Below, in pieces: positions 1-64,000 of a stretch of 64,000 bases of DNA. Below the pieces are notes generated by a model, which had not been told where the DNA came from, made no database searches, and worked only from the letters and a program-made list of their open reading frames with translations. The translations under genes and the position numbers were made by a program. Numbering within the stretch: position 1 is the first letter of the stretch; each line of letters opens with the position of its first letter. This stretch comes from Lobosporangium transversale. Lineage: Eukaryota. The stretch covers positions 496,001-560,000 of the forward strand of contig NW_019028995.1 in the NCBI RefSeq assembly GCF_002105155.1, written 5' to 3'.

Positions 1-1
1 T

Positions 2-166
2 CCTGATGATGAGCCCGTTGCTGCCGAGGTCTTTGACTGGTCTTTTAACGACGCGGACTTGCCTGTGGATACATGGAAGGTCATGATGTATAGCGAGATC
101 TTAGATTTCCACCATGTGGACGAGAACCAACCAAACCTTGAGCAACAGCAACCTGCTGGCTATTAA
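2..166 (+). CDS. HOG1: 3' end of stress-activated MAP kinase (HOG1/Sty1 type), partial
   Basis: Frame 2 reads [37 protein letters not shown]...GY*, the characteristic HOG1/Sty1 C-terminus; TAA at 164-166. Confidence 0.92.
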
Positions 167-739
167 AATATGAGGCATTGTTTTTTTTTTTTTTTTTGAC
201 GTTTTTTCCTTTCAAATATGCTTCGGCTCCACACATACAATAAATGACAACAACAAATGTTATATATCCTTTATCTTGAAGTGCGACCAAAAATAGTCGC
301 AAGCTTTTTTATTCTTTTTTTTTGCTCAGTTAAACCCTCTCCCATCCTTAAGCTAAATTAAAAGAGCTTGGTCTCTGGCATCACGAGAGTACGTTGGGAA
401 ATGCATTTCATTATAATTCTTTCGATATGCATATTCTAATGCGACGATCAAATTATGAACTTATTCTCACCATATTTGCTACGGCAACTACAGCAGCGAG
501 AGCTGAAGAGAAGGGAGGAAGAAGAATTGAGCGGGAGGAGGCAGGTCTTTACGAGATCATTTTATAAAAAGCCAATTTGGTGTAATTGAAATCTTTAGAC
601 ATATTAAAAAGCGGCCAAACACCACGTTTACCTTCTGCACGGAATACGAGAGAGATGTTCCATGGAGGGGAGACAGCTTCGTGCTTGAGGAGAATTGGCC
701 GAATCCAACTCTTTTTTGGCAACATCCTGTCTTTCTCCT

Positions 740-1070
740 GATTAACTTGAGCAGACGATTGGTGGTTTTCTCAAATCCCGTATCACGAGCTTTCTTAACG
801 TCCTATTGATATCTCCAATATATTTTGTAGAACCCGTAAAGTGATTCTTTTGCTTCCTCAAACACCTTATAATATTCATCAATGTTGCAGCCATTTCCCC
901 AGACTGATGGTGGGCTATTCTCGAGTGCCGACTCTGAGGCTTGGACAGATGGATCAAGCTCCAACCGTGTTTGACTACGATGTATAAACACGTTTATGGA
1001 ACGAATGAACATCTCGTTCTCCTTGTTTTTGTGTAAAACACAGCTCTCCAGCATCTCTTCAGCATCTGCC

Positions 1071-1101
<31 letters not shown>

Positions 1102-1698
1102 AAAAATCAAATCTCTTGTAACTAGTCTTTAAATCATAGTGATTTTATCATACATCAACAGATCGCTCTCTCGCTTACTGACAACGTCGTATGGCTGGTA
1201 ATCTCGCACTGTCTGGATGTCCGCTTCGGTACGGCATATAGTCGCATTCCATCCTTTTCGTTTTTAATATTTAACAAGAGCAACTTTGATTCCGTAGGTC
1301 AGTAGAAGGCTCGCTTCAAATTCTTGACGACTGCTACAAAGTGGTGTTTCCGTGCGCGAAGGCTATTCTTTATTTGGCTGTTCAGAGTCTCCATCGCCCT
1401 GCGTGCAATATTTAAAAAAAATTCTCGTTGGCACAAACGGTGATTCGTTGTTTCTTGTTTTTTCGATACAAGGGGCACCGCCAAAACAAAGAGCTTAGGG
1501 TCTCATTAGGGCCAAGCTTCAGTACTTGCTGTTCGACTGTTAAATGAGCTTTACCCGCTGCATGAGAAGAATATGTATGGGCGATAAGAGCGAAAAAAGC
1601 CCCCAATACATTGACACGTGCTGTAGTGATGGAGTTTAGGGCGGAGAATGGGCTCATAGTCCCTCTTTTTCAGGAAAGGCCAGGCCATTGATATCCAT
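740..1698 (-). pseudogene. Decayed copy of the XPG/PIN-nuclease module of the PIN-Fanzor family
   Basis: Minus-strand fragments across frameshifts: MDINGL/WPFLKKRDYEP (cf. MGIKGLYSYLSRR), RVNVLGAFF (cf. ELDLLGTF), ICRTEADI (cf. CRNEADV), VSKRESDLLMY (cf. VSGDSDLLIY), DAEEMLES..FIRSINVF (cf. DAEKLTVS..FDHSINVF). No RuvC part found. Confidence 0.75.
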
Positions 1699-3129
1699 TG
1701 CTGTGGGAATCGGATTATACTATTGCAGCGGCTGTATTGTATCAGTGGAATCGACGGAAGAAGAGTGATGAAGGCGGGACAATGAAGTAGGAGGGAAATA
1801 AGAAAAAATGGATGTGTGAAGGGTTTCATAGCTAAACCAGTCTGTTGATCAGAAAGTTAGTGATACCAAGATGTGGACCCAAGCACACATTTGTGAGACA
1901 TGGTACCATTTTTGATTTTTGATCTGTCAATTGTAATTTTTTCGATTCTCCTGCTGTTCCCATGGTGCTTAACTTTGGCCAATGCAGTAACCATTTCCCA
2001 CTTAACAGCTTGTGACCGCTGAGTATGTCAATCAAAGCTTGGATGCGTGGTAAAATACCCGTAAATGTGCGCTCTTACGGAGGTGGGGTATCCTCAATCA
2101 TGTGATAGATTACATCTGAAGATTTCGGGAAGAGACTCGATCTGGCAAACCAGGGCTATTCTGATGCCGTTCTTAGCTCTTCGGGCCATAACCTAGTTTT
2201 CCTTGTTTCTGCCAATCCTCTGTTCGTCGACCCACACCACCTGAATGTGCTTGCAGGCATAAACATTGGGGTGCCATGGACACTGCTGACTCCCATAATA
2301 GATGACCTCAAGGTACACAATCCGCGATCATAAAAACTCATATTTCATGACAGATAGCTTGAAGTGATATCAATGTACTTGCACGCCAGTGGTGCTATGG
2401 TGTGCCAGTGGCGCAAACTTTTCGTCATAGTAATCATAAAGCAGTACATAGTTTAATATGATTCACAGAACATCGATGACACTGATACGCACCACCACTG
2501 GTACAACAGGGATATCACCTAGCGAAAGTCACTGGTGATTTCCGCTGAACGGAGTGAACACCAACTCATCTGCTTCTGGCTCTACTTTAGCGTGCAGAAC
2601 GGGATATTACTGCTACTACACCCAAAATGCCAAGGATACCCGTGAGAAGAATGGTGGGCCAAAGAACACAAGTCTTTGCATTGACGCTCCCTTCGTTCCA
2701 AGTGTTAGGCACCCTCCCCAATGCTCATCAATAAAATAACAAATAAAATCTAAATAATCTAGAATAACCATCCCTAGTAGTGAAGTCCACAGGAACTGCT
2801 TCATAGCACCCGGAATCCACAGGAATGATGCAAAGTATATTATTAGATGTCTTTAGAGGCTTTTGGGTGTAAATCCATCGAGCTTTTATATTGAAGGTCT
2901 TCTGTGAAGACGCGTCTTGATATGGGTGTTACTGTTAGCAGACATGTTTAACGAAGATCTTTCTTTCGCTCTCATTACTTACTATGATCCGATGTATAGC
3001 ATCAGAAGCATAAAACCTTAATACAATTCAGAGTCGCTCCTCCCATGGACCCTAACAAGCACTACTTGATGAAGTCAATGGTTTCCAGTTACTATGGCTG
3101 AAAATATATAAAGAATGAATTGAGGTCGA

Positions 3130-3850
3130 GTGGAGAGAGGTTCCAGTTGGTAATGATCGTCTCAGCAGGTGTTGGGCGTTGTTGCATTTGCTTATACCAT
3201 AACTAACATCCCATGATTTACAGGTTGAGCCAGAGGCGAAAAGTGTTCCTCCAAGCTTCCTTCTGCAGAGAGGTATGTGTCGAAAATCGAGAATTTCACA
3301 AGTTTGGTTGTATATGGATAGGTTCTAATCGTTCTTTCGCTCCTCAAAGTTCGCGGTAAAGTCGCCCGAAATATCTGGAGTAGAGTACTCCGTTGCCATG
3401 GACGTGTAGAGGGGCCTTCTTCAGTCATGTTCATGCCCCGACTATGTCCGACAGAAGATCCCTTGCAAGCACATGTATCTGGTGTCAAGGATCTACGACG
3501 GCTTCGATGGTCAACATGCCGCTGCTCTTTCGCGCATTAAACATTAGGACAAGCGCGTAGGCTCCAACCTAAGGTCCTCTCGAGAGAGATTTATCTCGAC
3601 AACTTTATTGCGCGAGCCGAATGTGATGAGAGCTAAAGAGAGGGAAAAAAAGAAGAGAGAGGGAAGAAGCCACTATCCAAAGCATTCAAAGGGTGTGAAG
3701 AAGAGCTTATGGCTCTGTGGAAGGAGCTGGGCCGTATGGCATATAACAGGCAAAAAAGGTGTGCATTGAAGGATATATACAAGACTCAGTACAGACCTAA
3801 GACAGTGAGAGGTGTTCAAGCGCCTGAACAAACTAGCTGCAAAAAGCAAT
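3130..3850 (+). pseudogene. MULE/Mutator-type transposase remnant with SWIM zinc finger
   Basis: 3425-3500 reads SCSCPDYVRQKIPCKHMYLVSRIY (SWIM CxC..CxH). Surrounding frames are broken by stops and frameshifts. Boundaries approximate. Confidence 0.6.
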
Positions 3851-3989
3851 AAATCAGCTGACCTCTTTGTCTTTGAGCCGAGATTGTACTACTCCGTGTC
3901 AACGACAGAGGCGATTGTTGTCTCTACTTGGACGTTTCGTTCCATCTTTAATTTTTTCCATCACTTTTTGACATTTTCTTTCATCAAAG

Positions 3990-4612
3990 ATGGCTATTAA
4001 CGTCGCGCGCTGGAGCATTGGTCTTTTGGTGTTGCTTAGTATCTTGCCATGTGTATTTGGATTGTACTTTTATCTCGAGGGTTCCGAGCAAAAGTGCTTC
4101 ACAGAGGAATTACCCAAAGAGACTATGGTGACAGGTGAGACATCTGAAAAGCCTGGAAAATTGATCAAACAAATAGATATCTATAGTTGATTTTTTTTTT
4201 TTTTTTTTCCTTTTTTTGTATAAATACGCTATATTCGAACTTCTTTTAGCTGATTACACTGCTGAGGAATGGAGCGAGGAAGCAAAAAAGTTTGTCTTGA
4301 ACAAGGACGTTTTGATCGAAGTATTTGTCAATGTAAGTTTTTATATTGTGCCGAAGAATTTTTTTTCTTCACAGCGATACTCATCGGACTTTGCTTAAAA
4401 ATTTTAGGAGATATCGTCGGGTACTAGGATGTATAACCAAAAGTTGCCTTCAAAGGGCAAGTTTACGTTTACTTCGGCCGAGTCTGGAGAGCATGCAATT
4501 TGTCTACAGACTTCGGCTGCTGGATGGTTCAGTACTCAAAAAATTGTAACGTGCGAATAGTCAATAGCTGACAATATTTGAATTGACTGAGAGTTCGGAG
4601 GAATCCAAATGG

Positions 4613-4643
<31 letters not shown>

Positions 4644-5134
4644 GGTCGATAGAGGGTCACATTTGACATGGACATTTCTGATATTCTGGATGACACGGAT
4701 ACACCTGAGAATCAATTGAGCGGTAATAGTCTTTATTATTATTATTGTTATTTTTTACGATGGTCATAAAATTCTGACAATGGATATGCGCCACGTTGAT
4801 GATCCTTAGATTTGGCTCAGCGTGTCCGTGAATTGAACAACAAGGTCGGCGACATTAGACGCGAGCAGTCGTTCCATCGTGTAAGATTTTGTGTCATTGT
4901 ATATATTTTTATTTATTAGTTTATTTTTTCTTTTCATCTGCATGTCCAATTAATAATAATATTTGTTATGGTGAACGACCACAGGAACATGAGATGGATT
5001 TCCGTAATGTAAGTGAGGCTGCCAATGGACATACGGTTTCCTGGACGATTGTCCAGTTGATTATCTTGGCAATCACTGCTGCTTGGCAGATGCGTCACCT
5101 CCGCGGCTTCTTTGAGGCCCGAAAGATGATCTAG
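3990..5134 (+). CDS. p24/emp24/gp25L-family ER-Golgi cargo receptor (multi-exon)
   Basis: Signal peptide, then LYFYLEGSEQKCFTEELP (GOLD domain start), coiled coil, C-terminal TM and MRHLRGFFEARKMI tail; GT-AG introns. Confidence 0.9.
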
Positions 5135-5363
5135 AAGGTTAAAAAAGAAAAAAAAAGTTGCTACTCTTTTATTAATGTCAAATAAAATAAAGACCTTAAC
5201 ATTAAGAAATGACATAAATGATAAAGTCTTGGTTGTACGAAAGACCAATTGCTAAATGTATTTTGGCATATATCAGGACAATTTGCACGGGCCTTTCTCT
5301 CTATCTCTTTCTTCCTCTTCTTATTCTCTTGTTCCATCACCATCATTGAATTGCAAAAGAATC

Positions 5364-7074
5364 ATGTCTCTGAATACGTCCAATGTGACCTCACGTTTGT
5401 CACGATTTACAACCTTCCCTGCTGCAGTACTCTCAACCGCTTTAGCACTCTACCTCGGCTACAAGGCATTTCAATTGCTAGAAGCTCGACAGCGTCAGAA
5501 GCAAAGGGCCTTGGAGCCATCACCAACTAGTCCAGTTCTTGTCGACCATTTCCAATTCGTCAAAGTGAATGGAAAGCAATTAAGGATAGTTCATATTCCT
5601 CATGAACTTGGGTCTAAAGTGCCACTGTTAGTTTTTATACACGGTGTTGGGGGGCAGGTAAAAAAAAACTCCTTTCGACTTCGTATCAAACTGGCTTCGA
5701 ATCAGTTTACTGATCAAAGTAAAAACTCTCTCTTTTCCTTTTAAAAATAGCTTGAGCAGTTTGAGAGACAAATCGAGTATTTTAGCCATAGCACGCATAT
5801 TCTTGCTGTTGATATGTGTGGATACGGCGCAAGCGATGTTCCGGATAGGTAAAGTTGCGAACTTGTCTATTCAAGGCAATTGCAGACATATAATATTGCT
5901 GCCTTCGCTCACGCTATTACTATTTATTTTATTTTTTCGTTGCACAGTTATAAGCATTATACCACAGATGCCTATGTAGAAGACATTGTCACCTTACTAC
6001 AACGTTACAAGAGCCAAGACACAGTCCTGATCTGTCATTCGTATGGCTGCGGGGTTGGAACACACCTCTACTCACGCCTAGAAACTTCTGAAGCACTCTA
6101 CAACTCCATTAAAGCAATGGTTATGATTGCCCCCAAAGCAATGATCACAGATCACGAGCTTAAGGCTCGCGAACAGCTCCGGCGAACGCCGGATTGGGCG
6201 ATTGATCTTGCAAGAAGACTTGATAGGATAGGAGGTATTCATTCTAAAAGTGTGAACAGGTTGCTTCATACGAGCGCAGGGGAAGATCTGCGACGAAAAC
6301 AATTTAGATGGAACAAAGCCTCTAGGACATTTGTCTTGAGGAGAATCCTTCTAGGCGCACGATGGCCAACCCCTGATGATTTTCGGCGGATTCAATGCCC
6401 ATTGTTGCTAATGGCGGGAGACGATGTAACGGATTGATTGTGTTTATATCTTCTTCGAGAGTATGACTGTATGACTTTTTAGAACTCAAAGTCTGGTAAT
6501 TAAGTATTATCATTCTTTGATTTTTGTAGGACCGAGTTTGCCCTATTGCCAACGTGGAGCAGATCTTCAGATGGTGTCAAGATACCAATGAGCGGATAAA
6601 ACTTCCTTTCATTATTCCAAAGGCAGGACATCAAGTGATGTTGGAGAAATGGGAGCTTGTTACACCAATTATCAGTAATTTTCTAATTAAGGACTGTGGC
6701 ATGACGACAATGGATCCTTCCTGGCAGATCACCCGAAAATGTCAGAAAGAGAACAAATGGAGTTTAAAAAACACAGAAAAGGTTGATGACCAATAGTTTG
6801 TTTATATACGAAAAAATATCCATATGTCGTTGTAACTCCCTGCAATGGTTTGATCCTAGACTTGACGCTGTAATCATTGGTGAACTATCTAGTGGATGAA
6901 TACACCGGCTATATCGTCACCTATTGGTAGAAGATCCGGAAAATTCAGAGCAATGAAGGTCTTGCGACAGACAGACCCCGATCACTCTCCTTCTGCCTTC
7001 TTAGCCAGACATCCCGAAGTAAACTTCATCCTCTTTTCTTTTGGTTAGAAATCAAGCGATATACATGATATAGA

Positions 7075-7139
<65 letters not shown>

Positions 7140-7669
7140 TTTTAAATTGCTCAGGTGGGCTTCATCGTAGATATCTCGAAAGACGAACCACCGTACCGAA
7201 CAACAGATTTTGAAGCAACATCAATCACGTACACCAAGCTTCCGACCATAAGCAAAATTCCACCTTCTAAAGCTGATGTCGAGCGCTTCATATCTCACTG
7301 CAAATCTTGCTGGAAAGAAAAGCCAGGCGTAGACATCGCTGTGCATTGTCACTATGGGTAAGCTTAAATGACAGGCATAGGTTCGGAAAAGGAAGTTGAT
7401 CGAAAAAAAAAAAAAAAAAAAAAATAGTTACCCACTTGTCTAATGATTTTTTGGTATCACGAATTTGAATCGCCAAAATTTTCAGGTTCAATCGAACAGG
7501 ATTTTTTATCTGTTGCTTCTTGATTGAAGAGCAAGGATATACAGTAGCAGAAGCACTCCATCACTTCGAGCTCTCTCGACCGCCCCGTGGTATCAGGTAT
7601 AGTCATCATACGTGTTTTAATCGAAGGATAAATGTTTTGTATTTCAAAAAAACGCGAGCCTACATTCAC

Positions 7670-7701
<32 letters not shown>

Positions 7702-7765
7702 ACATGACCATTTTAAAGGTGAACTCTACCTTCGTTATGAACCACCAATGCAGCTAAAATCATAG
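5364..7765 (+). CDS. Alpha/beta-hydrolase fused to dual-specificity (DUSP11/RNA-triphosphatase-like) phosphatase (multi-exon)
   Basis: N-terminal TM; FIHGVGG, CHSYG nucleophile elbow, AGHQVMLE; C-terminal VHCHYG|FNRTG CX5R motif split by an intron; ..RPPRGIR|HDHFKGELYLRY. Confidence 0.85.
7077..7139. repeat. (ATT)n microsatellite in an intron
   Basis: About 20 tandem TTA/ATT units. Confidence 0.95.
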
Positions 7766-7949
7766 TCAAGAGTTATTAATAATAACAGTTCTAGACAAGA
7801 CAAATGGATCATTGCTCCACTGACATATTTATTTTTAAAAATGTAATATGATGGAAACACATACACAATTGAGCGAGAACGTCTGATCTATAGTTACGAT
7901 GAGACTCAGCATAGCTTGCTGGCTACTTTCTCTATGTCGAAATCGTATC

Positions 7950-10900
7950 TCAGGTTTTCAGTCTAAAAATAGACAGAAATACAGAGTTAACATTAGCTAT
8001 TTTCTATTCGACTCGAGCCAGGTCGGGCCAGTTCAGTCCAACTCCAACTCCAAACTCCCTTCCCCCCTAAAAAAAAAAAAAAAAAACTCACCGTTTGGGA
8101 TTCAGTCGACAACCACGATGACTCTTCCTTCGATGACCGGGCTCTCCGCAAGAGACGCAAATCTCTGTGGTCTCCATGGAAGCTTTATCTGTAGGACTGT
8201 CAACTACGGCTTCTGGTACAGGATTCAATGCCCTGTATTAATAGAGACAAAGCATTTCTTTGATTAATTTTCGGTACCTTTATCACAAAGTCAAACGTTC
8301 AATGAAAGCGCACCGTTGCTCACTTGCCGTTTGGGATTTAGTTTGCATGCCTTGTTGCTCTTCCGTTGGTGTCCAAGCTCTCCACAGGAAATGCATTTCT
8401 CTACTGAGCTACCCTCGTTCAAGTTTTGACCCGTTGAGTGCTTGGCAGCGGAATCGGGTTCTTGACTTTGAAGCCTATTTTTTTTAAGAAAAAAAAAATG
8501 GCACTAACTTTTATTTCTCTGATATCATGGTTTCGATTGACAACGATCAATATATAACCTACCTCTTAGAATTTAACTTGCAGTCTTTATGACTTTTCCG
8601 TCTATGGCCGATCTCTCCGCAAGAAAAGCATTTCTCTTCGGAGCCACTAACCGAAGGTTCACTAGCAGACGACTCACTAGAGACGGAATTGTCAGTTTCA
8701 ACAACCTTAGTAGTCATGCTAGATTCTGAAAGTTGAGGTCTACAACATATGAACAAAACGACAGATGAGTTTTTCAGTCAACATCCTTCATGAACCCACA
8801 TATAGAATCGAATTGATATAAACTTGCCTCCTAGGATTAAATTTGCATGCTATATGACTTTTGCGTCTATGGCCTGTCTCTCCACATGTGGCACATTTTT
8901 CCGCAGTGTCATTGATAACAGAAGCTGTGGATGCAGAGCCGGTGGCCGAAGAATCATTCTCAACGCCTAAGGGTCTATGATGGCAGATTAATATATCAGT
9001 GAGATTTACATAAGTTTACTAATAGCTCCATTGACTTTCCCCCTGATAATACATTGTATATATATACGTATTAAGATACCTTTTATGGTTTAATTTGCAT
9101 GCTTTGTTGCTTTTGCGCCTGTGACCAATTTCTCCACATGACACGCAGGTCATAGTAGAAGTTTTGTTCGCTATAGCACTGTTTGCTGGTCCTACTGGCC
9201 CTACTGGCCTGTTGAGAGAAGTATAGCATTAAAGATTGGAAACCAATATCGTCTTTCGCCTTATATAGAAGAGAGAGCATTTTATAAGTACCGGCTGGGG
9301 TTATTTGGGCAATCAGCGTGAGATTTGCGTCGATGGCCAGGATTTCCACAGGACGCACATACTTTGGCGGGATTTGTGGTCGCTGTGTTATTTCTCACTG
9401 TTTCTACTCGTCTACAAGTGCGCATCAAATAATTCGTTAGATTTTGATTCGAGTATACATGCGCGGAACTAGAAGGATTCCAAGGTAAAACAAAATATTC
9501 ACATTTCAGCCTTGGAGTTCATGGGACAATTGCGATAGCTCTTCCGCCGGTGACCGACCTCCCCGCATGAAGAGCATGTTGCTGTAGATTGTTCAGGTAT
9601 AGGGTTTTCAGACTGTGAGAGCCTGACAGACGAAAATCACAGAGTATTAGGCACTTCAAATTTATCATTAAGAATACCTAAAGACATAAAAAAAAAAGAG
9701 AAGGGAAAGACTCACCTTTTAGTATTCATTGGACATGCTTTGTTGCTCTTCCGTCGGTGACCGACTAATCCACAGGAGACACATATTGCTGAGGAATCGA
9801 AGACTGTAGCGTCATCAGATTCTGAATTATTGCTGGTAGTAACAACATGAGTATTAGGAGAGGTCTGTGGACTCTCAGATCTATTTGAACTATGACAGCG
9901 TAAGGTATCATTAATATTGCTGCGAAAAATGCTATAGGCTCGAGCACTTAGAAAGCGAATATGAACAGGATAAACCCTTACATTCTTTTGTTCAATTTGC
10001 AGTCTTTATGGCTTTTGCGTTGGTGACCAGCTTCTCCACACGAGGCACATATGATTGCAGTTCCAGAAGGTCGGGTTTCTGGTGTAATAGTATTGTTGGC
10101 CAATTGTTCTGGTGTAAGGCTCTCAATGTCGTGAGGTTCTTTAGTAGTGGTAGCCTTTACATAAGATGGTCCTGTTTTTTTGCTACCATTCCCGAGAGTA
10201 AGTAAACATTAATAAAGTAAAATAAAATAAGATTGAGTGGCCCTGAATCTCGAGATACCGATCAAGTAATGGTCTTTAAGCATGCAAACAATACTTTTTA
10301 ATGGAATCTGCGGTATCTGCAGTATCTGTTTCAGCTTCGGTAGAATCATTTTCTAGTTGCTGTCGTCTGTGAGAGGTTGAGGGGTTGATAGTTGATAGCA
10401 AGCAATCCTAGTTAGAAGAATTTTGGTATAATGGGTCAATGGGCTAATGCATCGTCCATGGAAGTGCTTTCTAACCTTGCAATGTTTTGTGGGTTTTTGG
10501 GGCAATCCCGATGACTCATACGTCGATGGCCATTTTCACCGCAAGTAGCGCATTTGACATTTGTTAAGGCAGTTACAGGAGTGGATGCGGAATCAGAGTC
10601 AGGTGCTGTTGTAGAGGCAGGCTTGGTCTCGAGTTGTGATACAGACGATGGAGTAGCAGCAGAGTTTTGTACTTTTGCTTTCTTATCCACTGGATCATGA
10701 TTGGTGCCATTAGAAGGCAAAGTCTCGCTTGCCAAGTTGACGCGGTTGCGAGGACAGTCGGTGTGACTACTTCGTCGGTGGCCGGTTCCGCCGCAGGCCG
10801 CACATATTGGGGTAGACTTGGTATTGACCGAGGGATTTGGGACAATTTCGGTCGATTCGGGGGTCCTAATAGGAGAGGGAGAAGAAGATAGTGCGATATT

Positions 10901-11125
10901 AATTTATGTCAGAATGCTCGATGGATATTGAAGGTTTAATTGCTTGATGGCTGGGTTTTCAGGAGCTACGTGTGACGCTGTTACTATTATGAAACAAGTT
11001 GAATTGTGAACTGGGAGAGTTATCACCCCTTCTTACATATTGTGGTTTGGGCACAGCTTGGATGACTTTCGTAAGTGTCCTTCAAGACCGCAACTTTTGC
11101 ATTTGGAGATAGGCGACTCAGCCAT
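7950..11125 (-). CDS. Multi-exon protein with 11 CCHC-type zinc knuckles (Cx2CGx2GHxRxSx3C)
   Basis: ATG at 11125 gives MAESPISKCKSCGLEGHLRKSSKLCPN. Ten more knuckles read directly near 10530, 10020, 9750, 9550, 9330, 9120, 8860, 8600, 8360 and 8130, separated by S/T/P-rich linkers and introns. Possible frameshift near 10735; exon boundaries approximate. Confidence 0.8.
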
Positions 11126-12854
11126 AGGGATCCTTTGGAGTGAAGTGAACTAGTCTAACCCTCCTTTTAGATGATTTTTTTTGGGGGGGGGAACTTTATG
11201 GAAAAGAGAGGGTCGGGTAAAAAGGAAAATTTTGATATGAAGAGGAGAGAAAAAAAAAGATGTAATTTTTATTATTTAATATTTTTAGCATTCTTGAAAA
11301 TGAGATTACGCAGTGTATATCACGTGGATACCAGCACAGAAGAGACATTTTCTTGAGAGGAACCAATATGGTACATGTACTCGAATCAGAAATTAAGTGT
11401 GCTCAACATGATGCTTAACCCATTTTATACTCATCAGGCATTATGATTATGGCTTGATGAACAAAAAAAAAAGCATTTCAGGAACTAATGCCATGCGTAG
11501 TTGTGAATATACACCATGGTATATACAATATGATACATGTATTCAGCATACATATACCTTTATATACATGTACATCATATGCGTCTGTTAATTGTTTGGG
11601 AAAAAGGGGGGTGAAAGACTGTCTCATCATTGTTATTAAAAATGTAATAAATTTTTGGGTCACAGAGCATTAATTGCAATGTTTTGTTTTTATCCTTACC
11701 TTTCGACTCTTCAGAGGTCGGCGAGACAAGTGCTCAACACATCATGTTCAATTTCAGTATTGAAAAACAATTATTTACAGTGATGGTAGAGGTAATTAAG
11801 AAATAATGGACTTGGACAAAGGAAAAAGTGTATAGTATTAATGAACCCTGTGTTGACGGCAATAGTCAACTACAACTCATATTACAATGAAAGCGAAAAC
11901 AGTAGTGAGGTATCTTCTTGAAAGCTATACAAAGCGTTGGTTAAATAGATTGTGAATGAGTCGAATGTAGATCAAGTATAATGCAAAATAGATATTTACA
12001 TCCGTCTATTGGACAACTCAATGGGCTTTAAAAAGATATAATAGTTTATTTGTTTTGCCACCGTTTTCCAATATTTGTGTAAGCTGTTAAGTCAAACCCT
12101 TCGGACCGTTGCACATTAATGAAAAGGAGAGACTGCGCCTCCCTTAGGGCCTGGACCATGGCTCGAAATAAAAAAAGAGAGAGACTTCTGGTCTTGTACT
12201 TGCATGCAGCAAAGTGCATTTTCATGAGCAATTAGACCAATGTCTGTGCAAGTGGACATTTGTTTATACAGAAACAGCAGTTGGTGGCATGGCATGTTTG
12301 AAGTTTTACCATCTCTACTTTCCAGAAAAATATGTGACAGGGACAAAGGAAGTTTTTTTATAGTTATTTACATCTGCGCCCAACTGGGACGTTGGAAGAG
12401 GGAAGTAAATCAAAAAAAAAAAAAAAAAACTTCTTTCTTTCACTCTTCATTCCTTTTCTCCCTTCTCTTACTCCCTCCATCCTTCCACCCTTTTACCACT
12501 ATCACACCCATCCCTTGCAATTGACATTGCACCTTTCTTCCCTTCTCTTCTTCACCTTCTTTCCTTCTCCTTTCAACCTTTCATGTCAACACTTTGCTAC
12601 GTTTAAAAACTGGGTGACTATATGTCATCATCAACATCATTTTTCTTTCTTTTTTTTTTACGATTTTCTATATTTTTCTACGTTTCCATTAGAATATCTT
12701 TATCTAGCCTCGTGGCACTCTAATGTCCTTCAGCGGATTCATTTTCTCGCAATCTTTATTCTAATTTACTCGCTCATTCATTCACCCATTCATTCACGAC
12801 AGCATCTCCTTTTTATTCATTTCTTCCTTATTCACCAAACACATTCCAATAATA

Positions 12855-14378
12855 ATGAAGCTGCATCATCCCATTATATTGTTCAGTCTCAGCTTGACGG
12901 CTGCACTCACATTCCTTACTGGAGTTTCCTCGACAGCCTATCGTTCTACGGCCGTTGCAGCGGCTCATAATCGCCAACACAGACAGCACCATTCTGAGCA
13001 ATTTGCACCCATCGCACGCAAAAGAGCACTTAGTACAAAAAGATCCTCTCCTTCGACCCCAATTGCAAAGTCGCTTAGAAAGCGTGCTTCCGAGAAAAGC
13101 ACAGAGTTATCTTCCTCGTCCTCTTCCTCGATACCCAATACACCCTTATTGCTCTTACCAGACTCGCATTCAGTCTGGCAGACTGGCTCTTATCAAACTG
13201 TTCGATGGTCCCGCAAGTATATCAAAAGTCTACCCGACGACACAACTGTCGACATCGTTCTCATGGACGCAAGAACAAACCGCAAGATCCACTCGCTCAA
13301 ACGGTTTATTCCATTCAAGCGAGGTTCTGCACAAGTTAGGGTGCCTGTCAGCTTGCCCGAAGGAGTATCGTTTGTTTTAATTTTGGAGTTGTATCGTGGT
13401 CGGAGTCAAGAGCAGGTCACGGGCACAATCACTGCTTCGTCTGCTTCATTACCTCCTTATGAAGGTCAGCAGCAGCGGAACGAAACTCCGTCACTAGAAA
13501 ATATCTCAGCTAAGAGTGCTAGTTATGGTCGATCAATGTCTAATATATCGGGTGATGCATTCTCAACAGTGGTGCGGAGATCAGACATCAGCATTTCTTC
13601 TAGAGCGCGAAGAAAGGCTAGAGGTGTAGCAGATCCAAAGGATGTGGCGGAAAATGTCAATGATAGGGCTCACGCACGTGATATGAGGTCAGGCACTGCA
13701 GGCTCGCATCATGACATTAATGACGATGATTATTATATTGGCGCAAATGCAGAGCATGGATACCAATTTTTACCAGAGGAAATGAGAGAAGAATACCCCA
13801 ACACAGTTCGTCCACTTGATCTAGAGCATACATTTGGATTGCACCAGAAGGTTTACACACTGACACCATATACCCTTGAATGGAAGATCCCTGCACGTGT
13901 CGTAGAGCTGATGGAATACACACGCCAGGCACAGATGTTAGCCAGTGCAGGAAGCAAGATCAATCAGGGTCAGCCGTCATCTCAACAGCAACTTCCTTCG
14001 ATCACTCTTAAATCAACATTTTTGGCCAAGGTGATGGTTGAGCTGGTATTGGACCAGACATTGGAAACAATCTCTGTATTGGCAAGGGACATTCCTGCAG
14101 AGACCATGTTTCAGTACCTTAGTATTCAGGATCGCGTTCCGCCGGCGTTCTATCGTCTCCGTGTACGTATGGTGGTTGTTGAGGTCAAAGTGGACGACTC
14201 CAAGATTCCGGCTCTGGGACAATATAGAGGATCTGATATGTACATGGTTTTACCTTCTGGACGTTCAGGCAGTAACAGGCTTGGTATGGAAGGATGGGAG
14301 TTCCCAAATGGTGGAAAGGTCATTGACCGATATGAGGCTGTTACGCGAAGATTCTGGATTTCACAAGGTGCGCTTTAA
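12855..14378 (+). CDS. Secreted protein of unknown function (507 aa, intronless)
   Basis: Long ORF with signal peptide MKLHHPIILFSLSLTAALTFLTGVSS, KR dibasic sites and two beta-rich globular-looking segments. Confidence 0.75.
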   Translation: MKLHHPIILFSLSLTAALTFLTGVSSTAYRSTAVAAAHNRQHRQHHSEQFAPIARKRALSTKRSSPSTPIAKSLRKRASEKSTELSSSSSSSIPNTPLLLLPDSHSVWQTGSYQTVRWSRKYIKSLPDDTTVDIVLMDARTNRKIHSLKRFIPFKRGSAQVRVPVSLPEGVSFVLILELYRGRSQEQVTGTITASSASLPPYEGQQQRNETPSLENISAKSASYGRSMSNISGDAFSTVVRRSDISISSRARRKARGVADPKDVAENVNDRAHARDMRSGTAGSHHDINDDDYYIGANAEHGYQFLPEEMREEYPNTVRPLDLEHTFGLHQKVYTLTPYTLEWKIPARVVELMEYTRQAQMLASAGSKINQGQPSSQQQLPSITLKSTFLAKVMVELVLDQTLETISVLARDIPAETMFQYLSIQDRVPPAFYRLRVRMVVVEVKVDDSKIPALGQYRGSDMYMVLPSGRSGSNRLGMEGWEFPNGGKVIDRYEAVTRRFWISQGAL

Positions 14379-15015
14379 GAGCTAAACGTACCTTTTCAAA
14401 ACTAAAGTCTGTATATAAATATCATAACTTGCCAACAATTACTCGGAAACAAAAAATCAAAAAAAAAAGAAAATAAAGTATAGCCCGTTCCATTTGTCGC
14501 GATCCCTTATATTTTTTGAATACTCTTAAATGTATTGGCAGCCAATTGACTCGCTTGTTATTGCAAGTGGTGTGACTGGTCATTAAAATTAATTTCAGTT
14601 TATTTTGTAGTCATAGGCGGGTCCGCCTCACCTAGAAACTACCGAGTATAAAAGCCAAAGAAACTTCCTTCTTAATAAAGTCTTCAGTTTTCCCCACATG
14701 TCTTATTCTTCATCCGCAGTTCATCTTGCCATTTATCTTTTTCCCCTTTTCACAACAAGCATTTGTCTTCCGGTAACTCAGTTTGTGAGCTCACCTATAA
14801 AGCTCCCATCTTTTGACATTCTATGGTGCTGTTTGTAGTCAAGGTTATTTGACTCTATTTTCTCTTGTTAATCTTGTTGACACCCTTTGTCCTGCCTTTT
14901 ACTGCTTGTGTCTATCTTCCTGTCCCTTAAGCGAAGATATACCTATTTTTTACAACAATACCACCAAACCAATTCATTATAGATTAAGACATGTGGGGTC
15001 TATATGTTGTCTAAA

Positions 15016-15150
15016 TAGTCCTCCCCATCAAAAAACATCATCTAGACCAAGCATAGAAATAAAGAGATTAGTCAAGAAAGCACTGTCAAGCTAATACTTA
15101 CAACTTTTTCAAGACGAAGGCCTTTCCCGACCTAGTCATGTTTGTAGTAG
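15016..15150 (-). ncRNA. Candidate Fanzor omegaRNA / element 3' end, copy 2
   Basis: The reverse complement of 15111-15150 matches 20419-20458 at 38/40 nt. A second hairpin and the terminal TTTTTT(G/A)ATGGG..GGACTA motif are also shared. Confidence 0.7.
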
Positions 15151-15199
15151 CTCATGAAAAATTTTAGACAGACAAGTAGTAACCAGGGAGCAGAAGTGA

Positions 15200-16075
15200 G
15201 AATAGGATGTGGATTCACACATCACATCCATGGGGCATTTATCCAAATTTGTATCAAAATAAAACTGCAAGTTTGTCTCGGGCACCACACCATGGGGCAT
15301 AGAGCTGTTAGTATGTCTGTATTATAAATTTTCATGTAACACGTGTACTGTGAAATATGCAACTGATCATATCCTATTGTTGTTGCCGGCTTGGTGTCTT
15401 TCCTCCCAATCTATCAGTGAGCATCGGTGCAACGCATATAAGGCACACAGGCTGTTGACGAGCCTACTTCTCACCTTCACCGTTTGACGCAGGTCAGGGT
15501 TGTGACGGTCTAGCGAACAAAACGTAAGGGCATTAACAATACCAGGATCGCATTAGACGGTAGTTGTGGTATTTGCAAATGAGCATCGCCCTGGCTCATG
15601 GAATATGAGTCCAACGTTTTCAAGAAGTTTGGGGCCCCTCTTCCAGCTTATGTTTGCGTAGTCTTCATCTATCAGGCCTTCACCGGCTGCCTTTAAAACA
15701 CGCCGTGTTAAGGAATCCTTGAGAAAGTTTCAATTCCTGGCTGAGATCTTCTTCATCTACGTTAGATTGCTGCTGTCTCTTCGTCTGGACTGTGTCATAG
15801 GCAAGTGGATTCAGAACAAGGCCACTGGTAATATCGTTCCTTTGAGTTTGAACCGAGTTATACCTTTGTCTTGTGCCTGTAGGGGTACCTTGTCTCGATA
15901 GCCATGAAACATGCGATCTCCTTCAATGTCACAAAGAGAGCCTGTATCTAGACTTCTTTTGTTCCCTGTACACATTCAAACACTGCAGTCTTGGAAGGAT
16001 TGTCGAGAGGATGTCAGTTAGGACGTGTTCAGACAGATACACATACCGAGGGGGGACGTAAGGAAGTCTGTTTTT
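15200..16075 (-). pseudogene. Decayed Fanzor C-terminal half (paralog of 18510-20410)
   Basis: Minus-strand fragments: DFLTS/PRYVYLSEHVLTDIL (cf. DFPTSAFSPRSLCLTEACLLDIL), SGLVLNPLAYDT (cf. NGLTLTLLAYDT), ISWKRGPKLLENV (cf. INWKQRSCLLENV), *CDPG (cf. GIDPG), CPRQTCSFIL (cf. CPRPHCDSIL). Contains stops, frameshifts and deletions. Confidence 0.8.
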
Positions 16076-16473
16076 TTTATTTCTTGTTGATTGTCATGGC
16101 GAAGGCTTGATTTGGTAAATGTAGATGATTGGAGAAGAGCTGTAAACAATACTCGAAATCCAAAAAGTTAAAACCTGTCGCTGAGAATCTTATTGTTTCG
16201 AGTTGTTCCAAATTCATCAGCCTTTTGTTTCGTTCTCTTTCATACACCTATAAATACGTCCTGCCTCCTTCTCTTTTTCCCTCTCTCTCTCTCTCATTTT
16301 ACAACGACATTGCTTTCGCGCTCTCACCCGTACTCTTACACCCTCATCCCCTCACAGATCATAACTTTTTGCTTTCTTAAAGGTAAACTATCTCTACTCT
16401 AACAACTTCAGCTTCAATCTTTAGCCGCTTAAACCAACATTGCTTGCACTGTTTTACACTATACTTTCTCTAG

Positions 16474-19400
16474 ATGGGTATTAAAGGACTCTATTCATAC
16501 CTTTCAAGGAGAGACCTGCCACCAAAGGAGATTGATGTACATGAGCTTGCTGCTGAACCCCATTCATCTTTTGAGCTGGATCTGCTTGGCACTTTCCACA
16601 GCGATATACATAATATCATCCTAAGGAGATTCAGCTGGCAGAGTTCTTTCACTGCCTGCGGCCATGCTATGGCTAGTATCATTCGAAAGATCTTTGGTCC
16701 TCTTGCCACAGTGACGATACACATTGATGGGCCTCGCTGCGAAGAAAAAACGCGTGCCTATAGGGACCGAGATGCTAAGCGTACAGCAGCGGATGCAAAA
16801 CTCGATACGCTCATAGCCAACATGGAAACCAAGTCCAATGAAGGCAAATGGGAATCTCGAAGCCATATGATTGCCATTAAAAAGAATCTTCGACAGCTCT
16901 TCACATTCAGTCATAACGAGAAGAGGGAGCTCGCGGCGCCATTCGGTCGATACAATAACTTTGTGATTTGCCATTGTAGAAATGAGGCTGATGTGTGTAT
17001 TGCCGCCAAATGTACACCAACCAGTATCGCTGTGTCTGGGGACTCTGACCTTCTCATCTATCCTTCTATAAAAAGAGTTCTTCGTCCAATCCCTCGTCGC
17101 CATCACATGTTTGCACTCTATGAGAAACAAGAGGTCCTGCAGGCCCTTGGGTTTTCAAGGAACAGTCAACTCCTGGTCTATGGCATTATATCCGATAACG
17201 ATTACACCCCAAATATCCCAACCTTTGGTCTTGCTACAAATGCTGAGATTATCTCCGCGCTCACTGACACTGATGCCGAAAAGTTGACGGTATCATATGT
17301 TCGTGAGGTCCATGCCCGTAGCCGTCGAACTCCTGCAGAAGGCCAGTTTGACCATTCAATTAATGTTTTCTTTGGTGGGATCCAAACCCAGGCCTCGCAG
17401 CAACCAACCGCTGAAAGATTCCTTCATTACCATGATAGAATGAGGACTGCGATATCTGCTAGGTACCAGAATAAAAATAATCAACCTCAACCCAGGTAAG
17501 CTCCTTCAAATGAACATTTTCCAAAGCATATACAAAAAAAAAAAAAAAAAAAAAAAGTCATCTAACCCTTGACATTGTTGTTCCTAATTAGATTCTATAT
17601 CCCTAAACGCGCAAAGCCGAATCGCTATCGGCCTGTTTTCCCTACCCAGAAAAAGGAACTTTCCCCTAAGAAATATGACCTGACCAACTGCAAACAACAC
17701 GACCGTCCCGTCAGCTCCAGCCGTCAAAGAAAGTCCCCCAAAAAAAAGGAAAAGGAAAAAAAAGAGGATGACAAAGAAGAGGAGGTTAAGGAGGAAAAGA
17801 AGAAAAAAAAGAAGAACAAAGGGAAGGCCAAGTATATCAGAAAGACTGATAAGACCAGGAAAGTGAAGGAGGCTACTGCCGAGGACCGACGGTTGAAGAG
17901 GGCCCACCCCACTGTTGCATTAACTCTGGGCACGTTAAAGACATGTGTAGTTGCCAAGCTGGACTCTACTTCCGATCCCAATCTCAATCCCGAGCAACTT
18001 GCTGCAACAATCCAAGGGCTCATTCAATCATTTATTAAAATGTTGAATGAGGCACGGATTCGAGCTTTCTGGGCCTGCGCCTTGTGGATCGATAACCTGC
18101 TTACCACTGGGCCATCCAATCCAGCTGATCTCCCACAACTCCTAGATGAAGTTCTTGATAGCAGGAACTTTATTTACGGCCTTGCTGCGTTGTTGTATCA
18201 CGGAGTGATGAGTCCATTATCTAGGTATAGCAGGGAAGTGAAGAAAAAAGGCGAAGGGAACGTAGCCAAGCCGTCCCAGCTCAAAGCATACGAAAACTTC
18301 TATGCAAAGGCAGGGCTTGGTCCTTTAAACCAGATCTATCCCGATTTGGTGATCAGCAGGTCGTCTCGGATGGTCATGGTCCCTGTTCAAGCAGCGCTAA
18401 GGTCTCACTATCGGAATGCGCAGGTAAATATAATATTATAATATTTTGAGGTTATCTTATAATATGTTTATAGAAATGTTCCTAATCATTTCTTCAATAT
18501 AATGTCTAGTTTGACATAGATATTCCAGGCGATGGAAGAAGTTCCATCCAATTCTTTTTTGAGCAAAATGCAACTGCCAAAAAATATCTGGATTTCCCTA
18601 CGTCTGCTTTCTCGCCTCGGTCTCTTTGCCTAACGGAAGCCTGTCTCCTGGATATATTATGGTCTAACCCAACAGTTCGAGAGGAAATAGCCCAATTGTT
18701 AGAACTAAACATGAGTACCAAGGGGGCTGCAGAGGACAAGATCCTTAACCACAAGGGGATATTGTTGCAGGAGCTGTTTTCCTTGAAAGGATACAAGGAC
18801 GTTGGACTGCAATCTGATGATGGTCCTAGAAGGAAACTACGGACATCGTTCTTTACAAACGGCCTTACCCTAACACTTCTTGCCTATGACACATCGAAGC
18901 AAAAAAGAGGTAGAGGTTCGCAAGCTGCCCAACCTTCGGATACTCAAAGATCTTAAGCGGTCCAGGCTTCTTCAAGTGCTCAGCAGGGATCCTCGTCTTC
19001 AGGCCATGGTGCAGGTGATGGTGGTGATGATGGAGACGACGACGGAAATGAAGATGACGATATCTTGCTGGGCATCAGCGATATTGACTTGCTGGAAGTT
19101 GATGAACCATTCTTAGATGGCGAAGAGGGAGAAGAAGCAGCTGAAGAAGGTACATCGAGCACAAATCCACTGTTCCCGGTGAGTCCCAGTCCCCGGCGTG
19201 AGATCAACTGGAAGCAGAGATCCTGTCTCCTCGAGAATGTAGAAGTTAAATATGACACCCAGGCAGCATGCCCTCCCCCCGAAAGTACCATTATCATTGG
19301 GATCGATCCAGGCGAGAGGTACTCGATGACAATTGCAAAGTTGGATCCAAGGAAACCTAACGAACGTGAGATCCTCCGGATTTCTAGAGCGTACCTTTAC

Positions 19401-20410
19401 AAACCATCCAAGAAGTTTCAGGGCGAGCTAGAGAGGCGAAAGCTTAGAAGAGGAATTACAGAGATTGAAAGCAATATTCCGTCATTCTCAAGGCCTACTT
19501 TAACACAGTATTTCGCTTATATGAGCTTGCCGCTAAATCAAGCTCCATCAAGTACTGGAGGTAGTTTCTCTGGTAGTGGAGTTGAGGCCAGTAGTAGCAG
19601 TGGATCTGGGACCAGTGACGACAATAGGGAGACTATATATAGGGCGCTTGTCGATTTCTATAATGACGGGTGGTTTGTTCGGAATAGCTGGGATATTAGA
19701 AAAGCACAGAACGGATGCGTTGATTATGTGATCAAGGCAATTCTGAAGCTTGCGGGCGGAAGCAATGGAAGAAGAAGAGATGCCAATACGAATGCGGTGA
19801 TCTGTATTGGACTAGGATCATTCAAGACAAACCGAGGACAAGTATCGAAGCATGGGATATTGATGAAGAAGCTTGTTGAAAAGGTAAAAAAAAAAAAAAA
19901 AAAAAAAAAAATTCCCTTGATCAATGACATTTAATTTTTGAGTCTTTTTTTAACGAGTATTAAATCTGGCTCGAACAGGCAAAATCTCTAGACTACCCCA
20001 TTGTAGGTTGTCATGAATACTATACATCTGCCAAGTGTCCACGGCCTCACTGTGACAGTATATTGGAGAATGTTCCTTTTCGATCCAAGTACTGTCGAAA
20101 TTGTAAAGCATACTTTGATCGAGATGCTGTTGGTGCTGAGAACATCGCAAGGGTCTGTGAGTCGCAGATAAGAGAGCAAAAACGACCTGCAAAATATATG
20201 CCGCCGGACGGAGGAACTCAAGGCCAAGCTTCTAGCGGTAGTGGCGGCGGTGGAGGTAGTGGTGGCAGTGGTGGCAGTGGTGGTAGTAGTAGCAGACCCA
20301 CAAAAAGAAAATTTTCAGATGAAGGAGGAGGAGTAGAGGGATCAAGACCACCGAAAGGACCTTTGCTGGGTCCAGGAGGAGGGGGAGAGACAAGCCGGCA
20401 ACAACAGTAG
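16474..20410 (+). CDS. XPG/FEN1-type PIN nuclease - Fanzor (TnpB-like RuvC + Zn finger) fusion. Exons 16474-17495, 17592-18423, 18510-19883, 19979-20410 (~1219 aa), one internal TAA at 18954-18956
   Basis: N-terminus: MGIKGL, ELDLLG, HIDG, EAD, SGDSD, DNDY. C-terminus: RuvC-I IIGIDPG, VICIGLG plus shifted Glu in HEYYTS, C-x4-C...CxxC finger, RuvC-III FDRDAVGAENI. All three GT-AG introns splice in frame (3660 nt total). Confidence 0.85.
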
Positions 20411-20418
20411 GACACAAT

Positions 20419-20578
20419 CTACTACAAACATGACTAGGTCCAGAAAGGCCTTCGTCTTAAAGTATTGGCTTGATAGTACTTTTTTTTCTTGGTTAATTTA
20501 TTTATTTATTTCTGTGTTCTAATACATTTCTTCTTTTTACAATAGATGGAATGTCTCGTTTTTTAATGGGACGGACTA
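20419..20578 (+). ncRNA. Candidate Fanzor omegaRNA scaffold and transposon right end, copy 1
   Basis: Starts 9 nt after the Fanzor stop. Hairpins GACTAGGTC-CAGAAA-GGCCTTCGTC and AAGTATT-N8-AGTACTT are conserved with 15016-15150. Similarity ends at ...GGACTA(T), followed by TA. Confidence 0.7.
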
Positions 20579-21152
20579 TATATATTGTATAGATTACTAT
20601 TTCTGATCACATATTGTAATAAAGAAGAGTATGACTTTCAAAGCATCTTGGCATACAGAGAGCATTTTGACTAGCTGTGGCTGTGAAGAGCATTTGCGTT
20701 AGTATTTACGTAGTCTTTCCTCGTCTCTTGCCACAAATTCCTGACTCAAAGCATACAACTATTAAGCTTAGGTTCAAACCCACTAGTCAACTGGCCTCAA
20801 AGGATACGGAAGACGTGCTCATCATTCGAATTTTGTAGCCTTGGAATTATAAGAGGATCGAATCTCTTTTTCTCAGAAGGTGCATCCGATGTTTTTTCTA
20901 AAAGGGAAAAACCAATGGGATTACTTCCTTGTAACTCATTCACGTCCGCTACCTCTCTGATATTCATCATAATTAGCCAAGCCCACAGCGGGCGTAACTA
21001 TCCATCAGGTCAAGTACAAACGGATAAATAAATAAATAATAAAAAAAAGAAAAGCTGTACACACTCGCAACACTGTCAGTCAATACTCCTGGAGAGAGGA
21101 GCTGCGGCCAGGACCGTCGTTTTCATCTGTATTTGTCGCATATTCTTTTCAA

Positions 21153-23489
21153 ATGTGGGTGCGCAAATCAAGAGGGGAGACCCTATTAGGGGATGAAGAA
21201 CGCGAAGAACTGATGATGACTCGGAGAGGGTCGCCTTCACCCGCCCCAGAGGACTGTACACCACTTCATGCTTCGTTGGCCATGGACGAAAAAGACGCTA
21301 CTACTACTACTTTACCCATGTCAACCAAGGACAGCTGGAATTTTTTATTATTAGTGGTATTATGTAAAGGATAACATAGTCAGGTCTTTTCTCTCTCTTG
21401 TTATGATTATCCTGTTCTAGCATATAATGAGCTACCATCGCATCAAGTAAGACAGCTAAAGTCATCGGTGTTTATTGCTGCTATTGCTATTATTTCGAGT
21501 AGATCTTTTACAGGGTGTACCAGTAGGATTGGCCTTTGGCAGCGTCCCATTCTTGCTCAAGGCTAAGATTAGTTACTCGCAGATTGGGGTTTTTTCCCTC
21601 GCACATTACCCTTACAGCATGAAATTCCTCTGGTCTCCGATTGTCGACGCAGTTTATAGCAAGGAGCTAGGCCGGCGCAAATCATGGATTGTTCCTATTC
21701 AATTGTTGACAGGGTTTATGTTTTTTTGGTTGGGGACCAACATTGATGAGTGGCTAGAACAGGATCAAATTGCAATAGGCACACTTACCGCAGTGTTCTT
21801 TGTTCTGATATTTTTCTCCGCCACTCAGGATATTGCTGTAGATGGATGGGCATTAACGTTATTATCCAAGAACAATGTGTCATATGCGTCGACCGCTCAA
21901 ACGATTGGTCTTAATTCGGGCTACTTTTTGTCCTTCACTGTTTTTCTGGCATTCAATTCTCCCGAATTCAGTAACAAGTATTTTCGATCGGAACCTCAAG
22001 ATGTTGGCTTGGTACCTCTTGGCGGATATCTCAAATTCTGGTCTATGATGTATTTTACGATCACGCTATGGCTTATCTTTTTAAAAAAGGAGGAGCGTCC
22101 CCAGACAGATCAGAATGAATTTAGTATCAAATCGGTGTACAAGGTTATCCTCAGGATTATTCAACTACCCCATATGAAATCATATATGATTATTCTACTA
22201 ACCGCAAAGATTGGGTTCATCGCAAATGGAGCGGTAACAGCCTTAAAATTACTGGAAAGGGGATTTGGCAAAGAGGATTTGGCATTGGCCGTGCTTATCG
22301 ACTTTCCATTCCAAATTATCTTTGGTTACTACGCTGTGAGGTGGAGTTCAGGATCACGGCCACTTAGACCGGTATAGGTTTTTTGTTTGTAGATTAATAA
22401 CTTGAGAAACCCAATGTGTCTCCTAAGCAAGAGGCTCTTGCTGATCGTATTTGATCCGATGGCGTTCATTTTTAGTGGCTATGGGCATACTGCGCACACT
22501 TGGTCTGTTGTGTTATCGCCATGTTGATTGTTTCTTCTTTTCCTGAGGATGGGATTGTCACACCTGCTTATTTTTACATTGTCCTTGCCACAACTGTAAC
22601 AACGTCCTTTACAAGGTAAAAAGATGGAGATGTTTTAGACAGCAAACTTAGCAGGCAATTGAGCACATACTTACAATGCTACTTTGCTCTTCATGCATTA
22701 CTTACTAAAAACTATTTCTTGTGTTGATTTTGAAAGCACGGTGGCATTTGTAAGCATGGGGGCATTTATGACAGTCATCGCAGATCCTGTGATCGGGGGA
22801 ACCTATATGACGGTAAGAAGCAGCGACAATATTTTATCTTCTGATTATTGTCTGTTGTAGTAGTATCTCATTATATAAATAATCCACAATCTTAAATCAT
22901 GTATTTACTCTTTCGCCATATTGCTACCTTTGTCATTATTATAAATGTTATTGCAATATACTTGAAAATTTGATCATAAAAGCTTCTTAACACTCTAAGC
23001 AATTTCGGTGGAACTTGGCCTCGGTTCTTTGTTCTTGAGGCTGTTGACTACTTCACGGTATCAAGATGCTCTGTTATGAACGCTGAAGGCGAAGGTAAAG
23101 TGTTAGTCAAAAAGCCATTTCCGTCTTATCAATATAACATTTATTAATGTCTGAAAGTATTCACTCCCATCTTTATGTGTTTTGAGCAGAATTCTCTTGT
23201 GCTTCTGAACCTGGTAAAGGGCTGTGTCAGCAGCTTGGAGGCAATTGCCTGATCGAGCAAGATGGCTATTACTTCGTGAGCACGGTCTGCGTAATGACTG
23301 GCGCTATACTACTTGTGCTTTACATTGCACCAACAATTCGTTATTTGGAATGTAAGTAGGAAACATTTTTTAACATATCAATTACTCTTTTTAATATTCT
23401 TAAAAAGAACAAATCTAACTTCCTTTTTCTGTTTTGATACTCTAGCCTTGAATCCTAAACTTTGGAAGTTACCAAAAGAAGAAAACTAG
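21153..23489 (+). CDS. Acetyl-CoA transporter 1 (SLC33A1/ACATN, MFS), multi-exon
   Basis: LLQGVPVGLAFGSVPFLL, YPYSMKFLWSPIVDAVY, GRRKSWIVP, ATQDIAVDGWALTLL, DPVIGGTYMT|LLNTLSNFGGTWP motifs. Confidence 0.92.
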
Positions 23490-23771
23490 AGCTCTCTTTT
23501 ACACAATAAAAAGATGTGAGCACCAATCACTACATCCAGAATCTTAGGTCAAAAAAAAAAAATATATGCAGGGATGTGTAGGCACGTGACTAAAAGCTCC
23601 ACAAGCACAAGAAAAGCCCACGGGACATGCATTGTAAGCATGTTATGTGTGCATTCCTCTCAGTTCTCATCTTTCATCCTTTCATCACATCTGAACAAGG
23701 CTACTCTATTCAAGGGCTCTTATTCCACTTCGCCAGGGAAATAAAACAGGAAAACATAATATTTATACAAC

Positions 23772-24713
23772 ATGGGACAAGGTGTATCACAGCCCCTGGA
23801 GGAGATGGTTAGGGACTCGAACTGTAAGTCTCATGTACAGGTTCATTGATTGAGAGGGAAAAAAAAGAAAGAAAGTGCGGTGTTGTGGAGGCGGAGGCGC
23901 TTCAGATTCATTCGACACTGAAGGCTATGCCCAGAATCAAACTCTTTACTATGAATAATACAGGTTCATATCGAATGAGTATCCACAGAACGACTATTTT
24001 AATGCTTCACCAATATCTTACGCCTTTCCGTACTGATGTAAAAGTAGCAAACACTTATTTCTTTTTCTTTCTTTCTTTTTTTCTTTTTTTTTTGTTACAT
24101 TAGTTACGGCAGAGGAGATCCAACGTTTGTATAAGCGCTTTATGAAACTAGACAAGGATGGGTCAGGATCTATTGATAAGGAAGAGTTTTTGGCGATTCC
24201 TCAGATTGCGACCAATCCTCTTGCCTCACGTTTGATCGCTATCATGGATGAGGACGGTGGCGGCGATGTTGATTTTAAAGAGTTTATTGCTGGATTGAGT
24301 GCCTTTAGCAGTCGAGGCAACAAGATCGAGAAATTGCGGTGTAAGATGATATTCATTTTTTTTCCTTTTTGCATTTGATTTTCTTTTCTCGTATGGAATT
24401 GAAAGACATTTGATGTGAGCTATTTTTAACTCTTTTTTTTTCTTTTCTTTTTTTTAATGTGTATATACATGTAATAGTTGCATTCAAGGTTTATGACATG
24501 GACAGAGATGGATTCATTTCGAACGGTGAGCTCTTTCTAGTCCTCAAGATGATGGTCGGAACTAATCTTCAAGATAACCAACTACAGCAAATTGTGGACA
24601 AGACCATCATGGAGGCGGACAAAGACATGGATGGCAAGATTTCCTTTGAGGAGTTTTGTGGCGCTGTGGAGAACACTGACATTGCTAATCAGATGACTCT
24701 AGAGAGTTTCTAA
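23772..24713 (+). CDS. CNB1: Calcineurin regulatory subunit B (3 exons)
   Basis: MGQGVSQ myristoylation start; four EF-hands ([48 protein letters not shown]). Confidence 0.96.
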
Positions 24714-25014
24714 AAGTATGTATAAATTTCTATCTAGAAAGATAAATAACAACAATAACAACAGCGGCAAAAATGAAATACGTTTATACAGACGTTTTTT
24801 ATAAGTGTCGAGATGTCTACGATTTTTTTAAAAACTCTTAAAGCATAAAAATTAATAGAGCTTGATTATTATGGGCCAGGTTCAATCTACTCTTAAATGG
24901 CAATCACCAATACGAATGCCACTTCCTGCCATGTGTATAAATGGACTTAATGCTCCAAAGTGTCTTTATTATCAATAGTCTATGTCTTGTTCATTTTTCT
25001 TTGTAATATCAGGT

Positions 25015-28000
25015 TTAAGCATGTCTAGTTCCCCTATCTCTACGTTCTTTTTCTTTCGCGATTGCTATTAAGGCATCAAACTCAGATGAACGCTCACACA
25101 TGGCTCGGAACAAGCTATCTTCCCGAGTCATCAATGTGAATGGTCTATCAAATTCTACGAGTTCGCCTGCATCCATCACTAGGACTCGGTCAAAATCTGC
25201 AATGGTTCGTATACGGTGCGCGATCGTGATAATTGTCGCACCTACCATCTCTTGTCGAATTGTAGTCTGGATCTTGAGATCTGTCTCAAAATCCACACTA
25301 GCTGTGGCTTCATCCATTACAATGACCTTGGACTGGCGGACCAACGCACGAGCTAGTGCGATCATCTGGCGCTGACCTTGAGAGAAATTTGATCCGTTTT
25401 CTTTTACTGGCGTATCAAGTGTAATCTTGAATGGATCCACGGTTTCAGATCCTCCAGTGTTGCTACCCTTAATCGAGCTAACTGACAACTTGTTCTTACT
25501 GGATGATCCAATTGCGGCTTCATTGTAGGACGAGGGTGCGGCAGAGGCGATAATAGCAGTAGTAGTAGGTATCATTTCAAGGCTATTGCGTTTGCTGGGT
25601 AAGGCAGATGACGGCTTGCTCTCTGGAATCAGATGGCTACGCCTTAATGCCTCCCACAACTCACGATCCTCATGTTCACCAAATGGATCCAAGTTGGAAC
25701 GAAGTGTACCCTTGAAGAGAATTGGGTCTTGAGGAATGATGGTGAGATTGGAACGCAGGTCGTGAAGACCAATCTTGCAGATATCAATGCCGTCGATGTT
25801 GATCGTACCTTTGACGGGGTCCATGAAACGGAACAAACTGATGGCCAAGGTTGATTTGCCAGACCCAGTGCGACCAACTACACCAACTTTCTCGCCTGCA
25901 TTGATAGTAAATGAAACATCCTTGAGTACGTCGGGTGCTTCTGGTGCATATCGCATGGTCAAATGACTGACTACAATTTCACCTGCATGAGGCCAGGATG
26001 GAGGTGGACGTGACCCTTCAATGATTGCTGGAGGCTCTTCCTCCAAGTCCATGTACTCAACAACGCGCTCAACAGAGTTCAAGTTCATCTCGCTCATGGC
26101 ATAGATACGAATAACCCAAACGATTGTGCCTGTAAACATTAAGGAGTATGTCATACTTAATGCAGCCCAACCAGGCTCAATCTGGCCCCAATTCTGGAGA
26201 ACCAATATCCCAGTGATGAATGCAACCGATGCGCCTGCAATATCCACCCGCCAGTGCAGCCAGCGGTTTGTAACCCACAGTAGGAGGAACGTACGGTTGT
26301 TATTATCTAAATTGACCAAGTTAGTGGATAAGAACCGCTTCTCAAAACCATAGGCGCGTATTGTAGCCAGCCCTGTCAGCGTTTCGTTGAAATGGTTGAG
26401 GATCGGTGATTTGGAGTTGGAGTTCAAGCGTTTGAGATCTCTGCTGATACCGATATAGTATATTCCAATGAGCAGATAGATTGCAATGATAAATATTCCT
26501 GCCACTAAGAAAAGGGGCATATTGAATGAAATGATGAAAATGATACCAACAATCGTGACAAAGCATGAGAACAGTCCCTGGAGGTTATTACTGACTTCGT
26601 CGTCAATGGTTGACATGTCTGAACTAAACCGGTTGATGATCCGACCAATAGGAGTGGTGTCGAAGAAACGAACCTTGGCACGTGTGATCTTGCGGAGGAG
26701 CTGCTGGTGAAGCGTTCGTGATGCGGTGAGGCCTCCCATGGCAACATAATATCCGATCATGGCACCAAAGACTATCCCAGTTAAGCTCAATAAAACATAG
26801 ATACCAAGGTAATAGTCCATATTGATAGTCTCAGGAGTGCCTTGACCGAAAAGCCTCATGGTGAGAGTGCCATACTTCTTGTTGTCGTCCATAGGAGAAA
26901 AGGCGGTATAGACGGAGAGGGCAATCACACTTGGTGTAAAAGTCTGGAAAGCCTTTATAACAAATCCTTTATAACAAATGAGCCAGTTGTCTCTGCCATT
27001 TTGTTGGCCCAGTTAGCGAGCCATGAATTTTGGCCAATATCTATAAACTGGCGGGCAAAGAACATGAGGACAAGGCTCGCCCAGAAAATCATGCCTCCCG
27101 AGGCAATAAAATATATTTTGTAGACCTTCCATGCCACAGCGCCCTCAGCTTTTTTCTCATCTTCCGTAAGCCTGATACTAATCTTTTCCTTTCCTCCCTT
27201 CTTCTTGTCCTTGCCTTTGTCTTCACCATCCAGCGTGCTAATTTCACTGTTTGCATCGGAAGCAGGCACAGCAAGCGCAACAGTGTCGATCCACTTATTA
27301 CGAACAGCCTCCTCAGGCGCACCGGAGCCTACGATCTCGCCCTTATTTAGTACAATAACAAGGCTGGCGGCGCTGAGAGTCAATTGAACCTGATGTGTGG
27401 CCATGATGACAGTGCGACCTTCCAACAGAGGTCCAGTTAAGGTTTGGAACAAATACTTGCCTGTGTGGCTGTCAACTGCAGAGAGACAATCGTCAAGAAG
27501 GAGGACACTGGCATCCGAATAGATTGCGCGAGCAAGAGCGACACGCTGTTTCTGACCTCCTGAAAGCGTAATACCCTGCTCTCCAATCTCAGTCTTATCA
27601 CCCGCTTCCAAAATCTCAACATCAGTAACAAGTGCACAACCTTCGATCACAGCGTCGTATCGCTCTTGATCAAATTCCTTGCCGAAGAGAATGTTATCAC
27701 GAATTGTCGAGTTTTGGAGCCAAGCAGTTTGAGAAACATAAGCAATGCCAGAACCGTGCTCGTTATCCTTGTTATAGTCCAAACGAGGTAGGTACATGCT
27801 TCCTTCCAAGCGTTCCAATTCCCCAAGAAGAGCAAGGAGCAATGCTGACTTGCCGCTGCCGGTCGGGCCAACAACCAGCGATAGTTGACCAACAGGGAAC
27901 GCCACAGAGAGGTTCTTGAGCTTGAATCGCTCTTGGACAATTTGTGGTTCTGCGACTGGTTCAGTTACTGGTTGGGACCTCTTTGAAACTACATTCTTGA

Positions 28001-30355
28001 CTTTTTGGAACCAATTCTTTTTCTCAAACTTTTTGTTCTCAATTTGGGCATTCTCCTTGCTAGGCCAAATATACGAGGCATTGACGAATCCGATAGTGGG
28101 ATGAGATGGTGTAATGTGGGCTTTAGGGCCCAATTTGGTGACGGTAATATCCCTCACAAGCTCTTCTTCTGAAAGGAATTTGTTGATGCGATCCAAACTG
28201 ACCAATGCCTGCATCATAGACTTGATAGTCCATGGCAGAGTATTGAGGGAAGTGCGCATAATGTTGAATAGAGCCAAGGTCGTAAACATTGCAGACGCTG
28301 TAATCTCGTTGCCAAACAGTTTTATGTAGGCTGTCAAGACCACCACAATATTTAAAAGCGACATGATCATCCATACAATGTCGGTGAGGATAACCTTTTT
28401 GTACGAGTCCTTGGTGCGTTTGAGCTCTTTTTCTCGAGCACTGATGATCTTCTCCTCAAATTTGGCTTCCCAGCTAAAGAACTTGACGATACGGATGGCG
28501 GACAACATCTCATTCAAGGCATCCATACGTTCATCCTTAGTGTCCATAATGTCTTTGAAAATCTTCATGATCATAGCATAAAGCTTAGCAGGAATGGGAT
28601 ACGAGATAATCATGAATACAATGCCGACCAGAGCAGCATTTCCGAGGAGATTATAGAGTTGAAATCCTGCAATGATGAACTGGATGGGGAAACCGTATAT
28701 GTAGAAGACGTAGCCGAAAGGATATTCAAGCTTCCTGATATCAACAGCAACCAAGTCTGTTAATATATTATAGAGAGACGTGTAGAAAGAAGGCATAGAA
28801 TGAGTTCTGGTACCCAGTTAGAATTTACGAGCCACATTCAAAAAAAAAAAAAAAAAAAAAAAAAAGCCTTACTGGAGATATTCAGACTACTTTCACTCTT
28901 GTCTTTTCCCTTGTTTTCACCACTGCCTTCACTTTTGTCAGATGTAGCAGATGAGGATATATCTTTGCGCCTTAGAGCCTTGGAAAATACTTCGGCATTA
29001 CAAATAGATGCTATATGAACAAAAAGACGCCTGCCTTTATGCAACGCAGCTTGCATAGTTAGCGATTCCGAGATCGAGGCAATCAAGAGACCAAAGACCC
29101 AACTATATTCGCTTGTCGTTGGGGGACCACAAGTTTTGCACTCGATATATTTGATAATCTTGTTCATGCAGTAAGGAGAGGCGTTGACGAGGAAGCACCA
29201 TGGAAGAGCCCAAAGGAACTGGATAAATAATTCCCAAGCAACCGAGCGCAAAAGTCTTTTTGTGAAAGTTTCCCCCCTTGATTTATTGGAGAAAAAAAAA
29301 AAAAAAAAAAAAGTGGTACATCATAGTTAGCTCAGCTCAGGTAATATTCTGCTTAGGTAGACCGTATCAACATGATCACAGACTCACTTTATCTTTTTGT
29401 ATTGATGAATCGAGAACCAAGAGAAATCGGTTTCTTCAAGGTTCGGAAGATCAATATCCTGAATAGGTCTTTTGAATCCGAGATAAATCAGGGGATTAAT
29501 CCAGGCGAACGTCAACTGCGAATAGATGGAGGACGAGTATTCTGGGGATTCGATCCTCGGAATTTCGCCAGGCTTCAACTTGGACGCAGGTACAAATGTT
29601 TGGAAGGGACGAGTGACCAGTGAGATCCAAATCAAGAGCAGATCTGTAAACCAATTAACGATATCAAGCTTCAACCATAGGGGCCACTCGGATAAAGGCA
29701 GCATGAAGATGTTGGCTGAGTAGAGGTGAATCGAGGCCAAAATCATTTGAAACAGATAGTAGAAATCAAGCTGAAATCGAATCAGGAATTGATGAGAGAC
29801 TGCAGGCTTGAGAACATGAACGAATACGAGTATAAGGGCGTATAACCAGGCCAAGACTTGGATTAGTTCGTTCAGGGAGCGCTGTTGGCCATCTTGGTCT
29901 GCAGCTTGGTCAATGTCGTGGGGTTCTAAGCTGATACCGTTTGAGGTGGTGTGCAAGAGCACAATGGAAAACAACATGAGGCCCAACTGAAAGAAGGTCA
30001 GGCCAAGACGAGCAAGATTGATGCTCAAGCCCGAATTACGCTGAGCATGATACTGAACTTGAATGTAATTTTCAACAATTGTAGATCCAAGAGACAGGTT
30101 CGCATCAGTCTGTCGAGAGCGAGCCTGAACAGCCTCCTCATGCTCTTCAATGGTATGGTCTCTCAAAGCCTCATATTGATCTAAATGGACAGGCTTCTTA
30201 GAAAGATAAAGTATGGCTAGTGCTGAAGCAGCAGAATAAACCAGCGAGAGCACTCTAGTGGCTAAGCACGTGCATGGACAGAAGGTTAGCAAGGCGAAAG
30301 AAGCAACCAAGACAGGTTCGCAATAAAGCAGAATGGCCACAGCAATGACAAGCAA
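25015..30355 (-). CDS. ABCC/MRP-family ABC transporter (Ybt1/Bpt1-like), multi-exon
   Basis: Two NBDs (GPTGSGKS/LSGGQKQR and GRTGSGKS/FSQGQRQM/DEATASVD), two TMDs and an N-terminal TMD0. Start uncertain; frame change near 26940. Confidence 0.92.
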
Positions 30356-31280
30356 ATGGTCTTTAAATTTATATCTACTCTGTTATTGAGGGGACCATCA
30401 TGGGAATTGGGAAGCCAATCCCTTGCTTATTTCTTTAATGGATAGGTTAGAAGGGCTAAGGGTGAATAAAGATGGATGGGAAGAAGGAGAGAAAGAGCAG
30501 AGAGATGGGAGTCAAGAGGCAAGAAAGGGAGGGTTGAAGAGCCAAATTTTCTCACTTTTCCTTTTATATTGGACTTTATTCGAATGTCAAATTTGATTGA
30601 CGGTGTACGCTCTTTCCCATCAAGCTTGCCTCAATGGCAAGAGTACAAACAAAAAAAGCATCTTGATGTTTACAACATATTATGTGTTGCATTTGTCTAT
30701 TCCTGGTGTAACCAGCGGAAATGTGTAGTATATAAATAAAAACTTTTGGTGGCACAGCCATTTTTTATTTTTATTTTTATTTTCTTTGCTGTGGCATACC
30801 ATTCGCGCACACAAGCACGCGTCATTTTTACTTTTCTCTCCTCTACAACCATACAGACGTCTTTTCGGTGTCCTCGATTGGTTCTTTGCGGTTTCTGGCA
30901 CAATGCTTTGTGGATGAATTTCCATATTTGACTAACAATTTGGTCAACTTTATTTTTTTTTTGGTATGAGCAGATGCATTTTGAAGCTTATTTTCAGTTC
31001 GGATAGTGCAAAGCCTATTGCACTTTTAATTTTCACACGGGTCCTGATATTAATTTTTTTTTTTTCTTTTTCGATTATCAAATATACCTACCACCCTTTT
31101 GTAATAAAGTTTTATTCCATAGTAATATATATATATATTTACTTTATCTGCGCAAAAAAAAAGTTTAGACACAACACTTCGCTAAATCTCAATGACTTTG
31201 TGCTTTTCGTATGCTCGTCCAGGACAACGTTCCACAAGATTGCAGTAATGATAATTTCTGCATAATAAAAAATGAGTGTA

Positions 31281-33481
31281 CAGATTTTAGTATTTCAGGA
31301 CTAGTATGACATACTAGTATTAGTACTAGAGTTGAGTACTAAAGTTGGAAAAATTTATTGATTTTAGTACTCCTGCGTACTAATGTTGGAGAATTTAGTA
31401 CTTCAGTGCGTGGCTGATTTTCTTGTCACTCTTTAGATGCATGTCACGGGAAAGATGTCTAGCAAACATACAAACCCCTTTCCACAATTGCAAAGTGTTC
31501 ACAAAACCTACCTGTTGTCGAATTCTTCACACATAAACAAATTGTATATACAAACTAACTGAGGACGGTATTAACCGAACTATTTATACTTGCTATAATG
31601 ATCAGAACCAAGTAAACGTCCGAACAGACCTATCCAAAAACGAGGGAGCTTGTCGCTCTCCTTCAAATATAAATGGTTTACTTAACAAAAATCTTATAAT
31701 TGAGAAGGACCAACAAAAAAGAGCAACAAGCTGCAAATAATACAAAAAACCACTTTTCTCTCCTGGTCTAAAATTAGAAATTAAGTTTGCCGCACAAAAC
31801 TAATGTAAAAAAATGGACTTACAAGACTTCGACAGCTAGATTATCGCAAATAGTAAAATAGGCTATTGCTGGATGTATATCGATTATAGAAAAAATGGAT
31901 GAGGTATCGGGGGATATAAGGCTTTGGTACTTACAAAGCAAGGATTTTTTGATCTTAATCCTTGAAGTATTTATGGAATTATTGCCGTTTAAAGGTTATA
32001 AAATGGTCGAAATGAGGTTCAATGTCAAGCCAAAGTGTCTGCCTTTCCCTCAAAAATACATCAAAGCGCTTTTCCACATAGTATATGATAGATACGTTAC
32101 ATAGCTTTGTATAGAGTCTTAGTTTTCCAAAATCCAAGCATTTTTCATAGACTTTACTTATAGCTGAAGAGAGAAATATATCATTTTTTAGGGATTTTTC
32201 GGTTTTATTCATTAAGGAACTTCGGATTCCTTTTATAAGAACACGTATGGTCCCTTAGTACATTATATTATGCACTACATATTCTTACTTTTTGGAAAGT
32301 TTGGTCAGTTTTGGAAATATTCTGATGGTTCTGCAATATTTTGTCTAAAAGCTAGACAATTTCCGTAGAAACCTTGACTTCAAGATGCCCTAGTTCTCAA
32401 ACTTTTGAATATAAACATTTTCAATTTTTACCCAAAAATACAATTTCCTGTTTTGAAAGATATATTTTCGGCTGCTTTATCGACTCTAGAAGTTTCAACA
32501 CGTTTGGGGCCGAAATGAGGGACTTTACTATAGAGTATCTGGTTCTATGGATCCTGAGAACGCGAATATGCGTATATGGAGCACTCAGGCACTTTGGGAG
32601 ATGAACCCCGTAAATGCATATTAGTATTATTTCCATCCCCGCCCCGAGCGCCCATTTTTTTTTTTGAGAGCACATAGAAGTGATACTAGACATTCATAAA
32701 CAAAGATGCAAGTGATACTAACACAAGAGTTGACATTCATGCAAGTGATACTAACCTAAAACTTACCCGCACAAACCCCATGGAAAGTGATACTAAGATC
32801 TTCTTTCCATGATACTAAAATGTGGCTCGCACAAATCCAATGCAAAATGAGGTTGAATATTTTATTGTCCTCTTTGAAAAGAGCAGAACTGAGGCGCCAC
32901 ATGTTGATGCCAGCCACGGAAGCTCTGAAGAGGATTCAATTGAGAGCCACGGAAGCTCTAAAGAAGATCCAAAGGTGGATTGTATTAAGCAGCCACAGAA
33001 AGCACAGCAAAACTATCCATTCAGTGTTCTCACCGACGTCGTTACCAATAAGGGAAGGTTGCCAACATGTGAGGGCTGCAATAGTCAGCTGGAGAGGCAA
33101 GCTAAAAGAATTGTAGTCAAGGTCCCAAGTAACATCAAGAAAGGGTGGTTTATTACAAGGTCCTACCACTTTCTTCAGACTTGCCTCACTAAGCTGCCTC
33201 AAGAGCAGTACTATGTGGCCATGCAGCAACTGGGAGTGCGGGCAACACGATCACAGCATCTGCAAAGAGTGGAACTATTGGAGAATAATAGTATTGCATA
33301 AAACAAGTAGTAGTATCACTACATATGATTTGTGCGGGCGTGTTTTTAGTATCAATGTATCTTTAATGTGAGTGCTTAGAATCAGTGCATGCTTGATTGA
33401 TTGTTTGTGGAAAAATGGCATTTTTGTTATTTTGGTACGCAGTACGAGTATGTGATACTGGTACTGAAATACTAAAATCAA
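31281..33481. mobile_element. TA-flanked TIR DNA element (~2.2 kb), degenerate, carrying a PARP-type Zn-finger ORF
   Basis: Left GATTTTAGTATTTCAGGACTAGTATGACATACTAGTA (31283) vs reverse complement of right end GATTTTAGTATTTCAGTACCAGTATCACATACTCGTA (to 33479); TA at 31279-80 and 33482-83. Confidence 0.7.
32822..33301 (+). CDS. ORF with PARP-type zinc-finger-like motif inside the TIR element
   Basis: KGRLPTCEGCNSQLE...RIVVK...SYHFLQTC (C-x2-C...H-x4-C); internal duplicated SHGSS(E/K)ED unit. Start uncertain. Confidence 0.5.
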   Translation: MARTNPMQNEVEYFIVLFEKSRTEAPHVDASHGSSEEDSIESHGSSKEDPKVDCIKQPQKAQQNYPFSVLTDVVTNKGRLPTCEGCNSQLERQAKRIVVKVPSNIKKGWFITRSYHFLQTCLTKLPQEQYYVAMQQLGVRATRSQHLQRVELLENNSIA

Positions 33482-33578
33482 TACGATCATAAAAAATAGA
33501 TGTCCACAATAACTTGAGTACAATAACCATTTTCATTTATTTTTTAATCTTTTTAATATGAAATCTTAGGCCTTTTAT

Positions 33579-36500
33579 TCACAGGGCTGATGCCTTGACA
33601 GTGACCAGCAATTCGTCAAGCTCCTAGAGTGCATTAAAAAAATAATAATAATAAAAAAGAAGCAATTAGAAAGGAGAAAACATGATTATCAATGCTCTCA
33701 CTATATATATATAAAGCTTGCTTACCCTTTCCACTCGATCAAGGTCAGCATCCACATCTTTCCAGCACTCATACACATCTGGGTGGCACTCCCGCTGAAC
33801 ATCTTTAAGCGTCAACTCATTCAGCATCATCAACATCATCCTCGTTTGTTCATCGTTTCTATATCGGTCATAACTGTTGGTATTATTGTTGTCATTAGGG
33901 TGTTTGTTGTCATATAATGATAGCAGTATGTTATCTTTGCTGTGTAGTTGTTTGTCATGTTGCTGGGTATCCGAATATTCATATAATTGTGGTAATGACG
34001 GGGATCGATTACGATTGAGTGCACTGCCATTGATCAACGAGGCCTTAATTGTTGACGGAAGTGTCACCACTTTCCCATCCTTGCCAATCAGTGGACTCGT
34101 TCCACGAAAATGATGCATAGGTGGTCCTGAAAGTGAACTTACGGAGCTTGATCGCCCAGCTCGGACAAGTGTCAATAAGTCCTGCATACCAGCATTGTAA
34201 TCTGAAGACAAAAGCCATTCCTTGCCACTGCTGTTTAAGCTCGCTGTTCCAATATTCTTGATGTTAGGGCTTCCTAATTGCTGCGCAAGACGTGACGGTG
34301 TTTGGGCTTCAGTGACAGCACTGGCGCTTACAGACCGATTCCTGTTCGTATTAAAAGATGGAGAGACTGAGCCATCGGGATTTAACCTTGATGGGGCCAT
34401 ACCAGGACTTGAGCGTCCTCCTCCCGAAGAAGGCGAATCTGGACGTTGATTAGGCGACGATGACCTGGGCGATGAGTTCCCTTGAGACAGTTGTTGCTGT
34501 TTTAGCGCCGCCGGCGAGGGAGATTGCAATCGCCGTGGAATTGGGGAGAATGACCGCTGGGCGGTTGAAGCCTCCAAGTCCGCGGTTATACTACCTTCTT
34601 TTAATGGTGAAGAATTAGTGCCAGATAAGAGCGTAGGCTTGGCTGTAGTTCCAAACGGTGATGTCGGCCGGAGTGAACGAGGCGATCCAGGAGCAGAAGC
34701 GTCGGAGGCGTTGGCGAAAGCTCTTGCAGAAGGCGGTTGCTCTGAAACAATTGGCGACGCTGATCGAGTGTGCAGGGATGTCACAGATGCAACTTGAATC
34801 TCGACATCACTATCACGCTTGTTGGCAATATGCTTCGCCTGTTGTTGTGACTGAGATCTAGGCGGGGAATCTATCCTAGGCTGTGCAGATGTGGATCTCT
34901 TCTCATCATCCCCTGCCAGTACTCTCTCCAGCCTCATCAATGTATTGCTTCCACGAGTGGAACCTGCCAGAACCTCCAAACGGTCTCGAGCTGCCGATGC
35001 CATGGTATTGCCCCGATCACTGGTTCCACTCGGAATTGGTCGTATTGGGGACCGACTAGAAGCCACATCTCCTTCAATGCCGAAGTGATCTTGCTCAATG
35101 CCTCTGTTGATTTTGTCATCATCGTCTGCGTCACCGTAGTCGTCTTCCTCGCCAAGAATGTCTTCAATAATCTCCGAGATGTCCACCTCATCCCCTCCTT
35201 CAGGAATAAATGAATAGCGATACTTCTTTGAGTTCATGAGACGCGATGATCTGATCACACCCTTATTGAGTACAATATCCGTGCCCTGCGTGGAATTCTT
35301 TTTGATACTGACAGGCCCAATTTTCGAATCAAGTCGCTGGTTCTGTAAAGCATCTTTGTTCATTGCCACAGCACCATTATTGTTATCCTGTGATGTAAGG
35401 GATGCTAAAGATAGCGGTGATGGCCCGTGCGTCATCGAGGGAGACATGGCTCTCTGCTGTTGCATGGCCGGTTGGCGATCCGTCCGCTCTGCACGTAATG
35501 GTCTTTCGGGTGTGGATGAGCGCGAGGTATTATCATACTCAGTGCCAGAAATGTTGGATGGAATTGGTGATGCTATTTGTCCAGGACGTGAACTTTGACT
35601 AACACTAGCAGATCTGTTTCGACCCCCTACGACATGATGATCAGGAGTCGTGCGTGAAGTCTGATAAGGTCCCATTCCTGGCGATCCTGGCTCAACTCTA
35701 TTAATATCTTCAATACTTCGTGGATTGCGGAGGGATCGTATACTGGATATGCCGGTAGGGCTTGACTGAGAGGGACTCCTTGGTGAGTCGTTAGCAGTAG
35801 AGGAATGCAATGCTTGAGCCTGTAAAGGAGCAAGGCCTCTTTTTGATTGCTCCCGATCTTGATGCGATTGCTGTGCCTGAAGTTGTTGTTGTTTTTGTTG
35901 CTGATCGGCATAGTCCAACTCTGCTTCAAGCGACTTGGCCGACTTGCGTAAATAGAACACATAGTCTGGCGCTGGTGGCATCGATGCTACATCTGCTTTA
36001 GGTGAACGACGCACGGGAGTCAATTGGTGTTCCTCAAAGCATCGAATTAAGGACATCTGGGGCGGTAAAGGGACTTCATCTCCTTGCTTTGCCCTTCGGG
36101 ACGACTGGGTGTTCAATCGCAGACCCAACTGATATTCGATGACAATACCGTCTTGAATGGCGCTTCTTTTTGCAGCAATAATATGCTCCGGAACACCATC
36201 AACAACACCGGCACGGATGGCTATCCTTTCTAGTGCTTTGAATACAACATCTCCAGCGTTCGATGTTGATTGCATTGGCAACCAGTGTTCTATCTTTGAG
36301 GCCCTTATCTGACCCTGCGCTCGTGGCTCTGTTTTCTCTAACGCAGTCGGCATACCATCAATTATAGTCATCGTTTCTGGAAGTTCCTGTCCTAAGCAAA
36401 CCACCTTGACCCAGAAAATATCATCTTGCTGATGCATGGGTGACATAGGTGTTGTTGGAGTCGTTGGAGTTGTGGGCGTTCCAGGGATGGAGGATCCAGA

Positions 36501-36851
36501 TCCCGTGCGACGAATTTTTTTGTTGAGTAAGAAGCGAATGGATCGCTGATGTGGGTCAGTTTTCCCAGATCCTACCCGACGAACCGAACTGGGGCTTGTG
36601 GGTGTCGAGATCGAAAGCTGGGAACTAGTAGAGTTCACAGACAGCATAGATGAAACAGAGGAGATGGAGAGGCGATGGTTGGGAGGCAGGGGCGTAGTCA
36701 GGTGTGATGTGAGAGATTGGTAGATGGCCATGACTTTATCGGAAGGCAAGAGTACATTTTCATCTTTATAGATCGTAGAGAGTCAAGAAGTGGGGAAATA
36801 AAGCCATTAATATGTTGACAATACGCAGTATACACCGCCAAAATAAGAGAT

Positions 36852-36887
<36 letters not shown>

Positions 36888-39047
36888 CAAAAAAATAATA
36901 TCACATACCTCCATCCACACCACGAACGGTAAGGAAAAAATCAGTGGTGGAAGCAACGCCATCTGGTGCTAGCCTGAACTTCACGACAGCTTGGTTGGCA
37001 ACTTCTGCTGCTGTAGTTGTGGGGTTGACTATGACAGTCTTATACATAGAGGCACCAAAGTCGACGTTACCTGGATATACTCGCAGAGTGATGATTTCCT
37101 GCTGTGGTATATCCCCATTTTCAGTTTGTGATGTAGGTGACAAGGGCGCACTAGAGCCGGCACCAAGCGAGGTCACAGAGCCATTCGAACCGGTCCTCGC
37201 TCTGGCAGTACCGTTGGGGTTGCCAATGTTATTCCCACTATTCATACTGTTGATACTATTTCCGCCTGGAGATAGAGGTCCCTTAATACCGTTGTTGCCT
37301 TTGTTAAGACGTTCTTTCTCTAAGCGCTCTTTTTCTTTACGCTCCTTCTCCTTTTCTTTCTCCTTCTCCTTCTCCTTGTCCTTTGAGCTCTTGCCCACTC
37401 CGAATAAGCTTTTAAATTTGCCCGGTTTTTTAACAGTTTCTGTTGGCTCATCGTCCTTCGGTGTTGTTCGAGAGCCGCCATTTCCTGCTTGCTCTTTCTC
37501 ACCTAGAATTGCGGCCAGTTTAGCTTCATTGCGATCCCGAAGTTGTTGTTGAGCTTGAAGGCGCTCCTCGTCATCATGGGAAGCAGTGGTTGAATCATCG
37601 TCAGCCAAACGAAGCTTCTTTGCTTTACCAAGGGGTCCCTGCATCCTTGCTGCACTTACATCATCCTGTGCGATGGATGGTGTCAATGAAATTTTGCGAG
37701 GCTCATCACTGAACACGAGGTCATCATCATCCAAAAGAGGTCTGCGATGTTTATTAGTTACGATCGCTTCTTCATCATCCTCTTCCCCATCGGAGTCCTC
37801 CATGCCGTAAGGACCCTGATTCTTTGATGATGTCCTCGATTGATGATGTTGTTGCTGTTGCTGTTGTTGTTTATGTTCCTGTAAAATTTCTTGCTCAACT
37901 CTCTCTGCTTCGATTTGTAATGCCGTCTTGCCACCTGATTGTCCGCCTTGGTCATGGTCATCATGGTCATCGTATTCTTCTCCTTCATCTTCTTCATAAT
38001 ACGATCCTAAGTCATCATCTTCATCACCTTCGCCATCTTCATCCGAACCCCATTCGTTTTCGCTCGCACCAAAATATTCGTTTTGTTGCGTAAAGATGAC
38101 AGACCGCCTGTTGAAGGATCTCGCTGCGAGTGTATTTGGACTGAGTGGTCGAACATGTTCATCAAATGTGCCCCATTCTGGTGAAGGAGCAGACAAACCT
38201 ACATTCCTATGCTTGTTTAATCTTGCAAGGCGCTCAAAGGGTGTCTGCATTACACATATATAGTCAATTAGACATTAGTCAATTGGGTATTTTAACTAAA
38301 TTTGAAATACTATTAGTCATTTTTTTTCTTATTTACCTCGATATTCTCAGCAGGAATATATCCAATAACACCTGTCTTTAGGACGCGTACTAGCCACCAG
38401 TAGACATTTGTGTCTTCCAAAAGCATTAAAGAATCATTCCGAACAACTGAGGCTTGACCTTCTTGTGTCGCCACAAATGTGTGGAATGCGTAGACAAGGT
38501 TGAAATCAATGTCATCCTCAGTTAACGACATTGTCTCAGACCGATCATCATCCTCGTCTTCCATGTCTTCGTCTTCTTCATCCTCATCAAATTCGTCCTC
38601 TTCATCTCCTAGAATTTCATTCTGACGAGCATCTACGATTTGATTATTGGTGCTGTTATCCAGGTTCATGTTATTGTTATTATTGGCATCGTACATTTCT
38701 TGATCTTCATCTTCGTCGCGAAGTATTTGACGGAGATTGGATGCACTACTGGTGTTATTATTATAATTATTATTGTTATGACCATAGTTGCTGTCGCCAG
38801 ATGATTGTGTTGTCCCCTTGCGAAAGTGCTGTTCCTGTTCTTGAATATAAGAGGTATAATCTTCTTCATCTGTACTATAATCTGAGTCAGGTACTGTTGC
38901 ATCCATATCTCGCTGATATTGCCCCCGTTGACCTGCATGGCTATTATGGTTATTATATTGGCTGGTGTTGTTCATGTCTGAGGACGTGGTCACTGCTGAG
39001 CGTAGTGAGGATGCCAGTCCATTCACACCACCAAGTCTTGAAGCCAT
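33579..39047 (-). CDS. SH3 + Ras-association domain polarity protein, Bud14/Tea4-like (4 exons)
   Basis: DIDFNLVYAFHTFVATQEGQ...YWWLVR...GYIPAENIE|TPFERLARLNKHRN is the Bud14/Tea4 SH3 signature; RA-like LRVYPGN...YKTVIV. Confidence 0.85.
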
Positions 39048-39081
39048 GCGGAGATTAAATGTCTAAATTGTGTTTTCACCG

Positions 39082-39116
<35 letters not shown>

Positions 39117-40148
39117 TGCACCTTGGCAATTGGTGAAACAAATGAAACAAATAGAATTTTTTATAGCCACGTTGCGCGCTTTTTCATCCCAATTCAGGGG
39201 TTGAAGAGAAGGAAGGGTGCGAATATTAAAAATGAATGCTGACTGAGCAATTGCAACACAATACCTTATAGTTGAAATCACTGAGTGGATTAATCTGTTA
39301 ATTGACAGTATTATATAAAAGAAGTCCTGTCTCTTATTTCTAATCCTAAATAGCATTTGAAGCCGGAATAAAACGTGTAATATTAGCTTTAATAAGTCTG
39401 TAAAAGGAAAGGGAAGAGTGAAAGGGAAGAGCATGAATGTGATAAAGAGAACGTGAGAAAGAGGTGCTCATGCCCGCCCACAGGAGTGAGTGTGAAATAA
39501 AATAACAGAGATATTTTCAAGGGTCAATGTGCTGTGTAGGAGACACAATGGGCTATAGACTAATAGCTTTGTTGGCACTTGGAAATCCTCCGATAAAGTT
39601 AAAGGAGTGATGAAGTGAGATGGTCAGAAAAAGCGGCAAGTAGAATGACCAAATAAATGAAAAGGTGTCTATAATTGTAACTTCGGAGGATATTGATCGA
39701 TTTAGGTCTAAATCTCTGGCTGAACCTCTTTACACTAGAGATAGGAAAAGAGTGGAGAAATGACGACGAAGATACTGAAGTAAAGCGGAAGTACCAAGAG
39801 AGAAATAGAGAGAGTGAAGAAATGTGGAAACGAACGCACCAAATGGTTTGTATTATGTGTACTGTGTGTACTGTGAATAGAATAAATGTGTGAAAAGAAG
39901 GATATATTAGGTGTGAAAAAGACAGATGAAAAAGAAAAAATAAAAATAAAAAAGGGAGATGAGAGGTGAGAAAGATGAGAAAGATGAGAAAGATGAGAGA
40001 GATGAGAGAGATGAGAGGGAGAAGAAGGAGGAGGAGGAGGAAGATGAGATGTTGATGGTGAGGATGTGCAGGATGATGATGAGCAAACAAACAAGCTTTG
40101 CTCACTCTTCTATATACTTTGCTCACTATTTCATGCAAAATGCCCTGA

Positions 40149-40183
<35 letters not shown>

Positions 40184-40506
40184 CTAATCCTGCCTATTCA
40201 ATACACCAGTAGACTGCTAGAAGAGACCTAATGGCCGTGATCTATTAGCCAAGCAATTCAACTTGGCTTCATGTCCACAAAAACAAAGGTTATTCCACAA
40301 TTGAATAACCGTTAATTCATCACTTTAAATTATTTTAATTATATGCATGCATGCGATGCGTGTGTGCCTTTATTTTAATATTTAGTCTGGTGGTACAAGT
40401 TGTAGGAATAAAAAAGATGTACAAAAGTACAAAAGAGACATCTCAGCTTCGGAGCTATATCTTAAAAAAAATTACTACATACGATATATATCTATTAACA
40501 GCCACA

Positions 40507-43500
40507 TCAATCGTATCCATGGCGATTGAGTTGCTTCTTGACCGCTGCCGGTTCGCGTCCCGTCAGCGCCCGAATTTTTCGTCCAACTACACTCCATTTC
40601 CATTGTGATCCAAGTTCAATCCCTGATCCTTCAACCAATCGCACAAGCCAGATGGCATGCTCACAACGTTGCTCAATCGATTCAATACTTTCGACAGTAA
40701 GCCCTGCATACCAGTGCTGATCAGGATTATCACAACAACGACGATGACGACGGGGTTCACGGAGATTATGGCCTTGAGAACTTTGTTTCTGCTCATTTCC
40801 ATTTCTCTTCCCGACCTCGGTCTCAACGTCACTTTCACCTTCACCTTCACTCTGCTGAATGACATCGTCGCTTTTAATAGTCCTATTTGGCTCTCGAAGG
40901 AGATGATTAAACAGACGACGTAAGAGCCCATTTTTGCCCTTAACCTCAGGATTTAAGATACGCTGATCTCCATCCTTTGGCCGTGAATCTATCGACATGT
41001 CTTTGTTCTTGTTCTGGTCTTCTCCTACTGATATCCAGGATGTGGTTAAGATTTTCCAAAGGTAGTCAGCAGCAGGGCTCACTCGTCTCTTTGTTGGAAT
41101 GACAACCGGGATCTTACTCATATCGAAAGCAGCATCCATTTGAGCTCTATTAATCTCATTAAGCACAACTTCAAGCTCTTTCAACACAAAGACTAAAAAT
41201 TGACCCCTTGAGTGCATCACATGGCTATCAGTGACATCAGGATTGGACAGCAATCCGGAGATCCAGCTCGGGACCGTGTCTTGTCCCTGTTGCTGTTGCT
41301 GCCTCTTCCGCACTAGGAACAATTCGCTCGTTTCCAAGTCCAGAGCACACCGTAATAATCCTTTCCAGGCCTTAGCATCCGGAAATTCCTTGGTTTGTGT
41401 CCTCATTGCTCGTATCGTTGACAGGCCAGAAAAGATATCCCGCGTTCGGATGCTTGCTGCCAAAAGAAGGATGTACGCGCGTGTATCCGGAACATACCCA
41501 GCCTGAAACATGAGCTGGAGTATTTCCTGAGCTGAGCGTAAGTCGTTTTGACGGGTATGATATTTGATCAACGTCGTGAGAGTAACCCCATCAATCCCAT
41601 GATTTACAGCAACAGTTTGTTCTGAACGCATCGCTCCCCGATCATAGTTTCGGTTATGCCCCTGTTGCTGTCCTCGCAGAGAATGGATGTTACTAGGCCT
41701 ATGAACAGGTATTTCTATTTCGGAATCCAGATCCAACATCTCCGTATCAAGTCTCTGTATTCCTGCGATCGTGCTATCCAGTGCTTCACGTAATCTTTGG
41801 GCAGAGACTCCTGATTCGACAAGGCTGTCCAAGACCATATTGGTAAGATACAATCCAGGATCCATGTTACGATTCCTGGCCTCCTGAGTTACGCGACCTA
41901 CCGCTTTGAGATCCCCTTTTTTGGCAAAGGCGTTCGCTAGAATACTACAAACTACAGCGTCCGGCTCTATTTTGAGTTGTTTCATCTCGACAAACAGTTC
42001 GGACATAGGCTCGATCTCGCCTCTTAGTGCAAATGCTCCAAGAAGAATGGAGAATGTATATGCATCAGGACGAAATTCACCCTTGTATGTTCTCTCACCA
42101 ATATCTAACCGACCCTCATCAAATGACGAAAGAGGACTAGATTGAGAGATAAGGTTCTTAACTACAGACATGGCGTCAAGACCAACAGTTGGTTCAATAG
42201 CATTTTTTGATGGTGCTTCCAACGCTTTATGGATAACGCTTTGAAAAAGATCCCATCCATCGTCTAGTTCCGAACGCACATAATTCGACCCAAGGCTTGG
42301 AAAACTCACATCCTGATTCTTCGATTTTATCAACTGCCGTACCATCATATTTCGACCAAGATCACGCATTCCGTGTTGCTTTCCGCTTGCCATTGATCGT
42401 CTTCCAGCCCTTGACTGTGGTGTAAGATCCAATAGTGACTTGAGTAACGTGTTGTAAAAGACCATGTTGGGCTGGATACTTTGCTTCCACATAATCTCCA
42501 TTACATGGCGGGCTTTGGAAAACTCTGCACGCCTGAACCAGGCACCGGCAAGCTCTGTCACGATGTGGATGTCTACCGATGAGCACTGACTGAGTTCATT
42601 TTTAGACTCTAACTGGGCACTTTCGAGCTCCAAATGTCGGTCAAAAATCCATTGCGCTTGCTCCAGGTGTCTAGGATCCTTCTCTGATGTCGCGAGCGCC
42701 TGAATCAACATTCTAAGCTTTCCTGTTGTGAGCAACGTGCTTTTCAAAGATTTGGATTCACAAGTGTGTAGGGGTCCATAGGCATGCGTGTAAAGGCTAG
42801 CTGCCAAATCAAGCTCATGACTGTCTAAAAGCGAAGTCAAAACGCAGCTGAAGGCGTGATGGCCCGGTTCAAGAGGTCTTTTCCATTTTATGATTGTTGC
42901 CATAGATCCTGCAGTAACAGAAGTGTTGGCTATGGCCATAACCCAGTCCGAAAGCTGCCCATCCCAGCTCTTCATAGACGATTCTGAAGCCATGGTCTTG
43001 AAAGCGCATATCTTTGCAAGTGTAGGTCCCATGTGTTTCGTCACAAACTCGCGAACTTCATCCATGGCGACCATCTCCAAATTGTGTGGGCCTTGAGCTC
43101 GATGCTGACGGCTAACAACCTTTGTACCCTCAGTCCTTACTAGAGCGATTGTTTTCTTCCAATTCGCATCGCCATATAGCGCTTGGAACCTAAGTTCCAT
43201 GACTTGAGATAACAGACCCAGATTCCCCAGTCGAAAGGCAGCATGGTGAGCAATATCATGAAGAAATATCTTATAGGTGTTCAAAATTGACTCAGTAGAT
43301 GTCTTATCAGGCTGACAGTGTGACATGAGGTCTCGGATGGTTTGCTTAAGCAACAAAGGCGCATCCACCGCGTTTTGATGTGAGAATCCCTTGAACAAAG
43401 CAAAGTCTTCACCTAGCGTCGAAGTATTCGTTCCAATGGCAGATTTCTCTTCCAGTAGTTCTGTCAGAGAGTCGCTATAAACTCCAGGATCTAAAGGCGG

Positions 43501-45444
43501 GCTTGGGATACTGTTTGTGAGATGGTGTTGTAAAAGCGAATTGGACAAGCCATCGGTCATTAGAGCCATTGGATTGATGGAGCGAGCGATATCATCTTTT
43601 TCCAAAGTATTCAAGAGGACGCCTGTCATTGCTATTTCACGCCACAAATGCACTTCTGTCGAATATTTGTGGCTGCTAAATACAAGAGTTAACTCTTGAA
43701 GTCCTGATAACCACGAGCGTATTTGATCTGGGCGCTTCCACGAATCCAAGTTATAAAACTGCTTCTTTTTGGAAAAGGCAGTGGCATCCATCTCTGACAA
43801 CCGCAAAATTTCTCTCAGTGTCCGAATACCGATGAAAGATGATTCAGGAGGCAATAGTGAGGACGTTATATCGAGAAGATCTTGGATCCATGATTGAGGT
43901 CTTCCTGTAGCACGTGAAGCTAACCTAAACAAGTCTATAACCCAATCTGGCCTATTGTCCTGAAGAAATTGCGTGAATAGCCACTGTCGAGTTTCTATTT
44001 GACTCCAAAGACACAACCAGTCTTCTCGATCCCGTCTCTCCCACAGCCAAATACATTGCATTGCGCTCATTCGATCGTTAGACGCCAGACAAATCTCAAG
44101 AGTGGCCCTACGTGGGTTTGCTCTAGGCTCATTAACTGCTGAGGGATCTTCTAGAATAGAGGTGCTTGAAGGAAAGAGCCGACGAACTATGAGAGCCTTA
44201 AGAAAAGGTAAAGAAGTTGACGCCAACGCAGCCTGATCAGCTGACAACTCCTGAAGAGGTAGATTTTCATTCTCTCGTTCCGCAAAAAGTCGGTTCCAGC
44301 TCCTAGTTAAAACAGCCAGAGTGTAATCAATCAAGGGATCATGAGATAATTGAAATGTTGTCCTATAGTCTGTCATTCCCCGTGTCTGTAGCTTCTTTAT
44401 TGGCTCTAGACAAACCGAGTTGAGATAGGTCATTGTTTCGACAATGTCAATATTGCCTATTGTCGCTTCATGCGCACATACGAGACGACAGCAGTATTCT
44501 ACAAGATGAAGATCCTGTAAATGGCGAAGGGTCACGTTGGACGCCAAAGATGGATTGGTACTAAACCCCTTCATATACTCATGCTCTTTGGCTTTATCAA
44601 TTACAACTAGCGCCTGCATATAGCTCTGTTTCTGGAATAGATCACGAACACATGAAATTTGGGAGACAACCCAGTTTTTGAAGGTGGTTGGCGAAGGAGG
44701 AATGACGATCTGATGAGAAGAGTCAATTGGGAGAAACTCTTCAGGTATCCGTAAATCCGTGACATCCTCTAAAGTCCTCATGCTATGCTGATGAGAAATA
44801 GACCGACATGGTGTATACGACCGATTACGACCAGACTGTATTATTGATCGTGTTTCTTTTCGAAATGATGAGTCGTATTGTATTGAGGTTGCGGAAGAGG
44901 GAAGTGGTAATGAATGTGAGGTATGCGTGTGAGATGATATATTGCGTTCCCTGGAGTAGATTCGTCCTGATATTAGTTGGCAGCTATTTTTGGGCAGAGT
45001 AAAGGTTGTTGAAGATCTCCTACAGGCTTTTACACGGAGATTGTTGTTACTTTGCAATAAACAAGTCGCGCCTGATCCTTTGGAGCGTAGTTGATATGAT
45101 TGTTGATCAACATGACTTCTTGATTCAAGTATTAATCGAAAAATAGGATAGAGGTCTGAGAATGTTGCAATGTGTGTTTTTTGAAAGTGTGATTGTGGTG
45201 TTCGGGAAAGGCGAGATAGTCGAAGATGTAACATCAATTCTTGATTCAAGTGATGGCAACTACTGGGAACACAATGTCCAATTGATCTCCGCGAGCGAGT
45301 AGCAGAAACATCTGAATAGGTATGCAATGTAGACGCCTTTGGGGACATAAAAGGTGATAATAAATAGGTCGATGAAGGCCCCTGTTTTCGGATAGGCGAC
45401 TTGCGCTTGGTTGCCGGGCGCAGTACCCGACTTAGGAGGGGCAT
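40507..45444 (-). CDS. Pentatricopeptide-repeat protein, probably mitochondrial (intronless)
   Basis: PPR motifs QPNMVFYNTLLK, RPDAYTFSILLGAFA, EPDAVVCSILANAFA, VPDTRAYILLL; Arg/Ser-rich N-terminus MPLLSRVLR. Confidence 0.88.
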   Translation of the reverse strand: MPLLSRVLRPATKRKSPIRKQGPSSTYLLSPFMSPKASTLHTYSDVSATRSRRSIGHCVPSSCHHLNQELMLHLRLSRLSRTPQSHFQKTHIATFSDLYPIFRLILESRSHVDQQSYQLRSKGSGATCLLQSNNNLRVKACRRSSTTFTLPKNSCQLISGRIYSRERNISSHTHTSHSLPLPSSATSIQYDSSFRKETRSIIQSGRNRSYTPCRSISHQHSMRTLEDVTDLRIPEEFLPIDSSHQIVIPPSPTTFKNWVVSQISCVRDLFQKQSYMQALVVIDKAKEHEYMKGFSTNPSLASNVTLRHLQDLHLVEYCCRLVCAHEATIGNIDIVETMTYLNSVCLEPIKKLQTRGMTDYRTTFQLSHDPLIDYTLAVLTRSWNRLFAERENENLPLQELSADQAALASTSLPFLKALIVRRLFPSSTSILEDPSAVNEPRANPRRATLEICLASNDRMSAMQCIWLWERRDREDWLCLWSQIETRQWLFTQFLQDNRPDWVIDLFRLASRATGRPQSWIQDLLDITSSLLPPESSFIGIRTLREILRLSEMDATAFSKKKQFYNLDSWKRPDQIRSWLSGLQELTLVFSSHKYSTEVHLWREIAMTGVLLNTLEKDDIARSINPMALMTDGLSNSLLQHHLTNSIPSPPLDPGVYSDSLTELLEEKSAIGTNTSTLGEDFALFKGFSHQNAVDAPLLLKQTIRDLMSHCQPDKTSTESILNTYKIFLHDIAHHAAFRLGNLGLLSQVMELRFQALYGDANWKKTIALVRTEGTKVVSRQHRAQGPHNLEMVAMDEVREFVTKHMGPTLAKICAFKTMASESSMKSWDGQLSDWVMAIANTSVTAGSMATIIKWKRPLEPGHHAFSCVLTSLLDSHELDLAASLYTHAYGPLHTCESKSLKSTLLTTGKLRMLIQALATSEKDPRHLEQAQWIFDRHLELESAQLESKNELSQCSSVDIHIVTELAGAWFRRAEFSKARHVMEIMWKQSIQPNMVFYNTLLKSLLDLTPQSRAGRRSMASGKQHGMRDLGRNMMVRQLIKSKNQDVSFPSLGSNYVRSELDDGWDLFQSVIHKALEAPSKNAIEPTVGLDAMSVVKNLISQSSPLSSFDEGRLDIGERTYKGEFRPDAYTFSILLGAFALRGEIEPMSELFVEMKQLKIEPDAVVCSILANAFAKKGDLKAVGRVTQEARNRNMDPGLYLTNMVLDSLVESGVSAQRLREALDSTIAGIQRLDTEMLDLDSEIEIPVHRPSNIHSLRGQQQGHNRNYDRGAMRSEQTVAVNHGIDGVTLTTLIKYHTRQNDLRSAQEILQLMFQAGYVPDTRAYILLLAASIRTRDIFSGLSTIRAMRTQTKEFPDAKAWKGLLRCALDLETSELFLVRKRQQQQQGQDTVPSWISGLLSNPDVTDSHVMHSRGQFLVFVLKELEVVLNEINRAQMDAAFDMSKIPVVIPTKRRVSPAADYLWKILTTSWISVGEDQNKNKDMSIDSRPKDGDQRILNPEVKGKNGLLRRLFNHLLREPNRTIKSDDVIQQSEGEGESDVETEVGKRNGNEQKQSSQGHNLREPRRHRRCCDNPDQHWYAGLTVESIESIEQRCEHAIWLVRLVEGSGIELGSQWKWSVVGRKIRALTGREPAAVKKQLNRHGYD

Positions 45445-46201
45445 CCAGTAGCGATAAGTGTTAATGTCCCGGAAGCTAGGCCAGTGATCGTTCGATTGTT
45501 CAAAATCCAATCTATTCTAGATCAATAAAGACATAGTTATAAGCATTTATTAGTTCCCTGAAAAAGAAAAATCACCTTGAGCCTTAACACAAATGTAGTA
45601 AGGACACCGAAGCATACCTCCAATAGTATACGAGGTTGGCTGAATTCGAGTTCTCGATATTGGCGTACAAAATAGATGATCGCTTTTTTAATTATTGCAT
45701 GCTATGACATTTAAAATGATTTAATTATTTCGTGGAAATGTCTAAAAACCAACTGTGTAAAGAGAGAGACGCGAGAGTAACGGCGACAAATGGTGTCAGA
45801 ATGAAATTAGGCTGTTCCGTATTATTGTTACCGTTGTCGTTGTTGCCCCATTTATTTGTGAATTTCCCAACTCTACCTTGCAAAAATGCAATTGCGAAGA
45901 ATGAAACTTTTTCTTTTTTTGATAAGTCAAATCCTTGTTCTAAACAATTGTGACTACTCATTTAGTTGCTGGGAAACAACAACTGGAAGCTATTTTTTTT
46001 GAATGCTGATTTGCAATATCATACAAGGGATGTCGCATTTGAATGCGAACAACCAAGCTGCCCTGTACATGGAGCAAAACCCATTTTTGCATTTGATGCG
46101 TAAATGGTTTGAGTGTGGCTTTTATTATTGTTTTTGGTAATATATTATAACCCTTAAAAGGCAGGATATTTTTGGTGGCAACAGGACTAAATATTCTGAG
46201 C

Positions 46202-49200
46202 CTAAAATTCCAGCAAGGGCTTGTTACGCCTTTGTGGTGACTTTGCTGACTGTGAGTATGAGCTAACCTGCGTATTATTGCTACTGCTATTCGAGCTGCT
46301 GTTCGTAAGCAACCCTGGTTTGATGACATCCTGGCCTGTGTTATGGTTCCTCAGATCGATTAAGGGTTTGATTCGAGGCCGATTGCCATGACTCGACAAA
46401 GCTTCACCTCCAGTAACTTGCCTACTTTTGGAGCTCCCGTTAGAGTTTTGGCTGCCTGTGCCCGAATTTTTATTTCCGCTATTCAGTGCTGGTTTTGCGG
46501 ACTTTGCCCTTGAGAGCAACAATCCCGGCTGAATCATAGCATTAGGATCCTCGAACTGCAGTAGGGGGCCTTGTGGCACTGGTTGCGCGCCACCGTTGGA
46601 ATAGGAAGGCAGTTTAGGAGATTGAGAATGTGGCGAGGCATTGCCTCCAAGCGGTACGCGATCCTCAGGAGCGCCTCGGCTCTTGGACCGTGTCTTCTGA
46701 TAGCCTGACTTGGAACTATGCGCTGAGGGGCGCATCAGTCCCGTACCTGCACTTTTGGACCTTTCTAGCAACTGCGCCGTACGAGCCTCTCCCTTTTCGA
46801 TCAGGGTTCCTGGACCACCAAATCTAGGCCCAGACTGTTGCTGTTGAAGTTGTTGCATTTGAAGCTGATGCTGTTGTAACAGCTGCTGCTGATGTTGGTT
46901 CTGCTGTTGCTGCAACTGTTGCTGTTGAACATATCCCGGAGAATAATTCAAACTAGTCGTGCTTTCGTTTGTTATCCCAGATGAACCCACAGCACCACGC
47001 AAAGCGCCAATGACACCAGCTTGTTCTCGCATTTTTAGCTGCTGCTTCATGTTTTCAATCTCTTGCTTCTCGGCTTCAACCCGTTGCTGGAGCAAACTTC
47101 CTACCATAAAGGGGTGCTTTGAATTAGCAGAACCTCCTGTAGTCGTGTTAGAGCCATTATTGTTATTACTTGATGGCATGGTCTGGGTGATCTTGGCTCC
47201 GATTGGGCCTGTTTTTGAATATGTCTTATTGACTATATCTGTGCCTGTGCCTGTGCCTGTGCTGGAGTCTAAACGCGGGCCCGAGGTTGTGTTCGTGTTA
47301 ATATTTGATGCAATTGGAAATCCTGCGCTGCTATTATTAGTTTGGCTTTTGTCTGCTGGGCCAGAGTGAGTGTGCGCAAAGCCTGCAGAGTTAGCAGCGA
47401 AATGAGCCGAATCTGATGTTGATGTTGAAGTTGAAATTGAATGCACAATAGGTAACACAGAAGAATCGTTCTCCTCAATAAATGAAGCCGTAGTGGCCAA
47501 GGATATTGACAAGAGCGTAGAGGCAGAAGTACCACTAATAGCAGTAGAGATAGGGGATTCAAGACCTGTTGAGGATATGCTCGTAATAGATGTCAATGGT
47601 TGTGATTGTGTTTGTTGAATGGTGAGCTATTGGAGGTAGAAGAGAGAAGGGATAAGGGTTGTGAGAAGAGGAAAACAGAAGATGAAAGGGGAAGAGAGAA
47701 GGGAGGATTCAAAAGTAGTCAGAAAGTAAAGAGAGGTTGAGCTGAATAAATATCATGTAGTTTCCAAGACAAACATCGCACTTGTGTGCATCAGCATCAA
47801 CGAGCGCTAGAATAGAATAGACATGAGCAGAGAAGAGCCTGTAGAGCAGCAGGAGTGTAGAGCGACAATAGGGAGTGAGAGAGAGGAAATAAAAAAGGAG
47901 AGATTTCTGTAGCAAGATGACTAAAAAGTGATGGCTGAGAAGTACAATTAGAAGGAAACATAGAACGTTTAGATGGGGAAAAAGAAAGAATGCTTTGTCA
48001 AATCCATATTCACTTGGTCACTCGTCTTTTGTACTTTCGATGATGGATTTCAACCCCCTTGAATTTTTCTGCCTCCCTGCCTGTTTACCATCCCCTGTAC
48101 CGTCTTACCGTCAGCATAGCCCAACTCCAATATCTATCCCAAGGAATGCAACGTTAAGCAAATTAAGATTGTTTTTCTTCAATAAGATCAAGTCATCATG
48201 CATGATTGCATCTTATGATCATCCTCCATAGATTGTCCTTTTTTAGATCCTTTCATGTTCCAAGTGCTCATAAACAAGCGACATAATGTCAAATTGCCTT
48301 TGTTTTGGCTCTGGATCTGGTCTGTCTTCATAATGTTATTGTCATTCTTTAGATCCTTTTCTGCGAAAGGCAAAAAGACGTAAAAAAAAAATAAAAAAAA
48401 AAAATAGAGAAATGAAAAAGTATCTAGCGCAATCTATTTGACAAGTTGCCGTTCAAAGACAAGCCCAATCCAGCAAGCTTCGCCTCTGCCATGCTCACCT
48501 GCTCCTCTGTAAGGTTCCCTCGCATTGATCCATCCTGGTTTCCTGATGACATCAGCTCTACTGCATGCTTTTGTCCTTCACGCACCATCTCCGGGTTTGC
48601 ATGATACATGAATATTCCCTACATGAAAAAGAACCAAAGTAAAATAGTACAAAGTCGTTAGAAAGATCAATGTTGCAAATTGACAATCTATAAACACACC
48701 CTTGAATATTTATGAGTACTTTTTTTTTTTTTTTTTTTTTTTTTTTCCCTCTTTAATAAAATAAAGTAAACAAAAAAAAAAAAAAAAAAAAAAAAAGACA
48801 ATGTCCACCATGCGCTTGTCGTCAGATCATATCTCCTACCTTAGCTGCACGAAGACCTACCAACCATTCTCGAAGCGACTCACCCGATTCTGTACAAATG
48901 TAGTGAATATAGTCGTCTTCTGGTGTCTCAAACATATGAATGCTATCGGATGACTTGAGTGCAAATCCAAACTTCGTAGGTGCTTTCTTGCGTGGAACTT
49001 GTACGGCATACACGTCGAAATTGCGAAGCATGCAAAGCATACTCTCTCCGTTGAACTATATCAAGTAGACCGGGGAAGAAGGTTTATGTTTGTCAGATCA
49101 AATCAATTAATTCGTTCATGAAGGACTCTGTTCTCATTGCATCAGCCCGCTTATTACCTTGTTATCTTTGGAATGATAGACGGCCGTATCCGTGATATGC

Positions 49201-50317
49201 AGATATCGCTTGACCCACTTGTTCTTTTTTGTTTCTAAATGAACCCAGCCATGGGGCCGTACAAAGCTCTCTTGACCCGGCCCAACCAAGCGTAAAACCT
49301 CTTTTGCTGTCAGCTCATCTCGCGCGGGGAAGCTCTTACAGATGAACTTGTTATCTTTATCAGTCTCCCAAACTTTCATAATGTCTAATACAACTTCAAA
49401 ATCGCGCAATGGACGTTCGATCATGAATTCTTTAGAGTATTCAAAGATAGTCCATCGGTCATGATGACGAGGGTCTCCCCGCTCGCCAAAACTGCCCCGC
49501 TGCTCCAGCATATGCAGGACATCCAGAGCAGTAGAGTTTGGTGCAAGGTTGACTGACTTGAAATCAGTTTCGGTTTGAATGTAGATGCGCGTGGCAACCA
49601 AACGCTGTGTTTGTGCATTTACTGTGGCTCCAGCTGTTGATGTTGAGGCAGATGCTGAGGAAGATAAACTACTCTGTGGCGCACTGATTTGCTTAGGGCT
49701 AGTAGGTGTACCTGGCGGTGACGTTGTATGGCCTATTGTTGCAGCCAGCCGTTGTTGCTGATGCTGGATATGTAAGATTTGAGCCTGCTGAAGTTGCTGG
49801 TGCCGCTGCTGCATTTGTAGCTCGCTTGCACCAGAAATCCCATTGTCTTGCTTCATAATAGCCAGAGCCAAATTCCTCATTCCACCTGCTGCAGCAGATT
49901 GGGCATTTGCATTTGGCGTTGTCTGGAACGAAGGTTGAGGCGTAAGTAGAACGGACGGAGCAACTGGCGTGCTTCCCATACCCATGCCTCGAATCATCTT
50001 ATCATGATGGGTTGTGTTCGTATTTGTGCTAACGTTGAGTGAAGTATTGGACCCAGAAGGTTCTTGAGAGGACGATGAAGTAGCACCAAGTTTTGATGCC
50101 GATCTACTGAGCTGAGGTAGTAAACCTGGCGCTCCTGATGTTCCGGGCGTTCCAGGCGCCCCATTAAGCGCACCAGCCGGATATGGAGGCCAGTTGTCAT
50201 TGTTAGTATGAAGGTTTTGGTTGGATGGCTTTCTAGGAAGTGACTTGGCTCGCTGACCAGCAGAGCTGGGACTGCGACTTGGAATCAGAGCAGGGTTATA
50301 TTCCGGGTAAGAAGGCT

Positions 50318-50349
<32 letters not shown>

Positions 50350-52119
50350 CATCGGTGGAGAGTACATAAAAAGTTAATTAGCCTTTTTCTTTTTTGCTTT
50401 GATCATATGTATCTTGAAGTCAAGTCAGCAGATATAGCTTACGGTTTCTTGAGCATGACGAGAGACAGAGGCGTCTTTAGATTTACTGCGAGAACGAACC
50501 CATTTGAACATCCCGCCTTTAGAGGACGACTCTTCCTGCCGTTGTGATCTACCACGCTCCAGAGTGTGCTGTGGATCTCCAATGGATTGGCTTCGATCAT
50601 GAGTAGGCCGTCTCTCAGAGGCATGATGACTGGAGGGTTTATCATTGATCGTATTCGGTCCCTGTTGGTACTGATGATACAGCAAAGCTGGGTCAGTGGA
50701 TTTCTGTTTGCGAAGAATAGGCCGAACTCCTTGATCATTTTCTCCAAATGTAGAAGGCTGCTCTTGACGATTAGAAGTTGAGGAGGAGCTAGTAGGGATT
50801 GAAGACTCAGAGAAGTGAATGGAAGACTCATCCACTTGACGTCTCAAAGTGTTGTTTGAGCTTTTCTTTCGTATATGTTCAGCACCGTGGGCGGCTTCTC
50901 CTCGCTGAGCGGCTTCTTCTGTCGAAGTTATCGATGATGCCTTTACCTGAGCTGATGATGATGGTGATGATGTAAAATCCGTTTCATAATCCTCGGCAAT
51001 AGTAGATGTGCCGATGAATTGACTACCGTGCTCATGAATAATATCTGACTTATTAAATGTATTGGAGCGACTCAAAGGTCTGGATCCAGATCTTGATCTG
51101 GGAGGAGCAATAGGTGTCTGTGAGCCGTGTGATGAGTTCTGATGAGCAGTCTGTTCAAAAGTTGAAGATGGGCTTGATGATGGGGAAGATTGCTTGGGTT
51201 GGCTTCTACTGTTCGAGCGGGTAGGCAAACGGGGTAATCCTTGGGTCATTTGGCCATTTGAGGCTGGTGTTGATGAAGATGTTTGAAAAGGGCGCACCGT
51301 TTTTGATGTGCCATTGGACCCAAAGGTGGGTGCTGAAATCTCCTGTGGTGAGGCAGTCAAATTTTCTGGATAGTTGTCTATTTCATGCAGGACCTCGCCA
51401 TTTTCGTTATAAAGCGTCTTGGATAACCGTGTCGAGCCTTGGGAAATGGATCGCGATCGCTGAGCAGATTTTGGTGGCAAAGGTGCAGCGGGATTCCGAC
51501 GACTTTCGCTGCGGCCAAGACTGCTCACTCCAAATGTGCTGTCATTTTCGCTGTTACTGACTACCTGTATGATTGAATTGGTGTTGCTATCGACTTTGTT
51601 TCCTGAAGGGCCTAAAATGGCAGCAACAATTTTCACTTCTGATTGACTGCTCTCCACTCCTTTTTGCATCAGACTGCTGCTCAAATTTTGTTGGCTTTGA
51701 TCCCGGCGTAATATCTGCAGATGCGCCTGCAGCTTAGCATGGCCATCATCTTGCACACCAGACTCCTGAAGTGTAGGCGATATAGCACTAAATGAGAGTG
51801 CTTGACTTGAGCTTACAATGACAGGCGGGCTTTGAGCAACAGCTGCTTCTGTGGAAAGAGCATGATCCGAACGAGGCTCAGTTTGTGCCCTTCGTGTCCG
51901 TGTACGACGAGGTTCACCGTCATGAGGTGCAGCTGCAGTTCGAGGAGCAGATGGCCGTGTAGCGCGATTTGCTTGCTACGAAATAAGAAACCAAGTAAAG
52001 GGCGGTGTCAATACTAATAGAAACTTTTATTCTTTGTTACGGAGCAAGACATATATTTAAGAGGACAATAAAGGTCATTGAAGTGATTGATAGCAGGCGG
52101 GAATGGGATCCAATAGATT

Positions 52120-52156
<37 letters not shown>

Positions 52157-52510
52157 CATTTGATCCACACACAGAATCTCCTCACCTAGGCCGTTATGTT
52201 TATCCGTTGACCCATCTTTATAAAAATAAAGAAGCATTTGGGAAGAGCAAAATGCCTTGTTGACCACATCAGCTCTCTGTCTATCAATCTCTGTCTTCTT
52301 CCATCCTTCAAAATCTTTTCAATCTTGGACCACAATCATTGTCAACAGCTCAATTCTATTTAACACCCCCGTAACACAATCAAACACCATTTTAATAAAT
52401 AAAAAAAATTCTCTTACTCTATTCGCCAAGTCTGTCTTCATGGCAGCAAGTTCGCCCATCATCTGCTCAAAGTCAAGGTCGGTGCCCTGTTGTTCAGTGT
52501 CTCGTGTCAT
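46202..52510 (-). CDS. RA + PH domain signalling adaptor (Grb7/MRL-like architecture), multi-exon
   Basis: TRIYIQ..WTIFEYSKEFMIERPLRDFE (RA) and GWVHLETKKNKWVKRY..KKAPTKFGFALKS..EWLVGLRAAK (PH); long low-complexity flanks. Exon structure approximate. Confidence 0.8.
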
Positions 52511-52688
52511 AATGAATGAGTTGTGTTTGCGGTTTTGAGAATGAAAGATTCAATGAAGACGATGGAGTGGAGAGAGAGGGAGAGAGAGAATATCCTTTAA
52601 AAAAAAGACCCCTGAGTGAGTAAATGAAATATATGTAAATGCTGCCGCTGTCTCAGTCAAGAGAAAACAAAAATAAAAAATAAAATAT

Positions 52689-52691
<3 letters not shown>

Positions 52692-52743
<52 letters not shown>
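52692..52743. repeat. (AG)n microsatellite
   Basis: About 25 tandem AG units upstream of the RA-PH gene. Confidence 0.95.
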
Positions 52744-52749
<6 letters not shown>

Positions 52750-53186
52750 ATGAAGATGGGAAATGAAGTAAAAGAGAGAAAGGAGGCTAAATAAGGTGAA
52801 AATTGTCGCTAGTGTGAAGATGAATTAACCAAGCTCTTGATACCTCCATCTCGGCTGTGTTTGTGTTCATTTCATTTCTTTGTGCCTGGCTGTGAAAATT
52901 TTTTTTACATTGAATCCTTCTGCGCCGCCATTTGGCACGTTCGCGTCTTTTTTTTTTTACCATGAAATGAATACATGTAAATGGTTATCATTCATACCCT
53001 CCACTTTGCTCTTCCTTTTGTTGAAAACATTCATGAAATAAATGTACACATTTGTCTGACATGAGAAAGTGGGCTCTTCGATTCCTTATTAAAAAACGGT
53101 CAAAAACCCATTTACTACAAAAAATTGTTCCTTATTCATATTTGTCAGTGCAAGTGAGACTGTCATATGTCTCAATAAGCTTTAAT

Positions 53187-53363
53187 CTATGGGTGATTCT
53201 TCGTCAGCCATTCTTGCAACCAGTCCGCAAGCTTCATGAACTGGGTATTGATCCCAACACCCTCAAGACACCTATTAGTAAGATGGCAATCATAAGGCCT
53301 CATAGCTATCATAATCAGAGAAACATAGAAGAGAAGAGAAAAAAAATCGTCAATATACACACC

Positions 53364-53397
<34 letters not shown>

Positions 53398-55356
53398 ACA
53401 GGTGCAACGGTTTGGTATATAAATTGGTATTCCACATATCCACATCTCCACATTAGATGAACACTACAGGCTCAAAAAAAGAGAGGTGAAGATGTATGCT
53501 CTGCAAGCAATATTTACAATGTATTCAGATGAATCAATGGCATCTCATAGTCATAGCAACAATAACAAAGCTAAATTTACGTACTGCTATCCTTTGGTTC
53601 GCTGTCTACGATCTTCAAATGATCCAAGTTGGCTCCTAGGATCTTGGCAATGACCTCTAAGAATAGGTAAATCAAGGCACATTTAATAAAAAAGAAATAC
53701 TGAAAGCATAATAAAGATTTAAAATTCACTCACCGCAAATCTCATATTTCGTATACTTCTCCTGTGCCGAAAAGTGCAGGACTCCAGAAATGAAAACTTT
53801 CTCCAAGCGAACCTTAACTGTTAAAAAAGCTGTTAGTCGCAAACCTCGATCCTTTCTGGCATATAGTAAGAATATGCTTCTATAATCTACATAAAAGTCC
53901 CAATCTACCTGAAAGGTCCTTGATCACTCGCGCTACATCATAAACTTTGTCACACAAGAAGGAAAAAAAAAAAAAAATCAATTTGAAAGTCAAGTATACA
54001 AGTGAAGGTGCGTAGACTCTCACTCCTTTGCAGCTCTTTTTTATATGCATGTGTGAGTCCCATGACATGCAAGATGCATATTTACCACACCACCAGAATC
54101 CTTACCATAGGTTGGATACCGAATTGCGTAGTGATCCATACTAATTTGCTTGCTGCTTGTAACGCTGTCAATTAGGGTATTGACCGCAGACTCACTGTTG
54201 TATTCAGTTGGCCCATACAGGATAGGGACTCGAAGGATAATTGCAGAAGAATTCCTGTTCTTAACCTCAACTTCCCCTTCATATTTAGTGCGACCTAATA
54301 TCCATTAACAGTTACGGCAACATCAGCAGTAACGTTAGTATAGCAAAGTTAATACCACCAAGTTTGTTCAAACTCCTCTGCTCTCCCTTCATAAACTCCA
54401 TATTGAAGTCGTATGAACTCTTGCATAATAATCCCAAGCAAAACAAAGTAAAGCATTAAAAAAAAAAAAAAAAAAAAAAAAAAGCTGCGTATACCGTAGG
54501 TGTTGAGTGGATTGGGCTTGTCAGTAACATCATAAGGTGGAGAAGTGCCATCGAAAACATAGTCCGTCGAGATGTAGATCATCAGAATACCACGGTCATT
54601 GGTCAGATCCGCCAATAAACCAGGAGCTTGGACATTGAGCTAAACATGATAACAAAAACAAATTCAGTGACCGTAACGAGGTTGCTCCGTTATACTGCAC
54701 ATGTACTCAACCTTCAGACACAAATAACACTACGATAAGCCTATAAAAATTCTTCTGACGTACTTTTTGCGCTCCGCTGGGATCTTTCTCAACAACATCA
54801 GGCCGACGCTCAGCAGCACAATGAACAACAACTAAAGTCAAATTCATATGATATGGTTGAGCCATTAGAATATTGATCTTAAAAAAAGACGCGTGTCATT
54901 CCCCTTTTTTCCTTTCATTCCACCTAAAGAAAAGATTATATTAATCAGCATCATCTCTACTTTACCATCGGGCTTGTGCTCCTCAATGAAGGCTGTGACA
55001 GCAGCAGCGTCCTCCAAGTCAAGCTGTGGAGCAAAAGGAATAGCGAGAGTTAAAATAGCTGATAAAAGTAATCATCGTACCTAGTTTTTTTTTTTTTTTT
55101 TTTTTTTTTTTTATCCCACACCTTCTTAAGGTCGTCCCTGACACGAGAGTGCGCCAATCCAATGACTATTATTTTTTTTTTTAGCGTGATATTATTATTC
55201 GACTTGTGAGTCCACTTTAACTCCAGGCGAGTTTTTATTCTTTCTATAAATTGGATTGTGCCTTAGTTTATTCTGACCTTCATGTCCTGCATTCTTATAC
55301 TCAACTACGACTGCACGGCCAAGAAGACCTGAAGCGCCGGTGACAAGGACATGCAT
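53187..55356 (-). CDS. MAT2B / RmlD-like extended SDR (methionine adenosyltransferase II beta-like), many exons
   Basis: MHVLVTGASGLLGRAV, VHCAAERRPDVVE, YISTDYVFDG..PNPLNTYG, LRVPILYG, RPYDCHL. Confidence 0.9.
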
Positions 55357-55505
55357 GATTGATAGATTGCAAGCTTTGTTGTTAATGGGATGAAATTGAA
55401 TAAAATGAAATCCGTGGGAAATGATTTTAAAGTAAATGCATCAAGAGGTAAAGAATGAAAGATGCACAGAAATAAAAAAAGTTTCTTTTTATTGTATTCT
55501 AAAAC

Positions 55506-57533
55506 TCAGAACTCAATTGGACTTTCCGCGGCAATGTACGTCCAGATAGCCATGACTGCAGCAGAACGCTTCAATTGGTCAGGTGTGAAGGCCCCCATTG
55601 AGTCTGCCTCTGAATGGTGGTAATAAAAATAGCCAGTGTCTACAGGTCGACGATATTTATCATGGATATTGCTGCTCCTACTGCGATGATGGTGGTGCTT
55701 TTTGCTATTGTTATTTTGATAGTCGTAGTTGTGGAAAGGATTGTACTCCTTGCCATTGTTATGATCTTTTACCATGCTCTGCATGTCATCCTCATGATGG
55801 CGGTTTCCAGTGCCATATTTGATGGCATATGGGGAAGTTGAATAAGGAAGGGGGAAAGGATCGGCGGGGACAAACTCCGCACAAGCAACTCCTCGTTTGC
55901 AAAGAGGTTCAATGTCAGCTCCAAATGGATTGGGTAGGACATGTCGACCAGCCCCAGGGTATCCAAGATCCTCACGCCGTCCCATAAAATACTCTCCAGC
56001 AGCCGTCAAAAATTCGGCCGAGTCGCGCTTTTTGCCGTCCTTGGCTGTGCCTGGTGCAAATGAGATGCCGTAAGGATCAAAGACACCTGTATCTGATTCA
56101 AATGCAAATACATGACGACTTGAATCTTTTTCAGGATGATTTCTTGCATAGACCACACCTCCTGCAGATGTGTTCTCCTCTGCAGTCCAGAACACTACTC
56201 GTACCGTTCTTCGAGGCGGCCTCTCCAGCCGGCTCAATTGACGCAGAGTTTCCCAAGCAATGAAACAGCCGGCACCATCATCCACAGCCCCACTCCCAAC
56301 ATCCCAGCTATCAATATGTCCACCAACGACCACAATCTCTTCTGGCTTCTCTCTTCCTTTTAATTCGATAATGATATTCCTTGAGATCTTGGACTCGAGC
56401 TCTGTTGATGCTCCCATGATTAATTTGACTTTGGGCCATTCAGGAAATGTCTCTGGATCCTGCTTGTGGCGGTTAAGCGAACGTTCAAGCAAATCAGCAT
56501 CTTCAACACTGATAGCAGCCATAGGGATCCTCGCAATCTCAGCAACGCCTGTATGAGGTGTCTGTAGTGAGAATGGCGTGACAGATCGCACCAAAGATGC
56601 AACAGCCCCATGTCCTTGTGCCCAAACAGCGCCGAACGCTCTGTAGAGAGCATTCTCAGTATAAGAAGTAAAGGGGTTATTCCAGAGGACAATTTTGCCA
56701 CGTACTTCGTCTCTTTGACCCAACTGCTCCAGCTCATCCTTGGAATGCACAACAATAACCTCTGCTTCGAGGCCGTTAATAGGATCAGGCGTAGATACGC
56801 TATACCCAAGACCAAGGATATGCATCGGAACAGGGCCACGGGTAGGTGACAGAAAATGAAGTGACTCTTGGTGACGTTGCCAGTAATCAACGACTACTTC
56901 CTCTGTTGTGACAGACAAATTGTCCGCCTTGAGTTTCCGTATAACCCAATCAATGGACTACAACCAATGCATGTCAATGGCCAAATTAGCTGTAGCAACT
57001 ACAAGAATTATTGGCATGCTCAGTCAAATGATGCTATTGATGCTGTTAGTCAAAATAATAATACTTACTTTTTCTAACGCATCTGATCCAGTGATGCGTG
57101 GGCCAAAGGTGTCTGTCATTTCGGCCAAACGATCCCATAAAATACTAGTATGAATTCAAAGGAATATAAAGTGAGAAGGTCAGCCAAAATTCTGCATTGC
57201 ATTTCGTCATAAAGCCCAGATAAAAAAAAAGAAAAGCTTTACATACTTCGATTCCAAGCTACCTGCAACGAGTTGATCGACATCTGATTGCATATGCTTT
57301 TCAAACTTGAATTTCCTTGTCAGATGCTCTCTATGGTGGCCATGGTGACTATGGTGCTTATTAGATATAGATGCGAAAAGATAAATGGCTACCACGGTCA
57401 ACAGTCCAAGCTTCAAAAGCCCTTTGCGAAGCCGGTTGTTATCATGACTAATTGCTCTGCAAGCAAAGGGATTTAGAGGTTTTTCTAGCCTCTCTGCTGT
57501 CGGTAAGAAGGGTTCTTGTTTTTTCTCATTCAT
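55506..57533 (-). CDS. M28 metallopeptidase, carboxypeptidase Q-like
   Basis: N-terminal TM anchor; DTFGPRITGS, GGHIDSWDVGSGAVDDGAG, WTAEE, ESDTG, YYHHSEAD. Confidence 0.92.
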
Positions 57534-58412
57534 TTTTTTTTTTTTTTCATTAGCTGCTGGATGAAATGAGAAAAGAGAAGAAAAACCCTGCGCCACCAAA
57601 TTAGTTTATCCCTTCGTCCGTCACAAGGGCAAATTTGCCATTATAAATGGGTTTAAAATCCAGCAATCCATGGGCATTGTCTTGAAATTTTATTTTGATG
57701 TCGAAATAAATGACCGAAAACTAAATTGTCATGGAGCTATCCTGGCTTCTTTATTTGTGCAAATAAAAAACTCATGAAGACTTTCGCATGACCTTAGCGT
57801 CCGCTTGGGGGCTCATTGTATCGTTTATTTATTGACTGATGTAATATAACAGTGATAATATTCGCCGCCGTAGTCTCGACTTGAAAGGAGTGCAATCTGA
57901 GTTGATTCATTCTACCACACCATAGAGCTTGACTAACTTGATCTTTTCCTGTACAGCCCGGCAAGACTTGATTTGTCACATCGTTTGCTTGCTCGTCTTC
58001 TTGCGTTCCCTTGATATATCTGGGTTGGTAAGCACTGCTAATAGAGTTTGTTGGGCCTGTTGAAACCAGAGGGAGCCACAGCAACATATCATACCCAAGG
58101 TGATACAAATATCTCTGTTGGAGTGAGTGGTGAACTGTGTGTTCAGATGTAGTGGACATAAACGGCGAAAGAATGCATCGAAAGGATGTGAGCGGTTATG
58201 AGAGCAAGGAAGAAGGGGTTGGTATGCCTGTTCAAGTCCTTGGCAAGAGAGCATGAGTAGCAGTTGTGATCAATGGTATAGTTTCTAGACCCTACCTTCC
58301 AGTACAGCATTGCATTATTGTTGTTTTCAGACCTGGCACCAATCATGCGAGGTATTTCTTTTTCTGAGGGTTCCTTGTGTTAAACGGCCAGACAGAAAGC
58401 TTAGAAGAGATA

Positions 58413-60689
58413 GAGTCCTCGCCAAAAAGTCGTCGACTAATATATTTTTAAAATACTCAATTTGAATTAAAAACCGGAAAAACAGAGATTTACGTACAAA
58501 GACTTCCCTCATCCATATAATTTTTTGACTGAATTGGAAACCGTTGTTTTTTTATGAATCTGAAACTGACCAACGAAGCAGACCTTCATTACCCTCATTC
58601 ACATTCACTCATTCTCCAAGAAATAGTCAAATGTCTTTCCCTATTGATACGATAGTCACCCCTCATATAATGATCTGAGTGATATGTATAATGATCTAAG
58701 TGATACCGATCTAACGTTTCTAGGAACACGCACAACTCCACCCCGAAGATGTCGACAATCGCCCTCCAAATTCAATGTCACCTCCACTAGATCTCCCACA
58801 CAATATCATTGGAATACCCCACCTAAGAACAGATCCAAGGGATCTCCTTCAAAAGAGCAGCTTCCCGATGCTGCTGATCCAAATCCATTCTTGTCAAATG
58901 GACAAGCTGTAGAGCTTCAGCAGGACATTGGTGAATTATCCCGTAATAAGGCGACCATTATACATAACGAATACGTTATGATGGCTCGGACATTCAAGGC
59001 TATTACCGAGGGGCCATTAGAAGTTTGACAGTGGTTTATGCAGACGCCAGACAGAGCGAACAACTTGGCAATTTTAATGGGTGTAGGGAGAGATGCATGT
59101 TTGACAGCAATTAAATTTGCTACCACAGGTGTCCTCGAGTTCAAAGACCGCGGTAAAGCTAGACATGAGAGAACCAGACGTGGAAGAACTGGACGCCCAA
59201 AAAAAGAAATTGATCAGGATGTAACCTCAAAAATCATGGCTGTCATAGTCAAGTGCGGAGCCCCTAATTCGGCCTCTATGGTTGCCAACCAACTAAAGGA
59301 TGACTTTGGGATCGATAGATTAGCAAGGTCAATCACTCGTGATCTTCGCAAAATGGGTTTATATTGGGGTAAAGGAATCCGACAACATTGCTTGCATGAC
59401 TCCAAGAAAAATGTCGCGTTCCGAACAACATACCTCAAGCGTCGCCTCAGTAATCTAAAACTTGTGGACGGCAATTGGGTTCCTAAAATGCCAGAAGTTT
59501 TTTTAGACGAGTCTTATTGTCACATCGATCATGCTGCAGCAAGACGTTGGGTGAAAAGTAGTGGTGGTGTCGTAAACGATGCGGGAAGAAAGCCAATAAT
59601 AGTTATCTTTGCGGCATTCGTTGTGTATTACGATGAACTCAACAAAAAAGTTGAGGGCAAATTCGTGAAGGATAGTGTATATATCTGGCCATCCAAAGGG
59701 CCAAAGCCTCAGTCAAAGAAGGGCCAAGAACGGGAGGCAGAGTTGTGGAACGATGTGCCCGAAGAGATCAAGAGTGCAGGAGTTGTAGCAACAGGTCACG
59801 ACTATCATGGGAATTTCAACGCCAATTTATTTGATAGTATTTTTAAGCGACTTTGTGAGAACCTCAATGAGATGGGACTGGGGCCTTGCCAAATCCATCT
59901 TGATGGTGCTTCATATCATTTCCATAAGAAAAACAAAGTACCAACCAAGAGCGACACTGTGGCAACTATCAAAGAGTGGCTCACCAACAAGGGTATTGCT
60001 ATTCCAACCTAGGAAAATGGAAAAGCGGCGAATAAAGACGATCTTATGGAGTTGATCAAAGCCCTTCCTGACGAGTCGTATTTCTCTGTCAGTAAAATCG
60101 CCCAAGAGAATGGTGGCCATGAAATTCTCAAGACTCCACCATATCACTGCGAACTTCAGCCTATGGAGAAAATTCGGGCCGTCGTTAAAAACATTATTGC
60201 GTCGAGAGCAAGGACGACAATGACAGCCCTTTTGCTGAAGAAAAGGCTTCTCAGCTTGTTTTCTTAGATTCCGGATAGAATATTTTATTCTGTATGGAAA
60301 AAGTCTGTGAAAATTGGTATGAAATACTATAACGAGGAAGACGTGTCCAAGGAATGTTGGATGAGGCGGACGAGAGGCATTACCAAGAGATCAATGATGA
60401 ACAGGAGACAATTGAGGACATTAGCGAGGAGATTAGACTCGACAGCAGTGAATGGGACCTAGAACTCGATAGAGTAGTAAACCAAGAGCAAGCTGGGGCT
60501 GTAATAATGGAATCTGAGATCGAGGACCTTGCACCAGATACTGGAAACATGTTTGGTTTAGTAGAGGATAGTTCTCGTAAAAATTAAAATTTTGAGTTTG
60601 TACGTTTTTTTTCGTCTAAAAACGGAGGGATTTTATTCAATTTAAAAATGTGAAAAATATTTTAGTCGACGACTTTTTGACGAGGACTT
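58413..60689 (+). mobile_element. IS630/Tc1/mariner DNA transposon with ~37-bp TIRs and TA target-site duplication
   Basis: Left TA|GAGTCCTCGCCAAAAAGTCGTCGACTAATATATTTTT; right (revcomp) TA|AAGTCCTCGTCAAAAAGTCGTCGACTAAAATATTTTT. Confidence 0.9.
58684..60587 (+). pseudogene. DDE transposase (long-spacer DD~87E), inactivated
   Basis: GRPKK/HTH region, VFLDESY, IHLDGASYH, TPPYHCELQPME; in-frame stops at 59026, 60010 and 60265. Confidence 0.88.
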
Positions 60690-61860
60690 TACAGACACAA
60701 CGGTGAAAAAAATGAATGTGAGCAAACAGTTGCTGTGTTTATTTGTTGTCTGCACATGCCTTCTTTCATCGCGGGCTTTGTTCCGAAAATATTTGGCAAA
60801 TCTTTTTCCTTTTTTGTTCGTCAACCACTGTGTGCACGAATAACTTTTGTTTCTGTACATGCATAAAGCAGAAGAAATGAACAAACTTTATTTTGGCGAT
60901 CACTCCATAATCAAAAATACTCCTAGGAGAGGATCAAACGCGTCGGTATTAATCTCGCTTCTGCTCTCCCTCCTTCCACAAGGCGCTGCACAATATCACC
61001 ATTAACAGGGCGTCGTCTAGTAAGGAAAGGTACTTAGATAGTTCTTACTACAAGCAATAAGCGCATGCAACTACATCACCCCTATCTCCACCATTGATGC
61101 CGGAACCTGAGAGCCAACGAATATCTCTGCTTTAACGCAATAGTACTGGAGCTGTTGGGGCAAAGAGCGACATCTAAACCCATTCTATGATAAAAAGACT
61201 TTTTTTTTCTTTAGTTGTTACCTTTGACAAGGATGTAATCACCTGTTTCAAAACCAGTTCCTACACACCGAGTCAAATCTGTCAACGTATTTACTACCCT
61301 TGTTTAACACTATAATATTTTTTTTATTCATTAAATTCCTCACAAAGCAAAGGCCAATGCAAAAAGAAACTGAAAAAAAATTGTATAACAAAGGATCGAC
61401 ATCAACAGTGTATGCTGTATATAGAGATGATTTTTTCGGTATCTCAATGCTATTGTTTCCAATCTGCCGTTCATGCGAGAGCTTGTATTTATTTGTCGAT
61501 CTCTGCTATTGACTTGGACAAAACCCCAAGCCAAACAAAGGAACTGAATAAAGATTGATATGGCCTGTGAAGCAAAGGATCGATATCAAACCTACATGAG
61601 ACAATGATAAAATTCATCATCAATCTAGGATATAAAAAGGAATCATTGTCTTCCTCCTTTCCCGCTCGCTCACTCCAAAGTCCCACTGCCACTTGTTCCT
61701 GTATCTTTTCCTCAATATTCTTTATCTATTCATTTTGGATCTTTAAACCATAAAAAAGCTCATCCTTTTATACCTTTGTCGCTCTTTTCTTTTTCTTTTT
61801 CATTTCTTTTCATCGCCACCATTTTTCCTTTTTTCTTTCTCCTTCGCTTAGATATTGACC

Positions 61861-64000
61861 ATGGGGCTGAAGTCCTTCTTCAAACTGGTTGCGGCTCGCG
61901 GGGTTTTACCTTCGGAAACTGACGTGGGCACTTTCTTGGCGGCAAATCCTGACCATTCTGTTCATTTAGATCTCCTCGGTACGTTCTATTACGACATCCT
62001 CCGCAGAGTCGTCCATGCAAAGATGAAAAACGAAACCATCATTGATGTAGGAAGGTCCCTGGCACTCGAGATAAAGGATCTTTTCACAACGGACAACCTG
62101 ACTATACATGTTGATGGGGAACCTTGTACTGAGAAAGAAAAAGCAAGGACAGAACGGCAAGCCATAAGACAAAAAAATATGGACGCTTTGGAGAACAATA
62201 TGAGCACCTTCGAGAGAAATTCTCGGAGTGGGGTATGGACTCGTCCTCAAGTCATGAGGCGCATCCAGAAGGGTCTTCGAGAAGTCCACACCCTGAGCGT
62301 CCAGGACAAGGATCAGCTGGCAACAGGCCTTAGTTCTGTCTTCGATGTCTGTCTGTGTGCATATGAAGCGGACCCATGCATAGGGTGCCATGATGAGGAG
62401 AATGATAGGATCGTGATATCCCAAGACTCTGATTTTTTTGCGTACGAACGAGTCTGCTTCCTAGTGCGACCCCTTCCACACCGTAGACGGAAGTTTGGGG
62501 TTTACGACGTAGACAACGTTATCCAAGCACTAAGACTGCCAACACACGCGCATCTGGTGTTATTCTGTGCCATCGCAGGCAATGACTACTCAAGGAACCT
62601 CGAGACGTTAGGCCCGGTTAATAATCTTCGATTAGTTCGAAAGGTTGCGTGGAACAAGACCTACAATAAAATACTTCAAGATTACCTCGGGGAAGCTAAT
62701 AAGGTGTTGGGAAGGAACGTAGCCTCTGAGGAAGGCCGTTTCAGTGTAGCTCTCCGCATTTTTACTTCCGGCCATCAAACGTCGGCCCAAGCGTTACCAT
62801 CGAACAATGAGTTCGATAACTTCAAGCAGCGTCTACTCAATGGAAAGGATCTTCGCCATAGAATGGCTCAGCAAAGGCGAGCGCAGCGCCGCAGAACGTA
62901 AGAAAGCTCAAGCTATAGTTTTGGCCTTGAAACCATACGTCCCCAATACTAATCGTTAGTCCCTTTCTTGGATAATGTAGAGACACACCATCATTCTATA
63001 TAGCGAAAGGGTCACATAGGAACCAGTTCCGGCCCATCTTTTCTGACAAGGCGAGCATATTGAATGGGCGCACAGTTGATATCAGTAACTGCCGTCAGCA
63101 CGATAGGCCGGGCCTTAAGCATCCACCACGTCGGAAAAAGGCAAAAAAGAAGCAACAGAAAAAACAAAAGCGGAAGCATAAAGGCAAGAAGCCTCACAGG
63201 GCTAAAAAAGAAGGTGCACCAATTAGGAACTTGAAGGATGCTACGAAGGATGATCACAGCTACAGCAGTAAGTACCCTATCAAGGCCTTAACAATTGGGT
63301 CCCTTAAGGCCTCCATGGCAAGGAAAGGCGAACTGGACGCAGATGAAAGGGATAGTATTGTAAGCCAGACCCGAGGGGCAGTTGTTGTCCTCAACCGACT
63401 ACGCCGCTATGCATACTGGGCGATTGCCTTGGACATTGAGAGGATTATGCGGTTACCAGGGGCAGCAAGGTCGAGGAAAAAGGCACTGGACGAGGCCTTG
63501 GATAGCAATGACTACTCCTTCCGTCTCGCCACCCTTCTTTTAAGTGGTCAAGGTGGCCCCAATTCAGCTTACGCGAGGACAAAAAAACAAGGAAAGGCGT
63601 AGAAACGCCCCATTACCTCCTCGCTTATGAACATTTCAAGGCCATCACTGAACTTTCCCCAATAAAGGAAATAGACATCACATTGGGGGACGTGCAAGGC
63701 TTTGATCCCAAAAAGATCTCATTTCCAAGAGCGTCAGAGCTACTAATGGGCCAAGTACAGATATCATTAAGGCAGCACTACAGGAACGCAATGGTATAGC
63801 TTGTGTAGGGTATTTTCATGTATATTCTGCAATCAAATGCTCTTTATTCAGACTCTTTTTTTTTTTTTTTTTTTTTTTTCTAGTTTAATGTCGAGAAAAC
63901 AAACGAAGATATGAGCGACATTGAGTTTTTTTTGCGGGAGAACAAAAAAGTGAAAAAATACTCAGACTTTCCTACGTCCTCCTGGTCACCCAGGTATGTG
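61861..64000 (+). CDS. Second PIN-Fanzor family copy, 5' part (exons 61861-62897, 62981-63793, 63884->end); frameshift near 63590; runs off the window
   Basis: MGLKSF, HLDLLG, HVDG, EAD, SQDSD, GNDY. Exons 2 and 3 are homologous to the 16474 copy (FYI..N(Q/R)(F/Y)RP, LR(Q/S)HYRNA|F, KKY(S/L)DFPTS), with the same intron positions and phases. Confidence 0.85.

Follow-up and report, generated by a model that had tools for sequence, protein, structure and literature searches.

The window analysed here, a 64,000-nucleotide stretch of the Lobosporangium transversale genome, contains an element of about 6.1 kb (14481-20578; Table 1) that is multi-copy, TA-flanked and carries no transposase of its own. 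Upstream of the block of interest, which lies close to the right end of this element, is a gene (copy A) of four coding exons separated by GT..AG introns, with 1219 codons in total, and as judged from its sequence it is a spliced Fanzor1 gene of the Mortierellaceae type. The catalytic motifs reported for Fanzors, namely DPG, an E just before the zinc finger and RD (PMC10711439, PMC13565253), were all found as RuvC-I DPG, Ealt, C4 zinc finger and RuvC-III RD (GIDPG at position 882, HEYYTS at 1088, CxxC-type halves at 1096 and 1115, DRD at 1123). The TDG motif of the WED domain reads TNG at 734 in copy A and TDG in the relative P0019. Pfam family PF07282 matched the Fanzor part with an E value of 1.2e-6, and a family profile of 49 members compared with solved structures gave SpuFz1 as the best match (E 1.7e-11) and a mimivirus TnpB-like protein at 1.1e-7. 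Foldseek likewise returned SpuFz1 on top, using an AlphaFold model of low confidence (pLDDT 46), and single-sequence searches of solved structures gave weak matches at best.

Table 1. Window coordinates of the features of the Fanzor element, with the basis of each assignment.
Feature	Position	Strand	Basis
Left end: TA (14479-14480) plus short terminal inverted repeat, 14/16 against the reverse complement of 20565-20580	14479..14494	+	sequence, counted by eye
Copy B, putative exon 2; ends TT where other copies have TA; flank is fixed element DNA	15014..15041	−
Copy B, putative intron, 60 nt: GTAAGT donor, CTAAT branch-like word, TAG acceptor	15042..15101	−	predicted
Copy B, putative exon 1: leader, stem-loop 1, A-rich linker	15102..15150	−	sequence match to copy A
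Copy B, decayed Fanzor remnant with stops and frameshifts; RuvC-I region 15472-15654, 28% protein identity to copy A	15372..15805	−	ORF end 21/22 against copy A
Coding exon 1: XPG/FEN1-like PIN nuclease domain, acidic motifs present	16474..17495	+	profile matches
Coding exons 2-4	17592..18423, 18510..19883, 19979..20410	+	Fanzor1 with TNG, DPG, Ealt, C4 zinc finger and RD motifs
In-frame TAA, codon 767	18954..18956	+	near-identical annotated relatives are open across it
Likely omegaRNA exon 1 (the reported block): C/A-rich leader, stem-loop 1 (20432-20456; 3 bp, U/UC bulge, 5 bp), linker	20419..20461	+
Probable spliceosomal intron, 84 nt, GT..AG, CTAAT 27 nt before its end, pyrimidine tract; contains the previously proposed second stem	20462..20545	+	X7 joint
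Likely omegaRNA exon 2: predicted stem 2 with right terminal repeat (end 20578) and TA duplication 20579-20580	20546..20580	+
Predicted guide in flanking host DNA	20581..20595	+	by analogy; flanks differ between copies (also L002 versus L003)

The first coding exon, which matched ERCC5 (E 5e-4) and XPG_I clusters (score 0.95), has its PIN domain in the same reading frame as the Fanzor part once the predicted splice is made. The nearest named protein is from L. transversale (91%; cluster of 9 on 8 contigs), a Mortierella alpina relative shows 39% identity, and 483 relatives were found at E values up to 0.001. Among 15 representatives of at least 750 aa, 13 carry an XPG/FEN1-like domain before the Fanzor part; three long proteins from the first relative search are without it, and their annotations begin later. 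Where names were retrieved for the PIN-Fanzor representatives, they fall into five genera of the Mortierellaceae, and the N-terminal XPG/FEN1-like nuclease is, on the basis of these profile matches, a family-wide trait. Viral contigs scanned for Fanzor relatives yielded none, and a match in a prokaryote genome (L006) covered 24 residues only, was taken as spurious and was excluded from all counts. From its sequence, copy A itself is probably inactive, having an in-frame stop and having lost a canonical splice donor (see below). Two further PIN-related stretches were observed in the window: a second, distant PIN-Fanzor relative at 61855-64000, which is 31% identical to copy A and runs off the window end, and a weak PIN-domain match on the minus strand at 1114-1236 (34% over 41 aa, E 0.005), which by its sequence may be a further remnant or a host gene of the XPG family.

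The limits of the element are marked by terminal repeats and by the contigs of public sequencing runs, whose depth values were used only to separate repeat from single-copy DNA and do not represent copy numbers. Between about 14480 and 20580, contig depth is that of a repeat; outside, it is at the single-copy level. At the left end, 9 and 10 contigs with unlike flanks exit the window in runs X1 and X2, respectively; at the right end, single-copy contigs begin at 20555, and contigs of run X7 exit at 20581, again with unlike flanks. The element ends at 20578, as the original prediction had placed it. By its sequence, the TA at 14479-14480 is likely the target-site duplication, for which TATA instead of TA would also be possible. 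The segment 14480-14557 exceeds the remainder of the element several-fold in depth in each of the four runs, X7 among them; hairpins are predicted on its minus strand, and it may be common to an abundant non-autonomous family. At one locus (14542 and 14995), single-copy by DNA depth and of high depth in X7, an end of the copy-A/B type is joined to this left-end segment. The left end was also considered as a third copy of stem-loop 1 and rejected because it does not match this structure.

Other repeats in the window include a broken IS630/Tc1-mariner-like transposase at 58411-60691 (NF033545, E 9e-5; stop at 60010-60012), framed by 61-nt inverted repeats of 84% identity. Its ends have only AGTCC after TA-N in common with those of the Fanzor element, for which it is a candidate transposase source as far as the sequence goes. 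Inverted repeats of 48 nt (83%), 2.1 kb apart, frame a stretch at 31272-33490, which is possibly a decayed DNA transposon; its two inner ORFs gave no convincing Pfam match. At 8085-10055, seven spaced repeats of 81 nt look, when the minus strand is inspected visually, like CCHC zinc-knuckle exons belonging to a single gene rich in introns.

The block had been singled out as a candidate omegaRNA because it is nearly invariant between two copies, A and B. Recomputation confirmed that 20419-20458 and the reverse complement of 15111-15150 agree at 38/40 positions, the runner-up among ungapped 40-mer matches in the whole window reaching 25/40, and that both substitutions fall into the loop of the predicted hairpin. 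Past the block, identity drops, runs on to GGACTAT and then ends, as had been described. A further statement, that neighbouring coding DNA is alike at the protein level only, needs correction: around the stop codon, the two ORF ends are identical at 21 of 22 nt and one 15-mer is exact, and the inner part of remnant B shows 28% protein identity to copy A (E 5e-5). The identity between the copies is thus partly recent shared descent, evident from the ORF ends and from the 77% identity of the adjoining stretch, and this would be compatible with the block being a 3' UTR or DNA signal, such as a splicing or stability element or a transposase-binding repeat, beside an ordinary 3' UTR intron. That no match at the block was returned by an Rfam search over 14800-20800 (two chance-level matches elsewhere) is also in line with such a signal. 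However, the block is better conserved than the stretch that follows it (38/40 versus 43/56 aligned bases, p = 0.02), which argues for selection in addition to shared descent; it is absent from the left end, and it sits in the interval from the stop codon to the right end, where the omegaRNAs of Fanzors sit.

Copy B turned out to be something other than the second of two independent insertions with different guides. A high-depth contig piece covering 14946-15407 contains the block of copy B, its end and its flank at a depth of 193, compared to about 10 for single-copy flank, and repeat depth continues to about 14480. Therefore, the flank of copy B is neither host DNA nor a variable guide. Contigs of deletion derivatives, in which part of B is joined to part of A, were also found. 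Copy B is a fixed passenger within the element, probably stemming from an old nested insertion. Its stop-to-block spacing exceeds that of copy A by about 220 nt, and the extra stretch (15151-15371, minus strand) contains the branch-plus-acceptor word TACTAACAG, by which copy B may have a further intron upstream of the scaffold.

The region directly behind the block is probably an intron. A contig of run X7 joins 20461 to 20546, skipping a stretch that starts with GT and ends with AG, and this joint is absent from runs X1, X3 and X4. The stretch is thus skipped in the one probable RNA run and in none of the three probable DNA runs, where the joint is represented by a single contig, X7 is RNA by a tool's guess and comes from a different sample than the DNA runs, and two of the latter share one sample. 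Copy A is missing 10 nt, among them the GT of the canonical donor; other genomic copies (X1, X3) contain these 10 nt after 20459, giving GTAAGT. Because the six extra letters at the X7 joint equal the linker of these donor-bearing copies, the joint represents such a copy spliced at GTAAGT. Unspliced pieces also occur in X7, and the contigs give no measure of the spliced share; no spliced joint of copy B was among the X7 contigs, one of which spans its intron in unspliced form, and this is uninformative as to splicing of B. All eight introns considered here have GT and AG, with a CTRAY word that precedes the AG by 27-41 nt, and seven of them start with GTAAGT; these donor, branch and acceptor words agree with the fungal intron consensus (PMC5832005).

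Because X7 derives from another sample and is classified as RNA by a guess, its joint might instead reflect an intron-less DNA subfamily present in that sample, the intron-like stretches being tolerated insertions; a relative without this intron does exist in DNA (L001, see below). We regard this as very improbable, as the splicing words occur in all eight introns and X7 shows the marks of spliced RNA elsewhere. Its pieces end at the predicted coding-exon edges 17493, 18423 and 19977, and it skips a GT..AG stretch (20877 to 20975) in a neighbouring host transcript upstream of an acetyl-CoA transporter ORF at 21475 (PF13000), which is likely a host intron. Reading the stretch behind the block as an intron changes the anatomy proposed originally: of the contiguous scaffold of 160 nt with a conserved second stem, 84 bases belong to the intron. 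The second stem itself is indeed predicted in both copies, but it overlaps the 5' end of the intron and has no counterpart in the relatives L004 and L001.

Relatives were obtained from a scan of metagenomes, in which 5 loci (L001-L005) were confirmed out of 120 pattern matches, four of the five coming from one metagenome and L002 and L003 being near-identical. A covariance model built from copies A and B alone gave three matches in the 21,966 bases of these loci, one each in L002, L003 and L004, all located just past the Fanzor stop and leading into GTAAGT, and did not find L001 and L005. With L001 recognised by eye, the block follows the Fanzor stop in 4 of the 5 loci. In L002-L004, it is followed by a predicted intron 1 (95-106 nt), a short exon that begins with ATGG and measures 6-12 nt, a putative intron 2 (GTAAGT..AG, 81-96 nt) for which an AAG acceptor has to be assumed, and a last exon of 7 nt ending with CTATA, after which the sequences of L002 and L003 diverge. 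L001, as aligned by eye, lacks intron 1: in its DNA, ATGG follows the hairpin and linker without interruption, and a donor comes next, where the contig ends. Copies A and B of the window contain intron 1 and have a hairpin in place of intron 2. Therefore, each of the two introns is absent in some natural copy with the exons retained. Of four lineages, three share the position of the splice signals, and the remaining one (L001) has no intron there in its DNA; between L002/L003 and L004, the introns are 75-80% alike and the exons 73%. In L005, a Fanzor relative of 63%, no hairpin, donor or end motif was recognisable in the 590 bases after the stop (2387-2975); this locus is either truncated or belongs to a subfamily with another scaffold.

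The comparison of these copies also bears on whether the omegaRNA might be the unspliced region of 140-270 nt, splicing serving only the 3' UTR of the mRNA or destroying the guide RNA. Such a reading would accommodate the unspliced X7 contigs, a predicted 9-bp stem in the intron of copy A, the 43 of 56 aligned intron bases common to A and B, the span of 75 to 150 nt reported for Fanzor1 omegaRNAs (PMC11423790), and the bacterial IStrons, in which self-splicing competes with the omegaRNA. However, L001 lacks intron 1 in its DNA and nevertheless keeps both sides, the introns vary in length from 60 to 106 nt, and the intron stem is absent from L004 and L001. Folding the unspliced forms gave no common structure and lost the terminal stem. 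We consider it unlikely that the unspliced region is the omegaRNA.

The spliced models span 70-86 nt from the stop, with two hairpins and a short linker. Aligning exon 1 automatically put L001 and L004 in the wrong register; the register used for stem-loop 1 was set by hand and eye. Over six copies representing four distinct stems, 42 of 48 cells pair, with two-sided changes at 4 of the 8 positions and two broken pairs each in L001 and L004. In this manually set register, stem-loop 1 thus covaries. These two-sided changes preserve an RNA stem, which weighs further against a mere 3' UTR or DNA signal; L005, without the block, would fit such a signal, which we judge to be quite improbable overall. 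RNAalifold recovered only the upper stem from the spliced set. In copy A and L004, pairing between the exon 2 AUG and the element end has a probability of 0.87-0.96 in the spliced form versus 0.01-0.04 in the unspliced form; in the spliced models of L002 and L003 the probability of the terminal stem is 0.15, and in that of B nil. The complete arrangement of stem-loop 1, linker and a stem 2 into which the terminal repeat and duplication are built is thus predicted in spliced A and L004, weak in L002 and L003, and absent from B and from every unspliced model. When compared to shuffled sequences, only the spliced model of A folds better, with a z-score of -2.3, those of the other four having 0.1 to 0.9. 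An unspliced fold suggested that the 3' end might form a pseudoknot with stem-loop 1; this was discarded, as the bases required are among those that covary in the stem.

The start of the guide follows from stem 2. Since the TA at 20579-20580 is predicted to pair in this stem, as reported for Fanzor1s, whose scaffolds take in the target-site duplication (PMC10711439, PMC13565253), the guide would start at 20581, and not at 20579 as had been proposed; a guide length of 14-15 nt is given in PMC10432273. No near-match to the putative guide of A (queried from 20579) or B was found in the window beyond the background at three mismatches.

Taken together, we interpret the block as the conserved first hairpin behind the stop of the Fanzor1 gene that a multi-copy transposon carries and, with a probability of roughly three in four, as the first exon of an omegaRNA, the scaffold of which would by prediction be functional only once one or two introns have been removed. 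The original call of an omegaRNA is thus likely right, as indicated by the Fanzor1 gene, the position after its stop and the covarying stem-loop 1, while the proposed anatomy was wrong. We propose that a Pol II transcript would run through the ORF and the 3' non-coding part into the flank, and that splicing would join the A-rich linker to the short exon starting with AUG, which would pair with the transposon end and the TA duplication to form stem 2. Fanzor would bind stem-loop 1, the linker and the base of stem 2, after which the RNA would be trimmed, RNA processing of the TnpB type being on record (PMC10530073), and about 15 nt of flank from 20581 would serve as the guide. The complex would then cut TA-containing empty sites, favouring re-copying of the element; as a guess, the fused XPG/FEN1-like domain might process the 5' ends of the break and aid repair by recombination. 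Removal of intron 1 is likely obligatory by its position in the sequence because it separates the linker from stem 2, and intron 2 of the relatives may be optional, by analogy, because its place is the distal portion of stem 2, a portion that SpuFz1 can do without. Extended to the Mortierellaceae Fanzors in general, this would mean that the host spliceosome assembles the scaffold from two or three exons, one of only 6 nt, thereby gating the supply of guides, and that a fusion of FEN1/XPG-like and RuvC nucleases cuts and resects the empty site; we offer this wider proposal tentatively, at slightly less than even odds.

OmegaRNAs as such are a known class of RNA, and introns in the coding regions of Fanzors are known as well (PMC10530073); what would be new is an intron-split scaffold made by splicing. 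In the literature searched, we found no description of an intron inside a Fanzor omegaRNA or of a PIN-Fanzor fusion, although supplements or Repbase may list such elements, and no paper treating Fanzor together with XPG. Neither the split scaffold nor the fusion appears in the available parts of PMC10432273, PMC10530073, PMC10711439, PMC11423790, PMC13565253, PMC10691335, PMC12923547 and PMC3627910. If our interpretation is correct, a spliceosome-dependent scaffold would imply that Fanzor guide RNAs are cut from messenger-type transcripts of Pol II, and the host would gain a splicing control point over a selfish nuclease. Splicing may also account for the conserved 3' regions of some Fanzor families looking longer than those of TnpB (PMC10530073). 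OmegaRNAs of the PIN-Fanzor family would then be mis-predicted from DNA and might fail in non-splicing hosts, and the predicted spliced cores of 45-65 nt plus leader would be small enough to be useful for compact editors.

The closest known system is SpuFz1 of the Spu-1 elements of Spizellomyces punctatus, whose scaffold of 75 nt consists of two stems and a protein-bound linker of 6 nt, the distal part of stem 2 being dispensable (PMC10432273), and whose omegaRNA has its final U-A pair on the terminal TA (PMC11423790, Table S3). As described in these sources, it resembles the system of the window in placing the RNA behind the stop codon and ahead of the right terminal repeat, and, by prediction, the spliced models in having two stems, a short linker and a stem 2 closed on the terminal TA; Spu-1 is also multi-copy, uses a variable flank as guide and has no transposase of its own. 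However, the SpuFz1 scaffold is contiguous in DNA, whereas the one predicted here is split by one or two introns, and SpuFz1 has 638 aa, compared to about 1220 aa with an N-terminal XPG/FEN1-like domain in our case. Stem-loop 1 contains a bulge here and shows no clear sequence match to that of SpuFz1. PpFz1 of Parasitella parasitica, another fungal Fanzor1, is similar to the spliced L002 and L003 models in its very short scaffold with a stem 2 of 4 bp; it differs in the contiguous scaffold and an FRI insertion, with no PIN domain reported (PMC11423790), and gave a weak fold match here. Its omegaRNA as published, which was delimited by expressing it in yeast, contains a perfect donor-like word, CAG GTAAG, in the second stem-loop (PMC11423790, Table S3).

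IStrons, which combine a group I intron with TnpB, likewise have splicing and omegaRNA formation on the same transposon-end transcript, but there a self-splicing ribozyme acts and splicing excludes the omegaRNA (PMC13565253), whereas splicing of the spliceosomal introns in the scaffold proposed here would create it. Fungal U3 snoRNAs provide a precedent for a structured non-coding RNA with one or two GT-AG introns of about 90 nt that are present or absent among relatives; U3 is a host housekeeping RNA and not the guide of a mobile element, and its introns were not found in the early-branching fungi surveyed in the available part of that study (PMC5832005). Finally, mariner-associated Fanzor1 elements such as PUl-4 share with the element of the window the Fanzor-only content, the terminal inverted repeats and the TA duplications; the accessible part of their description mentions neither a PIN fusion nor a spliced RNA (PMC3627910), and the partner transposase of the element described here is only a candidate.
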